Shown here: piece after piece, positions 1 through 64,000 of the stretch
Numbering within the stretch: position 1 is the stretch's first letter
Layout: each line of letters starts with the position of its first letter
Source of the DNA: Octopus sinensis
Lineage: Eukaryota
Direction of reading: 5' to 3'
Assembly (NCBI RefSeq): GCF_006345805.1
Contig: NC_042998.1
Location: 29,264,001-29,328,000 of the forward strand
DNA: 64,000 nt
Notes under the pieces: model-generated
The model's database searches: none
Seen by the model: only the letters and a program-made list of their open reading frames with translations
Told to the model about the DNA's origin: nothing
Program-made: the position numbers and the translations under genes

Positions 1-244
1 ATTTTTTAAAACAATTTAATGAAAATTTATGAGAGTCAAAAATTAATATCGGTTTGTCTATTTGCAGTTTTAAATTAATAGCAATAACTCATAACTCAAT
101 CTTGAATATATATTTTCACAGTATTGTCAGTGATAGTGTGTGCTTTTTAGGCGACAGTGAAGCTCTTGGCAAATCGAATGTGTGCTCCATAGTCACTTCA
201 ATAACTTCACATCTTGTATGCCACTTATATACTTTAATAAGTGT

Positions 245-548
245 GTGGGGGTACATGGCCTAGTGGTTAGAGCAGCGGACTCGCGGTCGAGGGATCGTGG
301 GTTCGAATCTCAGACCGGGCGATGTGTGTATTTATGAGCGAAACTCCTAAGCTCCACGTGGCTCCGGCAGAAGGTAATGGCGAAACTTCTGCTGACTCTT
401 TCGCCACAACTTTCTCTCACTTTCCTCCTGCATCTTGCAGCTCACCTGCGACGGACCGGCGTCCCGTCAAGGTGGGGAACCTATACGCCAAGAAACCGGG
501 AAAACGGCCCTTATGAGCCAGGCATGGCTCGAGAAGGAACAAACAACT
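245..548 (+). mobile_element. tRNA-derived SINE, family C head (tRNA-Arg-like), tail variant 1
   Basis: A box tggcctagtgg and B box ggttcgaatct; head shared with 16182-16568 and other copies; short ataagtgt duplication on both sides. Confidence 0.85.
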
Positions 549-690
549 TTGATAAGTGTTAATTTTACAGATTCATATTTGTCTCCTAAACTTCCATACT
601 CTCAAATGGCCCCTTGATTTGCAATAAGGTAACCCCATTTATTAGTTACAAAAGGTGATTCGTGTAAAGGATTTGGCACCAGATCGAAGC

Positions 691-1950
691 TATCAGGTCG
701 TCAAGTATGAGATTTGTAGAAAAACAGTTTGCCAATGTTTTATATATACAAGGAATAGTTTTATTTTTCAAAGCATGCTTTCATGTTGTCAATACAGTTT
801 TGCCATTTCAGCGGTAGCTTGTCCAACCCAGAACTGTAAAAGCCTGGCAATCTAGAGTCAATAAAATCTTGGAAGGCCTGTTTTACAGCATCGTCGGAAT
901 TATTTTTTTTCCTATAAAAACGTTATCGAAATTCTGGAAGAATTTTTATTCTATGGGGGCAAGATCAGGTGAGTATGGTGGATGACGGAGAGCTTCCAAC
1001 TCCAACCCCTGTAGTTTCGCCAATGTCCTTTTTGCGATGTATGGTCTAGCGTTGTTTGCAATGAAATAGGAGTAGATCTGTTGACTAATCTCGGCTGTCT
1101 TTTTGCAAGTTTCTGTATCATTTGGTCCAGTTGGCTGCAGTATACTTCGACCGTGATTTTTGGGCTAGGTTTAATGAACTCATAATGGGTCACACCTGCG
1201 CCAGACCACCAAACACCAACCATGAGCATGTTTTGATGAATTTTGCTTCTTGGACTGTATTTTGTTGGCTTGTCTTTGTCCAACTATTGTGCTGAACGTT
1301 TACGGTTGTTGTATTGGATCAATTTCTCATCACATGTTACAATTCGATTCAAAAATAATTCATTTTTGTGACGAGAAATGCAGGCTTTCAAACGTTGCTG
1401 TTTCTGATTTTCATTGAGTTCATGTGGAATCAATTTATCCAAGTTTTTCATTTTACCGATTTGAACTTGGTGAGTTAATATTGTTTGCTTGCTAACACCA
1501 CACAACAACGATAATTCACGGGCACTTTGAGATGGTTCTGACCGGACGATGAATCTCAGTTCGTTAGTATCCACCTTTGTTTTTGGTCGACAGCTTTGCT
1601 CATTTGTGAGATCCAAATTACCAGAACGAAGTTTTGCAAACCAATTTGCTGTGTAATAACATTAGAACGAAATATTCCATTAATATTCCGAGCTGTCTGT
1701 GATGCTGTATTTCCAAGAAAGAACTCCTATTTCAAAACTGTACGAATTTCTGACTTATCCATCTTTAAACAAAAATAGCAAAGAACGATTTATAGATATT
1801 TTACAAGGCGCAAAATGAGTTAGAATAAATAGATGTGTCAGCTTTCTAACAAAAAATAAATATTGCCAAAATATAATGATGGCGCAAAATGAGCAGCTGT
1901 CGAAGTTTATCATATACCTAACTACAAATTTCCTACTTGGCGACCTAATA
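691..1950 (-). mobile_element. Full-length degenerate mariner transposon (~1.26 kb)
   Basis: TIRs tcaggtcgtcaagtatgagatttgtag and revcomp ttaggtcgccaagtaggaaatttgtag (4 mismatches in 27) flanked by TA; encloses transposase pseudo-ORFs. Confidence 0.92.
860..1765 (-). pseudogene. Mariner transposase pseudogene (stops and frameshifts)
   Basis: ORFs 1284-1616 and 951-1283 contain LIPHEL (WVPHEL-like), IVTCDEK, MVGVWWS..GVTHYE and YCSQL motifs of mariner DD34D transposases. Confidence 0.9.
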
Positions 1951-3761
1951 ATTGCATTTATTTCTAAACAAAGGAGGTTTTATGGATTTATTGAAAAGCT
2001 CAGTTTAAACGCTTCCATAGTTTTCTTGAAAACAAGGCAACTTTAGACTTACATAGTTTAAGATTGCTTGCAGGTTTTTTTTTTAAAAATCTATTCAATG
2101 CTATTGAATATTTCGGTGTTAAAAGATTCACTAAATTTAGCTCAGTCCAGATCGAAACCAAAGTAAGGCATCTGCCACTCAGGTATTGTGTTCCACTGCA
2201 CGGCCAGGAATGGCTGACATTGGAGGTGAACCAGCAGTGCTATTCGTCTCAGAGTAAAAATTATGGTTGTGTGAATGTAAATCTTATGGCTTTGTGTAGC
2301 TATATACTAGAGTATGTCACTCTACCGAGCGTCATGCTCTGGTATTACATCTCTGCCCACAATTTTTATACTGACGTCGACTCACCGATGTACAATTTTT
2401 TTTCTGGTTGTTGTAAAACGGAACAAACTGTTTCACTGAAACTCATTTGAGAGATGTTTCTAACTCCGACTGTAACTCTCATACCGAGTAACACGTTCGT
2501 TATATTCTTTTATAAAATCATTTAAGAATGTGTGATTGCATCCTTTTAGATATATAATGGTAGTCATTCGCGGCAATGCTTTTATAAATGTTGTGTACTG
2601 GAAAGTAAATAGCCTCAGAGGCATTGCTATTCTATTCAATAAAGGGTTCTATTTGTTTATTCCAAAGACAGGATGGGTCTCGTTGCACATTAGATTTACT
2701 TCATTCAAAAGCTTGACAGTAATGGATTTTGGTGACTTTTATGAATGTATGCGAGAGGCATAACATAAACAGTTTTGTGTAATTTATTGTTTTCGAAGAG
2801 TTTTATGGTTATGTAATAAGTGAATTTATATTTGAATTTATCAATCTTCTGGCAGCCATTGTTTGCCTAGCCTTTTCATAACTGGACAAATGCCAGCTTC
2901 TCTGAAAAGAGTAGATAATAGAATGTGGTCTCAAAAAATGAAAACGAACGAAGAAATGCCTCTTAAGTAGTTGGCTTGAAAATAGATGGAAATATTGAAA
3001 AGAAACTAAACATATTTATTCATTTCAAAGCCACTAAGCACGAAACTTTCAGCAATGCCTACATTAATTAATTTTTCGTTTCATTTTCACATTTTATTCT
3101 TAGTTTCTCGTTCAAGGCGAAGAGAAAGATTCTCATTAGGATAAGAAAACTTTCATACAATACTTCTCTTCTGACTTAGGTTCTGATTTCGAATCCTAAC
3201 ATTGTTTCTCATCCATTTGAGGAAGACAAAATAAATCCTCATTGAATTATTGAGGTCGATGGCTTAAATTAGTCCCTCCTGTTCCAATTATTCTGCCTTG
3301 CGTCTAAATCGAAGATAATTATTAGTTTGTCATTAAGCACAACAAACAGATAGAAATCTATTGCAGAATCTAATTGCGATTTAAAGTCAAATGCATCTAC
3401 AGTGGTTTTAACTTTCATGGATCGATATATTGAATACCAGTGAAATATTGGGATCAATATAATTTAATATACACGTTTCCCCAAATATTTGGCCTTGTAG
3501 CCACCTCAAGAACATAATTGCTGAATATATGAATATATTCTTTCCTTACTTTCTTTTGTTGTTTTCGTTATTTTCTTCTAGACACGGAATTTGCATTTTG
3601 TCAATAATACGTATACAGAACAAACAACCAGCTAAGCACACATACGCGCGAGTGAGCACGTTCACACTGACACATGTATGTATGTATGTATGTATGTATG
3701 TATGTATGTATGTATGTATGTATGTATGTATGTATGTATGTATGTATAATATATATATATA

Positions 3762-3945
3762 GAAAAAACAAGTATAAAAATAGAAAAATGCTAAAATAAT
3801 TTTATAGTGAACATTTCAGTACGGTTTCGGTCATTTTGAGACCTTTCAACTGTAACGATTAAATAATTAAATTTAGAAAAGATTAGAAGAAAAGTTTTTT
3901 TAAAAGAATATTTCTATAGTAGTGTTCAGATTTAAGTGGCATTCT
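3762..3945 (-). mobile_element. Penelope-like pLTR remnant with degenerate hammerhead (3817-3852); second copy at 49331-49510
   Basis: Two similar copies next to (TA)n. The minus strand reads cag-ttgaaa-ggtc..gacc-gaaac..gta-ctg. Confidence 0.55.
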
Positions 3946-3986
3946 GCCTTTCTCTGACTCCCTTGTTTGCACTTGTGTGTTCGAGG

Positions 3987-4020
<34 letters not shown>

Positions 4021-4114
4021 AAGCAGCAAACAGAGAGAGAGAGAGATAGAGAGAGAGAGAGAAAGAGAGGGGTAGAGATAGATACACATATTCAAATAGA
4101 TATGTATGTATACA

Positions 4115-4265
4115 TGCATGCATGTCATTATTCAGATTTATTGCAAGATTTTTTGCCAATAGAGAAACAGTCAGTTTCTAAACTAGATCCAAGGCTCCTT
4201 CACTGGAATTTCAACATCAGGAACAGGGTATGTATGTATATATATACATGCAGATTCGTGTGGAT
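4115..4265 (-). mobile_element. 3' UTR fragment of the R4/Dong-like LINE family seen at 34340-34810
   Basis: Reverse complement matches 34345-34480 (ttccagtgaag..tag..agaaac..tctctattggcaa..aatcttg). Confidence 0.6.
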
Positions 4266-4644
4266 TTTTTTTTTATCTATGTGTTCTCATCTATACACTT
4301 GCATACCTAGACATGTTCATACAAATCTAAACCATCACTGGAACTGTAAAAATCTGTAGAATTTTCAAGAATTATATTTGTCTATATTTATATATGCGAC
4401 CCGAAATCGATATGTCGTTAAAACTTTTTTATAAATACTATTTCTTCACTTTCTTCGCATTCAATACGTGCTAATGGAGCGAATAACTGTGGTTCTTAGT
4501 GCCATTTGCCGTCTATTTCCAGCATGTGGCTCTAGTTATTAGAGCCCTTATTACTATACTTAAATATATATACTCGTATTAGATATTATTTATACATACT
4601 GACTACTTGATAAAATCGCAAAAATTTTATCCTTAATAGGAGTC

Positions 4645-5095
4645 AGAAAATGGAAAAATATCGATGAACAACTATTGACTTACATCAGTTATTATTTATT
4701 AATTCAATACAAATAGATTGCATCCCATCTAACAGCTGCTTTTACTTAACTTCCCAAAGAAATACACAAGCAAAATGGTATGATTACAACCATATTCAAA
4801 TTTTCCCTTTTTCCTCTCTATGCTCTTCTTTATTTATTCTTCCCTCTGATGAAGTTCCATGGTTCAGATCGGTTTTATTACCAAATATGATAAATATTTT
4901 TAGCATATCAATAGCAATACCATACAACATTGAAAGCAGAAACAGCTGTTAGATGGGATGCAGTCTATTAATATTGAATTAATAAATAATTGATGTAAGT
5001 CCATAGTTATTCATCGATATTTCTCCATTTTCTGTCTTCTTTACATTTTGATTCTTGACAAACTCATGTTCATCCTTGTCTTTACCTATAATTTA
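4645..5095 (+). mobile_element. Penelope-like element remnant: inverted arms 4645-4740 / 4941-5037 and long-loop hammerhead motif 4842-4957
   Basis: ~95 bp inverted repeat; ctgatga at 4846 and gaaacagctgtt at 4939. Confidence 0.6.
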
Positions 5096-6024
5096 TGAGC
5101 ATAATATGCTTGCATATGTATACCTATGGTTAAACATAGATGATATACCGGCAGTGTAATGGATACTCCTATCCCTTAGGCGGTTACTTTAACCTCTTAC
5201 TCAGCTAACCTTATATATATTAGCGATATGATTAGTGACATAATTATTTTATCACATAAGGAGAAAATACGGAAATCTTGATGGAATCATATTATGACTA
5301 TACATATGGGATTAACTCTCACTTTCATATAAAAGATAGATAAAAGCTGCATGTTGTTCGACACGAAAATCATTTTCCCCACTAGATCATCCATGAGCAA
5401 AAGGGTTTACGTAGCGTCATTTGCTGACGCTGACACAAAAGCGAAATTCACTTTGACAAGATGCAATAGTAACATTGCGAATATAAAATACATTAGCAGA
5501 CAAAAGGTTGTCAATGATCAGATAATCGGTAATAAGAGTGATTAAAAATTAATTAAAGACGCGTTGAAATTGAAATCTCTTTTCCCTGCAGTCAGTAGAT
5601 CTGATAGGATGTGTGTTGGCAGCCAGTTGAGCGATATTAGATGTGTGCAATCACATATTAAGAATATTAGCGAAGTGAATTCTTTGATTAAGCAAAAAAT
5701 GAAAATCTCCTAAATGCTCGTATGGATATGTGACGTGACGTCTTCTAGTCGAAGAAACAGGAGGGAAATATCCTGCAGGTAAATAATTACACGATTACTC
5801 TCTATCTGAATCCCAAGGAAAGATCATTAAAGCAACACATAACGTCTTAATAGACTGCTCTTCCGGTGTGTCTTTGGTGATAACAATGATAACAGATATC
5901 GGATATCGTAATTTCTGCTGCAAATTTTACATCTGTTTATCCCGATAGAAATGCTTGTCTCTTGCTTATAAAATAGGGCTGGCACCAACTATAATCGCCT
6001 TTGTAATATCTAATGTTTATAGAA

Positions 6025-6332
6025 GGCGGCGAGCTGGCAGAAACGTTAGCACGCCGGGTGAAATGCTTAACGGTATTTCGTCTGCCTTTACGTTCTGAGT
6101 TCAAATTCCGCCGAGGTTGACTGTACCTTTCATCCTTTCGGGGCCGATAAATTAAGTACCAGTTACGCACTAGGGGCGGGGTAGATATAATCGACTTAAT
6201 TCGTTTGTCTGTCCTTGTTTGCCCTCTCTATGTTTAGCCCCTTGTGAGCAATAAAGAAATAAGAAACGTTAGCACGCCGGGCGAAATGTTTAGCGGTATG
6301 TCATCCGTCTTTACGTTTTGAGTTCAAATTCC
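6025..6332 (+). mobile_element. SINE family A copy followed by a partial second head
   Basis: ggcggcgagctggcagaaacg..gagttcaaattc..cctttcatcctttcgggg..agccccttgtg consensus repeated throughout the window. Confidence 0.9.
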
Positions 6333-6682
6333 GGAAAACCGCTGCAGTTAGGTTGGTAAGAATAGCAGTAAGCATGACCTTGGAGCTACATTAGTTCTAC
6401 CATAGGGTGTGGCCTCGTTCTATCCTTTTATTGATGTCGACATGATTTATAAGGAAATTGTTTGCGAGAACAACATCCTGTTTCAAAATATCGATATCGG
6501 TGAAATGGATGTGTTCTTATACAGAATACTTATTTGAATATAATCTGAGAAACTTCTATCGTATTCCATCTCAATAAGAAAGGGTGATTTCTCATTAATT
6601 CTTTTCCAATTAGAAGGATCTCTTTGAATATCGACGAAGTAACCTAAATCAACGTCACCTGTTTTAGTTTTTAAAATTAGAT

Positions 6683-7090
6683 ATTCTTTTCTACTCTAGG
6701 CACAAAGCCTGAAATATATGAGGAGGGACCAGTCGATTAGATCGACCGCAGTACGCAACTGGTACTTAATTGTACTTACTCTATCGACATCGGAAGCCTG
6801 ATAGGCAAAGTCGACCTCGGTGGAATTTGAACTCAGAACGTAACGGCAGACGAAATAACTATTTCTTTACTACCCACAAGGGGCTAAACACAGAGAGGAC
6901 AAACAAGGACAGACAAACGGATTAAGTCGATTATATCGACCCCAGTGCGTAACTGGTACTTATTTAATCGATCCCAAAAGGATGAAAGGCAAAGTCGACC
7001 TCGGCGGAATTTGAACTCAGAACGAAACTGCAGACGAAATACCGCTAAGTATTTCGCCCGGCATGCTAACGCCTCTGCCAGCTCGCCGCA
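6683..7090 (-). mobile_element. Compound SINE family A (head-body-tail1-partial body-tail2)
   Basis: Two central domains; TSD-like aatatctaat(g)tttaaa on both flanks. Confidence 0.9.
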
Positions 7091-7857
7091 TTCTTTAAAC
7101 ATTAGATATTACAAAGGCGATTATAGTTGGTGCCAGTTCTATTTTATAAGCAAGAGACAAGCATTTCCATCGGGATAAACCATGGAGTAATGGGATTGAC
7201 AATTCACACGGAAATTCAAACCTGGATATTACTACCGCACTGAGCGCTGGTGTGTGAACAAGATAAACTTCGCCATTAAAATGATTCCATACACTGCTGG
7301 TAGAAGAAATATGCACCACGATTAATATCTAAAATGATGAATTTATTATATAAACGTTATGATTGTAATATTCTTCAAGACATTTCAATTGAAAGTTACT
7401 GGTACTACACGCCATTTTATGTCTAGAGAGCATAATCATCAATTATACATTCAAACCATGCGTATTCCACTCTCAATACAGAAACCGTTCAAAGTTGACT
7501 TGCACGAAATCGTGCATGTCAGAAACTAACCTAATGCTTTATCGTTTATATGCTGTAATACGACTACACACAGAAATATATCAAAAGTGTTTATACGCGA
7601 GTGGATATCTTAAAAACAATGAGGCAGATGAAATATGCCTGCTCTATCGTAAAAAGTTTCAGAACAATATGTAGATACAACAAAAGAGATGAGGTGAGTA
7701 TATTATGCAGTAGTATAATATTGATGGGGAAATATTAGCAGAGGCCGAGTCTCATTATGAAATAGTTAATAAGACTGGAAATAATAAAACGAAACATTAA
7801 CATCAGATTGAAAGTAAAGATAAGAGAAAAATAAGACCTGTTATTTTTAGGTCTTAC

Positions 7858-7951
<94 letters not shown>

Positions 7952-7991
7952 CGTGTGTGTATACGTGTACGTGTGTAAAGATATATATGTG

Positions 7992-8162
7992 GGCGCAGGA
8001 GTGGCTGTGTGGTTAGTAACTTGCTTCCCAACCACATGGTTCCAGGTTCAGTCCCACGGCGTGGCACCTTAGTAGAAGGCAAGTGTCTTCTACTATAGCC
8101 TTGGGCCGAGCAAAGCGTTGTGAGCAGATTTGGTAGATGGAAACTGAAAGAAGCCAGTCATG

Positions 8163-8195
<33 letters not shown>

Positions 8196-8633
8196 TATAT
8201 ATACTGCTTGAAACATCAAGTGTAGCCCGTTGCCTATGTATAGTTGATTGCTCCTTTTCTATGCTGTTTCTTTGCTCTATATAAAATTCTATGAAATTTA
8301 TCTACAACTTCACTCGGCACTTTCCCCAGTTTCAACATTTATGTGAGATTCTACTACATATATTACATTTACTTCGTGAATGTGTGTATGTATGTATATA
8401 TATATATATGTGTGTATGTGTGTGTGTGTGTGTGTACATATTCTTTTATTCTTTTACTTGTTTCTGTCATTTGACTGTGGCCATGCTGGAGCACCGCCTC
8501 TAGTCGAACAAATCGATCCAAGGACATTCTTTCTAAGCCTATTACTCATTTTATCTGCCGAACTGCTAAGTTACAGGGACATAAGCACACCAACATCGGT
8601 TGTCAAGCGGTGGTGTGGGGACAAACACAGAAC

Positions 8634-8676
<43 letters not shown>

Positions 8677-8706
8677 CGGTGGTGTGGGGACAAACACAGA
8701 ACACAA

Positions 8707-8740
<34 letters not shown>

Positions 8741-8942
8741 GATATATTGTGTTCTGTGTTTGTCCCCACACCACCGCTTGACAACCGATGTTGGTGTGCT
8801 TATGTCCTGTAACTTAGCAGTTCGGCAGATAAAATGAGTAATAGGCTTAGAAAGAATGTCCTTGGATCGATTTGTTCGACTAGAGGCGGTGCTACAGCAT
8901 GGCCACAGTCAACTGACAGAAACAAGTAAAAGAATAAAAGAA
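7992..8942 (+). mobile_element. SINE family B (internal TA/TG microsatellite) interrupted by an inverted duplication
   Basis: 5' half 7992-8160 (gtggctgtgtgg..ggttcagtccc) and 3' half 8745-8942 (ggcggtgct.cagcatggcc..aacaagtaaaagaataaaag). Confidence 0.85.
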
Positions 8943-9163
8943 TATGTACACACACACACACATATATATATATACATACACACATTCACGAAGTAAATGT
9001 AATATATGTAGTAGAATCTCGCATAAATGTTGAAACTGGGGAAAGTGCCGAGTGAAATTGTAGATAAATTTCATAGAATTTTATATAGAGCAAAGAAACA
9101 GCATAGAAAAGGAACAATCAACTATACATAGGCAACGGGCTACACTTGATGTTTCAAGCAGTA
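8202..9163. repeat. Fold-back inverted duplication, arms 8202-8640 and 8745-9163
   Basis: Arms are near-perfect reverse complements with only a few substitutions; centre is (TA)n. Confidence 0.95.
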
Positions 9164-9684
9164 CATTCAAAGTGGATGGGAAATGTATAAATTCTAAGGC
9201 TTCTATGCATTGCTATGTAAACCAGTAAGTTTACAAACTCGAGTTAAAACCTTGCTTTTATTATATGTCCGAATTGAAATGCCTGATTGCTCCTTACTCA
9301 ATGTATGTTATTATTGTCTTAGCACACATTTAAGGAATATTGATTTGATATAAACTTCTGTATCAGGCATGCTAATTAAATTTAAGACTTCTAGCTTTAT
9401 TGTCACTTTTGTAACGGTAATAACTTATACATTATTCCTCTAATAAAGCCATAAACCATGGAAGCAAGATTTATAATCAGTGTATCGTCGGTTTCGCAGA
9501 TAATGTATCTCGGATGGCATTAGCCAACGTGTCCTTCCCTTTTTATGCTGGTAGGGTATAATTTGAAATGCTATTTGACTGCTATTTGTAGCAGATAGTG
9601 CATCTAAATAAAATCTTGTTTCGTAGGATTTCTGTGTGAGTGGAACGCCATTTACTCAAGACCTTAGCGTCTACACATCAGTAA

Positions 9685-10079
9685 TCTATATATATAAAGC
9701 TGAAGTTGTCTGTGTGTGGCAGGTTTGGTAGGCTTCAACAAATACTATCTCCTCCGAGACCCTAGGTGCAAGTTGATTAAAATTGAGAGTATGATAGAAG
9801 AAGGCTTGCTCTTTATTCCATAAAATAAAAAATTCAAATCGGACCATGTTAACACCAAAAATTATTTACATGAAAAAGGTGCTTTTTTTCTATGAAAATC
9901 CCTATTTTCTACAATTTTTTCACTGCTGTATCGCCATTTTTCGGTGTATTTCAACCAGAAAAATGTTCACTTAAAGAGAATAAGAAGCTACATAATGCAC
10001 AATTTTTACTTTTCAAAAGTTCCAATTCTAAAAGATCGAAAAGAAAACAAACCCGAGCAACTCCGGGCAACACTGCTAG
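9685..10079 (+). mobile_element. Non-autonomous Helitron, family H1
   Basis: 5' TC, 3' CTAG, subterminal hairpin cccgagcaactccggg, inserted between A and T with no TSD; copies at 21963 and 27459. Confidence 0.85.
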
Positions 10080-10635
10080 TATACGATAATACAAGAAAGC
10101 AGAACAATAACAACAACAACCAATACAATAGTACAAGCAATACTCTGAGTTTTCGCAAATGACGTAAGTATTCTGTTAACTTCACTTAAATTCTGCCTTT
10201 AACTTAATTCTATTTAGATGTCAGAATAAAATGCATGAAGGTCTTTCAATCAAATGTTGGGAATTGTTAAAATATTATCGGGACAAAGTGAAACTAGTTT
10301 TAAAGCATTTCGTAGTTAAAAAGCTTAAAAAATGTGTTTGTTTCATTACTGAATAAAAGACTGTCACAGATATCAATTGATATTTTCCCTTCGTGTCATT
10401 TAATTTTTCAAGAGACTCCAACACAGCATCAAGCTGTCACTGAAGCGTGGGAGAACAATGCAATCAAACTACCGACTCCATTGTTATTATCTTTAACAGG
10501 AGTAAGAAGACCACTCATATTTCTCTGTATAGAACCGGTCTGACAGAGATAACTGTCGATTATACACAACTTAGAATAACCAAAAACCATACTTCAAGAA
10601 GAAAGTTCTAAACTCTTGAAATTATCATTTAGACA

Positions 10636-10858
10636 AGCTGGCAGAAACGTTAGCACGCCGAGCGAAATGCGTAGCCGTATTTCGTCTGCCGTTACGTTCT
10701 GAGTTCAAATTCCGCTGAGGTCGACTTTGCCTTTCATCCTTTCGGGGTTGTTAAATTAAGTATCAATTACGCACTGGGGTCGATGTAATCGACTTAATCC
10801 ATTTGTCTGTCTTGTTTGTCCTCTCTGTGTTTAGCCCCTTGTGGGTAGTAAAGAAATA
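10636..10858 (+). mobile_element. SINE family A (tail1)
   Basis: Matches family A consensus. Confidence 0.9.
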
Positions 10859-11718
10859 GGTATAACAGTTTTGTCGAGTATGAGTAGTGGATGCGAATAG
10901 CCGATACTGTTGAAAGCTATTGTTGACATTCCTACAAATAACAGGAAAATATTTGAAATCACGTATGAAGTAATCAATAGCGTTCTGTATACACCTGCTC
11001 TTGCTAAGAAGTGACACATACGAAATACCTGCAGCGCACACAGTAACAAAATTACTACACATAGGCCACCGAGGTGGATAACAATACTGGCCATGATTCT
11101 ATGTTGTCGTTCCTTCTATTAGAAAGGATAGCTTATTCATTGAATGTGTATTCCTAGATACTATTAAAAGACATAGTTTTGACGGAAACCGTTTGCTCAA
11201 ACAAGCGCTCAATTAGAACACGAGCGAGAAAAATTAAAACGAACCATGACTGCCGTCATCATAAGATGTAAGAGAAAGCAAACAGTTCACTATACGCAGC
11301 TATATCTTACGAATAAAGTAGACGGAAGCGTTCAGATAATCTACACTTCAAACACTTAGGAGGAGATTAATAGCTTTAAAGTATGCATGCAAGATTTTCA
11401 TAAAGAAACTTATCAAAAGCGATAGCATAAAAAAACCCGAGCATTGAATAAATGTTTAGCTTACAAAAAGCCATATATTATATAGTGTGTATATCGGTAG
11501 AGAAATATCGCTATTGAAAGAACCTTTTCATAGAAAGAGGTATTTAATTTAAAGGCACTATTGCAGAATACAACCAGTCTAATATGACTAATATATTAAT
11601 AGCAATAGTAAATAATAGAGTGTAAAATGCTGAACGTACACTAAGCACAAAAAAAAGATACTTAATAGAGACTTAGTAGTCTCTAGTATATGGTGTTATA
11701 CGCAGGGCCGCTCAAGTA

Positions 11719-11892
11719 TACGACGGGGTGATGAAAAGTTCCTGGTTTTAAGGATATCACTAAAGACTTGGTTGAAGGACCAACTTACCGGGTTCTTTTA
11801 CAGGGCTTAGAAAACTAAAGGATCACAGCAATGTGTATGAATTTGAGAGGAGAATATGCTGGACAAATCAAACTCGGGAACTTTCCAGCACA
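11719..11892 (+). mobile_element. Internally deleted mariner / MITE
   Basis: TIR-like tacgacggggtgatgaaaagttcc and ggaactttccagcac ends, with transposase C-terminal-like sequence between. Confidence 0.5.
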
Positions 11893-11911
11893 TTTGTGTG
11901 TGTGTGTGTGT

Positions 11912-12315
11912 GTGTAAGAAGCTTACTTTCCAACCACATGGTTCCGATTTCAGTCCCACTGCGTGGCATCTTGAGTAGATGTGTCTTCTACTATAGTCTT
12001 GGGCCGACCAAAGCGTTGTGAGTGGATTTGGTAGACGGAAACTGAAAGAAATCCGTCGTATATATATATAAATATATATATATATGTATGTGTGTGTGTG
12101 TGTGTGCTTGTGTGCGTGTTCCCACCATCGTTTGACAGCCGATATTTGTGTGTTTACGTCCCCTTAACCTGGCGGTTCGGCAAAAGCGACCGATAGAATA
12201 AGTACTAGACTTACAAAGAATATGTCCTATCCTGGAGTTGATTTTGTTCGACTAAAGGCGTTGCTTCAGCCTAGCTGCAGTCAAATAAATGAAACAAGTA
12301 AACGAATAAAAGAAT
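11912..12315 (+). mobile_element. SINE family B; truncated minus-strand SINE A follows at 12398-12532
   Basis: Consensus match with internal microsatellite. Confidence 0.85.
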
Positions 12316-12335
12316 ACATGCATACACACACACCC

Positions 12336-12399
<64 letters not shown>

Positions 12400-13414
12400 T
12401 TACTACCCACAAGGGGCTAAACACAGAGGAGACAAACGAGGACAGACAAAGGGATTAAGTCAACTACAACGACCCCAGTGCGTAACTGGTACTTAATTTA
12501 TCGACCCCGAAAGGATGAAAGGCAAAGTCGACATACATGCGTGTGTGTGTGTGTGTGTGTTGTGCGTATGCGTGTGTACATATATATGTTTATGAACATC
12601 TGTGTGTGTAGAAAGCCAACTTTCCAGAATAGCGTGCCACATCTTGCACACTTCTTATACTCAAGTATGAAGATACTCATGCGGAAAAAAAATTTATAGA
12701 CTCAAAGACTACTTGAACAAAATGCACAAGCCTTACCAAAGCTATTTCAACTGTAAAACTGATAATCCGGCATTGAGAGTCCGACGTAGTAATGCCAATG
12801 AGCAAGTGGAAATAAGGAAATATAGGAACGAGTGAAACCATTTCTGATTAATAAAACATTCTGACACTATGGATTGATAAGAAAACTAATATCGGCTCTG
12901 CATTCCTAAATACTTCAAAAGGAAATGTTTATCTGTGTTGTTATTTTGGTACCAAACCCATTGTCGTATAAAATTCAATGGCCACATGCTAAGGCGTACG
13001 ACTGCAATAACATAACAAATTCGTAATTTCGTTGTTTACAAGCTTGAATTGTATTCCGGAAATATCAATAGTGTTGATAAAAAAAATTATCTGATATAGA
13101 GATTAAGTTGGTTAACATAAATGTTCTAAATGTTTATGTTACATAATTGAGCGAGATAAAGCCACTCCCCAAATCCAGAGAAACCTTAATAACAACTGTC
13201 AAAATGTATTTTCGAAACGTCACTGGGTTACCAAAAATGTTCCCTGAGCGAAACTACTCGAAAGAATGACCCAAAGGAAAAGTACGTCACGTAAAAATAT
13301 ATATAAGATTATACACAGGTATTTTCCCCAGAAACTTAAGAGTGAAATGATGCCTATGCCACCCCCACCCCAAATAACTTATTTAACTTATTTGTGACTG
13401 TTAGATTTTTACTG

Positions 13415-13676
13415 CATTCAACCCTCCAACGCGGAGTATAGGCCACTTATAATTGAATTCCATGTCGCATAATTTTTCGCTTCTGTACTAATACTCTGCC
13501 AGGAATGTCCCCCTTTCTCTAGTTCCTTTTGTGTTGATCTACACCACGAGTTCTTAGGCCTACCTCTCTTTCTATATCCATCCGGCTTCCACTGTAAAGC
13601 ACTTTTCGCTACATTTCGTGCATCTTTTCTAACTGTGCTACCAATCCACTTCTACGTTTTTTTAAATATTTGCTCC
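13415..13676 (-). mobile_element. RTE-clade LINE 3' fragment (ORF2 C-terminus)
   Basis: Minus strand translates WIGSTVRKDARNVAKSALQWKPDGYRKRGRPKNSWCRS..W..EAKN..W, the typical RTE C-terminal RGRP motif. Confidence 0.85.
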
Positions 13677-13904
13677 CTAATCGTGAGTTAAGTCTCTGTT
13701 ATTCGAAAAACAAATCTGTCTGATAAATAAGAATTGCAATGCTTAAACTCGCAAGCCATTGAAAATGTCGATTATGCTACATAACTGCATTACTTATATA
13801 ACGGCTAGTTGTCTAAATAAGTTATGAAAACACTCTATTCTTCTGAAGTGTGAATTTGTCGCTAAAAACTTACCATGCTATCCGGAGAATGGAATGATTA
13901 TGAT

Positions 13905-14600
13905 AAAGAGTGAACTCCAGAAGTTTTGAGACTTTTGCAAGAGAGAAATTAATTTCAATGAAGTACAAAAATTTTCTTCAAAGTAGGATTTTTTTTATCT
14001 AAAGCACTCCTTGTAGCGCTTTAGCCTCAACCTGAAGGCCCCATGGAAGTCATTCAACAGAGAAAATATTCAGAACACCTGTCATAGCAAACGTCATCTT
14101 CAGTTTTGGATAACAACCAAAAGTTTCAGAGAACGATGTATTGACTCTGGAGAGAGTGAGGGACAGTCTTGATTCCCATCAAGTAATTGGTTACCAGGAT
14201 GAATTTGGGAACTGGTGAATTATTCTGGTGCTAGCAATCTAGCCTTCTGCAAAGAAATCTTTCTCTGAACTCTCTCAAGATCTCCACAAAGTTCTCGTTG
14301 TTGACCGTCTTACCAAGGAAACCCAGTGGTTGTAACTGAAACCTTTACTGTCCAAAAAAGGGGTCATATTAAGCTCCCCATCGGACTTACTTTATCTGGC
14401 TTCTTGTACCAGCGAAAAACAGATGTTCGGCTCATAAAAGTTAATCCATAAATAGTCTGGAGCATTTCAGACCTTCCTGAAGGGATTTTGCCCAGTTTAA
14501 CACAAAGCTATTTTTCTCAGACAAGTATTTGTGGGGGAACATGCATCAAAACACCTCACTAATGCAAATCACAGGCCTGATATAGATGGCCAATAGGTAT
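13905..14600 (-). mobile_element. Highly degraded Tc1/mariner-like remnant
   Basis: TIR-like ccagaagttttgagact end and decayed transposase-like sequence; no intact motif. Confidence 0.35.
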
Positions 14601-14958
14601 GCACATTTATCTCATAATTATGAAGAAGAATATTTATTCTTGACAACGACAGCAATTACAACAACCATTTCTTTCTCCGCCAGAACATCGTTTCTCGCAC
14701 ATCTCTTCTCCCCTCATGTCTTTCCAGCAGGTGTTCACTTGTAATAGTGTAAACGTCATAAAACTCACCTGTCTCTGTAAGGCTTGCAAGTGTCACGAGG
14801 AATTCCTCTTCCTCCAGTTTAAGCAAATTAAGATAAAATTAAAAGCTCGGAATCTACGAAATACCAAACAGGATTATGGGTTTACAGTTGTACCCAATGC
14901 CACTGGCCCACCTGATTATGTTAGTAAGTATTTAAATAACAGTTTTAACCAGGTAGGG

Positions 14959-15250
14959 CAGTAGTTCCCAAAGTGGGTGGTATTGCCCCACCCCCGGGGC
15001 GATACAATGTTCCAAGGGGGCGTTGAAAAAAAGTGGGGTGATTATGGGGTAACGGTTCGTGTAAAAATTTGGGTGATAATGGGGTAGTGATTCATGTAAA
15101 AGCAACAAAATAATGGGTTCATTAGGTTAAGTTTTATTTGTGTAATACAATTGCTTTGAATTTTTTGAGAAAGAGGTCTATGCCTGTGATGGTCAGTCGG
15201 AGGAAGGGCGGTAGGAATGTGGTCTGGATGTCAAGGAGTCGGAACCACTG
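14959..15250. mobile_element. hAT (Charlie-type) MITE
   Basis: Ends cagtagttcc..ggaaccactg with 8-bp TSD aggtaggg/aggtaggt. Confidence 0.85.
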
Positions 15251-15712
15251 AGGTAGGTTTAGGTAAGAGAAGATTCTGTAAGTTCAATCCGTGTGAGAAA
15301 TAATGAAATAGTCGAAATATACAAACATTCCTAAAATTATTTGGTATTGATGACTATGGTGACTAGGGAGTTGCTTTTTCATTAGATACTGGGCCCAACT
15401 TATTGAAATGCAACAAATAATTAAAATGCAGTTATTCATTCATATATTGCAAATAATGAAAACTGAAGCGATTGCACATTCTGACTACCAAATATAACGC
15501 ATTACTTGGCAAATACAAATTGTTAGATCAATATTTTGGCCATACTGGGAAAATCACTTAAAAGATCACTTCATCTTCAACTCCAACCATAATGGTCGGA
15601 AAATTAAAGAAATTAAGGAGTCAAAATATCAAGTGAGAAAGTAAGAAAGACGGTAGAGGAAAGGAGCAAAAGTGTGAGAACTGACAAAGAATAAGAGAAG
15701 CAGAAGAGAAAA

Positions 15713-15750
<38 letters not shown>

Positions 15751-16181
15751 AAAGATATACAGAGAGACCAATCCCTCTACAGTGCGCAATCAAACCATCA
15801 TGTTCTCTCTCTCTCTCTCTCTCTCTCTCTAAACTCTTTTTCTCTCACACTGTAAATCTTTTCCAAAATGCTGTAACACACCACTGTTCCCTAGACAGTA
15901 GTCTCTCTGATCCTGCAATACATGTCTGTCCCATTCACCCATAATATCTTAAAGCTGATAGGGACAGCTATTGGTAATCACCTCTCTCCTTCATCTGTGA
16001 TTACTTTTATGAATTTCTTAGCGCCAGATCGACTTGGCAATCTCTTCGTTATATCACTCACAAGTTGTGTCTTCCTCTTTGAGTGAAAAATTCACATCAC
16101 TATTTTAATTTGCTGTTTATAGACGTACAAACACAAGCTAGATTTTCTCTACGACGAACACTGCTTTCATAAATAAGGAAT

Positions 16182-16568
16182 TGGTGTGGAAGCACTCCGT
16201 CGGTTACGACGACGAGGGTTCCGGTTGATCCGATCAACGGAACAGCCTGCTCGTGAAATTAATGTGTAAGTGGCTGAGCACTCCACAGACACGTGTACCC
16301 TTAACGTAGTTCTCGGGGATATTCAGCGTGACACAGAGAGTGACAAGGCCGGCCCTTTGAAATACAGGTACAACAGAAACAGGAAGTAAGAGTGAGAGAA
16401 AGGTGTGGTGAAAGAGTACAGCAGGGATCACCACCATCCCTGCCGGAGCCTCGTAGAGCTTTAGGTGTTTTCGCTCAATAAACACTCACAACGCCCGGTT
16501 TCGGAATCGAAACCGCGATCCTACGACCGCGAGTCCGCTGCCCTAACCACTGGGCCATTGCGCCTCCA
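16182..16568 (-). mobile_element. SINE family C, full length, tail variant 2
   Basis: tRNA-like head tggcccagtggttagggcagcggactcgcgg; TSD aaataaggaat on both sides. Confidence 0.92.
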
Positions 16569-16779
16569 CGAAATAAGGAATACCCTTCAATGGGACCATG
16601 TCGACTTCATTTCTTTCAATAGCGCAAACATACAATCCTTATACAAATCAAAGAAACAGCCTTGTCCTTCACCTCTCAAGGATTTGAAAATGCTTCATGC
16701 AATAACTCGAATAGTCTACATGCTGCAAGTGTTATGTACATTACAGTTCTATCTATGCGCGTGTTCGAGTTGCTGCCGA

Positions 16780-16990
16780 GGTGGCGAGCTGGGAGTAGCA
16801 TTAGAACGTCGAACACAATGTTTAGCGGTGTGTAGTCAGTCTTCACATTCTGAGTTCAAACTAGATCGGGTGTCAACTTCGCCTTTCATCCATTCGGGGT
16901 CGATAAAATAAGTGCCAGTTGATCACTGGGGTCGATATAATCAACTTATCCCCTGCTACAAAATTCCAGGCCTTGTATTTATAATAGAAA
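16780..16990 (+). mobile_element. Old SINE family A (tail2)
   Basis: Diverged consensus match. Confidence 0.75.
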
Positions 16991-17024
16991 GGATAGCTGA
17001 GTTGCTGCTGTTCCTTATATAATA

Positions 17025-17319
17025 CTAGCAGTATGGCCCGGCGTTGCTCGGGTTTGTAAGGGAAATAACTATATAAGCATTTTTAGAGAGTTATAGCCAA
17101 AAAATAGCAAAAAATGCATTAAAAATGGAAAAAAAATTATGGTAATTTTTTTTAAAATCGTAGACTCATCGTAGACGCGCGCTAATACCCAGAAGGGCTC
17201 GATATGAATCACGACTATAAGATACCCGGTTTTGGTTAAACTGCACCGCAAAATGTGGGAGTAGTTAGGAATCTAATTCGTAGGAGACAGACACACAACC
17301 TTACTTTTATATATAAAGA
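17025..17319 (-). mobile_element. Non-autonomous Helitron, family H2
   Basis: TC..CTAG termini on minus strand; 3' hairpin shared with H1; different interior. Confidence 0.8.
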
Positions 17320-17512
17320 TGTAAAAATATTACCGACAAACTACAACTCCTAGCTTAATGATAGATGTCACATTTGTAGATTACTGTTCATCTGAATGAA
17401 TAACCTTGCATCTCTCATCTTTTCCACGCTGTCGCAGTTTAAATCCAAACTTTTCTTGAAACGTTAAACTCGATTCGTTCCCCAGGAAATAGTTTATATA
17501 ATACATGCCTAC

Positions 17513-18440
17513 GTGGCGAGCTGGCAAACACGTTAGCACGCCGGGCGAAATACTTGGCGGTATTTCGTCTGCTGCTACGTTCTGAGTTCAAATTTCGCCG
17601 AGGTCGACTTTGCCGTTCATCCTTTCTGGATCGATAAATCAAGTACCGGTTGCGTACTGAGGTCGATCTAATCAACTGGCCACTTCCAAAATATAGGGTC
17701 TTGTGCCTAGAGTAGAAAAGAATAAAGGCGGTGAGCTAGCAGAAAAGGTAGCACCCCGGGCGAAATGCTTAGCGGTATTTCGTCTGCAGTTTCGTTCTGA
17801 GTTCAAATTCCGCCGAGGTCGACTTTGCCTTTCATCCTTTCGGGATCGAGTAAATAAGTACCAGTTACGCACAGGGGTCGATATAATCGACTTAATCCGT
17901 TTGTCTGTCCTTGTTTGTCCTCTCTGTGTTTTGCCCCTTGTGGGTAGTAAAGAAATCGGTATTTCATCTTTTACGTTCTGAGTTCAAATTTCGCCGAGGT
18001 CGACTTTGCCTTTCATCCTTTCGGGGTCGATAAATTAAGTACCTGTTAAGTTCTGGGGTCGATCTAATCAACCACCCCCCGTCCCCCAAAATTTCGGGCC
18101 TGTTGCCTAGAGTAGAAAAGTATGTAATACATGTCTCCATTTTGAACTTACATTCAAATAGCCCCTCGCACCCATGAGGGTACGTTTATGCGAACAGACT
18201 AGCTGCGAGAAGCAGCAAATTCTATCTTAGGGTATTGGTTTCAAAATTTGGCACAAGGCCAGTAATGTCGGGAAGGGGGCAAGTCGGTTACACCGACCCC
18301 TGTACTCTACTGGTACTTTATTATCAACCCCAAAAGGGATGAAAGGCAAAGCCGACCCCGGTGACATTTGAACTTTATTCTTTTACTCTTTTACTTGTTT
18401 CAGTCATTTGACTTCGGCCATGCTGGAGCACCGCCTTAGT
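17513..18440 (+). mobile_element. SINE A cluster (17513-17724 tail2; 17727-18120 compound tail1+tail2; degraded minus copy 18235-18375; SINE B tail 18378-18438)
   Basis: Three central domains in tandem. Confidence 0.88.
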
Positions 18441-19650
18441 AACAAATAAATAAATAAATAAATAAATAAATAAGGGGGCACATAAATAATGTAGTCTTAG
18501 ATTTAATTAAAAACGTGATGGTTATGAATGGAACGCTTGTTATCGCAGGCCTGGAACGATCGTGGGGTGGAACCTGCAGTTAAATTACGGCAAAAACACC
18601 CAAACGTTCGGAACAAGAATTAATGCCGTAGTATTGTCGTTGTTTCTAGTTTAGTGGTGGACGAGATGTTAGTAACTACCAACTCTCATCTGATTGAGTT
18701 ATTGATGTTGATAGTATTGGTATATAATAGTGTTCTTGTTATCGTTGTTGTTGTTGTTGATGTTATGCTAGTATAAGAGAGTTTTCATTTTTATTTATAT
18801 GACGATACGATAGCAGCGGTCTTGTCGCTGATAGTGATGGTGGTGGTGGTGGTGATTGTGGATGGCTAGCAACAACTATCAAATCTTATTTCAGTCACTC
18901 ATACTTATCTGGTATCAAAATATTCCATTTATTTTCGTTTTTCTCGTATGTTTTCTCTCTCTTTCCTGCTTTATCTAATTATCTATCTTCTGTTTTTTTT
19001 TTCTGCATTACTTCTAGCCAGCATTACAGTGTATAAAAAAAGACAAGCCAGTTACAATGTAGGTTTGGTTGTGTAGCTTAGTTTCTGAGATAGGTAGGTC
19101 GTAGAATAACGATACGAGAGAGAGAGGAGAGGAAGGCGAAGCAGCACATCTTAAACTATTGCGGATCGATAGGTCCGACGTTAGTAGAGATCGATAAAAT
19201 AGAAAACAAAAACCAAAAAAAAAAAAAGAAACGAAAAGAAAGATGGGAGAAAATAGAGGCAAAGCAGCGCAGTCAGCTAAAGTTAGAAGCAGACGAAACT
19301 GCAAGTCTTTTTGATATATCCTCCTTGCTATTCCAACTCCACCGCCAACCAAGTTGTGTTATGAAGCATTATTCCACTACTACAGAATTCTTGCTTTTAT
19401 TTGTTTTGTTTTTTTTTTAGCATGCAATCATGCAACCTGACAAACACACATACGTTTGCATACATATATCTACACATTTTTATTTCATACACCCACATTA
19501 TCACCACACAGACTTATTCTGTAGCATATGCAATTATACTACTGCACATCAGACACTCACAAGCTCCCACAAGCACACACAAGAAACAGACAAACATACA
19601 CATTTCCTCGTCGCCTCGCTTTCTGTCTTTCACTGGGCTTACCGTTTCTC

Positions 19651-20062
19651 TCTCACTTTTAATATTCACCAATTCTTCATTATTTGCTACTCACACACAA
19701 ACACACCGACTCATACACTACCCCTCACGAACTCTCTCTTCCTCTCTCAGTTTTTATTTTCCCTCACATCACTTCTTACTTTCTTTAACTTTCTATCTAT
19801 CACTTTTGCTTTCTCTCTCTCTCTCTTTATTTCTCACTCTTTTACTTTTACTATTTACCAGTTCTTCAGTATTTGCTACTCACACACAAACACACATACT
19901 CACATACTCCCTCTCACGAACTCTCTCTTCCTCTCTCCGCTTTTACTTTCCCTCACATCTCTTCTTACTTTCTCTAACTTTCTGTCTATCACTTTTACTT
20001 TCTCCCCCCTCCTCTCTCTCTCTCTATCTCTCTCTCTTTATATCTCACTCTTTTACTTTTAA
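19651..20062. repeat. ~185-210 bp tandem duplication in CT-rich low-complexity DNA
   Basis: ttcttca.tatttgctactcacacacaaacaca..ccctc.cgaactctctcttcc unit present twice, with the start of a third. Confidence 0.85.
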
Positions 20063-21962
20063 CTCTTGCTACTCCCACTATAACATTCCCTTGCTCTTCT
20101 CACCAATTCTCTCGCCTCTTAGATCGCTTCTATCGCTTTTATACTCTCCTGTTTTGACACGCACAAACTAACACAATTCCATTTTCTTCTTTCTATCACT
20201 CTTTCTTTCCTTCTACCTCCCTTACTTTTACTCCTTTTTTCCTCTTTCATATTCCACCCCTTTTCGTCCACCACCTCATATCAAACATTCAGCATCATAC
20301 TTTTCATCTTTTTCTACTCATTAACTTTCTTGCCCATAGCAACATCTCTCCGTTTGCTCTTTCTCATTCCCTTCCTACACATCTCCTCAAAACTATTTTC
20401 CTCTTTCTCATTTCCGCTTGCTCATATATCATTTGTTTCTCTTCTCTTTCTCCTGCATTTTCCCCCCACATCACTCCACCTACAACTCATATGTATTGTT
20501 AATTCTCTCATCCATCTCTGAAAAACCTCTCCTTGTTTCTATTTCACTGTAACCTTCTGTAAATCTCTGTCTCTCCTCTCCTTTCTATAGTTTAATGAAA
20601 CTCCAAGCTAGGTTGTCTGAAGGACGTGACCCAGCATTTCACTTTACAAATGATTTTACACTACATAAGCCACTTCCCCAACATTCAATGAAAGCCACTT
20701 CTCTGACTGCGCTAATAACTACTCTCCTATAAGACACAGGCACCGTAACTTACCATTTCAATTCAAACGGCACCACCCGACAGTTATGAGACTGTGCTTT
20801 ATTAAAACAATACATTCCCAGTTTACATGTTGTTTACATATTGATACCAAGAATTATTTTTTTCGTCTTCACTTGCAAAACCAGAGAGCGGTGTTCTAAT
20901 TCGCGTCGTACGAATGAGAAATTATCTGAAAATAATTTTAGGAAAGCCATGAACGTCCTAACTTCTCATTCGTTAGTTCACAATAAGTCTAAGCCTAACC
21001 CTCTCTCCACTATCTTCATCGCTTAGTTTTCTCAATGTTACTACTACCATGCATGACCAACACATCGAAAATTATCAGCGCTTTTCTAACTAGGACTCTC
21101 TCCGTAAGTTGTTCCAACCAGCTCATTTTCTTGCTTTCTCTTCACCACGCACGCCTCTTCCATTATACCTTCACAAATAAATATATACACGTGTGTGTAT
21201 ATACACATGTATGTATGTATGTATGTATGTATGTATATGTATGTATGTATGTATGTATGTATGCATGCGTGTCAGCGAATGCATGTTTATATGTGTGTCT
21301 ATACACACACATATACACATGCACAAGCGCACACTTACTTTGTGATGCTGCCATCAACAACTTCACCTTCCTCTTATCTCTCTCCACCTGTTTCCAACCA
21401 CATCATTCTCACCGTTTTCTATTCATCCCACAACATCACCCACATACTACATACACCGTAGCATTAGTTCTGTGCACAGTTTCCCAGACTTCTACTCTCA
21501 CTGCCACTTTGCAACACTCACTGGAACATACACTGCTGCTGTCACTGCCACAACCACTACCAACACCACTCCAATCATCAACAGCATTATAGCCTCTGCC
21601 ACCACAGTCCCAGATATTGCATTCGCCACCGTAAAAACAGAAAGCAGAGAGGAGTATACATCGCCAGCCTCTACATTAACGGAATCCCCATCAACACCAT
21701 CGCCAGTACAGATAAACTTTTATCATCATTACCATCAATAAATATACAGCATTATCACTGCCAGCATCACCATCGCTACAAGTGCGATGCTTGTAACACT
21801 GCCTACTACTACCCTTACCATTTGCGTCAATACCAGCAACTTACACAACACTAACAGATACACCCCCACACACGTAAACACATACAGATGCACTCATACG
21901 AGCACGGCAAATAAATACCAAACCTACGATGACGACGACGATGATGATGGTTATATTAAATA

Positions 21963-22331
21963 CTAGCAGTATCGTCCGGGCTTGCTCGGGTTTGTTTCGA
22001 CCCTTTAGAATTGCAATTTTTGAAAATTAAAAATTTTGTATTATGTAGCTTGTTATTCTCTTTAAGTGGACATTTTTCTGGTTGAAATACACGGCATTCG
22101 TAGAAAATAAGGATTTTCATAGAAAAAAAAGCACCGTTTTGATGTAAATAATTTTTGGTGTTAACATGGTCCCATTTGAATTTTTTCTTCGACTTAAGGA
22201 AGAACAAGCCTTCTTCTATCATACTATCAATTTTGGTCAACTTGCGCCGCAGGGTCTCGGAGGAGACAATGTTAGTTGAAGGCTACCAAACCTGCTATAC
22301 ACAGACAACTTCAACTTTATATATAGAGAGA
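21963..22331 (-). mobile_element. Non-autonomous Helitron H1
   Basis: Reverse complement of 9685-10079. Confidence 0.85.
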
Positions 22332-22602
22332 TTACCGTACTGCTGCCACCCGCAATTACTGCGCCTATATATACTCATCTGGTCTACCAGAAATAGCAGT
22401 CAAATCTTCCACACGCCACACCCTACCAACTTACGCATGGCAATATTTATTAGTGTAATCTTACCGTTTAAAAGACAGGACAGTCATAGTTGGAATGTTG
22501 TTGATCATAAGGCGATGAGGGAGGAGTGTAAACAACGACTGCAACATTACTAGTAATACCATTTCAGATTTGAACACTTGTCCGATAAGTTCTATTATCT
22601 GT

Positions 22603-22830
22603 CTCTTTATTACCCACAAGGGGCTAAACATAGAGTGGACAAACAAGGACAGACAAACGTATTAAGTCGATTACATCGACCCCAGTGCGTAACTGGTACT
22701 TAATTTATCGACCCCGAAAGGATGAAAGGCAAAGTCGACCTCGGCGGAATTTGAACTCAGAACGTAGCAACGGGCGAAATACCGCGAAGCACTTCGCCCG
22801 GCATGCTAACGTCTCTGCCAGCTCGATGCC
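22603..22830 (-). mobile_element. SINE family A
   Basis: Consensus match; TSD ataagttctat.atc. Confidence 0.9.
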
Positions 22831-24059
22831 TTAATAAGTTCTATAATCACTTACGTTCATCACCGTTGTAAGTTTTTCAGTCTTACATGACCACCCCCTA
22901 TGAATTATACGACCAAGCTTTACACTTCCAATTCCATTATAATTGCATAAATTAATCACTTGACATATCAAGCTGTGGATGTCTCTTAGTTGTTGACAAA
23001 TGTTCCTCAACCGACCTAATGAAATAGGCCTCCATGTGGTTACCAGAACTACTAGATATAGAACCGAAATCCTACTCAAGTCTAGAAATCGCCGTCTTTA
23101 AAACGGACGGGAATATTGGCCATTTAGCCCTGAGTAGAAAACGGGGCACCTTAGTGATAGAAGACTGGCGCTGAATTAACCATTAAGCCAAATAGGCATG
23201 TGATTCGGTGTCATCAGAGGAAGTCGGGGACAACACAGAAATGGTAAAGGGTTTACGGCACAAAAGAAATCGCTTGAAACTTGCAAAAATGATATTCAAA
23301 GTGATTTATATGAGCGGAAATATAATTTCCGGCCCATGCTGTCATGGTGAGGATCTGATCAAAGAATTTGAAATTAAAAAAGTTGGAGAAAATTATTTGA
23401 ATACAAAAATAACCAAATTTCCAACTTCCTGTTGGTTCTGTTTTATTTTGAAAGATATAAATTCATTTTATGGTTTATTATTGTTTATATTTTGAGTTAC
23501 ATATATATGGGTATACGGGAGACTTGAACTCAAAGTGTAGAACGTTTGGCTGCCTATCTGACATTCTAGCGTATTACAACATTACATCAAACTATTTCGC
23601 TGAAAATTAAACTTATATCTGGTCCAATATGCCACGCTACGTTATATTAAGCGAGTCAAAGAAGAAAGGACCTTTGCTTAGTGGATTTGGCTGCTAGAAG
23701 AAGTAGCGAAGTCTTGAGTCGACAAGCAAGCTTCTGTGTAGTTACTCATCTTGTCCGAAAGTATGACCCTGGGTTCCGTGCACAAAGGGAAAATAATAGT
23801 CAATATTATCATAAATTTGCTTGATCACAGATGACTTGATGACAAACAATGAAAACAAATAACAATATCTCTTTGAAATTCCATCCTTTTTTTATAGGGT
23901 TACATTGGACAATGCAGTGCTCGATATACGAAACAATAGGCTTGTCATGTCAGGAAGGATTTCCATCATCTGTCGAGAAGATTATGGGTAACTTTGGTTA
24001 AATGTCATCAACAAATGACAGCACAGCAACACAATGTTACATTGTATTATGTTTGTCTT

Positions 24060-24296
24060 TTATCTGTTACGCGTCTCAGTCATTAGATTGTGGCCATACT
24101 GGAGCACCGTTTTGAAGCGTTTTAGTTACAGTCCAAGGAATCGATCCCTGTACATACATATTTTTTTAAAGCGCTTGGTTCTTATTCTATCTGAGACTTT
24201 CACCGAACTGCTAAGTCACTGAATGTAAACAAACCAACACCGGGTGTCAAGCGGTGATGATGGAAGACACGAATACAAAGACACATAAACACATCC

Positions 24297-24329
<33 letters not shown>

Positions 24330-24495
24330 ATACGATGGACTTCTTTCTGCTTACGTCTACCAAATCCACTCACAAGGCTTTGGGCGGCCCGAAGGTATAC
24401 TAGAAACACTTGCCCGAGGTGCCACTGAGTGGGACCGAATCTGGTTTTATGAGGTTTGGTTGGGAAGCAAACTTCTTACCACACTGTCACACCAC
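24060..24495 (-). mobile_element. SINE family B (diverged)
   Basis: Consensus match. Confidence 0.8.
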
Positions 24496-24564
24496 AGTGC
24501 AGCACACTTTTATAAGTTTAAGTTCTTCAATGTATTGTACAGAAAGACTTCAGCCATCCTCATT

Positions 24565-24815
24565 CCTCATCTCACAGAATAGTCTTAATGGTAAAAATTT
24601 CAATTCCGTGGGTGACGTAAAAAGATACCTTGATGAATTCTTTGCCATGAAACCTCCTCAATTCTGGGAAGAGGATATTTTCAAGTTAAAGGAAGATGGA
24701 GACGCATTGTGCAACAAAATGGTTCATATTTGGTTGGTTAAAATGTAATGGCAAGTATTTATTGACATTTTTCTTTCCTTTAAACATCGGTACGAACTTT
24801 CCGGACAACCGAATA
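24565..24815 (+). mobile_element. Mariner 3' fragment
   Basis: QNSLNGKNFNSVGDVKRYLDEFFAMKPPQFWEEDIFKL followed by TIR-like gaactttccggacaacc.aata. Confidence 0.8.
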
Positions 24816-24997
24816 CTAACAACAATGAAGGGGAGTTGTATATGATCGCTCTATCTGCTACGAATAGCAGTTAAATATTCTTCAAAGTACATTCTATTGC
24901 TTCAAAGTAGGAAGGACATATTTAAGAATATAACCCTACGTACACAAAAGAACGGGATGCTTAGAACTGGAAATGTCTTTGATCGTTGATCTCTTTG

Positions 24998-25097
24998 NNN
25001 NNNNNNNNNNNNNNNNNNNNNNNNNNNNNNNNNNNNNNNNNNNNNNNNNNNNNNNNNNNNNNNNNNNNNNNNNNNNNNNNNNNNNNNNNNNNNNNNN
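24998..25097. other. Assembly gap (100 N)
   Basis: N run. Confidence 1.
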
Positions 25098-25300
25098 GAA
25101 ATCTTGTTAAGGAGAGGGCCTTTGGCGAACAAGATCTCTAGGCTCTCCGAAATGCAAAGGTCAAAGCAGGTATGGCCTCCTGTGTACGAACGCGCCTTCT
25201 GTAGTAGTTTCCACTGGTCTTGAAAGGGATGGAGTTCCTTTTAAGGTACCATGTGGGGCGGCGAGGGTAGTTTGATGGATTTATCCGGTCGCCGGAACGA

Positions 25301-25798
25301 GTGTGTGTGTGTATGTATGTGTATGTGTGTATGTGTGTGTATGGGTATGTATGTGTATGTGTTGTATGTGTCTGTGTGGGTCGTGTGTGTGTATATATAC
25401 ATGTGTGTGTGTATATGTATGCATGCATATGTGTATGTATGTATATGTATATATAATAGATATATATATGTATGTAGATATATGTATGTATATGTGGTGT
25501 GTATATATATATATTATATGGGTGTGTGTGTATGTATGTGTATGTGTGTGTATGTGTGTGTATGTATTATGGTGTATGTGTGTGTATGTGTATGTGTGGG
25601 TCGTGTGTGTATATATACATGTGTGTGTGTGATATGTATATGCATGCATATGTGTATGTATGTATATGTATATATATATATATATATATAGTATGTAGAT
25701 ATATGTATGTATATGTGTGTGTGTATATATATATAATATATATATATATATTATGGGTTGTGTGTGTATGTATGTGTGTATGTATATTGTGTGTGTGT
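25301..25798. repeat. Compound TG/TA microsatellite with ~220 bp higher-order duplication
   Basis: gtgggtcgtgtgtgt..atgcatgcatatg occurs at ~25376 and ~25596. Confidence 0.8.
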
Positions 25799-26018
25799 TG
25801 AGAATTTCCTTATTTACCTAAAACTCTATTCTTCTTATATTTTTGTATTTTATTCTTTTTTTATTCTTTTATTTATTCTTCTATCTAATTTACCACTGAC
25901 TCCTTGACACCACTCCCCAAGTATGATTTTTTTGCGCTATGCCTACCCCCAAAAATTCCCCCACCACCACCCTAATAAACCTGCCTAAATGTATAAATGC
26001 AATAAATTCTTGTTAACT

Positions 26019-26069
26019 AGCTTCCTGAAGAGTTCTCTTGAATGAAACCGTTCTAGTCCTGTAGAAGCT
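26019..26069 (+). ncRNA. Type I hammerhead ribozyme motif
   Basis: agcttc-CTGAAGA-gttc(tctt)gaat-GAAAC-cgttctagtcct-GTA-gaagct; 6-bp stem I. Confidence 0.75.
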
Positions 26070-26157
26070 CCTTCTATATAATAAATTAATTTTACTCTGC
26101 TATGTATTAAGTACCTTATTTCTGTGGTTAACCCCGAATCACCCCGGGACTACATAT

Positions 26158-26226
<69 letters not shown>

Positions 26227-26743
26227 CTATATAGGGAGAGTTTACGAAAAAATAGAAGACGAAGACAGGTGGTGTACAAAAGAAGCAGATGTATTAGTAT
26301 AAAACGCTCAGGAATAGAAAAAGTTTTTTACGCTTCGAGTCTACACTCTTCTACAACAGAAGGGACACAGAAAAAAACAAGGAGATAAACAAGGAGAGAA
26401 AAAATGTGTGTAGTGGCTAACGATCTATCATGGATCTCTGTATAATAGATATATAATATAGTGTATATATATATATATAGATATATATATATATATTATA
26501 AATATTAGGGATAAATCCAAATTTACAGGGAAAAAATCAGATTTAGGATTAAATCCAATTTAATAGTAAAATATTATATAATATATTAGAGACAAAACCA
26601 CTATTTTGCAAAACAAACAAGGAAAGAACTTAATCAATACATAAAATTTTATGTATTGATAAGTCTTTCCTTGTTTGTTTTGCAAAATAGTGGTTTTGTC
26701 TCTAATAATATTATATATATATAATATATTTATTATATAGAAG

Positions 26744-26793
26744 AGCTTCTACAGGACTAGAACTGTTTCATTCAGAGAAATCTTCAGGAAGCT
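26744..26793 (-). ncRNA. Type I hammerhead ribozyme motif (inverted copy)
   Basis: Reverse complement of the 26976-27026 motif, 1 nt shorter in loop II. Confidence 0.72.
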
Positions 26794-26975
26794 AGTTAAC
26801 AAGAATTGTATTGGCATTTATACATTTAGGCAGGTTTAAAGGGGTTTGGTGGGGGATTTTTGGGGTAGGCAAGCGCAAAAAATCATACTTGCGCTAGCCT
26901 ACCCCCAAAAAGTCCCCCACCAACACCCCTTTAAACCTGCCTAAAGTATAAATGCCAATACAATTCTTGTTAACT

Positions 26976-27026
26976 AGCTTCCTGAAGATTTCTCTTGAAT
27001 GAAACAGTTCTAGTCCTGTAGAAGCT
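26976..27026 (+). ncRNA. Type I hammerhead ribozyme motif
   Basis: agcttc-CTGAAGA-tttc(tctt)gaat-GAAAC-ag(ttctagtc)ct-GTA-gaagct; stem III acag/ctgt. Confidence 0.78.
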
Positions 27027-27108
27027 CCTTCTATAATAAATTAATTTTACTCTGCTATGTATGAGTACCTTATTACTGTGGTTAACCCCGAATCAACCCG
27101 GGACCTAC

Positions 27109-27151
<43 letters not shown>

Positions 27152-27458
27152 AAATACATACATTCATACTTACACACACACACCACAAACAAGTATTAAC
27201 ACATGTAAATATGAATGTATATATTTTGTCAAAATTTTAAAATGTTTAATTCTACAGATGCATATCTCTTTCTTTTCAGTGGAACTGCTATTTTATACAA
27301 ATTCCTTGAAATTATACCCCCCCACCTCACATGCACACAAACACATAATATATATTATGTGTGTGTGTGTATATATATACATATATATACGTATGTATTT
27401 AAGGATAATGTATCACGTCCAACTGAAGAGCAATTTTTTTGATCAAATTTTAACATGA

Positions 27459-27772
27459 ACTCGCAGTATCGCCCGGCGTTGCTTGGGCTTGCTTCCACCC
27501 TTTAGAATTGGAATTTTTGAAAAGTTAAAATTATGCATTATGTAGCTTGTTATTCTCTTTAAGTGAAGATTTTTCTGGTTGAAATACACCTAAAAATGGC
27601 GACACAGCAGTCAAAATCGAATTTTATCTTCTACGGAATGAAGAGCAAGCCTTCTTTTATCATACTCTCAATTTTGGTCAACTTGCGCCACTGGGTCTCG
27701 GATAAGATAGTGTTAGTTGAAGGCTACCAAACCTGCCATACACAGACAACTTCAGCTTTACATATAAAAAGA
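27459..27772 (-). mobile_element. Helitron H1, internally deleted
   Basis: Matches 21963-22331 with a central deletion. Confidence 0.8.
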
Positions 27773-28049
27773 TAAGAATTAACTTCACCAGAAGAATTAT
27801 GAAGATAAAAGTTGAGTCGATTTAATTTTGTGCTGGTTGTTGAGTTCACTGGTTTTTATAATATTCAAGTAAGTTTGAAAGTTTAATGTTATTCTGTCAG
27901 AATTTGAAGTCAGAATGTAACTGAACATATTTAAAGAAGAAAACCGGATGGATAATTATTCAGGGAATTCATTTGCATAAGAAACAATTGTACCAGTTAA
28001 TGTCAACGCATTCAACGTAGTGAATATTATTAATTTAATTAGAAATTCT

Positions 28050-30290
28050 TTTAACGACAGGAATCGGTTTTCTCGTACCTTTGGATTTCGCCAAAAGTCA
28101 GGGTAAGCTCATCAAAGATAATTCCTTTCTTTTCTCTCATTGTGTCTCCACTAGTATTGTTACAGAATATTTTTTCTTTCCTTCGTATCACAAGTCAAGC
28201 AGCTTAGCTCTGACAACAGAGCCACAGATATTGTTTTGAGCTGAGTAGGGGTGCTTGATTCCCTTGTTCGAAAATATAAGGACACAGATCGTGTGGTACA
28301 GCCAGCTGGAGTCGATGTCTCCTGGGGCTAAGTTACAGCAACATTCATCCTAAACCAGGACCGCCATGTACTCTAAAGTACTGTTGCTGAATATCTCCCG
28401 TTGTGAGATTTACAAATAGAAATTTTCTAAGAACCACTTTATTTAGCATCGAAGTAATTTTCGCGGCACATTTTGCTTGTTTGTGTTCCTCATAGCATAG
28501 CTTCCCTAAACAAACTTCTTCGAGTCAATCTACAAGTTCTTTCTTCATTCTCTTGTTCTTTGGTGCTATTTTCTTTTTGAAAAAAAAAAAACCAAATAGG
28601 TTTCTCCTGATATTCTTCCTTAATGTATAAGGTGTACGTCAATCGCTGCCGGGATGACAAATTCGGCTTCCGGTACTTACGTCCGTTTCTAGATATTTGT
28701 TGGCTTTATGTATCTATGATATTTGTACATTGGCTTCCTCGATTCACATAAACTAATAACCTTTCAGAATAGGTTCTAGGAGGCATACTGTTGTTTATTA
28801 TCATACATCATAAAGCTACACATTCGAGACTTTAGGCTAACCACTTTTCAGATTTTAGTAACTTGCTCGGTCGTAGAGAAATCTCCACATCAACTTTGCC
28901 AACCAAGGTATTTAACGAAGACAAAAGTAACAGCTTATAGTGAGAGGTTCATGTTTCGTTTTCTTTTTTCTCGTAAGTGCTATTCACAATATTCTTTGGT
29001 TGCGTAACGCAGGGGAGATTGTGCTTTCAATAATTTGTTTTAACTACTCTTTCAGTTTTGCTTTGTTTCCGTTAATATTGATTCTGTTGCTGATGGGGAT
29101 TCGTTGCTGAAATCAGAAACCAAGGCTTTTCGTCTTTTTTTTTTTTTTTTTTGTTAATCTGTTGCATTCGGGTGAAACCCCTGAGATAATTATTTCCGCT
29201 ACAGATGAAGCAGGTTAGTGTTCTGCTGCCATCATGCTTTAGACACAGTCAACATGGTACTAGTCCGGTAAATTAATCATTTTCCTGGTGGAATTAATAC
29301 ATAAAGCTCAAATTGAGTTTCTGAACTATTTTAGGTTGGCAATGAAATATCTTTATCTCCCCCTTGTTGCTTCACTATTGCCACCAGAATGCGCTGATAG
29401 TATTTAGTGGTACACTAAGAAATATTATTTTGTTGAGCAACGGTGTCCATAGTTGTCGAAATTAGGTAAACGTCCTCCCAAACACATAAGATAGTAATAT
29501 ACGTTTTCATTTCCTTCTCACTTCAGAACATACCATCTCTGTTTTCTGATATTTCACATGGCACTCTGAGCACCTTTTCAAACACTTATCTGCATGCTAA
29601 CGTTTTGTTCATTTTCCAATGTAAAAATAAAAAAAAATAATGATTTTGATCTTGACATTTCGCAGGCAGCCGACAGTTTGTTTGTGTACCAACAATGGCT
29701 GTGTTTCTTAATGAACGCTGCAGCTCATCTTCTGTAGCCACTAACACCCCAGGCTTCAATAGCCTTATATGTTTTGAACCGAAGAGTTACAAAGTCAAAT
29801 GAACCACATTTCCCGATGTCATAATTAATTTTGTTATTGTTGGTGCAATGAATATTTTCTTCACGATTGTCGTTATTTCTGCCGCCGCCATTGTCGCTGT
29901 TGAATGTTTTCTGTTTTATTCTAATTGTTTACGATGCAGGTGGTACTTGTTTCGTTCAGCGCTTTAGTGACATGTTTTACCTTTTTTCTTTTTATGCTGT
30001 AGGGTTTGCAAATATTAACATTTACATTTTCTCACTAATTGCCTTATTTTTACTCTATTGTTCAGGCATTTTCTGTTGTTCGTAGTGGCAGTGATAATTC
30101 TGTCGATGACTTCGCTCTTCTAATTGATGTTTACACTTCCGTTTTCTCGTGCCACCATACTGTGCTCAACCAAAGCACAACTACTTCTTTCAGATTCAAC
30201 AGCCACACATTTGTTATATTCCTCTGTAAAATCATTATAAGAGGACTTTTTGAGAGGAGACTTTTATCGGAGACAACAGGTTAGTTTAAT
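28050..30290 (-). mobile_element. Possible very old L1/Tx1-like LINE ORF1 remnant
   Basis: A-rich minus strand with stop-poor stretches and GGRLPNFDNYGHRC (~29440-29485), resembling a decayed GRxPxC..C..GH..C zinc knuckle. Confidence 0.25.
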
Positions 30291-30332
30291 GAGATTCAAT
30301 ACTTATTTAACATTAGAAATAATCAATTTATA

Positions 30333-30495
30333 GGCGTAGGATTGGCTTTGTGGTAAGTAGCTTGCTTACGAACCACATGGTTCCGGGTTCAGTCCCACTA
30401 CGTGGCATCTTGGGCAAGTATCTTCTACTATAGCCTCGGGCCGACCAAAGCCTTGTGAGTGGATTTGGTAGATGGAAACTGAAACGAGCCCGTCG

Positions 30496-30560
<65 letters not shown>

Positions 30561-30786
30561 TGTGTGTGCGTATGTGTGTGAGTATTTGTGTGTCTGTGTT
30601 TGTCCCCCCAATATCGCTTGAGAACCGATGCCGGTGTGTTTACGTCCCCGTAACTTAGCGGTTCGGCAAAAGAGACCGATACGAAGAATAAGTCCTGGGG
30701 TCGATTTGCTCGACTAAAGGCGGTGCTCCAGAATGGCCACAGTCACATGACTGAAACAAGTAAAAGCGTGAAAGAGTAAAAAGAGA
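30333..30786 (+). mobile_element. SINE family B, near full length
   Basis: Head, internal (TA)n(TG)n and gagtaaaa tail. Confidence 0.92.
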
Positions 30787-30964
30787 ATATGACATTAAAT
30801 ACGTTTGTTAAGAAAATCTTAACGGATAGCTTAGCATTGATGTTTGACAATGCAAGCGAGGAAGAATCCTGACCATTACAACTCATGAGAAACATTATAG
30901 CCTTCACTCGTTGAGCTATTAAGACTGGTTAATACATATACATATTCTATATATATATATGTCA

Positions 30965-31188
30965 TTATTGCTCACAAGGGGCTAAACATAAAGGGGACAA
31001 ACAAGGACAGACAAACGGATTAAGTCGATTACATCGACCCCAGTGCGTAACTGGTACTTTATTTACCGACCCCGAAAGGATGAAAGGCAAAGTCGACCTC
31101 AGCGGAATTTGAACTCAGAACGTAACGACAGACGAAATACGGCTACGCATTCGCCCGGCGTGCTAACGTTTCTGCCAGCTGGCCGTCT
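30965..31188 (-). mobile_element. SINE family A
   Basis: ~21 bp TSD acatat(a/g)catattctatatata. Confidence 0.9.
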
Positions 31189-31691
31189 TCACATATGCAT
31201 ATTCTATATATACTGAGAGTTAGCTACATACACTATATATAGTTAGACTATATTTAGCTACAAGCATTTTTATATATAGAGAGAATTGTACGTTGATATT
31301 TGTAGGGGTATTAATTGTTAATTAAATTAAGTCATGGAAACGGACCAGTAAATAAACTGATATGAAATCTTTCGTCCGTACAGTTACACTATTTGCTGAG
31401 CACAAATTCCATTTGGAACTGATATATCTGCACTCGGCCTTCATTATTTGAACCAATTCAAAGACAGCATTGTTTGAAGTTACCTAATAATAATTGCAGA
31501 GAATTTTGTAACCTCTCATACTAGATTAAGTATCTAAAAGCATAACACGAAAGATATGTAGTAATAACAGATAACCGAACACGTTTTCATATACAGGTTG
31601 TTCCATTTGTGTTTTTTTACAGTTGAAAATCAACTTCATCAATTATTTTCCAGGATAGAAATCATCCGTTGAAAATATCTTTATTTTTTTT

Positions 31692-31960
31692 TCTCTCTAG
31701 TTTCAGCTCAGAGCTGCGGCCATGCTAATGGACCGCCAATTGGACCGACTCGGGAGCTGTGAATCGTTACGGACCCGGATTTTCCAGGGCCTCCGAGAGC
31801 GCACCGGACGCTGCCTGAGACGCGGCGCTCTACAGGCACCATATCCGTATCTCCGGACGCTCCGATTTCACGGACGCGGTCCTTTACGAAGAAGAGAGAA
31901 CTCTTCACGGGGTTCCCGGCAACTTCTTGAACGATTTCAGTGCAGTCTATTCCAGATATC
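31692..31960 (-). mobile_element. GC-rich 5'-truncated LINE-like 3' end (CR1-like)
   Basis: Minus strand IWNRL..EIVQ-like remnant, then tail ggcggt..agcatggccgcagctctgagctgaaactag resembling the SINE B and CR1 tails. Confidence 0.5.
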
Positions 31961-32997
31961 TTAATTTCATAGAAATGAACATATCACAATAATTTACAAT
32001 GCATTCCTTACGCCTTCAAATAGCAAACCATGCTGAAATATTGAAATGCATCTTATCTCAGCAAAACTAATATTCGTTAATATACACCGTTCAAAATATA
32101 TGTATTTATTCTATTTTCGCACCTTATACATTCGTAATTTTATTCTGACGTTCGTCACTGACTCCCAGCTTCTTGGTTCTAGCAAGAACGGCGTGATAAA
32201 CCATGCTTTTAGTTATATCTGTATAATGGAAAGGAAATTGCAATTCTGCTCAAGGTGTCATTATGTTAGCTATCAAAACAACATCATTTAGCACAAGTTA
32301 TCCGATGCATCAGCCAAAGAAACAATATGTTTTATTGTTATAATAATAATAATCTACATATTTGCAATCGAAGCAGCAAATTTCACTCAGCAACATGTTA
32401 AACGTATTAAAAACCAACATAATGAATGTTCGCAACAAAACCCCAAACAGTCATTTGCTGCCGTTGTTACAGAATGTTCTTCGATTTCCTTGTAAAATGA
32501 TATAGTTTTCTTTATTTTCTCTCCTCTCCCACTCTAAATGTCTTGTGTTATCGCTGCTGCTTTCCTTTCAGCATCACATGTAATTCAATCTTCTTTACCC
32601 TGCAAGCATACTTTCGAAATTTAGAATTTCTGCTAAAATCACATTTCGCTGAATATTCTTGCCTCACCTACAACATCATCCTTAAGGATGTTAGGCAATA
32701 CATATGCTATGGTTCCTTCAATTTCACTCGTCTATGCCCCGAGCCTATCTTACGCTACATCCCGCTGTTTGAAAGAAAAGAGAGCATTAGGTAAATGTAG
32801 CCCTGAATTCCAATGTATGTCAAGAAAACGTTAGGGTGGGCATGGTTGGAATGTTACTGACTGTGAGTCTTCTGGACAGAAATTATATCTGACCAAATCG
32901 TTACAAAAATGTTCTGTTCATTTGTCTCCTTTTCATTTACGACAAAGTGATATATTTGTTAAGTGAACCATCCACAAAAAAGGACATATGTACATAA

Positions 32998-33386
32998 TCT
33001 TTTCTACTATAGACACAAATTTGGGAGATGGAACTAGTCAATTACATTGAGCCAAGTGTTTCACCGGTACCTAATTCACTGACCCAGAAAGGATGAAAGG
33101 CAAAATCGACCTCGGCGGAATTTGAACTCAGAACGTAGTGGCAGACGAAATACCTATTTATTTTCTACCCACAAGGAGCTAAACACAGAGGGGACAAACA
33201 AGGACAGACAAACGGATTAAGTCGATTACATCGACCCCAGTGCGTAACTGGTACTTAATTTATCGACTTCGAAAGGATGAAAGGCAAAGTCGACCCCGGC
33301 GGAATTTGAACTGATAACGTAACGGCAGACGAAATACCGCAAAGCATTTCGCCCGGCGTGCTAACGTTTCTGCTTGCTCGCCGCCT
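32998..33386 (-). mobile_element. Compound SINE family A (tail1+tail2)
   Basis: Same architecture as 6683-7090. Confidence 0.88.
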
Positions 33387-34119
33387 TCTAATTAGGTGCA
33401 TAATATAGATTAAAAGTAACTGTTACTTTAATATTATAGGTGATGGCTAATTAGTAAAAAGTGTGGTAAACTTATTTGGGAAATACACGAAATGTTATTA
33501 TTTTTAAGCACCAACACCCGGGTTTTGATATTCACACATAGTATTTACTATAAAAGAACAAAAACAATTAGTTCGATTCCCGGTTGAAGAGAATTCTTTT
33601 CATTTATTCTTCCAACACCTTTTTCAAACGAACGACCATAACAAAATCTCAATTTCCTTCCCTATAAAATTGTTGACCTGCGGCCATAATAAGAGATCAA
33701 TGATAATCATAATATTATTTATAATGATTACACGTATTGTGTCTTGTTTGTTTGTTTTAATTTGATTCTATTGTATTGGTGTGAACTTGTGCTTTGTATA
33801 ACAATAACGAATACTAAGAGAAATGATAGGCTGTCTGAAAACAACACTCTGTACCACAATGAATACAATAAAAAATAAATGAATAAAATCTGATTTTCTT
33901 GTATTCTGGCATGATTGTTTTATTTTCGCTTATTTTCTGGTTTTATTATAAGTTATGTATTTCAGGAAATAATTTAATGACATTTGATTGAAAAATAAAA
34001 CTATTCTCCTTTTTCTATTTTATGCGTTTATACTAATAATGAGTATGCTTCGCTTTTTATTTTCGTTTTCTGGTCCATTATCCCTTCCACACACACAACA
34101 CACACACACACACACACAC

Positions 34120-34155
<36 letters not shown>

Positions 34156-34339
34156 TCACTCACTTTCCTTGCCTTTCTATTTCTCTCTTAAGTAATCTTC
34201 CTAACACAATTCTTCATCTACGTCATCATTAATCATTGTAAAATGTTACCTTTAACCGTTCTTCCCTAAAATATATTTTACTTTCAATGTTTGCTAGAAT
34301 GTACATACATATATACAAAGCTTCATCCATCCATTCGAC

Positions 34340-34810
34340 AGACATATAACAAAACATACAAATCTGCATGTATACATACATACAAACATGCCCTATTGAT
34401 GTTGTTGAACTTCCAGTGAAGAAGTATTGAACCTAGGTGAGAAACCGGCTCTTTCTCTATTGGCAAGAAATCTTGAAATAAAAGAAAAAGAGGATATCTA
34501 TGGACAACCGCTTCGAAACCTCCAGCTCCTATATCCCGACTATGAATTCATATTCATACCAATAATAATTGGAATACTAGGTTTTGTTAGCAAATGCTTA
34601 AAGAATAATCTGGATAAACTGGGATTTTCAGAAAGAGAAATCGACCGGTTAATTCGTACATTACATGTGCAGTCTGTGAGTGAAACAGTAAAAATATGCA
34701 AGGCTTTTCTCAAGTTCGAAATATGAATTTGTCTCTGTTAACTACATCCCAAAGATGTATCTTTGTTGGAAACCGGTTCCCTCCTCAGTGGAAGATTTAT
34801 AATAATCAAA
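34340..34810 (+). mobile_element. R4/Dong-like (restriction-like endonuclease) non-LTR retrotransposon 3' fragment preceded by a 3' UTR copy
   Basis: KEKEDIYGQPLRNLQLLYPDYEFIFIPIIIGILGFVSKCL..LG..VQSVSETVKICKAFL is typical of the C-terminus of RLE-type ORFs; sits in ATAC repeats. Confidence 0.75.
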
Positions 34811-35222
34811 AAGTAGATGAGATATACATGCATACACATAGACATACATATATACATACATATATACATACATACATGTATACATACACACATACATGGA
34901 TGCATACATACGTTTATGTTATGTATATATGTATGTACGTACTTATGCATGAATGTATGCGGTGTGTGGTGTATGGGAGAGGCGTTGTGTGAAAGTATGT
35001 GTGTTTGTATAGAATTAAAACTGAATGTAGTTGAATGTACCTTGTGTTATTTCTCTTTCCAGTTTTAAGGCAGTAGGGATTGATTGAAGAAAAATTCCGG
35101 AATATCCAGTAACTTCGAGGATGCACTTTTGCTGTTTCGATGGCTCTTTTCTCCCTTGAAGTAAGAATCGAGGATAATATGTATGAACATGTTATCACCA
35201 TGGTGATAATATGTATCCCCGA

Positions 35223-35440
35223 GGCGGCGAGCTGGCAGAAACGTTAGCACACCGGGCGAAATTTCGTCTGCCGCTACGTTCTGAGTTCAAATTCTGCTGG
35301 GGTCAACTTTGCCTTTCATCCTTTCGGGGGTCGATTAAATACGTACCAGTTACGCACTGGAGTCGATATAATCGACTCAATCCGTTTGTCTGTCCTTGTT
35401 TGTCCTCTCTGTGTTTAGCCCCTTGTGGGTAGTAAAGAAA
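35223..35440 (+). mobile_element. SINE family A
   Basis: 18-bp TSD gtgataatatgtatcccc. Confidence 0.92.
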
Positions 35441-36318
35441 GTGATAATATGTATCCCCATAGAGAATTTTCACCGAGTACTCAGTCTCAAAGGAAGCAGA
35501 ACTTGTAGAACACAAGACAAGATTACTTGGTAGGAAACTGAGAGAGCATCGTATATGACTACATCTTTCTACGTCCTGAATTAAAAGTTACTGTTGTATA
35601 ATTTGTGACTTCTCCCAACGGTGTTGATAAAACATAAACTAATCAACTGATGGTGTTAATTTAATCAGCTGAGCTTTACCCCCCATAATTTTCAGCTGCT
35701 TGCTAATGTCGTCGGAAACGAATATTATAAGTGCATGCTCACGTAGTGTAAGGCGTTTCGTTTACCCTATTTATAATTTTTTTCATTTCATTACATATCG
35801 ATGTGTTTTTGTGGACGACTAATTACCATTCAAATAAAGAGAGACGGGTAAGCAGGATTGATCACTTTATTGCATTTAGTCTAACTTCTAACTTCTAAAT
35901 TCTAATCCGACTCCCATTGATTTTACTCACGAGATTTCAATAAATCAATAAATTTGTACTAGTTTCGATTTAGTCAACTGCACCCATCATTTCCAAAGCA
36001 GTGATGGTACATTGGTGCTATAGAAATCAATGCTGTAATTAAAATCAGTTGGTGAATGGCAATGCACTAAATAAAGTTCACTGCAGTATTTACTTACTTC
36101 GGTTTACTTCTGAGTTCAAAACCAGAGGACGCCGGCTTTCGTATTTATACCTCTGGGTATGTTTGATCGACACTTTATTTTGCAGTAACAGACCAATAAC
36201 AGCAACTAAAATGCTCAACCAAGTTTTAAAATTGTGCTAATATTAGAAAACCATGTCGAAAATATATACTACGTTACAAATTTAGGGAAAAAGGGTGATC
36301 GATTACGTAATTCTAGCA

Positions 36319-36550
36319 CAGAGGTTCCCAACCCGGGGTCCGCGGACCCCCAGTGGTCCGCAAAGGTAGTACTGTGGGTCCATGAACCAAATTCAAAATT
36401 TCACACACACACACACACACACAAATATATATATATTTATGTATTTATATATATGTATGTATGTATGTATATATATACACATTTAAGGATATGCATATTA
36501 AAAGGGGTCAGTGGGAAAACTCATTTAAAGGAAAGGGTTGGGAACCACTG
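36319..36550. mobile_element. hAT MITE
   Basis: TIR cagaggttcccaacc / ggttgggaaccactg; 8-bp TSD ttctagca/atctagca. Confidence 0.9.
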
Positions 36551-37157
36551 ATCTAGCACTTCACAAGTACTTTATTTTACCGTCCTGAGACGTATGACAA
36601 AACAATAATGATTTACAAGGAATTTGAACACTGAGTGTTATATAGCGTCATAAATGCTTGATTGGATATACTTTCTGCTATAGGCACAAATCCTAAAATT
36701 CTAGGTGGAGGTGGATAGTCGATTGCAGCGAACCAGCAAATTTCTTGTAATTATTTCATCCTCTTCAGAACGTAAAGAGAGACTAAACGCTGCTCAGCAT
36801 GTTGTCCTGGGTGCTAACTGTCCGGGGTGCTAAACGTCTTAAAATAAATCAAAAAGTATCGAAGAGAATTTTGTTTCTGTATAAATTCAAATATTAAGGT
36901 GGAAGCTAACAGAATCATTAGAACAACGGATAAAATACTTAACGGCATTTCGTCCGAAGTCGGCTTTACTTTCAATGCTTTCAAGGTTGATAAAATAACT
37001 ACCAGTAGAGCATTGGTGTCGAGGTAATCGACTTCTCCAACCCTCAAAATTGTTGGCCAAAATACAAAAAAAGAAGAAATACAAATCTTGGCATTCTTCT
37101 GTTTCCTTATATAATTACATAATGTATATATGTATATATATATATATATATATATAC

Positions 37158-37338
37158 TAGCGATTTTTTCCCCTGTCTTCCCTTCTCGGGATCTTTCCTT
37201 CTCCTATGTTTCCGACGAAGAGCTCCGCTCGAAACGTCAAACCCTCTTCTCTCCCTTCTTTCCTGAGCGTCCAATAATACTTTATTGTTCCACGTCCTTG
37301 CATTGTGTTTTTTTGTTTTTGTTTTTCTTTTTGGATTA

Positions 37339-37342
<4 letters not shown>
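37158..37342 (+). mobile_element. Penelope-like solo pLTR / retrozyme-like unit in (TA)n, with minimal hammerhead 37208-37242
   Basis: gttt-CCGACGA-a-gag(ctccg)ctc-GAAACGTC-aaac; minus-strand copy at 57556-57763; related units at 26233-26432 and 60090-60285. Confidence 0.72.
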
Positions 37343-37380
<38 letters not shown>

Positions 37381-37951
37381 TTATTTTAGTATAATTTAAC
37401 AAAAAGGTTTTGTAGCATGTTGACCACGTGATATTATCATTTACATGATTTTATCTTTGTTTTTATAAATAATTAAAATATTTATGCTTTGCATTGCTTT
37501 CAGAGTATTTCAGTTTAAAAAAAAATACGCAGCTGAAATGAAAAGTAAAAATGTGACTTTATTGTGAAGCAGAAGCGTGGTTATTTGCATATGATCGTAC
37601 GAATTTGTTTTAGTGGGGTTATGTATAAACATTTGTGACTGTTTCTTTGAATATTGTGCTGAGGATGGGAAATAAACTATTTTACTGCTTTAATCTCGAA
37701 ATTGGACCAATACACAATTGACTGTTGAGTTTTGTTTTGTATTTTTCATTTGCCTGTCTACAACCCGTATTTTTGCAGGAGTTAAAAGTGGTTTACAACG
37801 TTTTTTGGCGTATTCTTACATGGGGAAGCAAGGTTTTTCCCCCCTGTTCCTTTTATATTATATAATATATATATTATATATATATATAATATATAATATA
37901 TATATATATATATGTTATTTATTATTTTAGTATATATATATATATATATAT

Positions 37952-38270
37952 AGCAAAAGAATGGAGGTGATACAGAAATGACATATATTAACTGTTAGAC
38001 ATTCTATTATGTCTATTTAATTATTCTAAAACGTTTGTAAGATTATATACATATGCAAAGCCTGTTACAGACATGTGTACCAGTAATACATAAAAGAGTA
38101 AAAGAACAGTTCCTTACAGCCGTTTCTGCAAAGAGGCCACTATAACCTCCGTGCTATTTCCATCTCTTTAGTGTTCTGTAGGAATTGGTAGATAAACTTT
38201 TGGTATTCAGTGTGCCTCAAGGCTTCATCAGAGGGTCAAAAAGGGGTCTAAAACGTTAAGAGGGCCAGTG
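37952..38270 (-). mobile_element. Penelope-like pLTR remnant with long-loop hammerhead 38112-38234
   Basis: Minus strand cct-CTGATGA-agc..~95 nt..gca-GAAAC-ggct-GTA-agg; flanked by microsatellites. Confidence 0.6.
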
Positions 38271-38273
38271 CAT

Positions 38274-38328
<55 letters not shown>

Positions 38329-38469
38329 CACGCATACATATACGTAAGAATCAGTTACCAATAGGTACAGTTTATTATTCTTATTGAAGAGGGCATCAGA
38401 AAAATAGGAACAAACATTATAGTGTGAGGGATGTACAACTTAGTAGAACTGGTAAGGTATATGAAAGGG

Positions 38470-38546
<77 letters not shown>

Positions 38547-38574
38547 ATATAGATATATATATATATATATATAG

Positions 38575-38875
38575 TGGAAGCACAATGGCCCAGTGGTTAG
38601 GGCAGCAGACTCTCGTGATCGTAGGATCGCGGTTTTCGATTCCCAGACCGGGCGTTGTGAGTGTTTATTGAGCGAAAACACACCTAAAGCTCCACGAGGC
38701 TCCGGCAGAGGTAGGTGGCGGTCCCTGCTGTACTCTTTCGCCGCAACTTTCTTCTGTTGGCCTGCTCACTTAGGCAGCGGGGTGGCGTCATTTAAGGCTA
38801 AAACAATGCGAAGCGCATTGTGACAAGCGATGTGTACCAACATCTGATAGCCTGGACGGACATATGATCATGTGA
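38575..38875 (+). mobile_element. SINE family C head with tail variant 3 (isolated tail also at 49545-49652, minus strand)
   Basis: tRNA-like head, then ttggcctgct..ggctaaaacaatgcgaa..catctgat tail. Confidence 0.85.
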
Positions 38876-39328
38876 TATATATATATATGTATATATACAC
38901 AGACATATATACATATATGTTGCCTTCCAAGGTTCATGTTATTTCGTCCGATGGTAGATCGATAAGTATAGTCATTCTTAAGATGAGTTTAAAGAGAAGG
39001 TGGATTCAGGCAGCGGTCCATATTCTGCCTACATATATATATATGCATACACACACGCATACGCATACATGCACCCACGACACATAGGCAAACGTATGTT
39101 AAGACAGATAGTGTCTGTGTGTGTGTATGCACGCCATATGTGAATTCTTGTACTTACTATGTAATGTGTCTTTCGATGCCAAGAAGTATGTAATATACCA
39201 ATTCCATAAATAGAGATCACCAAAAGAAGTAACAGAGAAAATGATTAGTGAAAACTTTAAGCAGCGAATGCCACACATTGATTCAATTGTAAAAAGAAAA
39301 CAATCTCTCGATCTCTCTATTAATCTTG

Positions 39329-39379
<51 letters not shown>

Positions 39380-39624
39380 TATATATATATATATAAGTGC
39401 ATGTCTATACACATATATATGTACGTATGTATAGACACACAAATTAATAGAATGTATTTTGGCATCATCAAACCAGACATATTTGAGAAATTGTAAAGAA
39501 TAATGCCATAAATGTCAGACGCCAGCTTTGTACTTACATGACTAAAATCGCAGACGCAAAAATCATTCTTAATGTTCTTTTTTCATCACCGTCTGTGATA
39601 CATACATTACGTATGTACGTATTC

Positions 39625-39675
39625 TATATATATATATATATGTAATATCTATACCTTTATATATATATATATATA

Positions 39676-39717
<42 letters not shown>

Positions 39718-39826
39718 ATATGTATATATATATACATACTATATATATATATTATATCCTTTATATGTATATATAATATACATACATATATTATATATAT
39801 ATATATACCTTTATATATATATATAT

Positions 39827-39866
<40 letters not shown>

Positions 39867-40345
39867 ATATGTATATATATATCACATACATATATATATA
39901 ATATATATATATATACTATACCTTATGTATATATATATACATACATATATATAATATATATATATATATACCTTTATATGTATATATATATAATACTTTA
40001 TATGTATATATATATATATACCTTTATATGTATATATATACATACATATATATTATATATATATATACCTTTATATGTATATATATATACATTTATATGT
40101 ATATATATATATATATATACCTTTATATGTATATATATATACGTACATATATATATATATATATATATAATATATATATACCTTTATATGTATATATATA
40201 TACATACATATTACTTTATATATATACCTTTATATGTATATATTATATACCTTTATATGTATAATATATATATATATATATAGATATATACCTTTATATG
40301 TATATATATATATACCTTTATATGTAATATATATAATACATACAT

Positions 40346-40379
<34 letters not shown>

Positions 40380-40408
40380 ATACTTATATGTATATATATA
40401 TACATACC

Positions 40409-40444
<36 letters not shown>

Positions 40445-40592
40445 CCTTTATATGTATATATATATACATACATATATATATATATATATATACCTTTATA
40501 TGTATATATATATACATACATATATATATATATATATGGTATATGTATATATATACCTTTATATATATATATATTATATATATATATATATG
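39625..40592. repeat. TA-based minisatellite with recurring acctttatatgt spacer
   Basis: The spacer recurs throughout the (TA)n tract. Confidence 0.9.
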
Positions 40593-40789
40593 GTTAAGTA
40601 GAGATATTGTGATGTAGGTGACTAATGAATAGAGTGTCGCACAAATTCTGTACGATATTTACTTATCCACTTTTCCGAGTGAGTTTAAATACTGCCTGGT
40701 TAAGCCCCACCCCCTCTGTCATTGTCCTGAGGTCGAAAAAATACGATCCGGTAAAACAGGCTATCGAGTTCATGCAGTTATATAAGCAA

Positions 40790-40825
<36 letters not shown>

Positions 40826-41098
40826 ATCATTATCATTAGGCGCTGATATAGAAAAAATCTGAAATGTTTTTGTTTTAGTTTTTTACTTGTTTGCAGTTAT
40901 TGCAGAGTGGCCAGGCTGGATCACCATTTTGAAGGTTTTAGTCGAAAAGATCAACCTCAACACTTATTTTGAAAAAGAGAATTCTGCTACCTAAGATATC
41001 GATATCTTTTGCCGAACAGCTAAGTGAAGGGGACGTAAATAAACCAACATCGGTTGTCAAGTGGTGGTGGCAGATAAACCAGATACATAATCACATTC

Positions 41099-41138
<40 letters not shown>

Positions 41139-41139
41139 A

Positions 41140-41468
41140 TAAATATTAGGGAATAATCCAATTTACAGGGAAAAAATCAGATTTAGGATTAAATCCAATT
41201 TTATAGTAAAATATTATATATTAATTCGAGACAAAACCACTATTTTGCAAAACAACAAGGAAAGACTTAATCAATACATAAAAATTTTAATATAAATAAA
41301 TTAATAAACAAATAATAATAAATAAATAATAAATAAATAAATAGAAATAAATAAATAAATAAATAAATAGAGAAATAAATATTTCTTTATATTAAAAATT
41401 TTTATGTATTGATTAAGTCTTTCCTTGTTTGTTTTGCAAAATAGTGGTTTTGTCTCGAATTAATTTTA
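41140..41468. mobile_element. Palindromic (TA)n-embedded element, same family as 26500-26712
   Basis: gagacaaaaccactattttgcaaaac..cataaaaatttt arm and its reverse complement around a TAAA-rich loop. Confidence 0.75.
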
Positions 41469-41484
41469 TATATATATATATATT

Positions 41485-41915
41485 TCAACAATTGAGGGTA
41501 AAATTAATTAGTTATTAATCAATTTCACCAAGTATTCAGTATGTAAAGGGACCATTTAAGGCGAATTGAAAATATTACATTGTATAAAAGGGGTTAGTAA
41601 AATAAATTACTTTGCCACATACTGAACTCATTAGAAATAGCAGCCCCAAAAAATTTTTTTTAGCCATTTCTAATACTTAAAGAAAATTTCTCTCAGATAG
41701 TGTTTACTCAAAATAACCCATGAAGGTATGGGGGTAAAAACATTAAAAAATCACAAGTGCAAAGATTATTTGAGAACGCACGTTTCTAGATCAGCCAAAT
41801 ACAATTCGACATTTCTTTCGTCAGCCCAAAATTTCTAATTCGGATTTGGCTGCTATTTCTAATGAGTTCAGTATGTGGCAAAGTAATTTATTTTACTAAG
41901 CCCTTTTATACAATA
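41485..41915. mobile_element. Palindromic (TA)n-embedded element, same family as 62982-63163
   Basis: Arms 41580-41646 / 41848-41914. Confidence 0.75.
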
Positions 41916-41924
41916 TATATATAT

Positions 41925-41970
<46 letters not shown>

Positions 41971-42029
41971 GTGGATGCGTCGCGTTCAATTAAACAATAG
42001 TAATAATAATAATAATGATAATAATATTG

Positions 42030-42068
<39 letters not shown>

Positions 42069-42069
<1 letters not shown>

Positions 42070-42258
42070 TTTATTTAAAAGCAGCAGAAATTAAAAACCT
42101 GTTCCTCGGGGTTTCATGTTCCCGTTCGTCGGACAGTTTTGTCAAAAACTGTCCGACGAATTTCTGCTGCTTTTAAATAAAGCATATTACTCTACCCCTG
42201 GTATTGGAGTACTCTTTTTTCCACTTGTTTCACATTTATGTGTTTAATCCTGTAGAAT
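42069..42258. mobile_element. Palindromic pLTR-like element with hammerhead remnant 42099-42136 (minus); second copy 47638-47780
   Basis: Combined consensus ctgt-CCGACGA-acg(ggaa)cgt-GAAAC-tcaga-GTA-acag. Confidence 0.65.
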
Positions 42259-42544
42259 ATATATATATATATATATAACTTTCGAAACGTAGAGTAGATG
42301 AAACCATAGCGACTGAAGAAGGGTTTTTTTCTTTGTGTTAATTGTCCTGTACTCCATTTTTTTTGTTGTTTTTAAAAAAATGTCCAGTTCCTGGTTTGTG
42401 TCTATGTTTTCGTTTCTCTTTGTGTTCGACGTCCTTTTGGTGTCTTGTACTCATATATGCGTGTATATGTATATGTAGAGGTAGGTACGTACATATATGT
42501 TTATATATATGCATGTGTTTTATTTCATTTATTAATATATATAT

Positions 42545-43470
42545 ACATGTATATATGAGTACAGGACGTCAACAACAGTGCATGTAAAATGAAATACGTA
42601 AACAAACGAGGGAAAAACGAGTGAAATACGTGAACAACGAGAAAAAATGGAAAACAGGACATGTAAACACAGAGAAAGGACCCTTCTTTGTCAGTTATCG
42701 GCTGTCTGTCGACTCTTTATTTCGAGCATTCCACGACAATATCTTCAAAGACAGTTGTTCCAATAAATTCTGAAATAAAATTTAGCACTTATACGGGGTC
42801 AAAGTTGCGACGATGAGGGTCCCAGCTGATACGATCAACGGAACAGCTTGCTCGTGATATTAACGTGCAAGTGGCTGAGCACTCCACAGACACGTGTACT
42901 CTTAACGTAGTTCTCGAGGAGATTCAGCGTGACACAGAGTGTGACAAGGCTGGCCCTTTGAAATACAGGTACAAGAGAAACAGGAAGAAAGAGCGAGAGG
43001 AAGTTGTGGTGAAAGAGTACAGCGGGGTTCACCACCACCCCCTGCCGGAGCCTCGTGGAGCTTTAGGTGTTTTCGCTCAATAAACACTCTCAATGCCCGG
43101 TCTGGGAATCATAACCGCGATCCCCCGACCGCGAGTCCGCTGCCCTAACCACTGGGCCATTTCGCCTCCACAAGTGGAGACATACAAGGAAACCGAACGA
43201 AAACAAACATAAAGCATCGTTAGACCAGAACGAGAAGAAAATAGTGAACGGTGGAGGAAACATTTTTTGGAAAACAGAAAAGAGAGAGAAAACACTCCAT
43301 TCTCTCTCCCCCCCTCTCTCCCCCCCTCTCTCTCTCTCTGTTTGCTTGTCCCGTTTTCCAGCTTTTCTCGTTGTCCACGTATTTCACTCCTTTTCCCTCG
43401 TTTGTTTACGTATTTCATGTTATTTACACTGTTGGTGACGTCCTGTACCCATATATGCATGTATATATAT
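42545..43470. mobile_element. Inverted-repeat element (arms 42545-42670 / 43338-43470) with nested SINE C at 42808-43170 (minus)
   Basis: gaaatacgtaaacaaacgaggg..gtgaaatacgtg and its reverse complement. Confidence 0.75.
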
Positions 43471-44620
43471 ATATTTTTTAAATTAATAATAGAAGGGTAA
43501 AATTTATTAATTAAATTAATTAATTGATCAATTAATTAACAATTTTACCAACTAGATCGGTACGTTAAAATAACCTTTATAGTTAAAATTATCCATATAA
43601 TTATAACTAGGGTTCAGCTAACTGCTTCATCACATACCGAAATTAGAAAAAGGAGTTAAAAATTCCTTCTCTACTACTATAAGAATCTCCATGACTGTAA
43701 ACATACTTTTTTACGAAGGCAAAGAGAAAAGCAATGTATCAACACGACCAGGATTAATAATATACGTGTTTCGAGATCATTTATCATTATTTAATTGAAC
43801 GCGACGCATACATTTCCAAGTAAGTGTATCTTCGCCTTTTTGATGCCACTCCATCTTCTATACTGTTTTCTTCCTCCATCTTTCTCTAATTCCCTTTGTC
43901 TCCCCACCCTCCTTCACTGTTTTCTATCTGTCTTTCTCTCTCTTTCTCCCCCTCTTTATCTTTCTGACGCTGCTCACACGTGATCATCGTCCATCTTTCT
44001 TTTCCTCACGGGACCAACTTTCTTTTCCTGCACGGACGTTTAAAAGAACGGACGTGTTTTCTCTCTCTTCTATCTTTTTCTCTACAAGTCATTACAAGTT
44101 ATTAATATTTACATACAAACGTCCAGGAATGTGTTTAATATGTAAATTAGTATGTCCAATAACGTTACACCGCTATTTGTTGTGGCTATTTCAGCAATGC
44201 GTTGGTGGATGATTAATGTGTTAGATTGGTGCTGATGAAGGAGAAAAAACTCTCGAAATATGGCATATACGACAATTATCCACTGTTTTATTCACGATGT
44301 CGTCATTGTTTGTTTACATCTGGCGTCACGGATTCTAAACGTCGTAACAAAATCAGTGCTGGGTGTAATTTCTATGGAAAATTTATAGAGATGATCTTAA
44401 CAGCTTATTAATAACTATGAGCTATTAATCTTTATGTGAACAGAAGAAAAATATTCTTTTCTTGTTCAGTTTCTAACAAGTTTTGAAACAAGCCAGATTG
44501 TTATCATCTTCAGCGCAAATAGAGATATAAAAAAGGAAACAATACTTACGTCGTAATTGATTCGTTTACTGTTCTCTTAGTAACTAAACTGAATGCGTAT
44601 AAATGATGTAAACTTACACT

Positions 44621-44665
<45 letters not shown>

Positions 44666-44795
44666 TACACACATATCAACGGCACGAGGGAACTTCTGCC
44701 TACTAAATACACAGACAAGGCTTTGGCAGGCTCGAGGTTATAGTACAAGACACTCGCCCAAGGTGTGGCGGTAATTACATTTTAGGCTAGTATAA

Positions 44796-45026
44796 GGCGG
44801 CGAGCTGGCAGAATCGTTGGCACGCCGGGCGAAATGCTTAGCAGTATTTCGTCTGCAGTTACGTTCTGAGTTCAAATTCCGCTGAGGTCGACTTTGCCTT
44901 TCATCCTTTAGGGGTCGATAAATTAAGTACCAGTCACGCACTGGGGTCGATATAATCGACTTAATCCGTTTGTCTGTCCTTGTTTGTCCCCTCTATGTTT
45001 AGCCCCTTGTGGGCAGTAAAGAAATG
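44796..45026 (+). mobile_element. SINE family A between SINE B fragments
   Basis: 24-bp TSD ggtaattacattttaggctagtat. Confidence 0.92.
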
Positions 45027-45144
45027 GGTAATTACATTTTAGGCTAGTATTTATTCTATCGGTTTCGTTTTGTCGAACCGCTAATTTAAGCAGACGTGAA
45101 CACACTAATACCGATTGTCCAAACAGTGGTCGGTGGGAAACATA

Positions 45145-45213
<69 letters not shown>

Positions 45214-45429
45214 GAGTGGTGAAGTGGCAGAATCATCAGAGCGTCAAGAACAAATTGCTTTGCAACATTCTTCCGGCTTACTACGTTCTGAGTTCGAATC
45301 TCCCTGTGGTAAAATTTGCCTTTCTTCATTTAAGTACTGAAATCGACGGTATTGACTGAACCCTTCTTTAAAAGTTGCTGGCCTTGTACCAATAATAGAA
45401 ACTAAAGAGTATTATAGAGATTCAATTTC

Positions 45430-46400
45430 TGGGTCCAATCTCAGTGCCTGGGACCTTGGGCAAGTGTCTTCTATTATAGCCTCGGCTGACCAAAGCGTTT
45501 TGAGTAAATTTGGTAGACAGAAACTGAGAGTAGTGTGTGTGTTGTATGTGTATGTGTGTGTGTGTGTGTGTGTGTGTTTACGTTTGTGCTCCAACACCAC
45601 TTGACAACCGTTTTTGGAGTCTTTACGTCGGCGTAACTTAGCGGTTCGACAAACACATTCTATAGAATTAGTAATAAGCTTAAAATTAAATACCAGGGCT
45701 GATTCATGCGAGTAAAATTTCTTCATGGTGCTGCTCCAATATGGTCGCAATCTAATTACTGAAACAATTAAAACGTAACTGTTTATCTTTTCTTCCGTGT
45801 TAATTGTAAACAAGGGGAAAATCTATTTATATTTATATGAGAGTGGCTATATTTATACTGAAGTGATTTTACTATTATTATTACATTTATCATTTCTTAA
45901 GTATAGCCACGAAACACGTGTCGTTATTCTACCAAATAATACATTTTATTTACTATTTTGCATATTACTTAATCATTGTTATATGTTTTATCTTATATTT
46001 AATCTTTCTATAATATGTAATTTTTCTAAATGGTATAATTCAATTTTTCATTATTGAATTGATAAAATGTGGGTTTTTTTCTAATTTATATTCTACCAAA
46101 TCCACTCAGAAGTCATTGATCGGCCTGAGGCCATAGCAGACGTCACCTGCCCGAAGTATCAAGCAGTGGGACTGACCCCGGAAAAATGTGATTGGGAAAC
46201 AAAATTCTTGTCACACAGCTACGCCCGAGCCTATTGTTTATTTAAGTCCTTGTTATCTAGCGGTTCGGCAAAAGAACCGATAGAATAAGTACCAGACTTG
46301 ACACTAACAATAAGTACTGGTGCCAATTCATTCGATTAAGACAGAATTCTATGAGGCGGTGTCCCAGCATGGCCTAAGACTAATGACGGAAACAAGTAAT
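45430..46400 (+). mobile_element. Diverged SINE B copies (45430-45778; 46093-46232 minus and 46250-46400 plus)
   Basis: Consensus match. Confidence 0.7.
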
Positions 46401-46678
46401 AGATAGAAGTCAAAAGACTAAAGATTAAAGGTGTAAGCAGAGAACTTAAACGCCATTGCGTTGGATGTCTTCCAATGTATGTTTAACATAAAAGCCTGTC
46501 TCGAACAATGAATGTAATTGGTGTAAAATAGCTTATATTACCGATTGAAGCCAAGAATTATCCCTTTTGACAAATTTGACTTTTATCATTACTTCCAATA
46601 ATTTTATCGAATTAAATAAACTTATCTAAATACGTTTCGAGTTGTTTATCAATTTCGATATTTTATTGCGCATAGATG

Positions 46679-47230
46679 GATATTCACTCAGGAAAAAAAT
46701 GGTTTTATTATTATTGAGCTAGCAAGGGCGGCGAGGTGGCAGAATCGTTAGGATGCTGGGTGAAATACTTAGCAGTATTTCCTCTGCCGCTACGTTCTGA
46801 GTTCAAATTCCGCCGAGGTCGACTTTGCCTTTCATCCTTTCGGTATCGATAAATTAAGTACCAGTTATGCACAGGTTCGATGTAATCAACTTAATCCGTT
46901 TGTCTGTCCTTGTTTTTCCTCTCTGAGTTTAGCCCCTTGTGGGTAGAAAAGAAATATATATCGATATTCACTCAGGAAAAAATGCTTTTATTATTATTGA
47001 GCTGGCAAGGGCGGCGAGGTGGCAGAATCGCTAGGATGCTGGGCGAAATGCTTAGCGGTATTTCGTCTGCCGTTACGTTCCGAGTTCAAATTCTGAGGTG
47101 GTCGACTTTGCCTTTCAACATTTCGGGGTCGATTAAATAAGTACCAGTTACGCACAGGGTCAATGTAATCGACTTAATCCGTTTGTCTGTCGCCTCTATG
47201 TTTAGCCCCCTGTGGGCAATAAGCAAATAA
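46679..47230 (+). repeat. Tandem duplication of ~50 bp flank plus SINE A (unit ~284 bp)
   Basis: gatattcactcaggaaaaaa..gagct.gcaagggcggcgaggtggcag occurs at 46679 and 46963. Confidence 0.88.
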
Positions 47231-47267
47231 CTAATAGTAATAATAATAAGAAGAATAGCATCGAAAC

Positions 47268-47450
47268 TTAACTTAGGAATGAAAACCCAGGTTCGAAATT
47301 ACCCCAGGAAACCCGAAGAAGGCTGGAGGGTATATCAGCCGAAACATTGCGTAAACAACAAAAAAGACGAGGACAAATATCCGTCAAATGTAAATAATGT
47401 ACATAATTTCTCACCTCCCAAATATAAAGCTGAATGGTCACCACATATAT
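47268..47450 (+). mobile_element. pLTR-like element with hammerhead remnant 47309-47355
   Basis: CCGAAGA-a-ggctg(gagggtatat)cagcc-GAAAC with a 5-bp stem II; follows a TAA tract. Confidence 0.55.
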
Positions 47451-47571
47451 AATACTCATAAAATAAACACGAGCACACATACACATGCATACATTATTGT
47501 ACATGTTGATCAAATATTATTGCAACCAAGGTATAGATATTTTCTTCCAGCAACCCCATTGCGCCTTATAT

Positions 47572-47638
<67 letters not shown>

Positions 47639-47776
47639 TTTATTTAAGCAGCAGAAAATTCAACAAAACCTGTTACTCTGAGTTTCACGTTCCCGCTTTA
47701 AATAAAGCATATTACTCTACCACTGGTATTTGAGTACTCTTTTTTCCACCTTGTTTCACATTTATGTGTTTACTTC

Positions 47777-47822
<46 letters not shown>

Positions 47823-47829
47823 TATATGT

Positions 47830-48378
47830 GTGTGTGGTAAGAAGCTTGCTTCCCAAACACATGGTTCAGGTTCACTGTCTTATACTATAGCCTCGGGCCG
47901 ACCACAGCTTTGTGAGTCAATTTAGTAAACGGAAACTGAAAGTAGCCTGTCGTATGTTTCTGTCTGCGTTTCCCTCCATCGTTTGAGAACCGATGTTTGT
48001 GTGTTTACATCCCTGTCACATAGCGATTCGCCAAATAGAGAACGATATATTAAGTACTAGGCTTACAAAGAATAAGTCCTGGGATCGATCCGTTCGACTA
48101 AAGGCGGTACTCCAGCATGGCCGCAGTCAAATAACTGAAAAAAGTAAAAGAATAAAAGAATATATATGTGTTGTTAACATATGATTATTTTATTAATATA
48201 AGAAAGATTAACATTATCTAAAGGAGAAGACTTAATGTAGTAGGGTATTAGGAATATATTTGACAGGTACTTCGAATTACCACCGATGCTTAATGCCACT
48301 ATATGGCTAGTAGAACTTCAAAACCACTGTCAATGAAAGCACACATACATGTGCGTGCACTTTGTGTGTGTGCGTGTG

Positions 48379-48423
<45 letters not shown>

Positions 48424-49657
48424 GGGGAGAGAGAGAGAGAGAGAGAGAGAGAGCCTACGTGCCAAATATATATCTTTCAAAGTAGTAATTGTAGACCTAT
48501 GACGAAAGTCTTTTTCTGTTGCAGGAACATTAAATATAATTTAAAATATTAACAATAAAAAAAAATTAAATTAATTTAACGAAATATGTACATTAGAAAT
48601 ATCTGTCATAAGTTTACTCTGAAGCAAGTATTTTAATCCATACATACATGAACACCCTCACAAACACCTACGCTAACATTACTTTCATTGTACATAGTGT
48701 GTGTGGATAATGAAATTTCCTCAGCTGGTGCTGTTGTCTGTGTCTCTAAGTTTACACGAGAAGTCGATGAATCAGACCGCATACTGTTCTGTAATGGAAA
48801 ATGTTCCTTCACCGAAGAACATAACGTTAGTCTCTATTTCATTATTTCACACAGACGTCCGCATGCATTCGCAAAGGGTGGTTACTTCTCGTATGAGAAA
48901 GACGCACTTTTCATAGACAAGACTGTTCAACTTGATAGCACGATGTCTGTATCAAGAAAAACGTTTGCTTGACTCGTAAAGAGATATGATGATGTCTGTA
49001 CACAACTTGTTTACTGAAATTAATGTTTCGGTTTGGTTTTACATTTCGAGTCGCTTGTTATCTAGAGAATGCTTTGTAAGTTATGGTTTTAACCAATTTG
49101 CAGTTTCGAAATTCGGTATCGCGCTTTCAAATACGGAACAACAGCAATCTGACCACTCAGTCGTGAAACTTAAAGCACCAATAGTGTATCTATCCATCCA
49201 TCCATCCATCCATATGGACATATTGTTTCTTTCTCTCACTCATTCTCTCTTTCTCCCTCTGTCTCTGTATGTCTTTTTGTCTCTCTGCCTCTCTCTCTCT
49301 GTCTCTCTGTCTCTCCCTCGATGTATATATGAAAAAGCAAGTCAGGATAGAAAATGCTAAAATAATTTTATAAAGAACATTTCAGTACCGGTTTCAGTCA
49401 TTGTGACTTATTCAACTGTAACAATTAAATAATTAAATTTACAAAAATTAAAAGGAAAGTTTTTTAAAAGAATATTTGTATAGTGTTCAAATATAAGTGG
49501 CACTTTTCTTGTTATATATATATATATAATATATATATATATTTACGTGACCGACCAGACCATCAGATGTTGCTACACATCGCTGGTCACAATGTGTTCG
49601 CATTGTTTTAGCCTTCGATGACGCCACCCTGCTGGCTAAGCGAACAGGCCAATATAT

Positions 49658-49711
<54 letters not shown>

Positions 49712-50223
49712 AAATGTAAATAATGTAAATAATGTACTGAAATAACACTAACTTGCTTTGAAAGGCCTATCATTACTTACAGCACTTCACGTTTTTACTT
49801 GTTTCTCAATAGGTCAAACGTTTTTCTCCCAGTTCTTTTGTTCCTCACTATCGTAAATTGCGAAAGAACCCATGTTCGAATCACACACAGTAGCCTCTTT
49901 GAAAACAGTGTTTTATTGCAATTTCAGATTGCAAGCTAAAAGCTACGTGTAATCATTACTTACCCGTTCTTTCCAGACCAAAATGGTTAGCGTTATTAAC
50001 ACAGGAAGACAATTTCAGTAGCAGATGGGCTATACATACATACATACATACATACATGGTGTGGTTGTGTGGTAAGTAGCTTCTTTACCAACCACATGGT
50101 TACGGGTTCAGTCCCAATGCGTGACACCTTTGGTAAGTGCCTTCTACTATAGCCTTGGGCCGACCAAAGACTTCTGAGTGGATTTTGGTATACGGAAACT
50201 GAAAGAAGCCCGTCGTATGTATG

Positions 50224-50268
<45 letters not shown>

Positions 50269-50527
50269 TTGTATATGTATGTGTGTGTCTGTGTGTGTGT
50301 GTTTGTCTCCCCACCATCACTTAACAACCGATGCTGGTGTGTATATTTCCCCGTAACTTAGTGATTCGGCAAAAGAGACCGATAGGATAAGTACTACGCT
50401 TACAAAGAATTAGTTCTGGGGTAGATTTGTTCCACTAAAGGCTGTGCTCCGCAGTCAAATGACTGAAACAAATAAAAGAATAATATATGTGTGTGCGTGT
50501 GTGTGTGTATATGTATGCACAGACACA

Positions 50528-50565
<38 letters not shown>

Positions 50566-51168
50566 TGTGTATGTAAATAAGTTAAAAATATACGAAACCT
50601 TGGGCATTAACTACAACTTGTTTTCGTCTTGTTTGTCAACAAGTAAATAACATTGAAACGATTTCCGCAGCCCACGGGGGAGCAAGAATATTATTGAAGC
50701 GCAAAAACCGGACACAAGACAATCGGGTAAGTGATTTTTACAGAACATTGCTGTACACACATGCGCATACACCCATTCACGCTCTCTCTCCCTCCCTCTC
50801 TCTCTGACACACACACACGCACACACACAGACACAGACACAGACACACACACACACATACACACACACTTATTTAGACATTTCTGCATTCCATCTGTTGT
50901 ACACATCTACTTCGCAAACTTCTCTATTCTTTCTTTTCTTTTCTTTTACTTGTTTCAGTCATGTGACTGTGGCCATGCTGGAGCACAACTTTTAGTCGAG
51001 CCGATCGACTCCCCCGCAGTCTAGTACTTATTCTATCGGGTCTATTTTGCCGAAACGCTAAGTTACGGGGACGTAAACACTCCGGCATCGGTTGTCAAGC
51101 GATGTTGGGGTGGAGGACAAACACAGACATACAAACATATACACACATACAGACACACACACACACAC

Positions 51169-51213
<45 letters not shown>

Positions 51214-52042
51214 GTATATATGCATATACGACGGGCTTCTTCCAGCTTCCGTCTACCAAATCCACCCACAAGGCTTTGGTCAGCCCGAGGCTATAGTAGA
51301 AGACACTTGCGCAAGGTGCCACGTATTTGGACTGAACCCGGGATCATGTGGTAAGTAAGCAAGCTATTTACCACACAGCCGCTCCTGCGCCTTCATCTTT
51401 TTTAAAAGATTGTTTTCTCATTTCACTTAACCATTAATTTTGGTTAAACGACCGAATAATTCCAAAACTACACAGTCCAATAGCCGTACACCACAACATT
51501 TTGCCGTTAATAAAGTGTAGAAGTCAAATTATATCCGCTACATTAAACTAATAGTTTGTTTAAACAGCAAATCATATGCGTGTTTCTTGATTCTCCTCAA
51601 AAATATATTGCTCAAATTTTATTTCCGATAATATTATAAATAATTTTTGCCTGTGTGGAGTGGCTGTGTGGTAAGTAGCTTGCTAACCAACCACATGATT
51701 CCGGGTTCAGTCCCACTGCGTGGCATCTTGGGCAAGTGTCTTCTGCTATAGCCCCGGGCCGACCAATGCCTTGTGAGTGGATTTGGTAGACAGAAACTGA
51801 AAGAAGCCTGTCGTATATATGTATGTATATATATATGTGTTTGTGTGTCTGTGTTTGTCCCCCTAGCATTGCTTGTGTTTACGTCCCCGTCACTTAGCGG
51901 TTCGGCAAAAGAGACCGATAGAATAAGTACTGGGCTTACAAAGAATAAGTCCCGGGGTCGATTTGCTCGACTAAAGGCGGTGCTCCAACATGGCCGCAGT
52001 CAAATGACTGAAACAAGTAAAAGAGTAAAAGAGTAAGAGTAG
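47830..52042. mobile_element. SINE B cluster: 47830-48160 (+), 50058-50480 (+), 50940-51391 (-), 51655-52042 (+)
   Basis: Each matches the family B consensus. Confidence 0.88.
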
Positions 52043-53416
52043 AGATATTGACTTTCGTAGTAACATATGAAATGTTCTCGAAGAAATAATATGAAGGATG
52101 TTTGGCTCAAAGTCAGTCTGACAATTGATTTTATAATGTATGTTTTGGGGTCAGTAGATTTTATACCCACTACTTTCTACTTCGGACCTAACATTTCTCA
52201 ATAGCATAGAAACTATAATAAATCATCGGAAAGTGTTCAGAAAAATAAGTACTGAATTGAGGCTTGAATAAATTATTGAATTAAGACGCCAGAATTTAGC
52301 CATTCCTGAACTGGGACCGATACGGAAATGCTAGTTTAAAATATTTTATGATACAAAACAGGGAGGAGAGCATTCATATTTAGCCACTCCTACAAGAGAA
52401 GATTTAAAATTTAGTCGCCTGACCTTTTGAACTTGTGAAGGACAAATATATAACGAAAGTCACTATACATCATGTAATCAATGGTTCCGACTTCCTCTCT
52501 GCACGTCAATCACTAGAATATTTGGTAAAGGGATTGGTTTCGTAATTGTTAAACCGTCAAATCTAACACAGATAAATAGCTAAAATCCATGAAAACAATC
52601 TCAAAATATTATCAGGGAAACTGGAAGGATATATAAGCTTTCATTAAACATTCTGAAAGAATGCAGAATGAAAAAAAAAAAAATATGTAGGGAAAAGGAA
52701 GAGAAGCGAACAGTATAGAGTAGTACTATTATTTTAAATACATAAATTAGATTAATTTCTGTGAATAGTGAAAAAAGAAAATGAATTCAAATATTGGAAG
52801 GAGATATATAATGAGATAAATAATGAGCTATTCTGATTGGTTGATGGAGTCTAGTTACTTGTTAGAATGTTAAAACCAACGGTACCTTAATATTGTTGTT
52901 GTTGTTGTGCTGGTCACTGCGATCATCATTGCGGATAGAAGCGCCGTAAACAGAATAAATCTGATTGGCTTATTCCTGTAGTAGAAGTCATCTAACAAAT
53001 AACTTGGTTATTTCATTGTTGGGTTAGATATATAAACAGTTTTTTTTTTTGGTATTTCTTTTGCGTTATGTTGATGTAGAAATGGGTGTGAGAAATACAG
53101 CGTGGGGGAGGAAGGAAGGAGCTAAAATTCTCTCTAAAATAGTAAAGAGAGAAGTCATAGGAAATAACGATATAAAACAATGAATCTGTGCAGATAGAAT
53201 TTATTTTTTCTCTTCGCAACTAATAAAATGATGCTTCGTTCTCACCTAGGGTTATTGCAACTGTCTAAATACTATAACACACAGCAGCAACAACGACGAC
53301 GACGATGATGACGATAATGACAGTAATATTAATTAATTAATTATTATTAATAATAATGATAATAATAATAATAATTTATTGGCTAAACTGGCAAAATGAC
53401 CATTCCGAAATATAAA

Positions 53417-53461
<45 letters not shown>

Positions 53462-53464
<3 letters not shown>

Positions 53465-53646
53465 CCTTTATACTATCGACACAAGGTCTGAAAGTGTTTG
53501 GGAGGGGAATAGTAGACATTGACCCACCCAGTGTTTTACTGGTACTTAATTTATCGACCAGTAAAGGGAGGAAAAGGAAAGTCGACTTCGGCGGAATTTG
53601 AACTGACAACGTAGTGACGGTCCGCTAAGTATTTCTTCTACCGCCT
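53462..53646 (-). mobile_element. Old SINE A (tail2) with (TAA)n expansion
   Basis: Diverged consensus match. Confidence 0.75.
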
Positions 53647-53693
53647 TATTGATGATGATGATGATGATGATGATAATAATAATAATAATAATA

Positions 53694-53725
<32 letters not shown>

Positions 53726-54647
53726 TAATAATAATAATAAGGGGAAGAAGAAGAAAAAGAAGAAGAAGAGGAAGAAGGAGAAGAGGAAGAGGAGGAAGGA
53801 GAGGAAGAAGAAGTAAAATGATAAGAATAAACTTGTATTTCAAAATACTCTACCATAAAGTTGGAACTCGCTCACATCGATAGAAATTTCAAGCTTATGT
53901 GTGTGTATGTGTGTGTGTGTGTGTGTGTATGTGTGTGTGTGTGCGCGCGCGTGCTTAGCAATAACGCAAAATGCGGAATAACGAAAATTTTAAACAGAAT
54001 CTAGAAAAGAGAGGAAGAAATAAACAGCATGATAATGCGTGTGTATGTATGTGTGTGTGTGTGTGCGTGCGTGTATGCGTGCGCGTGTGTGTGTGCGATA
54101 TAGAGAAATAATGGAATAGATGCGAGAGGCATTGAACAAGGAAAACTAAACGCTCGCTATAACGCTCTAGCCGTCTGATGAGGAATAGCGAGGCAGTGGG
54201 AGGAGGTGAGAGGAGTAGGAGGAGGAGGAATGTAAAACCAGTCGCCCACTTTTGCGATCGATCCGCGCAACTATTACAGTATGTTTTTAAGAAAATATAG
54301 TCGGCGTTGCTCTGAAAATCCTCTCCACTTTATACGATTTGTAAAATAGAGAGAGAGAGAGAGAGAGAGATATTAAGAATTCCTAGCTTTAAACTTCTCT
54401 CCTGTTTATTGCGTCGTTTTTACCTAAAATTTATTTGTCGTCCCAAACCGAATAAACGAAAAATGTAGAGAGGTCTACTTATCCGAGAAAGTATTCTTTA
54501 TTCGAATACGTAGGAATATAGAAAGGCATGTGTGCGTGTGCGTGCGTGTTTGTGCGTGCATGTACATGCATGCACGTGCACTTGTTTGAGCGTGCATTTG
54601 TTTGTTTGTGTTTGTGCGTGTGTGTGTGTGTGTGGTGTTGTTGTGCG

Positions 54648-54877
54648 TACTCTTTTACTCTTTTACTTGTTTCAGTCATGTGGCTGTGGCCATGCTGGAG
54701 CACCGCCTTTAGTCGAGCAGATCGACCTTCTCCCGCAGGACTCATTCTTTGTAAGCCTAGTACTTATTCTATCGGTCTCTTTTGCCGAACCGCTAAAGTA
54801 ACGGGGAGGCAAGCACACCAGCATAGGTTGTCAAGCGATGTTGGGGTGACAACATAGACACACAAACATATACACAC

Positions 54878-54949
<72 letters not shown>

Positions 54950-55492
54950 ATGTATGTATGTATACGACTGGCTTCTTTCAGTTTCCATCTACCAAATCCA
55001 CTCACAAGGCTTTGATCGGCCCGAGGCAATAGAAGACACTTGCCCAAGGACTGAACCCAGAACCATGTGGTTCGTAAGCAAGCAACTTACCACACAACCA
55101 CTCCTAAGTCTATGTAGTGTCTCTTTATCTTTTATTTTTGTTATTAATCTTAGTCATTTGACTGCGGCCAAGCTGGGGCACCGCTTTGAAGGGTTTTAGT
55201 CGAACAAATCGACCCCAAGACATTTTTTTAAAAACATAGACTCTTTTGCCGTACCGCTAAGTTAAACAGACGTGAATACACCCCCACCAATTGTCAAACG
55301 GTCGTGGGAGACAAACACAGACGCAAAGACACAGACACACACTTAGATATATGCATATATATATAAACGAAATGCTTCTTTCAGTTTCCATGCACCAAAT
55401 CCACTCACAAGGCTTTGGTCAGCGCAAGGCTATAGTAGAAGACACTTGCCCAAGATGTCACGCAGTAGGACTGAATCTGCGACCAAGTGGCT
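54648..55492 (-). mobile_element. Two SINE B copies (54648-55105; 55150-55492)
   Basis: Consensus match. Confidence 0.85.
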
Positions 55493-56051
55493 GGAAATAT
55501 GTGTGTGTGTGTATTTACACACACACTTATATACATACGTATATACGAGAGTGTGTGTCTGTGCGTACATATTTGTGTATGCATGTATATGTTCGTGCGT
55601 TTATGTGTGCTTGTGTGTGTGTGTGTGTGCCATTGCTAATGTTGGGTCCCTTTATACGTATCACTTAACGGTCCATAAATAATTATCCATGAAATATATA
55701 CCAAACTGATATAATTATTGTAGAGTCACATGTCCCTGTGGTTAGAGCGACGAACTCGCGATCGATGGATCACGCGTTCGAATCTCAGACAGAATGTGCC
55801 ATGGCTAGCCATTTTAAATACAGGCACATATCATTTCTGCCAGCTGGGTGGACTGGAGCAACGAGAAATAATGTCTTCCTCAAGGACACAACGCGTCACC
55901 GGGAGTTGAACTCACAGCTGTACGATCGGGAATCGAATGGTCATTAAGCCACGCGCTTTCTCACATAGGGATGGATCAAATACTGACACGTATTCTACCC
56001 GACAAGCTAGCGATCTTGCCAGTTCGCAGTGTTTAGTCGCCACACCCTATC

Positions 56052-56415
56052 GATTACGACGACGAGGGTTCCAGTTAATCCGATCAACAGAACAGCCTGC
56101 TGGTGAAATTAACGTGCAAGTGGCTGAGCACTCCACAGACACATTCACCCTTAACGTAGTTCTCGGGGAGATTCAGCGTGACACAGAGTGTGACAAGGCT
56201 GGCCCTATTGAAATACAGATACAACAGAAACAGGAAGGAATAACTAGAGAAAGTTGTGGTGAAAGAATACAGCAGGGTTCACCACCACTCCCTGCCGGAG
56301 CATCGTGGAACTTCAGGTGTTTCCACTCAATAAACACTCACAACGCCCGGTTTAGGAATCGAAACTGCTATCCTACGACCGCGGTCCGCTGCCCTAACCA
56401 TTGTATTATACTGCG
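56052..56415 (-). mobile_element. SINE family C, tail variant 2
   Basis: Matches 16182-16568. Confidence 0.88.
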
Positions 56416-56871
56416 AAGTTAATGCATTAGAATCTAAATTGGAAATAAAATGTTTATCAGCAAATGCCGTATCAGTATTTTGTTATATACTATGCTCGTT
56501 ACGACTAACCGACTGAACTACATAACATAAAGGAACAGACACGGTTATATCGCCTTTGAACAGCTCTACGTGAACAAATGTGACCTGGAGATAAAAAGTT
56601 GCGACAATAGCAACACATGGTGTTGTCTTCGGATAGATAAAATCCTATTTGAGATAAAAATAGCTTTTGCTTCTGAGCCAGACGTATTGTTAAAAATTAG
56701 TTGTCTAAATCAAATAATAAGTTTGCTTATATACGAAATAGTATCTTTTCTTCGATGAGTTCTGCAAGAGATGTCAAATTATTTCTTCGTCGCGGTAAAC
56801 TAATATTGTGCAGCTTGCGAACAAGAGTATAAATACAAGATGATATATATCAGGTAAAGTATTTTTTAAAA

Positions 56872-57251
56872 AAATGTTCCAGCTGCGGTCATGCTGGAGC
56901 ACCACCATTTACTGAGCTACACCATTATTTGGAACCTCCTCTAATATGTGGCATTTGGTCAATGAGGGAGTTTGATGCTGCTGCTCTCGTTTGTGTTTCC
57001 TGTCGTGAGGTAAGGCTAGTCTGGAACCCGTAACAGGAAGAGATCCTGTTTTGTTTTAAAGACACTTATGTCCACACCATGCTGGTCTCTCAAGCATTTT
57101 GGAAGGATATTAAAGAGCTGTGAGCCCTTGAAGCCCAAGCTGTTGCAGTATCTGGTCTTGTATTTTGATGGCGAGGCTGGGATCCTTGGTACTATGCAAT
57201 AGCGCCCCGTTCTGCAGTTTGAATAACTTTCAATGCCAAAGTTTGGCACAG
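56872..57251 (-). mobile_element. CR1-type LINE 3' fragment (ORF2 C-terminus plus 3' tail)
   Basis: RTGRYC..YCNSLGFKGSQLFNILPKCLRD..VFKTKQDLFLLRVPD; tail ggtggtgctccagcatgaccgcag. Confidence 0.85.
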
Positions 57252-57518
57252 GTAGTAAAGAAGTCGAAGAACAAAGGAGAGTGGTGGCGAAACAGGATTA
57301 GGTAGATGGGCAGAGAAATGGAAAGCGTTAATGTTTATAACATTTCGGATGTTGTTCTTTTACGGAGTAGAATATAGACTGGAGAATGAGGAAGAAATAC
57401 AAGGATGAAAAAAACTTGGAAAAGAAATGGCGAAAATATGTGCGCAATTGGTCGATGTGATGGCCGTTAACTATTTGGAAGTCGGTTGCTGAGCGAGGAT
57501 TCATTGCTTTGTACGTGA

Positions 57519-57555
<37 letters not shown>

Positions 57556-57559
<4 letters not shown>

Positions 57560-57755
57560 ATCCAAACAAGAAAGCACAAAAAAATACAACAACGCGAGGT
57601 CGTGGAACAAATATAGAATTATTTGACGCTCAGGAAAGAAGGAAAGAAGGAGAGTTTAACGTTTCGAGCGGAGCTCTTCGTCGGAAACACAGGAGAAGGA
57701 AAGATCCAGAGAAGGGAAGGCAGAGGAAAAAAATCGCCAACGGTACACACGTGGT

Positions 57756-57763
<8 letters not shown>
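57556..57763 (-). mobile_element. pLTR/retrozyme-like unit with minimal hammerhead 57654-57688
   Basis: Minus strand gttt-CCGACGA-a-gag(ctccg)ctc-GAAACGTT-aaac; both flanks (TA)n. Confidence 0.72.
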
Positions 57764-57811
<48 letters not shown>

Positions 57812-58097
57812 TTTCTCGTTGAGTTATACGTCTATTTGTGGTGTTCTGTACACACGTATATATATTTATATATGTATGTATATATACATGTAGATGTAGG
57901 TACGTACATATATGTTTGTATGTATGCATATATTTTATTTATTACACTATTGTATGACTGAGCGCCCTCGCGTCGATTCGATTCGATTCGTTTCGTTTCG
58001 TTTCTTCTTCTTCTCTAAGCTGGTTTGTATATATATATATATATATGGATAGATATTATTCCTCAGTTGGTTGGATTCACAACCTCTAACTCTCTTG

Positions 58098-58142
<45 letters not shown>

Positions 58143-59407
58143 GTGTGTGTTTAAGCGTCTCGTACTTATACCCTTGTACACATTTCCATTACATCAACCA
58201 CATTCGTGTTGCCTATCCTCTTGACTCACACTTACGTCCGTGCACATCTCCTCGCCCCCGTGTTTTTCTCATTCATCGATTAAGCATATCAGCACCCCCA
58301 TGCTCCCAATCAACATACACCCTCTACGAACCAATTTTCACATTTCTATTCATATACACAAACACACACTGTCCCGCCCCACCTGACCTCTTTTTACTCA
58401 CCCACCCCTATAGTAATGCATTCTCACCTGGTTCCTAATATCTCACCTATTTTAATCTTATTGGTTATTCTACTTCGTCATTTCCCCTATGCTTTTCTCT
58501 TCCTTCTGACGAAGAGGTAAAGTCCGAAACATTACAATACATTCTTCTCCCATTAATACGTTAAACTAATACAGGGTTTACAAAAAGATGTCCTGTCTGT
58601 GTTGTAATTTAATTTTTTTCTCCTCTTGTTACATGTATTTAGTACACACACAAACACCACACACACACACACACACACACACACAACACACACACACACA
58701 AATACACACACAGAAATAGATACACACACTCATATGTGTAGGTATATATATATATATTATATATATATATATATATATTATGTATGTATATATTATTTAT
58801 ATATATATATATATAGGCGTAGGAGTGGCTGTGTGGTAAGTAGCTTGCTTACGAACCACATGGATCCAAATAAAAGATATATGTATATATGTATATATGT
58901 GTGTATATGTCTATATATGTGTGTGTGTGTGTTGTGGTATCTTTATTTATGATAATCTCATGCTGTGAAGATTTGGTAGTCGTTATTTATTAACTGACTC
59001 CAAAGTAACACTATTGTGTACATTCATTCGCCCCTGTAAAAACGAAGAAGCTTACTGTCTCTGGCTACGCGTTGCTTATCCGAGGCGTCACGCGAAGTTC
59101 ATTAAACAAATTCTAAGAAGTCAACTATTTGACTGTAATGGAGTAGTCGGCTTGTTTGGCGAAAAACGCAAGACTGTACGTGTAGCTACAAACGATTTTC
59201 GTGTGGTCGTTTGTGTATATAATTTCTGAGGTTCTAGTAAGAATTTGTTTTTAGTAGTTCTTGAAGTAAGATGACTGAATAGCTATGATATGAATATTCG
59301 CGTATCTATATTCAGAAATTAACGGCTGGAAATAATTCGGAGTGAGATGTCTCTTTGAACATCTACCTATCAATCTGTCTGTCAGTCTGCATAAACACAC
59401 ACGCACG

Positions 59408-59464
<57 letters not shown>

Positions 59465-59477
59465 TTCTTTTGTGTTT

Positions 59478-59975
59478 TTCTTGCTTCATTCATCAGTCTG
59501 AGGCCATACTGGGGCATCGCGTTGAAGAATTTTAGTCCATCAAATAGACCCCAGGACGTATTTTTAAGGCCTAGTACTTATCCAATTGGTATGCTTTTAC
59601 CGAACCACTTTGTCACAGGGCCTTAAATAAAAACCGGTTGTCAAGCAGTGATGGGGGAACTGTTGTGCGAGACTACGACGTCCCCTGGCGAGAATAGACT
59701 GGACCACTACGTATAGATAATAGTGGTCTGAGTAAGTGGGGTAGTTCGTGCTAGTTCCACAGTTCGTGTGTTGATAGTTCAAACACACACACACGCACAC
59801 ACATGACACGCTTTTTTTCAGTTTCGGTTTCCGCTTATCAAATACACTCACAAGAATTTGGTCGGCCTGAGGCTGTAGTAGTTGACATCCAAAGTGCCAC
59901 GCAGTGAGACTGAACCCGGTACCATGTAGTTAGGAAGCTAATAAGCAAATTTTTTACCACACAGCCAGTCCTGCC
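59478..59975 (-). mobile_element. Diverged SINE B with ~120 bp internal insert (59660-59780)
   Basis: Both halves match the consensus. Confidence 0.7.
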
Positions 59976-60089
<114 letters not shown>

Positions 60090-60640
60090 GGCCTGTGCCT
60101 GCTAAATCCACAAGTTTTTTTTTAATTCTCTGTCTGTTTATTTTCTCTTATTCCTTTTGCTGAAGAGCGCAGGCTCGAAACGTTAGACCATCTTTCTTTC
60201 CTTCCTTGACCGTCTGCTAATAGTTTACATGTACCACATCCTCACGTTGTTGTGTTTTTTGGTGTTTCTTCTTCTTTTGGGGGATTTACTCTGTGTGTGT
60301 GTGTGTGTGTATGTGGTGTGTGTGTGTGAGTGTGTGTGTGTGTGTAGGCACAGACCTATAAGCAACCACCTACAGGCAAATAACGACATCTTTTATAATC
60401 GAAACAAGCGAAACCAACTTTAGTGTGCGAGGTACCTTTTAGAAACTCACATAACGAGACACATCTGCACCTAAGGATCCACCATAACTAGTTGCATAGT
60501 ATCTCACTTCCGAGGGAGAGATGCAAGATGGGTCGAAACGATCGTTGTGATTAACAATGAATAAAGATTAACAAAGAATTCCATTTTCCATTTATCTCAT
60601 AAGTTATGTATGTATGTATGTATGTATGTATGTATGTATG

Positions 60641-60732
60641 TGTGCGTGTGTGTATAAATAGATGTATAGGTGTGCGTGTGTGTATAAATAGATGTATAGG
60701 TGTGCGTGTGTGTATAAATAGATGTATATGTG
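60641..60732. repeat. 30-bp tandem repeat x3
   Basis: tgtgcgtgtgtgtataaatagatgtatagg. Confidence 0.95.
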
Positions 60733-61263
60733 TTTTCATTTGCTTTCTTATATCTGGAAGAGAAGGAAGAAGGTTGTAATCCGAATTCAAATTTATTCAT
60801 TTGAAATTTCGAAATTCTAAAATACTCTCTAAGTAGACAATAGCCTGACTTCTAAGCGTTTGACGTTGAAAGCACAAATGGCCGTTCTTCTTCATATTAC
60901 GCGTTCTGACTGATAATTTTGGAATAAATATATTTGCCAAAAAATCAATGACAAATGCAAATTATTGTGATTTTCAACGAATGCTACACGATATAAATAT
61001 AACTCTGAATGACTAATGTACACACACACACACACACACACATACACACAAATAAAGAGACAAAAACAGAACGGCAAAAGTTAGTTTCATTCGCAAAAGT
61101 ACATTTTCTCAACCGCTCTAAGTTTTATTCGCCAGATATGTACTATCAAGAGAGATCTTTTCATCGATCTGAGCATCCTTCTCTTACTATATTTTGAAAG
61201 CGAAGCTTCTGGAATTTTTCTGAAAGTATCATTATATATAAATATGTATGTATGTATCCTCGT

Positions 61264-61648
61264 GGCACTCCGTCGGTTGCGACGATGACGGTTCCAGTTG
61301 ATCCGATCAACGGAACGTCATGCTCGTGAAATTAACGTGCAATTAACGTAGCTGAGCACTCCAGAGACACGTGTACCCTTAACGTAGTTCTCGGGGAGAT
61401 TCAGCGTGACACGGAGTGGGACAAGGCTGGCCCTTTGAAATACAGGTATAACAGAAATAGGAAGGAAGAGTGAGAGAAAGTTGTGGTGAAAGAATACAGC
61501 AGGGTTCACCACCACTCCCTGCCGGCGCATCGTGGGACTGCAGGTGTTTCCACCCAATAAACACTCACAACGCCCGGTTTAGGAATCGAAACCGCTATCC
61601 CACGACCGCGAATCCGCTGCACTAACCACTGGGCCATTGCGCTTCCAC
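61264..61648 (-). mobile_element. SINE family C, tail variant 2
   Basis: Matches 16182-16568. Confidence 0.9.
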
Positions 61649-62349
61649 TATGTATGTATATATATATCACAAGGGAAACATCGTTTAGCTTGGTGTGTCC
61701 GAATCCCGTATATATCATGAGAATAGTGCTTTTAGTGACCTTCTGAGTCAGATTTTCACTCTCATTTCTAGCAATCACCTGTGCTATTTTGCACCCTCAT
61801 TTATTAATGTGTGTATGCGTGTGTGTCTGTGTATGCATGTGTGTGTGTGTGTGTGTGTGCATTCATGATTGAATTGATAACCGGTTTATATTTGTACACA
61901 TCACTGCTCAGCACTTCTAATCCGCAGTTAATTACGGCTGACAGGAATATAAGAAGAGAGACTATCTGCTTGTAAGTTTGCAGCGCCTCTCCTCCCTAGT
62001 GTCTGATAAATTAGGGGAGATAACTACTCCGAAATGCACACATCCATGATTCGGAGTAGGAAACACTTCGAGTTGATTTGGTGTATGTACACTTATTAGT
62101 CAACAGCGAGAAAACTTTCTGCACGACAAAAATACTATGAATGACTTTCTTGCGGTGTTGAATATGCCTCAAGCATGTCTGACCTCGTAACAAGTTTATA
62201 GATTTATATTATACACGCTTGAAATAGAGATTTTAATAACGATGTGTACGTTGTTCAGAACATGTTCATGCTCACACAAATCTAGAGTGGCAATCGATCT
62301 TAATTTAGTCTCAGAGTACAATTTCTCACATAGAATTTTGTGTTTACCG

Positions 62350-62550
62350 TTTTACTGTTTTACTTGTTTCAGTCATTTGAGTGCGGTCATGCTGGAGCAC
62401 CGCCTTTAGTCGAGCAAATCGACCCCAGGACTTACTCTATGGAAGCCTAGTACTTATTCTATCGGTCTTTTTTTGCCGAACCGCTAAGTTACGGCGACGT
62501 CAACACACCACCATCGGTTGTCAAGCGATGTTCGGAGGGGACAAACACAG

Positions 62551-62618
<68 letters not shown>

Positions 62619-63154
62619 TTTGATAGGTTTCGGCCATTATTGACCCAGGCCATGTCTAACTTAATAGCACCACATGGTGCTATCCCACGACCGCGAATCC
62701 GCTGCCCTAACCACTAGGCCATTGCGCTTCCACTATGTATGTATATATATCTCACAAGGGAAACATCGTTTAGCTTACTGTGTCCGAATCCCGTATATAT
62801 CATGAAAATAGTGTTTTTAGTGACCTTCTGAGTCAGATTTTCACTCTCATTTCTAGCAATCACCTGTGCTATTTTGCACGCTCATGTATTAATGTGTGTA
62901 TGTGTGCGTGTCTGTGTATGCATGTGTGTGTGTGTGTATGCGTGTGTGTGTGTGTGTGTTGTGTGTGTGTGTGTGATATATATCAACAATTGAGGGTAAA
63001 ATTAATTAGTTATTAATCAATTTCACCAAAGTAGTGTTCAGTATGTAAAAGGACCATTTAAGGCGAATTCAAAATATTACATTATATAATTAGGGCTTAG
63101 TAAAATAAACTACTTTGCCACGTGGCAAAGTAATTTATTTTACTAAGCCCTAAT

Positions 63155-63205
<51 letters not shown>

Positions 63206-63326
63206 CATATATACGACTGGCTTCTTTCAGTTTACGTCTACCAAATCCACTCACAAGGCTTTGGTTGGCCCGAGGCTATAGTAGAAGACACTTGCCCAAG
63301 GTGCCCCGCAGTGGGACTGAACCCGG
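62350..63326 (-). mobile_element. SINE B split at its internal (TA)n by a ~600 bp composite insert
   Basis: 3' half 62350-62580 and 5' half 63212-63326; the insert holds a copy of 61594-61860 and a hairpin element. Confidence 0.85.
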
Positions 63327-64000
63327 TGTAAATGTGATGTAAATGATGCCAGTTGACTGTCAGACACCAAACTATTTCCCAAGTTTTGCCTTCGAAGTAA
63401 CTGATATTGCCTCGGTTGCTATGAAGTTCTGTTCTGATATCAAATCAGTAGACAAAACATTGGCTAAAATGTGTGAAAGTCACAATTTTTCGAGTACATT
63501 GACGTATTGCGATGACATGCACACACATACATACACACACGCCCGCGCACGACATAGAGTTCTGTCTTATGCTAGATGTCCTTCTATAATTTCTCTTGAC
63601 TACATTCTGAAGTAAGATGACAAAGTATTGAAAATATCCAGGTGAATAACTACTGAATCAGATTTACGTTACATTACATACACAGTTGCAACCAAAAGAG
63701 AGATAATTAAAAAGTTAACATGGAAAGCTCAATAAATGGCTGAATTCTGTCGATACCACCGAAGGAAAAAAATGGCGAAAGAAAAAAACTTATTTTTAAA
63801 ATCGTATTCAGATCATTTCTAGATTACTTAAATAACATTACTGACGCCGATCATTGCTTCGACTTCGACATTTATGCTTTCTCCTTCTTCCATATCTTGT
63901 CTTCGCTATCTCCTGGCATTTGTCGTTCTCGTGGTCTTTTTTTCTTTTTCTTTGTTATCATTTTTATTGTCGTCGATAAAGTGATGTGAAGCGAACTGGA

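What the first reader, a model, noticed from the sequence alone, without database searches (positions are those of the whole stretch)
25916..27110. Three intact-looking hammerhead ribozymes in direct and inverted pLTR-like repeats
Each copy has a full CUGAAGA/GAAAC/GUA core, a 6-bp stem I and (in two copies) a 4-bp stem III. Two copies form a ~310 bp palindrome centred at ~26883. Established: Penelope-like elements carry HHR-containing pseudo-LTRs, often inverted. Inference: a + strand transcript cut after 26063 and 27020 would release a ~960 nt non-coding unit, a retrozyme-like architecture.
Basis: partly seen in the sequence, partly recalled or inferred. Interest (0 to 1): 0.7.

Follow-up and report, generated by a model that had tools for sequence, protein, structure and literature searches.

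The report
Hydra-clade Penelope retrotransposon ends with hammerheads
Three hammerhead-ribozyme motifs sit in short direct and inverted repeats that match the 3' ends of Hydra-clade Penelope-like retrotransposons and were likely inserted piecemeal into a TA-repeat tract: a known kind of transposon debris in which the proposed 960-base retrozyme is predicted not to form, although a conserved hairpin marking where copies end may be undescribed.

Summary
In detail: three type I hammerhead motifs (two +, one -) and a 314-bp palindrome centred at 26883. A covariance model built only from 11 hammerheads downstream of Hydra-clade Penelope-like element (PLE) ORFs in other loci picks out exactly these three (E 2e-6, 2e-5, 2e-3; next 2.1). 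The U·U at the base of helix II is common in that clade. Both + copies carry a downstream hairpin shared with nine related families. The inverted arm stops 7 nt before it; short-ended relatives stop 1-6 nt before theirs (6 of 7 pairs). A Hydra-type GIY-YIG fragment lies about 600 bp away, and identical head-to-head palindromes occur in locus L005. So these are 5'-truncated Hydra-clade PLE ends in (TA)n, a described architecture. The retrozyme reading is not supported: the 957-nt interval is a patchwork of microsatellites and two unrelated repeats, and the second ribozyme is predicted to be buried in the palindrome. Copy differences are indel-dominated, probably read errors, so per-copy intactness is uncertain. 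Cleavage is untested. Modest new points: the covarying tail hairpin and an 8-nt self-complementary loop III.

The parts
25098..25300 (-). 5'-truncated, frameshifted C-terminal piece of a Hydra-type PLE GIY-YIG endonuclease that runs into the 100-N gap (24998-25097); same clade as the repeats, same family not shown
   Evidence: phmmer hit P0002 E 7.9e-4, 54%; tblastn E 2e-9; profile of 12 homologues iE 2.4e-6, the only hit in six frames; homologues are RT + C-terminal EN proteins, several with the RWK, DKT and CxCX5C motifs that define Hydra
25301..25800 (.). Compound (TG/TA)n microsatellite, internally duplicated and error-rich
25801..26150 (+). Copy 1: T-rich region (likely 3' UTR), hammerhead, tail hairpin, long end joined to (TA)n
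   Evidence: homology to the other copies starts at 25918; the UTR assignment of 25801-25917 is inferred
26019..26069 (+). Hammerhead 1 (helix I to helix I); predicted cut after 26063; G·U at base of helix II; mismatch in helix III
   Evidence: model R1 22 bits, E 1.9e-3
26094..26114 (+). Tail hairpin of copy 1 (2-nt bulge as in relatives; one outer pair broken)
26236..26435 (-). Fragment B: end of an unrelated repeat family with a degenerate minimal-hammerhead-like core; relatives at ~37150, ~57524 and ~60060
26464..26722 (.). Element C: a second palindrome with a one-sided extension, both ends in TA; second copy at 41104-41485 with a different turn-round point; no hammerhead found
26728..26891 (-). 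Copy 3: inverted arm, short-ended; stops 7 nt before the tail hairpin and joins a TA tract
26744..26793 (-). Hammerhead 3; predicted cut after 26750 on the - strand
   Evidence: model R1 28.9 bits, E 2e-5
26879..26891 (.). Palindrome centre: 10-nt loop and 3-nt microhomology where the arms meet; the sequence is element-derived (present in copy 1)
26889..27105 (+). Copy 2: direct arm with hammerhead, tail and long end joined to (TA)n at 27106-27160
26976..27026 (+). Hammerhead 2; site after 27020; U·U at base of helix II; 4-bp helix III with 8-nt loop; predicted to be sequestered by copy 3 in a + transcript
   Evidence: model R1 32.1 bits, E 2.4e-6
27042..27105 (+). 64-nt tail present in copies 1 and 2 and absent from copy 3; holds the conserved hairpin at 27049-27068

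Best explanation
The three repeats match the hammerhead-bearing 3' ends of Hydra-clade Penelope-like retrotransposons and are likely 5'-truncated products of two insertions of one family into a (TA)n tract that also holds pieces of other repeats. Inferred mechanism: the element's GIY-YIG endonuclease cuts the TA repeat. Its reverse transcriptase starts copying the element RNA at one of two sites, the far 3' end (long end) or just 5' of a conserved hairpin (short end), and stops early. Copy 1 is one such product. Copies 2 and 3 are likely a single event in which both target strands were primed, one at each site, and the two cDNAs joined through a 3-nt microhomology; a fold-back of one cDNA gives the same product. 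In the parent element the hammerhead would cut tandem precursor RNA, probably as a dimer or with protein help. Here the pieces are likely inert. A read-through transcript is predicted to form a ~155-bp hairpin that hides ribozymes 2 and 3, so the locus is predicted to yield double-stranded RNA and not a 957-nt unit. Shown: motifs, layout, end positions, clade-level match. Inferred: insertion mechanism, number of events, inertness. Untested: cleavage and transcription.
For: (1) Model R1 was built from 11 hammerheads next to Hydra-type ORFs, with no window sequence. It finds the 3 copies at E 2.4e-6, 2e-5 and 1.9e-3; the next of 13 matches is at E 2.1 (short calibration). (2) U·U at the base of helix II occurs in 4 of those 11 and in 14 of 26 Hydra rows of File S2 of PMC8557442 (counted by eye). 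L006 has nearly the same core. (3) A hairpin RCTC-stem-loop-stem-TT-GAGY-RC lies 40-61 nt past the cut in 9 long-ended families and 28 nt past it in copy 2. 60 of 63 cells pair; the inner three pairs pair in 25 of 27 cells against a shuffled mean of 16 (0 of 5000 shuffles as high). The window copies change the first pair from G-C to A-U. (4) Short-ended copies stop 1-6 nt before that hairpin in 6 of 7 long/short pairs; copy 3 stops 7 nt before it. (5) L005 holds two head-to-head hammerhead palindromes with one long and one short end, 5097-5313 and 5786-6131, with ends of different families stacked in (TA)n. 4 of 5 inverted pairs in relatives are long+short; one is short+short. (6) A Hydra-type endonuclease fragment lies at 25098-25300. 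(7) Literature: adjacent inverted 5'-truncated copies, one-sided tails, (TA)n targets and hammerheads in the Hydra clade (PMC8557442); both-strand cleavage and extension with two initiation sites that define the tail in a Poseidon PLE (PMC11167929); insertion next to earlier PLE copies (PMC6765202).
Against: No RT or full ORF of this family is in the window. The endonuclease piece is on the other strand, 500 bp of microsatellite away, so its link to the repeats is unproven; a search for closer proteins found none among 3 candidates. Loop III is 8 nt, against 1-2 nt in the 11 model sequences and 1-3 nt in 26 of 26 File S2 Hydra rows. The 64-nt tail is longer than the 30-40 bp in the literature. 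One of 7 long/short pairs (L006) parts 29 nt before the hairpin. The hairpin is the minimum-energy fold in 7 of 9 relatives and in copy 2, but not in L004, L006 or copy 1. My hairpin pattern was written after seeing these loci, and the loci's hammerheads were picked for paired helices I and III. A sequence-only profile gave weak hits (E 0.018 and 0.088, and none for copy 3). Copy differences look like read errors, so base-level detail is uncertain.
Confidence: 0.8

Rival explanations
1. The mobile unit is the 235-350-bp repeat itself: a non-autonomous, retrozyme-monomer-like family derived from a Hydra PLE end and moved in trans by PLE proteins.
For: The unit size and canonical helix sizes (6 and 4 bp) fit metazoan non-LTR retrozyme monomers of 150-450 bp. 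A preprint derives such retrozymes from PLE pLTRs and finds solo monomers. No ORF is attached to any copy here.
Against: There is no head-to-tail array: the copies are separated by unrelated repeats or are inverted. The 5' ends differ (about 25801; 26891 and 26889, equivalent to ~25918 and ~25932), as expected of random 5' truncation. In relatives the same hammerhead lies 86-202 nt downstream of an ORF end (11 ORF ends).
Confidence: 0.1
2. Part of the layout (the palindrome, or copy 1 versus copy 2) is an assembly or long-read artefact next to the gap.
For: Copies 2 and 3 differ by 1 substitution and 7 indel events, against 217 substitutions and 11 indels in 9 dispersed repeat pairs of the window (Fisher p 3e-8). 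The locus abuts a 100-N gap. The neighbouring microsatellite is duplicated, the endonuclease piece changes frame three times, and a ~970-bp palindrome of non-PLE sequence centred on a TA tract lies at 8199-9166.
Against: A fold-back read would not be expected to stop 7 nt before a clade-conserved hairpin, where natural short ends stop. The centre is element sequence and not a TA run. The same layout occurs in L005, where the arms of 5097-5313 differ by 7 mismatches and 0 gaps. Copies 1 and 2 have different flanks on both sides, and copies 2 and 3 share states that copy 1 lacks.
Confidence: 0.07
3. One reading: a + transcript is cut after 26063 and 27020, and releases a ~960-nt non-coding RNA that circularises and is mobilised as a retrozyme.
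For: Two same-strand hammerheads lie 957 nt apart in direct repeats. Retrozyme consensus lengths up to 972 bp are reported. An axolotl retrozyme hammerhead with U·U at the base of helix II cleaves.
Against: The interval is a patchwork with independently located relatives. Ribozyme 2 is predicted to be fully paired to the antisense arm: -259.9 kcal/mol for the 396-nt stretch, helix probabilities 0.00. Ribozyme 1 has a helix III mismatch as assembled, and a downstream 8-bp hairpin drops P(helix I) from 0.2-0.3 to <=0.02 once 14 nt past the site are made. There is no second copy of the unit in the window.
Confidence: 0.03

Closest known systems
Hydra-clade Penelope-like elements (Craig et al. 2021, PMC8557442), e.g. 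Penelope-13_HM, Hydra-1_Obim
   Same: Type I hammerhead near the 3' end, often with U·U at the base of helix II and an ACAG/CUGU helix III; (TA)n target; adjacent inverted 5'-truncated copy; one-sided tail; nearby endonuclease piece of Hydra type.
   Different: 8-nt loop III (1-3 nt in listed members); 64-nt tail; no ORF attached. The hammerhead of Hydra-1_Obim is a different sequence (by eye), and a 10-nt motif of this ribozyme was not found in that supplement, so this is another family.
Poseidon PLE of Anolis (PAc; Frangieh et al. 2024, PMC11167929)
   Same: Two 3' end positions that bracket a tail, a stem-loop at the initiation region, an AT-rich target, extension of both strands, and a ribozyme that needs protein. 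The works-like comparison is inferred.
   Different: Different clade. PAc initiation lies inside the start of the ORF in an AC-rich stem-loop; here the hairpin is non-coding as far as seen and has a different consensus.
Metazoan non-LTR retrozymes (Cervera and de la Pena 2020, PMC7229834; bioRxiv 10.64898/2026.07.22.740005)
   Same: Type I hammerhead with 6-bp helix I in a low-GC repeat of a few hundred bases; PLE-related origin.
   Different: No head-to-tail array; one copy inverted; variable 5' ends; no extended helix I formed when the core was forced.
Plant LTR retrozymes
   Same: Two same-strand hammerheads in direct repeats several hundred bases apart with no ORF between.
   Different: Those have type III hammerheads, GC above 55% and 4-bp target duplications. 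Here: type I, GC about 31%, microsatellite flanks and a patchwork interior.

Membership tests
Type I hammerhead ribozyme | Conserved core CUGANGA, GAAA, UH in type I order | tested here: met
   3 of 3 copies
Type I hammerhead ribozyme | Three helices can form | tested here: met
   39 of 42 cells paired; not the minimum-energy fold
Type I hammerhead ribozyme | Covariation among copies | tested here: inconclusive
   0 compensatory changes among 3 near-identical copies; 9 of 13 pairs covary in 11 clade relatives, which were selected for helices I and III
Type I hammerhead ribozyme | Match to an Rfam hammerhead family | tested here: not met
   0 matches at gathering; none among 70 at E<=10
Type I hammerhead ribozyme | Self-cleavage | not testable with these tools
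   Needs an in vitro assay
Hydra-clade PLE 3' end | Hammerhead of the clade's type near the 3' end | tested here: met
   Independent model R1 finds the 3 copies and nothing else below E 2; loop III is longer than in listed members
Hydra-clade PLE 3' end | Insertion into (TA)n | tested here: met
   All three 3' ends join TA tracts
Hydra-clade PLE 3' end | Inverted 5'-truncated copy adjacent; tail at one end only | tested here: met
   Copies 3 and 2; feature described in PMC8557442
Hydra-clade PLE 3' end | Upstream single ORF with RT and C-terminal GIY-YIG (RWK, DKT, CxCX5C, no CCHH) | tested here: inconclusive
   Only an endonuclease C-terminal piece nearby, on the other strand; the motifs are seen in its homologues, not in the window; physical link not shown
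Non-LTR retrozyme | At least two head-to-tail units, each with a hammerhead | tested here: not met
   No tandem repeat longer than 43 bp in 24800-27500; interval is a patchwork
Non-LTR retrozyme | Linear and circular monomer RNAs accumulate | not testable with these tools
   No RNA data
Plant-type LTR retrozyme | Type III hammerheads in LTRs | tested here: not met
   Type I
Plant-type LTR retrozyme | PBS, PPT and 4-bp target duplication | not tested
   No dedicated search; microsatellite flanks hide target duplications

The most novel reading that the evidence does not exclude
The bulged tail hairpin, conserved with compensatory changes in nine Hydra-type families and in this one, is the RNA element that docks the Hydra-clade reverse transcriptase. 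A protein dimer primes both target strands from two sites that bracket the hairpin, which makes head-to-head palindromes with one long and one short end in one step. This family has also swapped the clade's 1-3-nt loop III for an 8-nt self-complementary loop that favours a dimer (-12.8 against -1.4 kcal/mol), and has a downstream anti-ribozyme hairpin, so cleavage is switched. I did not find this hairpin in print: searches, and 0 uses of hairpin or stem-loop in the main text of PMC8557442. Subscription papers and Repbase reports were not searchable.
Probability: 0.4. Interest if true: 0.5.

Novelty: new member of a known kind. Interest (0 to 1): 0.3.

Why it matters
As a locus it matters little: truncated PLE ends with hammerheads, direct and inverted, are numerous in animal genomes and the architecture is published. 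The useful by-product is comparative. A sequence-defined hairpin predicts where Hydra-clade copies end, and 4 of 5 inverted pairs in relatives, plus this one, join one long end with one short end. That makes the open question of how PLE tails and inverted pLTRs arise testable in a second clade, with a named RNA element to mutate. It is also a caution: two same-strand hammerheads about 1 kb apart in a microsatellite-rich genome can be independent insertions and not a retrozyme.

Tried and rejected
Rfam: no hammerhead family; the top matches are miRNA hairpin models on the palindromes, all below gathering score. Pfam gave nothing on the 47-aa endonuclease piece or on P0002, and a sub-cutoff GIY-YIG match on 2 of 7 homologues. 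ESM Atlas gave no usable hit. A word-based protein search with the 47-aa piece found 3 candidates, none scoring, so no close relative was available to link the endonuclease piece to the repeats. An exact ribozyme pattern in GTDB genomes gave 0 matches. Copy 1 against phages gave one 31-nt match, treated as chance. Plasmid and E. coli collections were not searched; the viral and metagenome contig collections stayed unchecked. No eukaryotic genome collection was on hand, so genome-wide copy number is unchecked. An extended helix I with loop-loop contacts did not form when the core was forced. I first read the U·U pair as damage and rejected that. Identity with Hydra-1_Obim was rejected by eye. 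Two short motifs (ribozyme, element C) were absent from the supplement of PMC8557442 (line breaks could hide a match). The idea that 25801 is the last codons of the ORF rests on a 3-residue likeness and is not counted. From the hammerheads found, I left out of the model the cores of other types (L005 7423 and 6326; L010 341 and 4206; L011 2061) and duplicate copies of a family. L012-L014 lack the ORF end. L001 is cut by its contig end. L009 was found only by the model and has a variant hairpin. No structure or complex prediction was run. The supplements of the bioRxiv preprint were not seen and may list related families. Lunse et al. (PMC5785218) was seen only as a citation.

Full report
Context. 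The window is AT-rich, microsatellite-dense animal-type DNA full of dispersed repeats, with a mariner-type transposase fragment and one 100-N gap at 24998-25097. From recall, not from any call, its SINE-like repeats resemble those of octopus genomes; the host was not identified by a tool.

Observation. A type I descriptor finds cores at 26025 (+), 26982 (+) and 26787 (-), each with a 6-bp helix I; the cleavage nucleotides are 26063, 27020 and 26750. The same loose scan found three more cores (37659, 44232, 41824) without helix II. 200 shuffles gave a mean of 0.145 cores with helix I >=5 bp and 0.05 with >=6 bp. Helix III has 4 bp and an 8-nt loop in copies 2 and 3, and is mismatched in copy 1. 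Helix II has G·U at its base in copy 1 and U·U in copies 2 and 3. Copies 3 and 2 form a 314-bp palindrome (26728-27041) with a 10-nt loop at 26879-26888. Rfam has no hammerhead match here, and the three copies are too alike to show covariation.

What the repeats belong to. The minus strand at 25098-25300 encodes a frameshifted piece that matches the C-terminus of a GIY-YIG protein (P0002, E 7.9e-4; tblastn E 2e-9). Its 11 longer homologues are RT + C-terminal endonuclease proteins. The 5 I read carry, in most cases, the RWK, DKT and CxCX5C motifs that PMC8557442 section 11 gives for the Hydra clade. A profile of the 12 proteins hits only this place in six frames. File S2 of that paper lists 26 Hydra hammerhead rows. 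By eye, 14 have U·U at the base of helix II and all have a 1-3-nt loop III; File S1 gives (TA)n as the target of nearly all families, notes a 5'-truncated inverted copy in Penelope-13_HM, and lists an Octopus family whose ribozyme differs from this one. A scan of GTDB genomes with an alignment of 11 homologues returned 14 loci; their microsatellites and PLE content suggest animal DNA inside bacterial bins (inference). Eleven have the endonuclease end. Ten of these have a full hammerhead downstream, and L001 has a partial one at its contig end; distances are 86-202 nt. A covariance model built from 11 of these hammerheads (9 of 13 pairs with double changes, with selection bias on helices I and III) finds the three window copies at E 2.4e-6, 2e-5 and 1.9e-3; the next of 13 matches is at 2.1. 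A sequence-only profile was weak (E 0.018 and 0.088, none for copy 3).

End anatomy. Nine related families with a long 3' end carry a hairpin, RCTC-stem-loop-stem-TT-GAGY-RC in its common form, 40-61 nt past the cleavage site. 60 of 63 cells pair, and the variable inner pairs pair in 25 of 27 cells (shuffled mean 16; 0 of 5000 as high). Copies 1 and 2 have it at 26094 and 27049 with the first pair changed to A-U. Copy 1 keeps the 2-nt bulge but breaks one pair; copy 2 keeps the pairs and has a 1-nt bulge. The pattern occurs 5 times in the window on both strands, so it is rare, but I wrote it after seeing the loci. In 6 of 7 long/short pairs of relatives the short copy stops 1-6 nt before the hairpin and enters a TA-type repeat; L006 parts at 29 nt. 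Copy 3 stops 7 nt before it. L005 holds two head-to-head palindromes of just this kind, and ends of several families stacked in (TA)n. Four of five inverted pairs in relatives are long+short; one is short+short. PMC8557442 describes adjacent inverted copies and a one-sided 30-40-bp tail. PMC11167929 shows that a Poseidon protein cuts and extends both strands of AT-rich DNA and starts at two sites that define the tail, and that its hammerhead cleaves only with protein. From these I infer that copy 1 is one truncated insertion and that copies 2 and 3 are one two-strand event joined at a 3-nt microhomology (26889-26891), or a cDNA fold-back.

The retrozyme idea. The 957 nt between the + cuts comprise 87 nt of tail, 159 nt of TA/TG, fragment B (200 nt, aligning with a family at ~37150, ~57524 and ~60060), element C (218 nt, second copy at 41104-41485), the antisense arm (161 nt) and 132 nt of copy 2. 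There is no tandem array, which non-LTR retrozymes require, and the ribozymes are not type III. In a + transcript ribozyme 2 has helix probabilities of 0.00, and so has ribozyme 3 in a - transcript. This holds at all eight lengths tested during simulated elongation. Even alone, the hammerhead fold lies 1.2-5.9 kcal/mol above the best fold, and an 8-bp hairpin over the cleavage site lowers P(helix I) from 0.2-0.3 to <=0.02 by 14 nt past the site. These are thermodynamic predictions without tertiary contacts or protein. The helix III region of copies 2 and 3 pairs with itself as a dimer at -12.8 kcal/mol, against -1.4 as a hairpin, in line with dimer cleavage described for PLE hammerheads. In the preprint, 1 of 9 predicted retrozyme dimers cleaved in vitro, so a motif match does not imply activity.

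Sequence quality. Copies 2 and 3 differ by 1 substitution and 7 indel events; copies 1 and 2 by 10 and 6; copies 1 and 3 by 7 and 9. Nine dispersed repeat pairs in the window total 217 substitutions and 11 indels (Fisher p 3e-8, 2e-4 and 2e-7; the controls were chosen from BLAST hits, which favours ungapped stretches). The endonuclease piece changes frame three times. This points to uncorrected read errors on young, near-identical copies. It makes per-copy intactness uncertain, but it does not explain an inverted arm that stops at the clade's natural short-end position.

Papers seen. PMC8557442: passages, section 11, supplement parts 1, 2, 52 and 53, and term searches. PMC11167929: parts 1-2 of 4. 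PMC4209133: parts 1-2 of 4. PMC7229834: passages and section 13. bioRxiv 10.64898/2026.07.22.740005: parts 1-3 of 5, no supplements. PMC6962438, PMC13282606, PMC8969392 and PMC6765202: passages. PMC13282606 lists 31 recently active Penelope-like families in Octopus vulgaris.

Verdict. Real, but mostly ordinary: 3' ends of a family, not found among those listed in that supplement, of a described PLE clade, in a described arrangement. Confidence 0.8; the retrozyme unit 0.03. The conserved tail hairpin, which I did not find in print, and the 8-nt loop III are the points worth following. Interest 0.3.

Noticed in passing
window 25098-25300 (-): Hydra-type PLE GIY-YIG C-terminal fragment with three frame changes, running into the 100-N gap; the gap may hide an inverted 3' end of the same element.
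   Followed up: partly
window 26464-26722 and 41104-41485: A second palindromic element with a one-sided ~107-nt extension and TA at both ends; the two copies turn round at different points. Likely another PLE-type end; no hammerhead found by model R1.
   Followed up: partly
window 26236-26435 (-), 37150-37372 (+), 57524-57750 (-), 60060-60281 (+): A repeat family with minimal-hammerhead-like cores; two copies have CCGACGA in place of CUGANGA. Some end in (TA)n.
   Followed up: partly
window 47313 (+): Hammerhead-like core variant (CCGAAGA) with a 6-bp helix II, next to a SINE-like repeat.
   Followed up: no
window 8199-9166: ~970-bp palindrome of mixed unique and repeat sequence centred on a duplicated TA tract (92% arm identity); possibly an assembly artefact.
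   Followed up: partly
L001-L014 (GTDB MAG records): Bacterial MAG bins contain contigs with Hydra-type PLE ORFs, most with hammerheads and several with microsatellites; probably animal host DNA binned as bacterial.
   Followed up: partly
L005 4939-6131; L010 1790-8562: Ends of several Hydra-type families stacked in each other's (TA)n tails, including head-to-head hammerhead palindromes.
   Followed up: yes
window 26060-26078 and 27017-27033 (+): Predicted 8-bp hairpin over the cleavage site that outcompetes helix I once about 14 nt past the site are transcribed; not examined in relatives.
   Followed up: partly
window 951-1661, 24404-24748, 34409-34726, 57016-57297: Decayed transposon ORF pieces: mariner transposase (Pfam hit for 951-1283); the others look mariner-like or LINE-like from recall, with no informative Pfam hit.
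   Followed up: no
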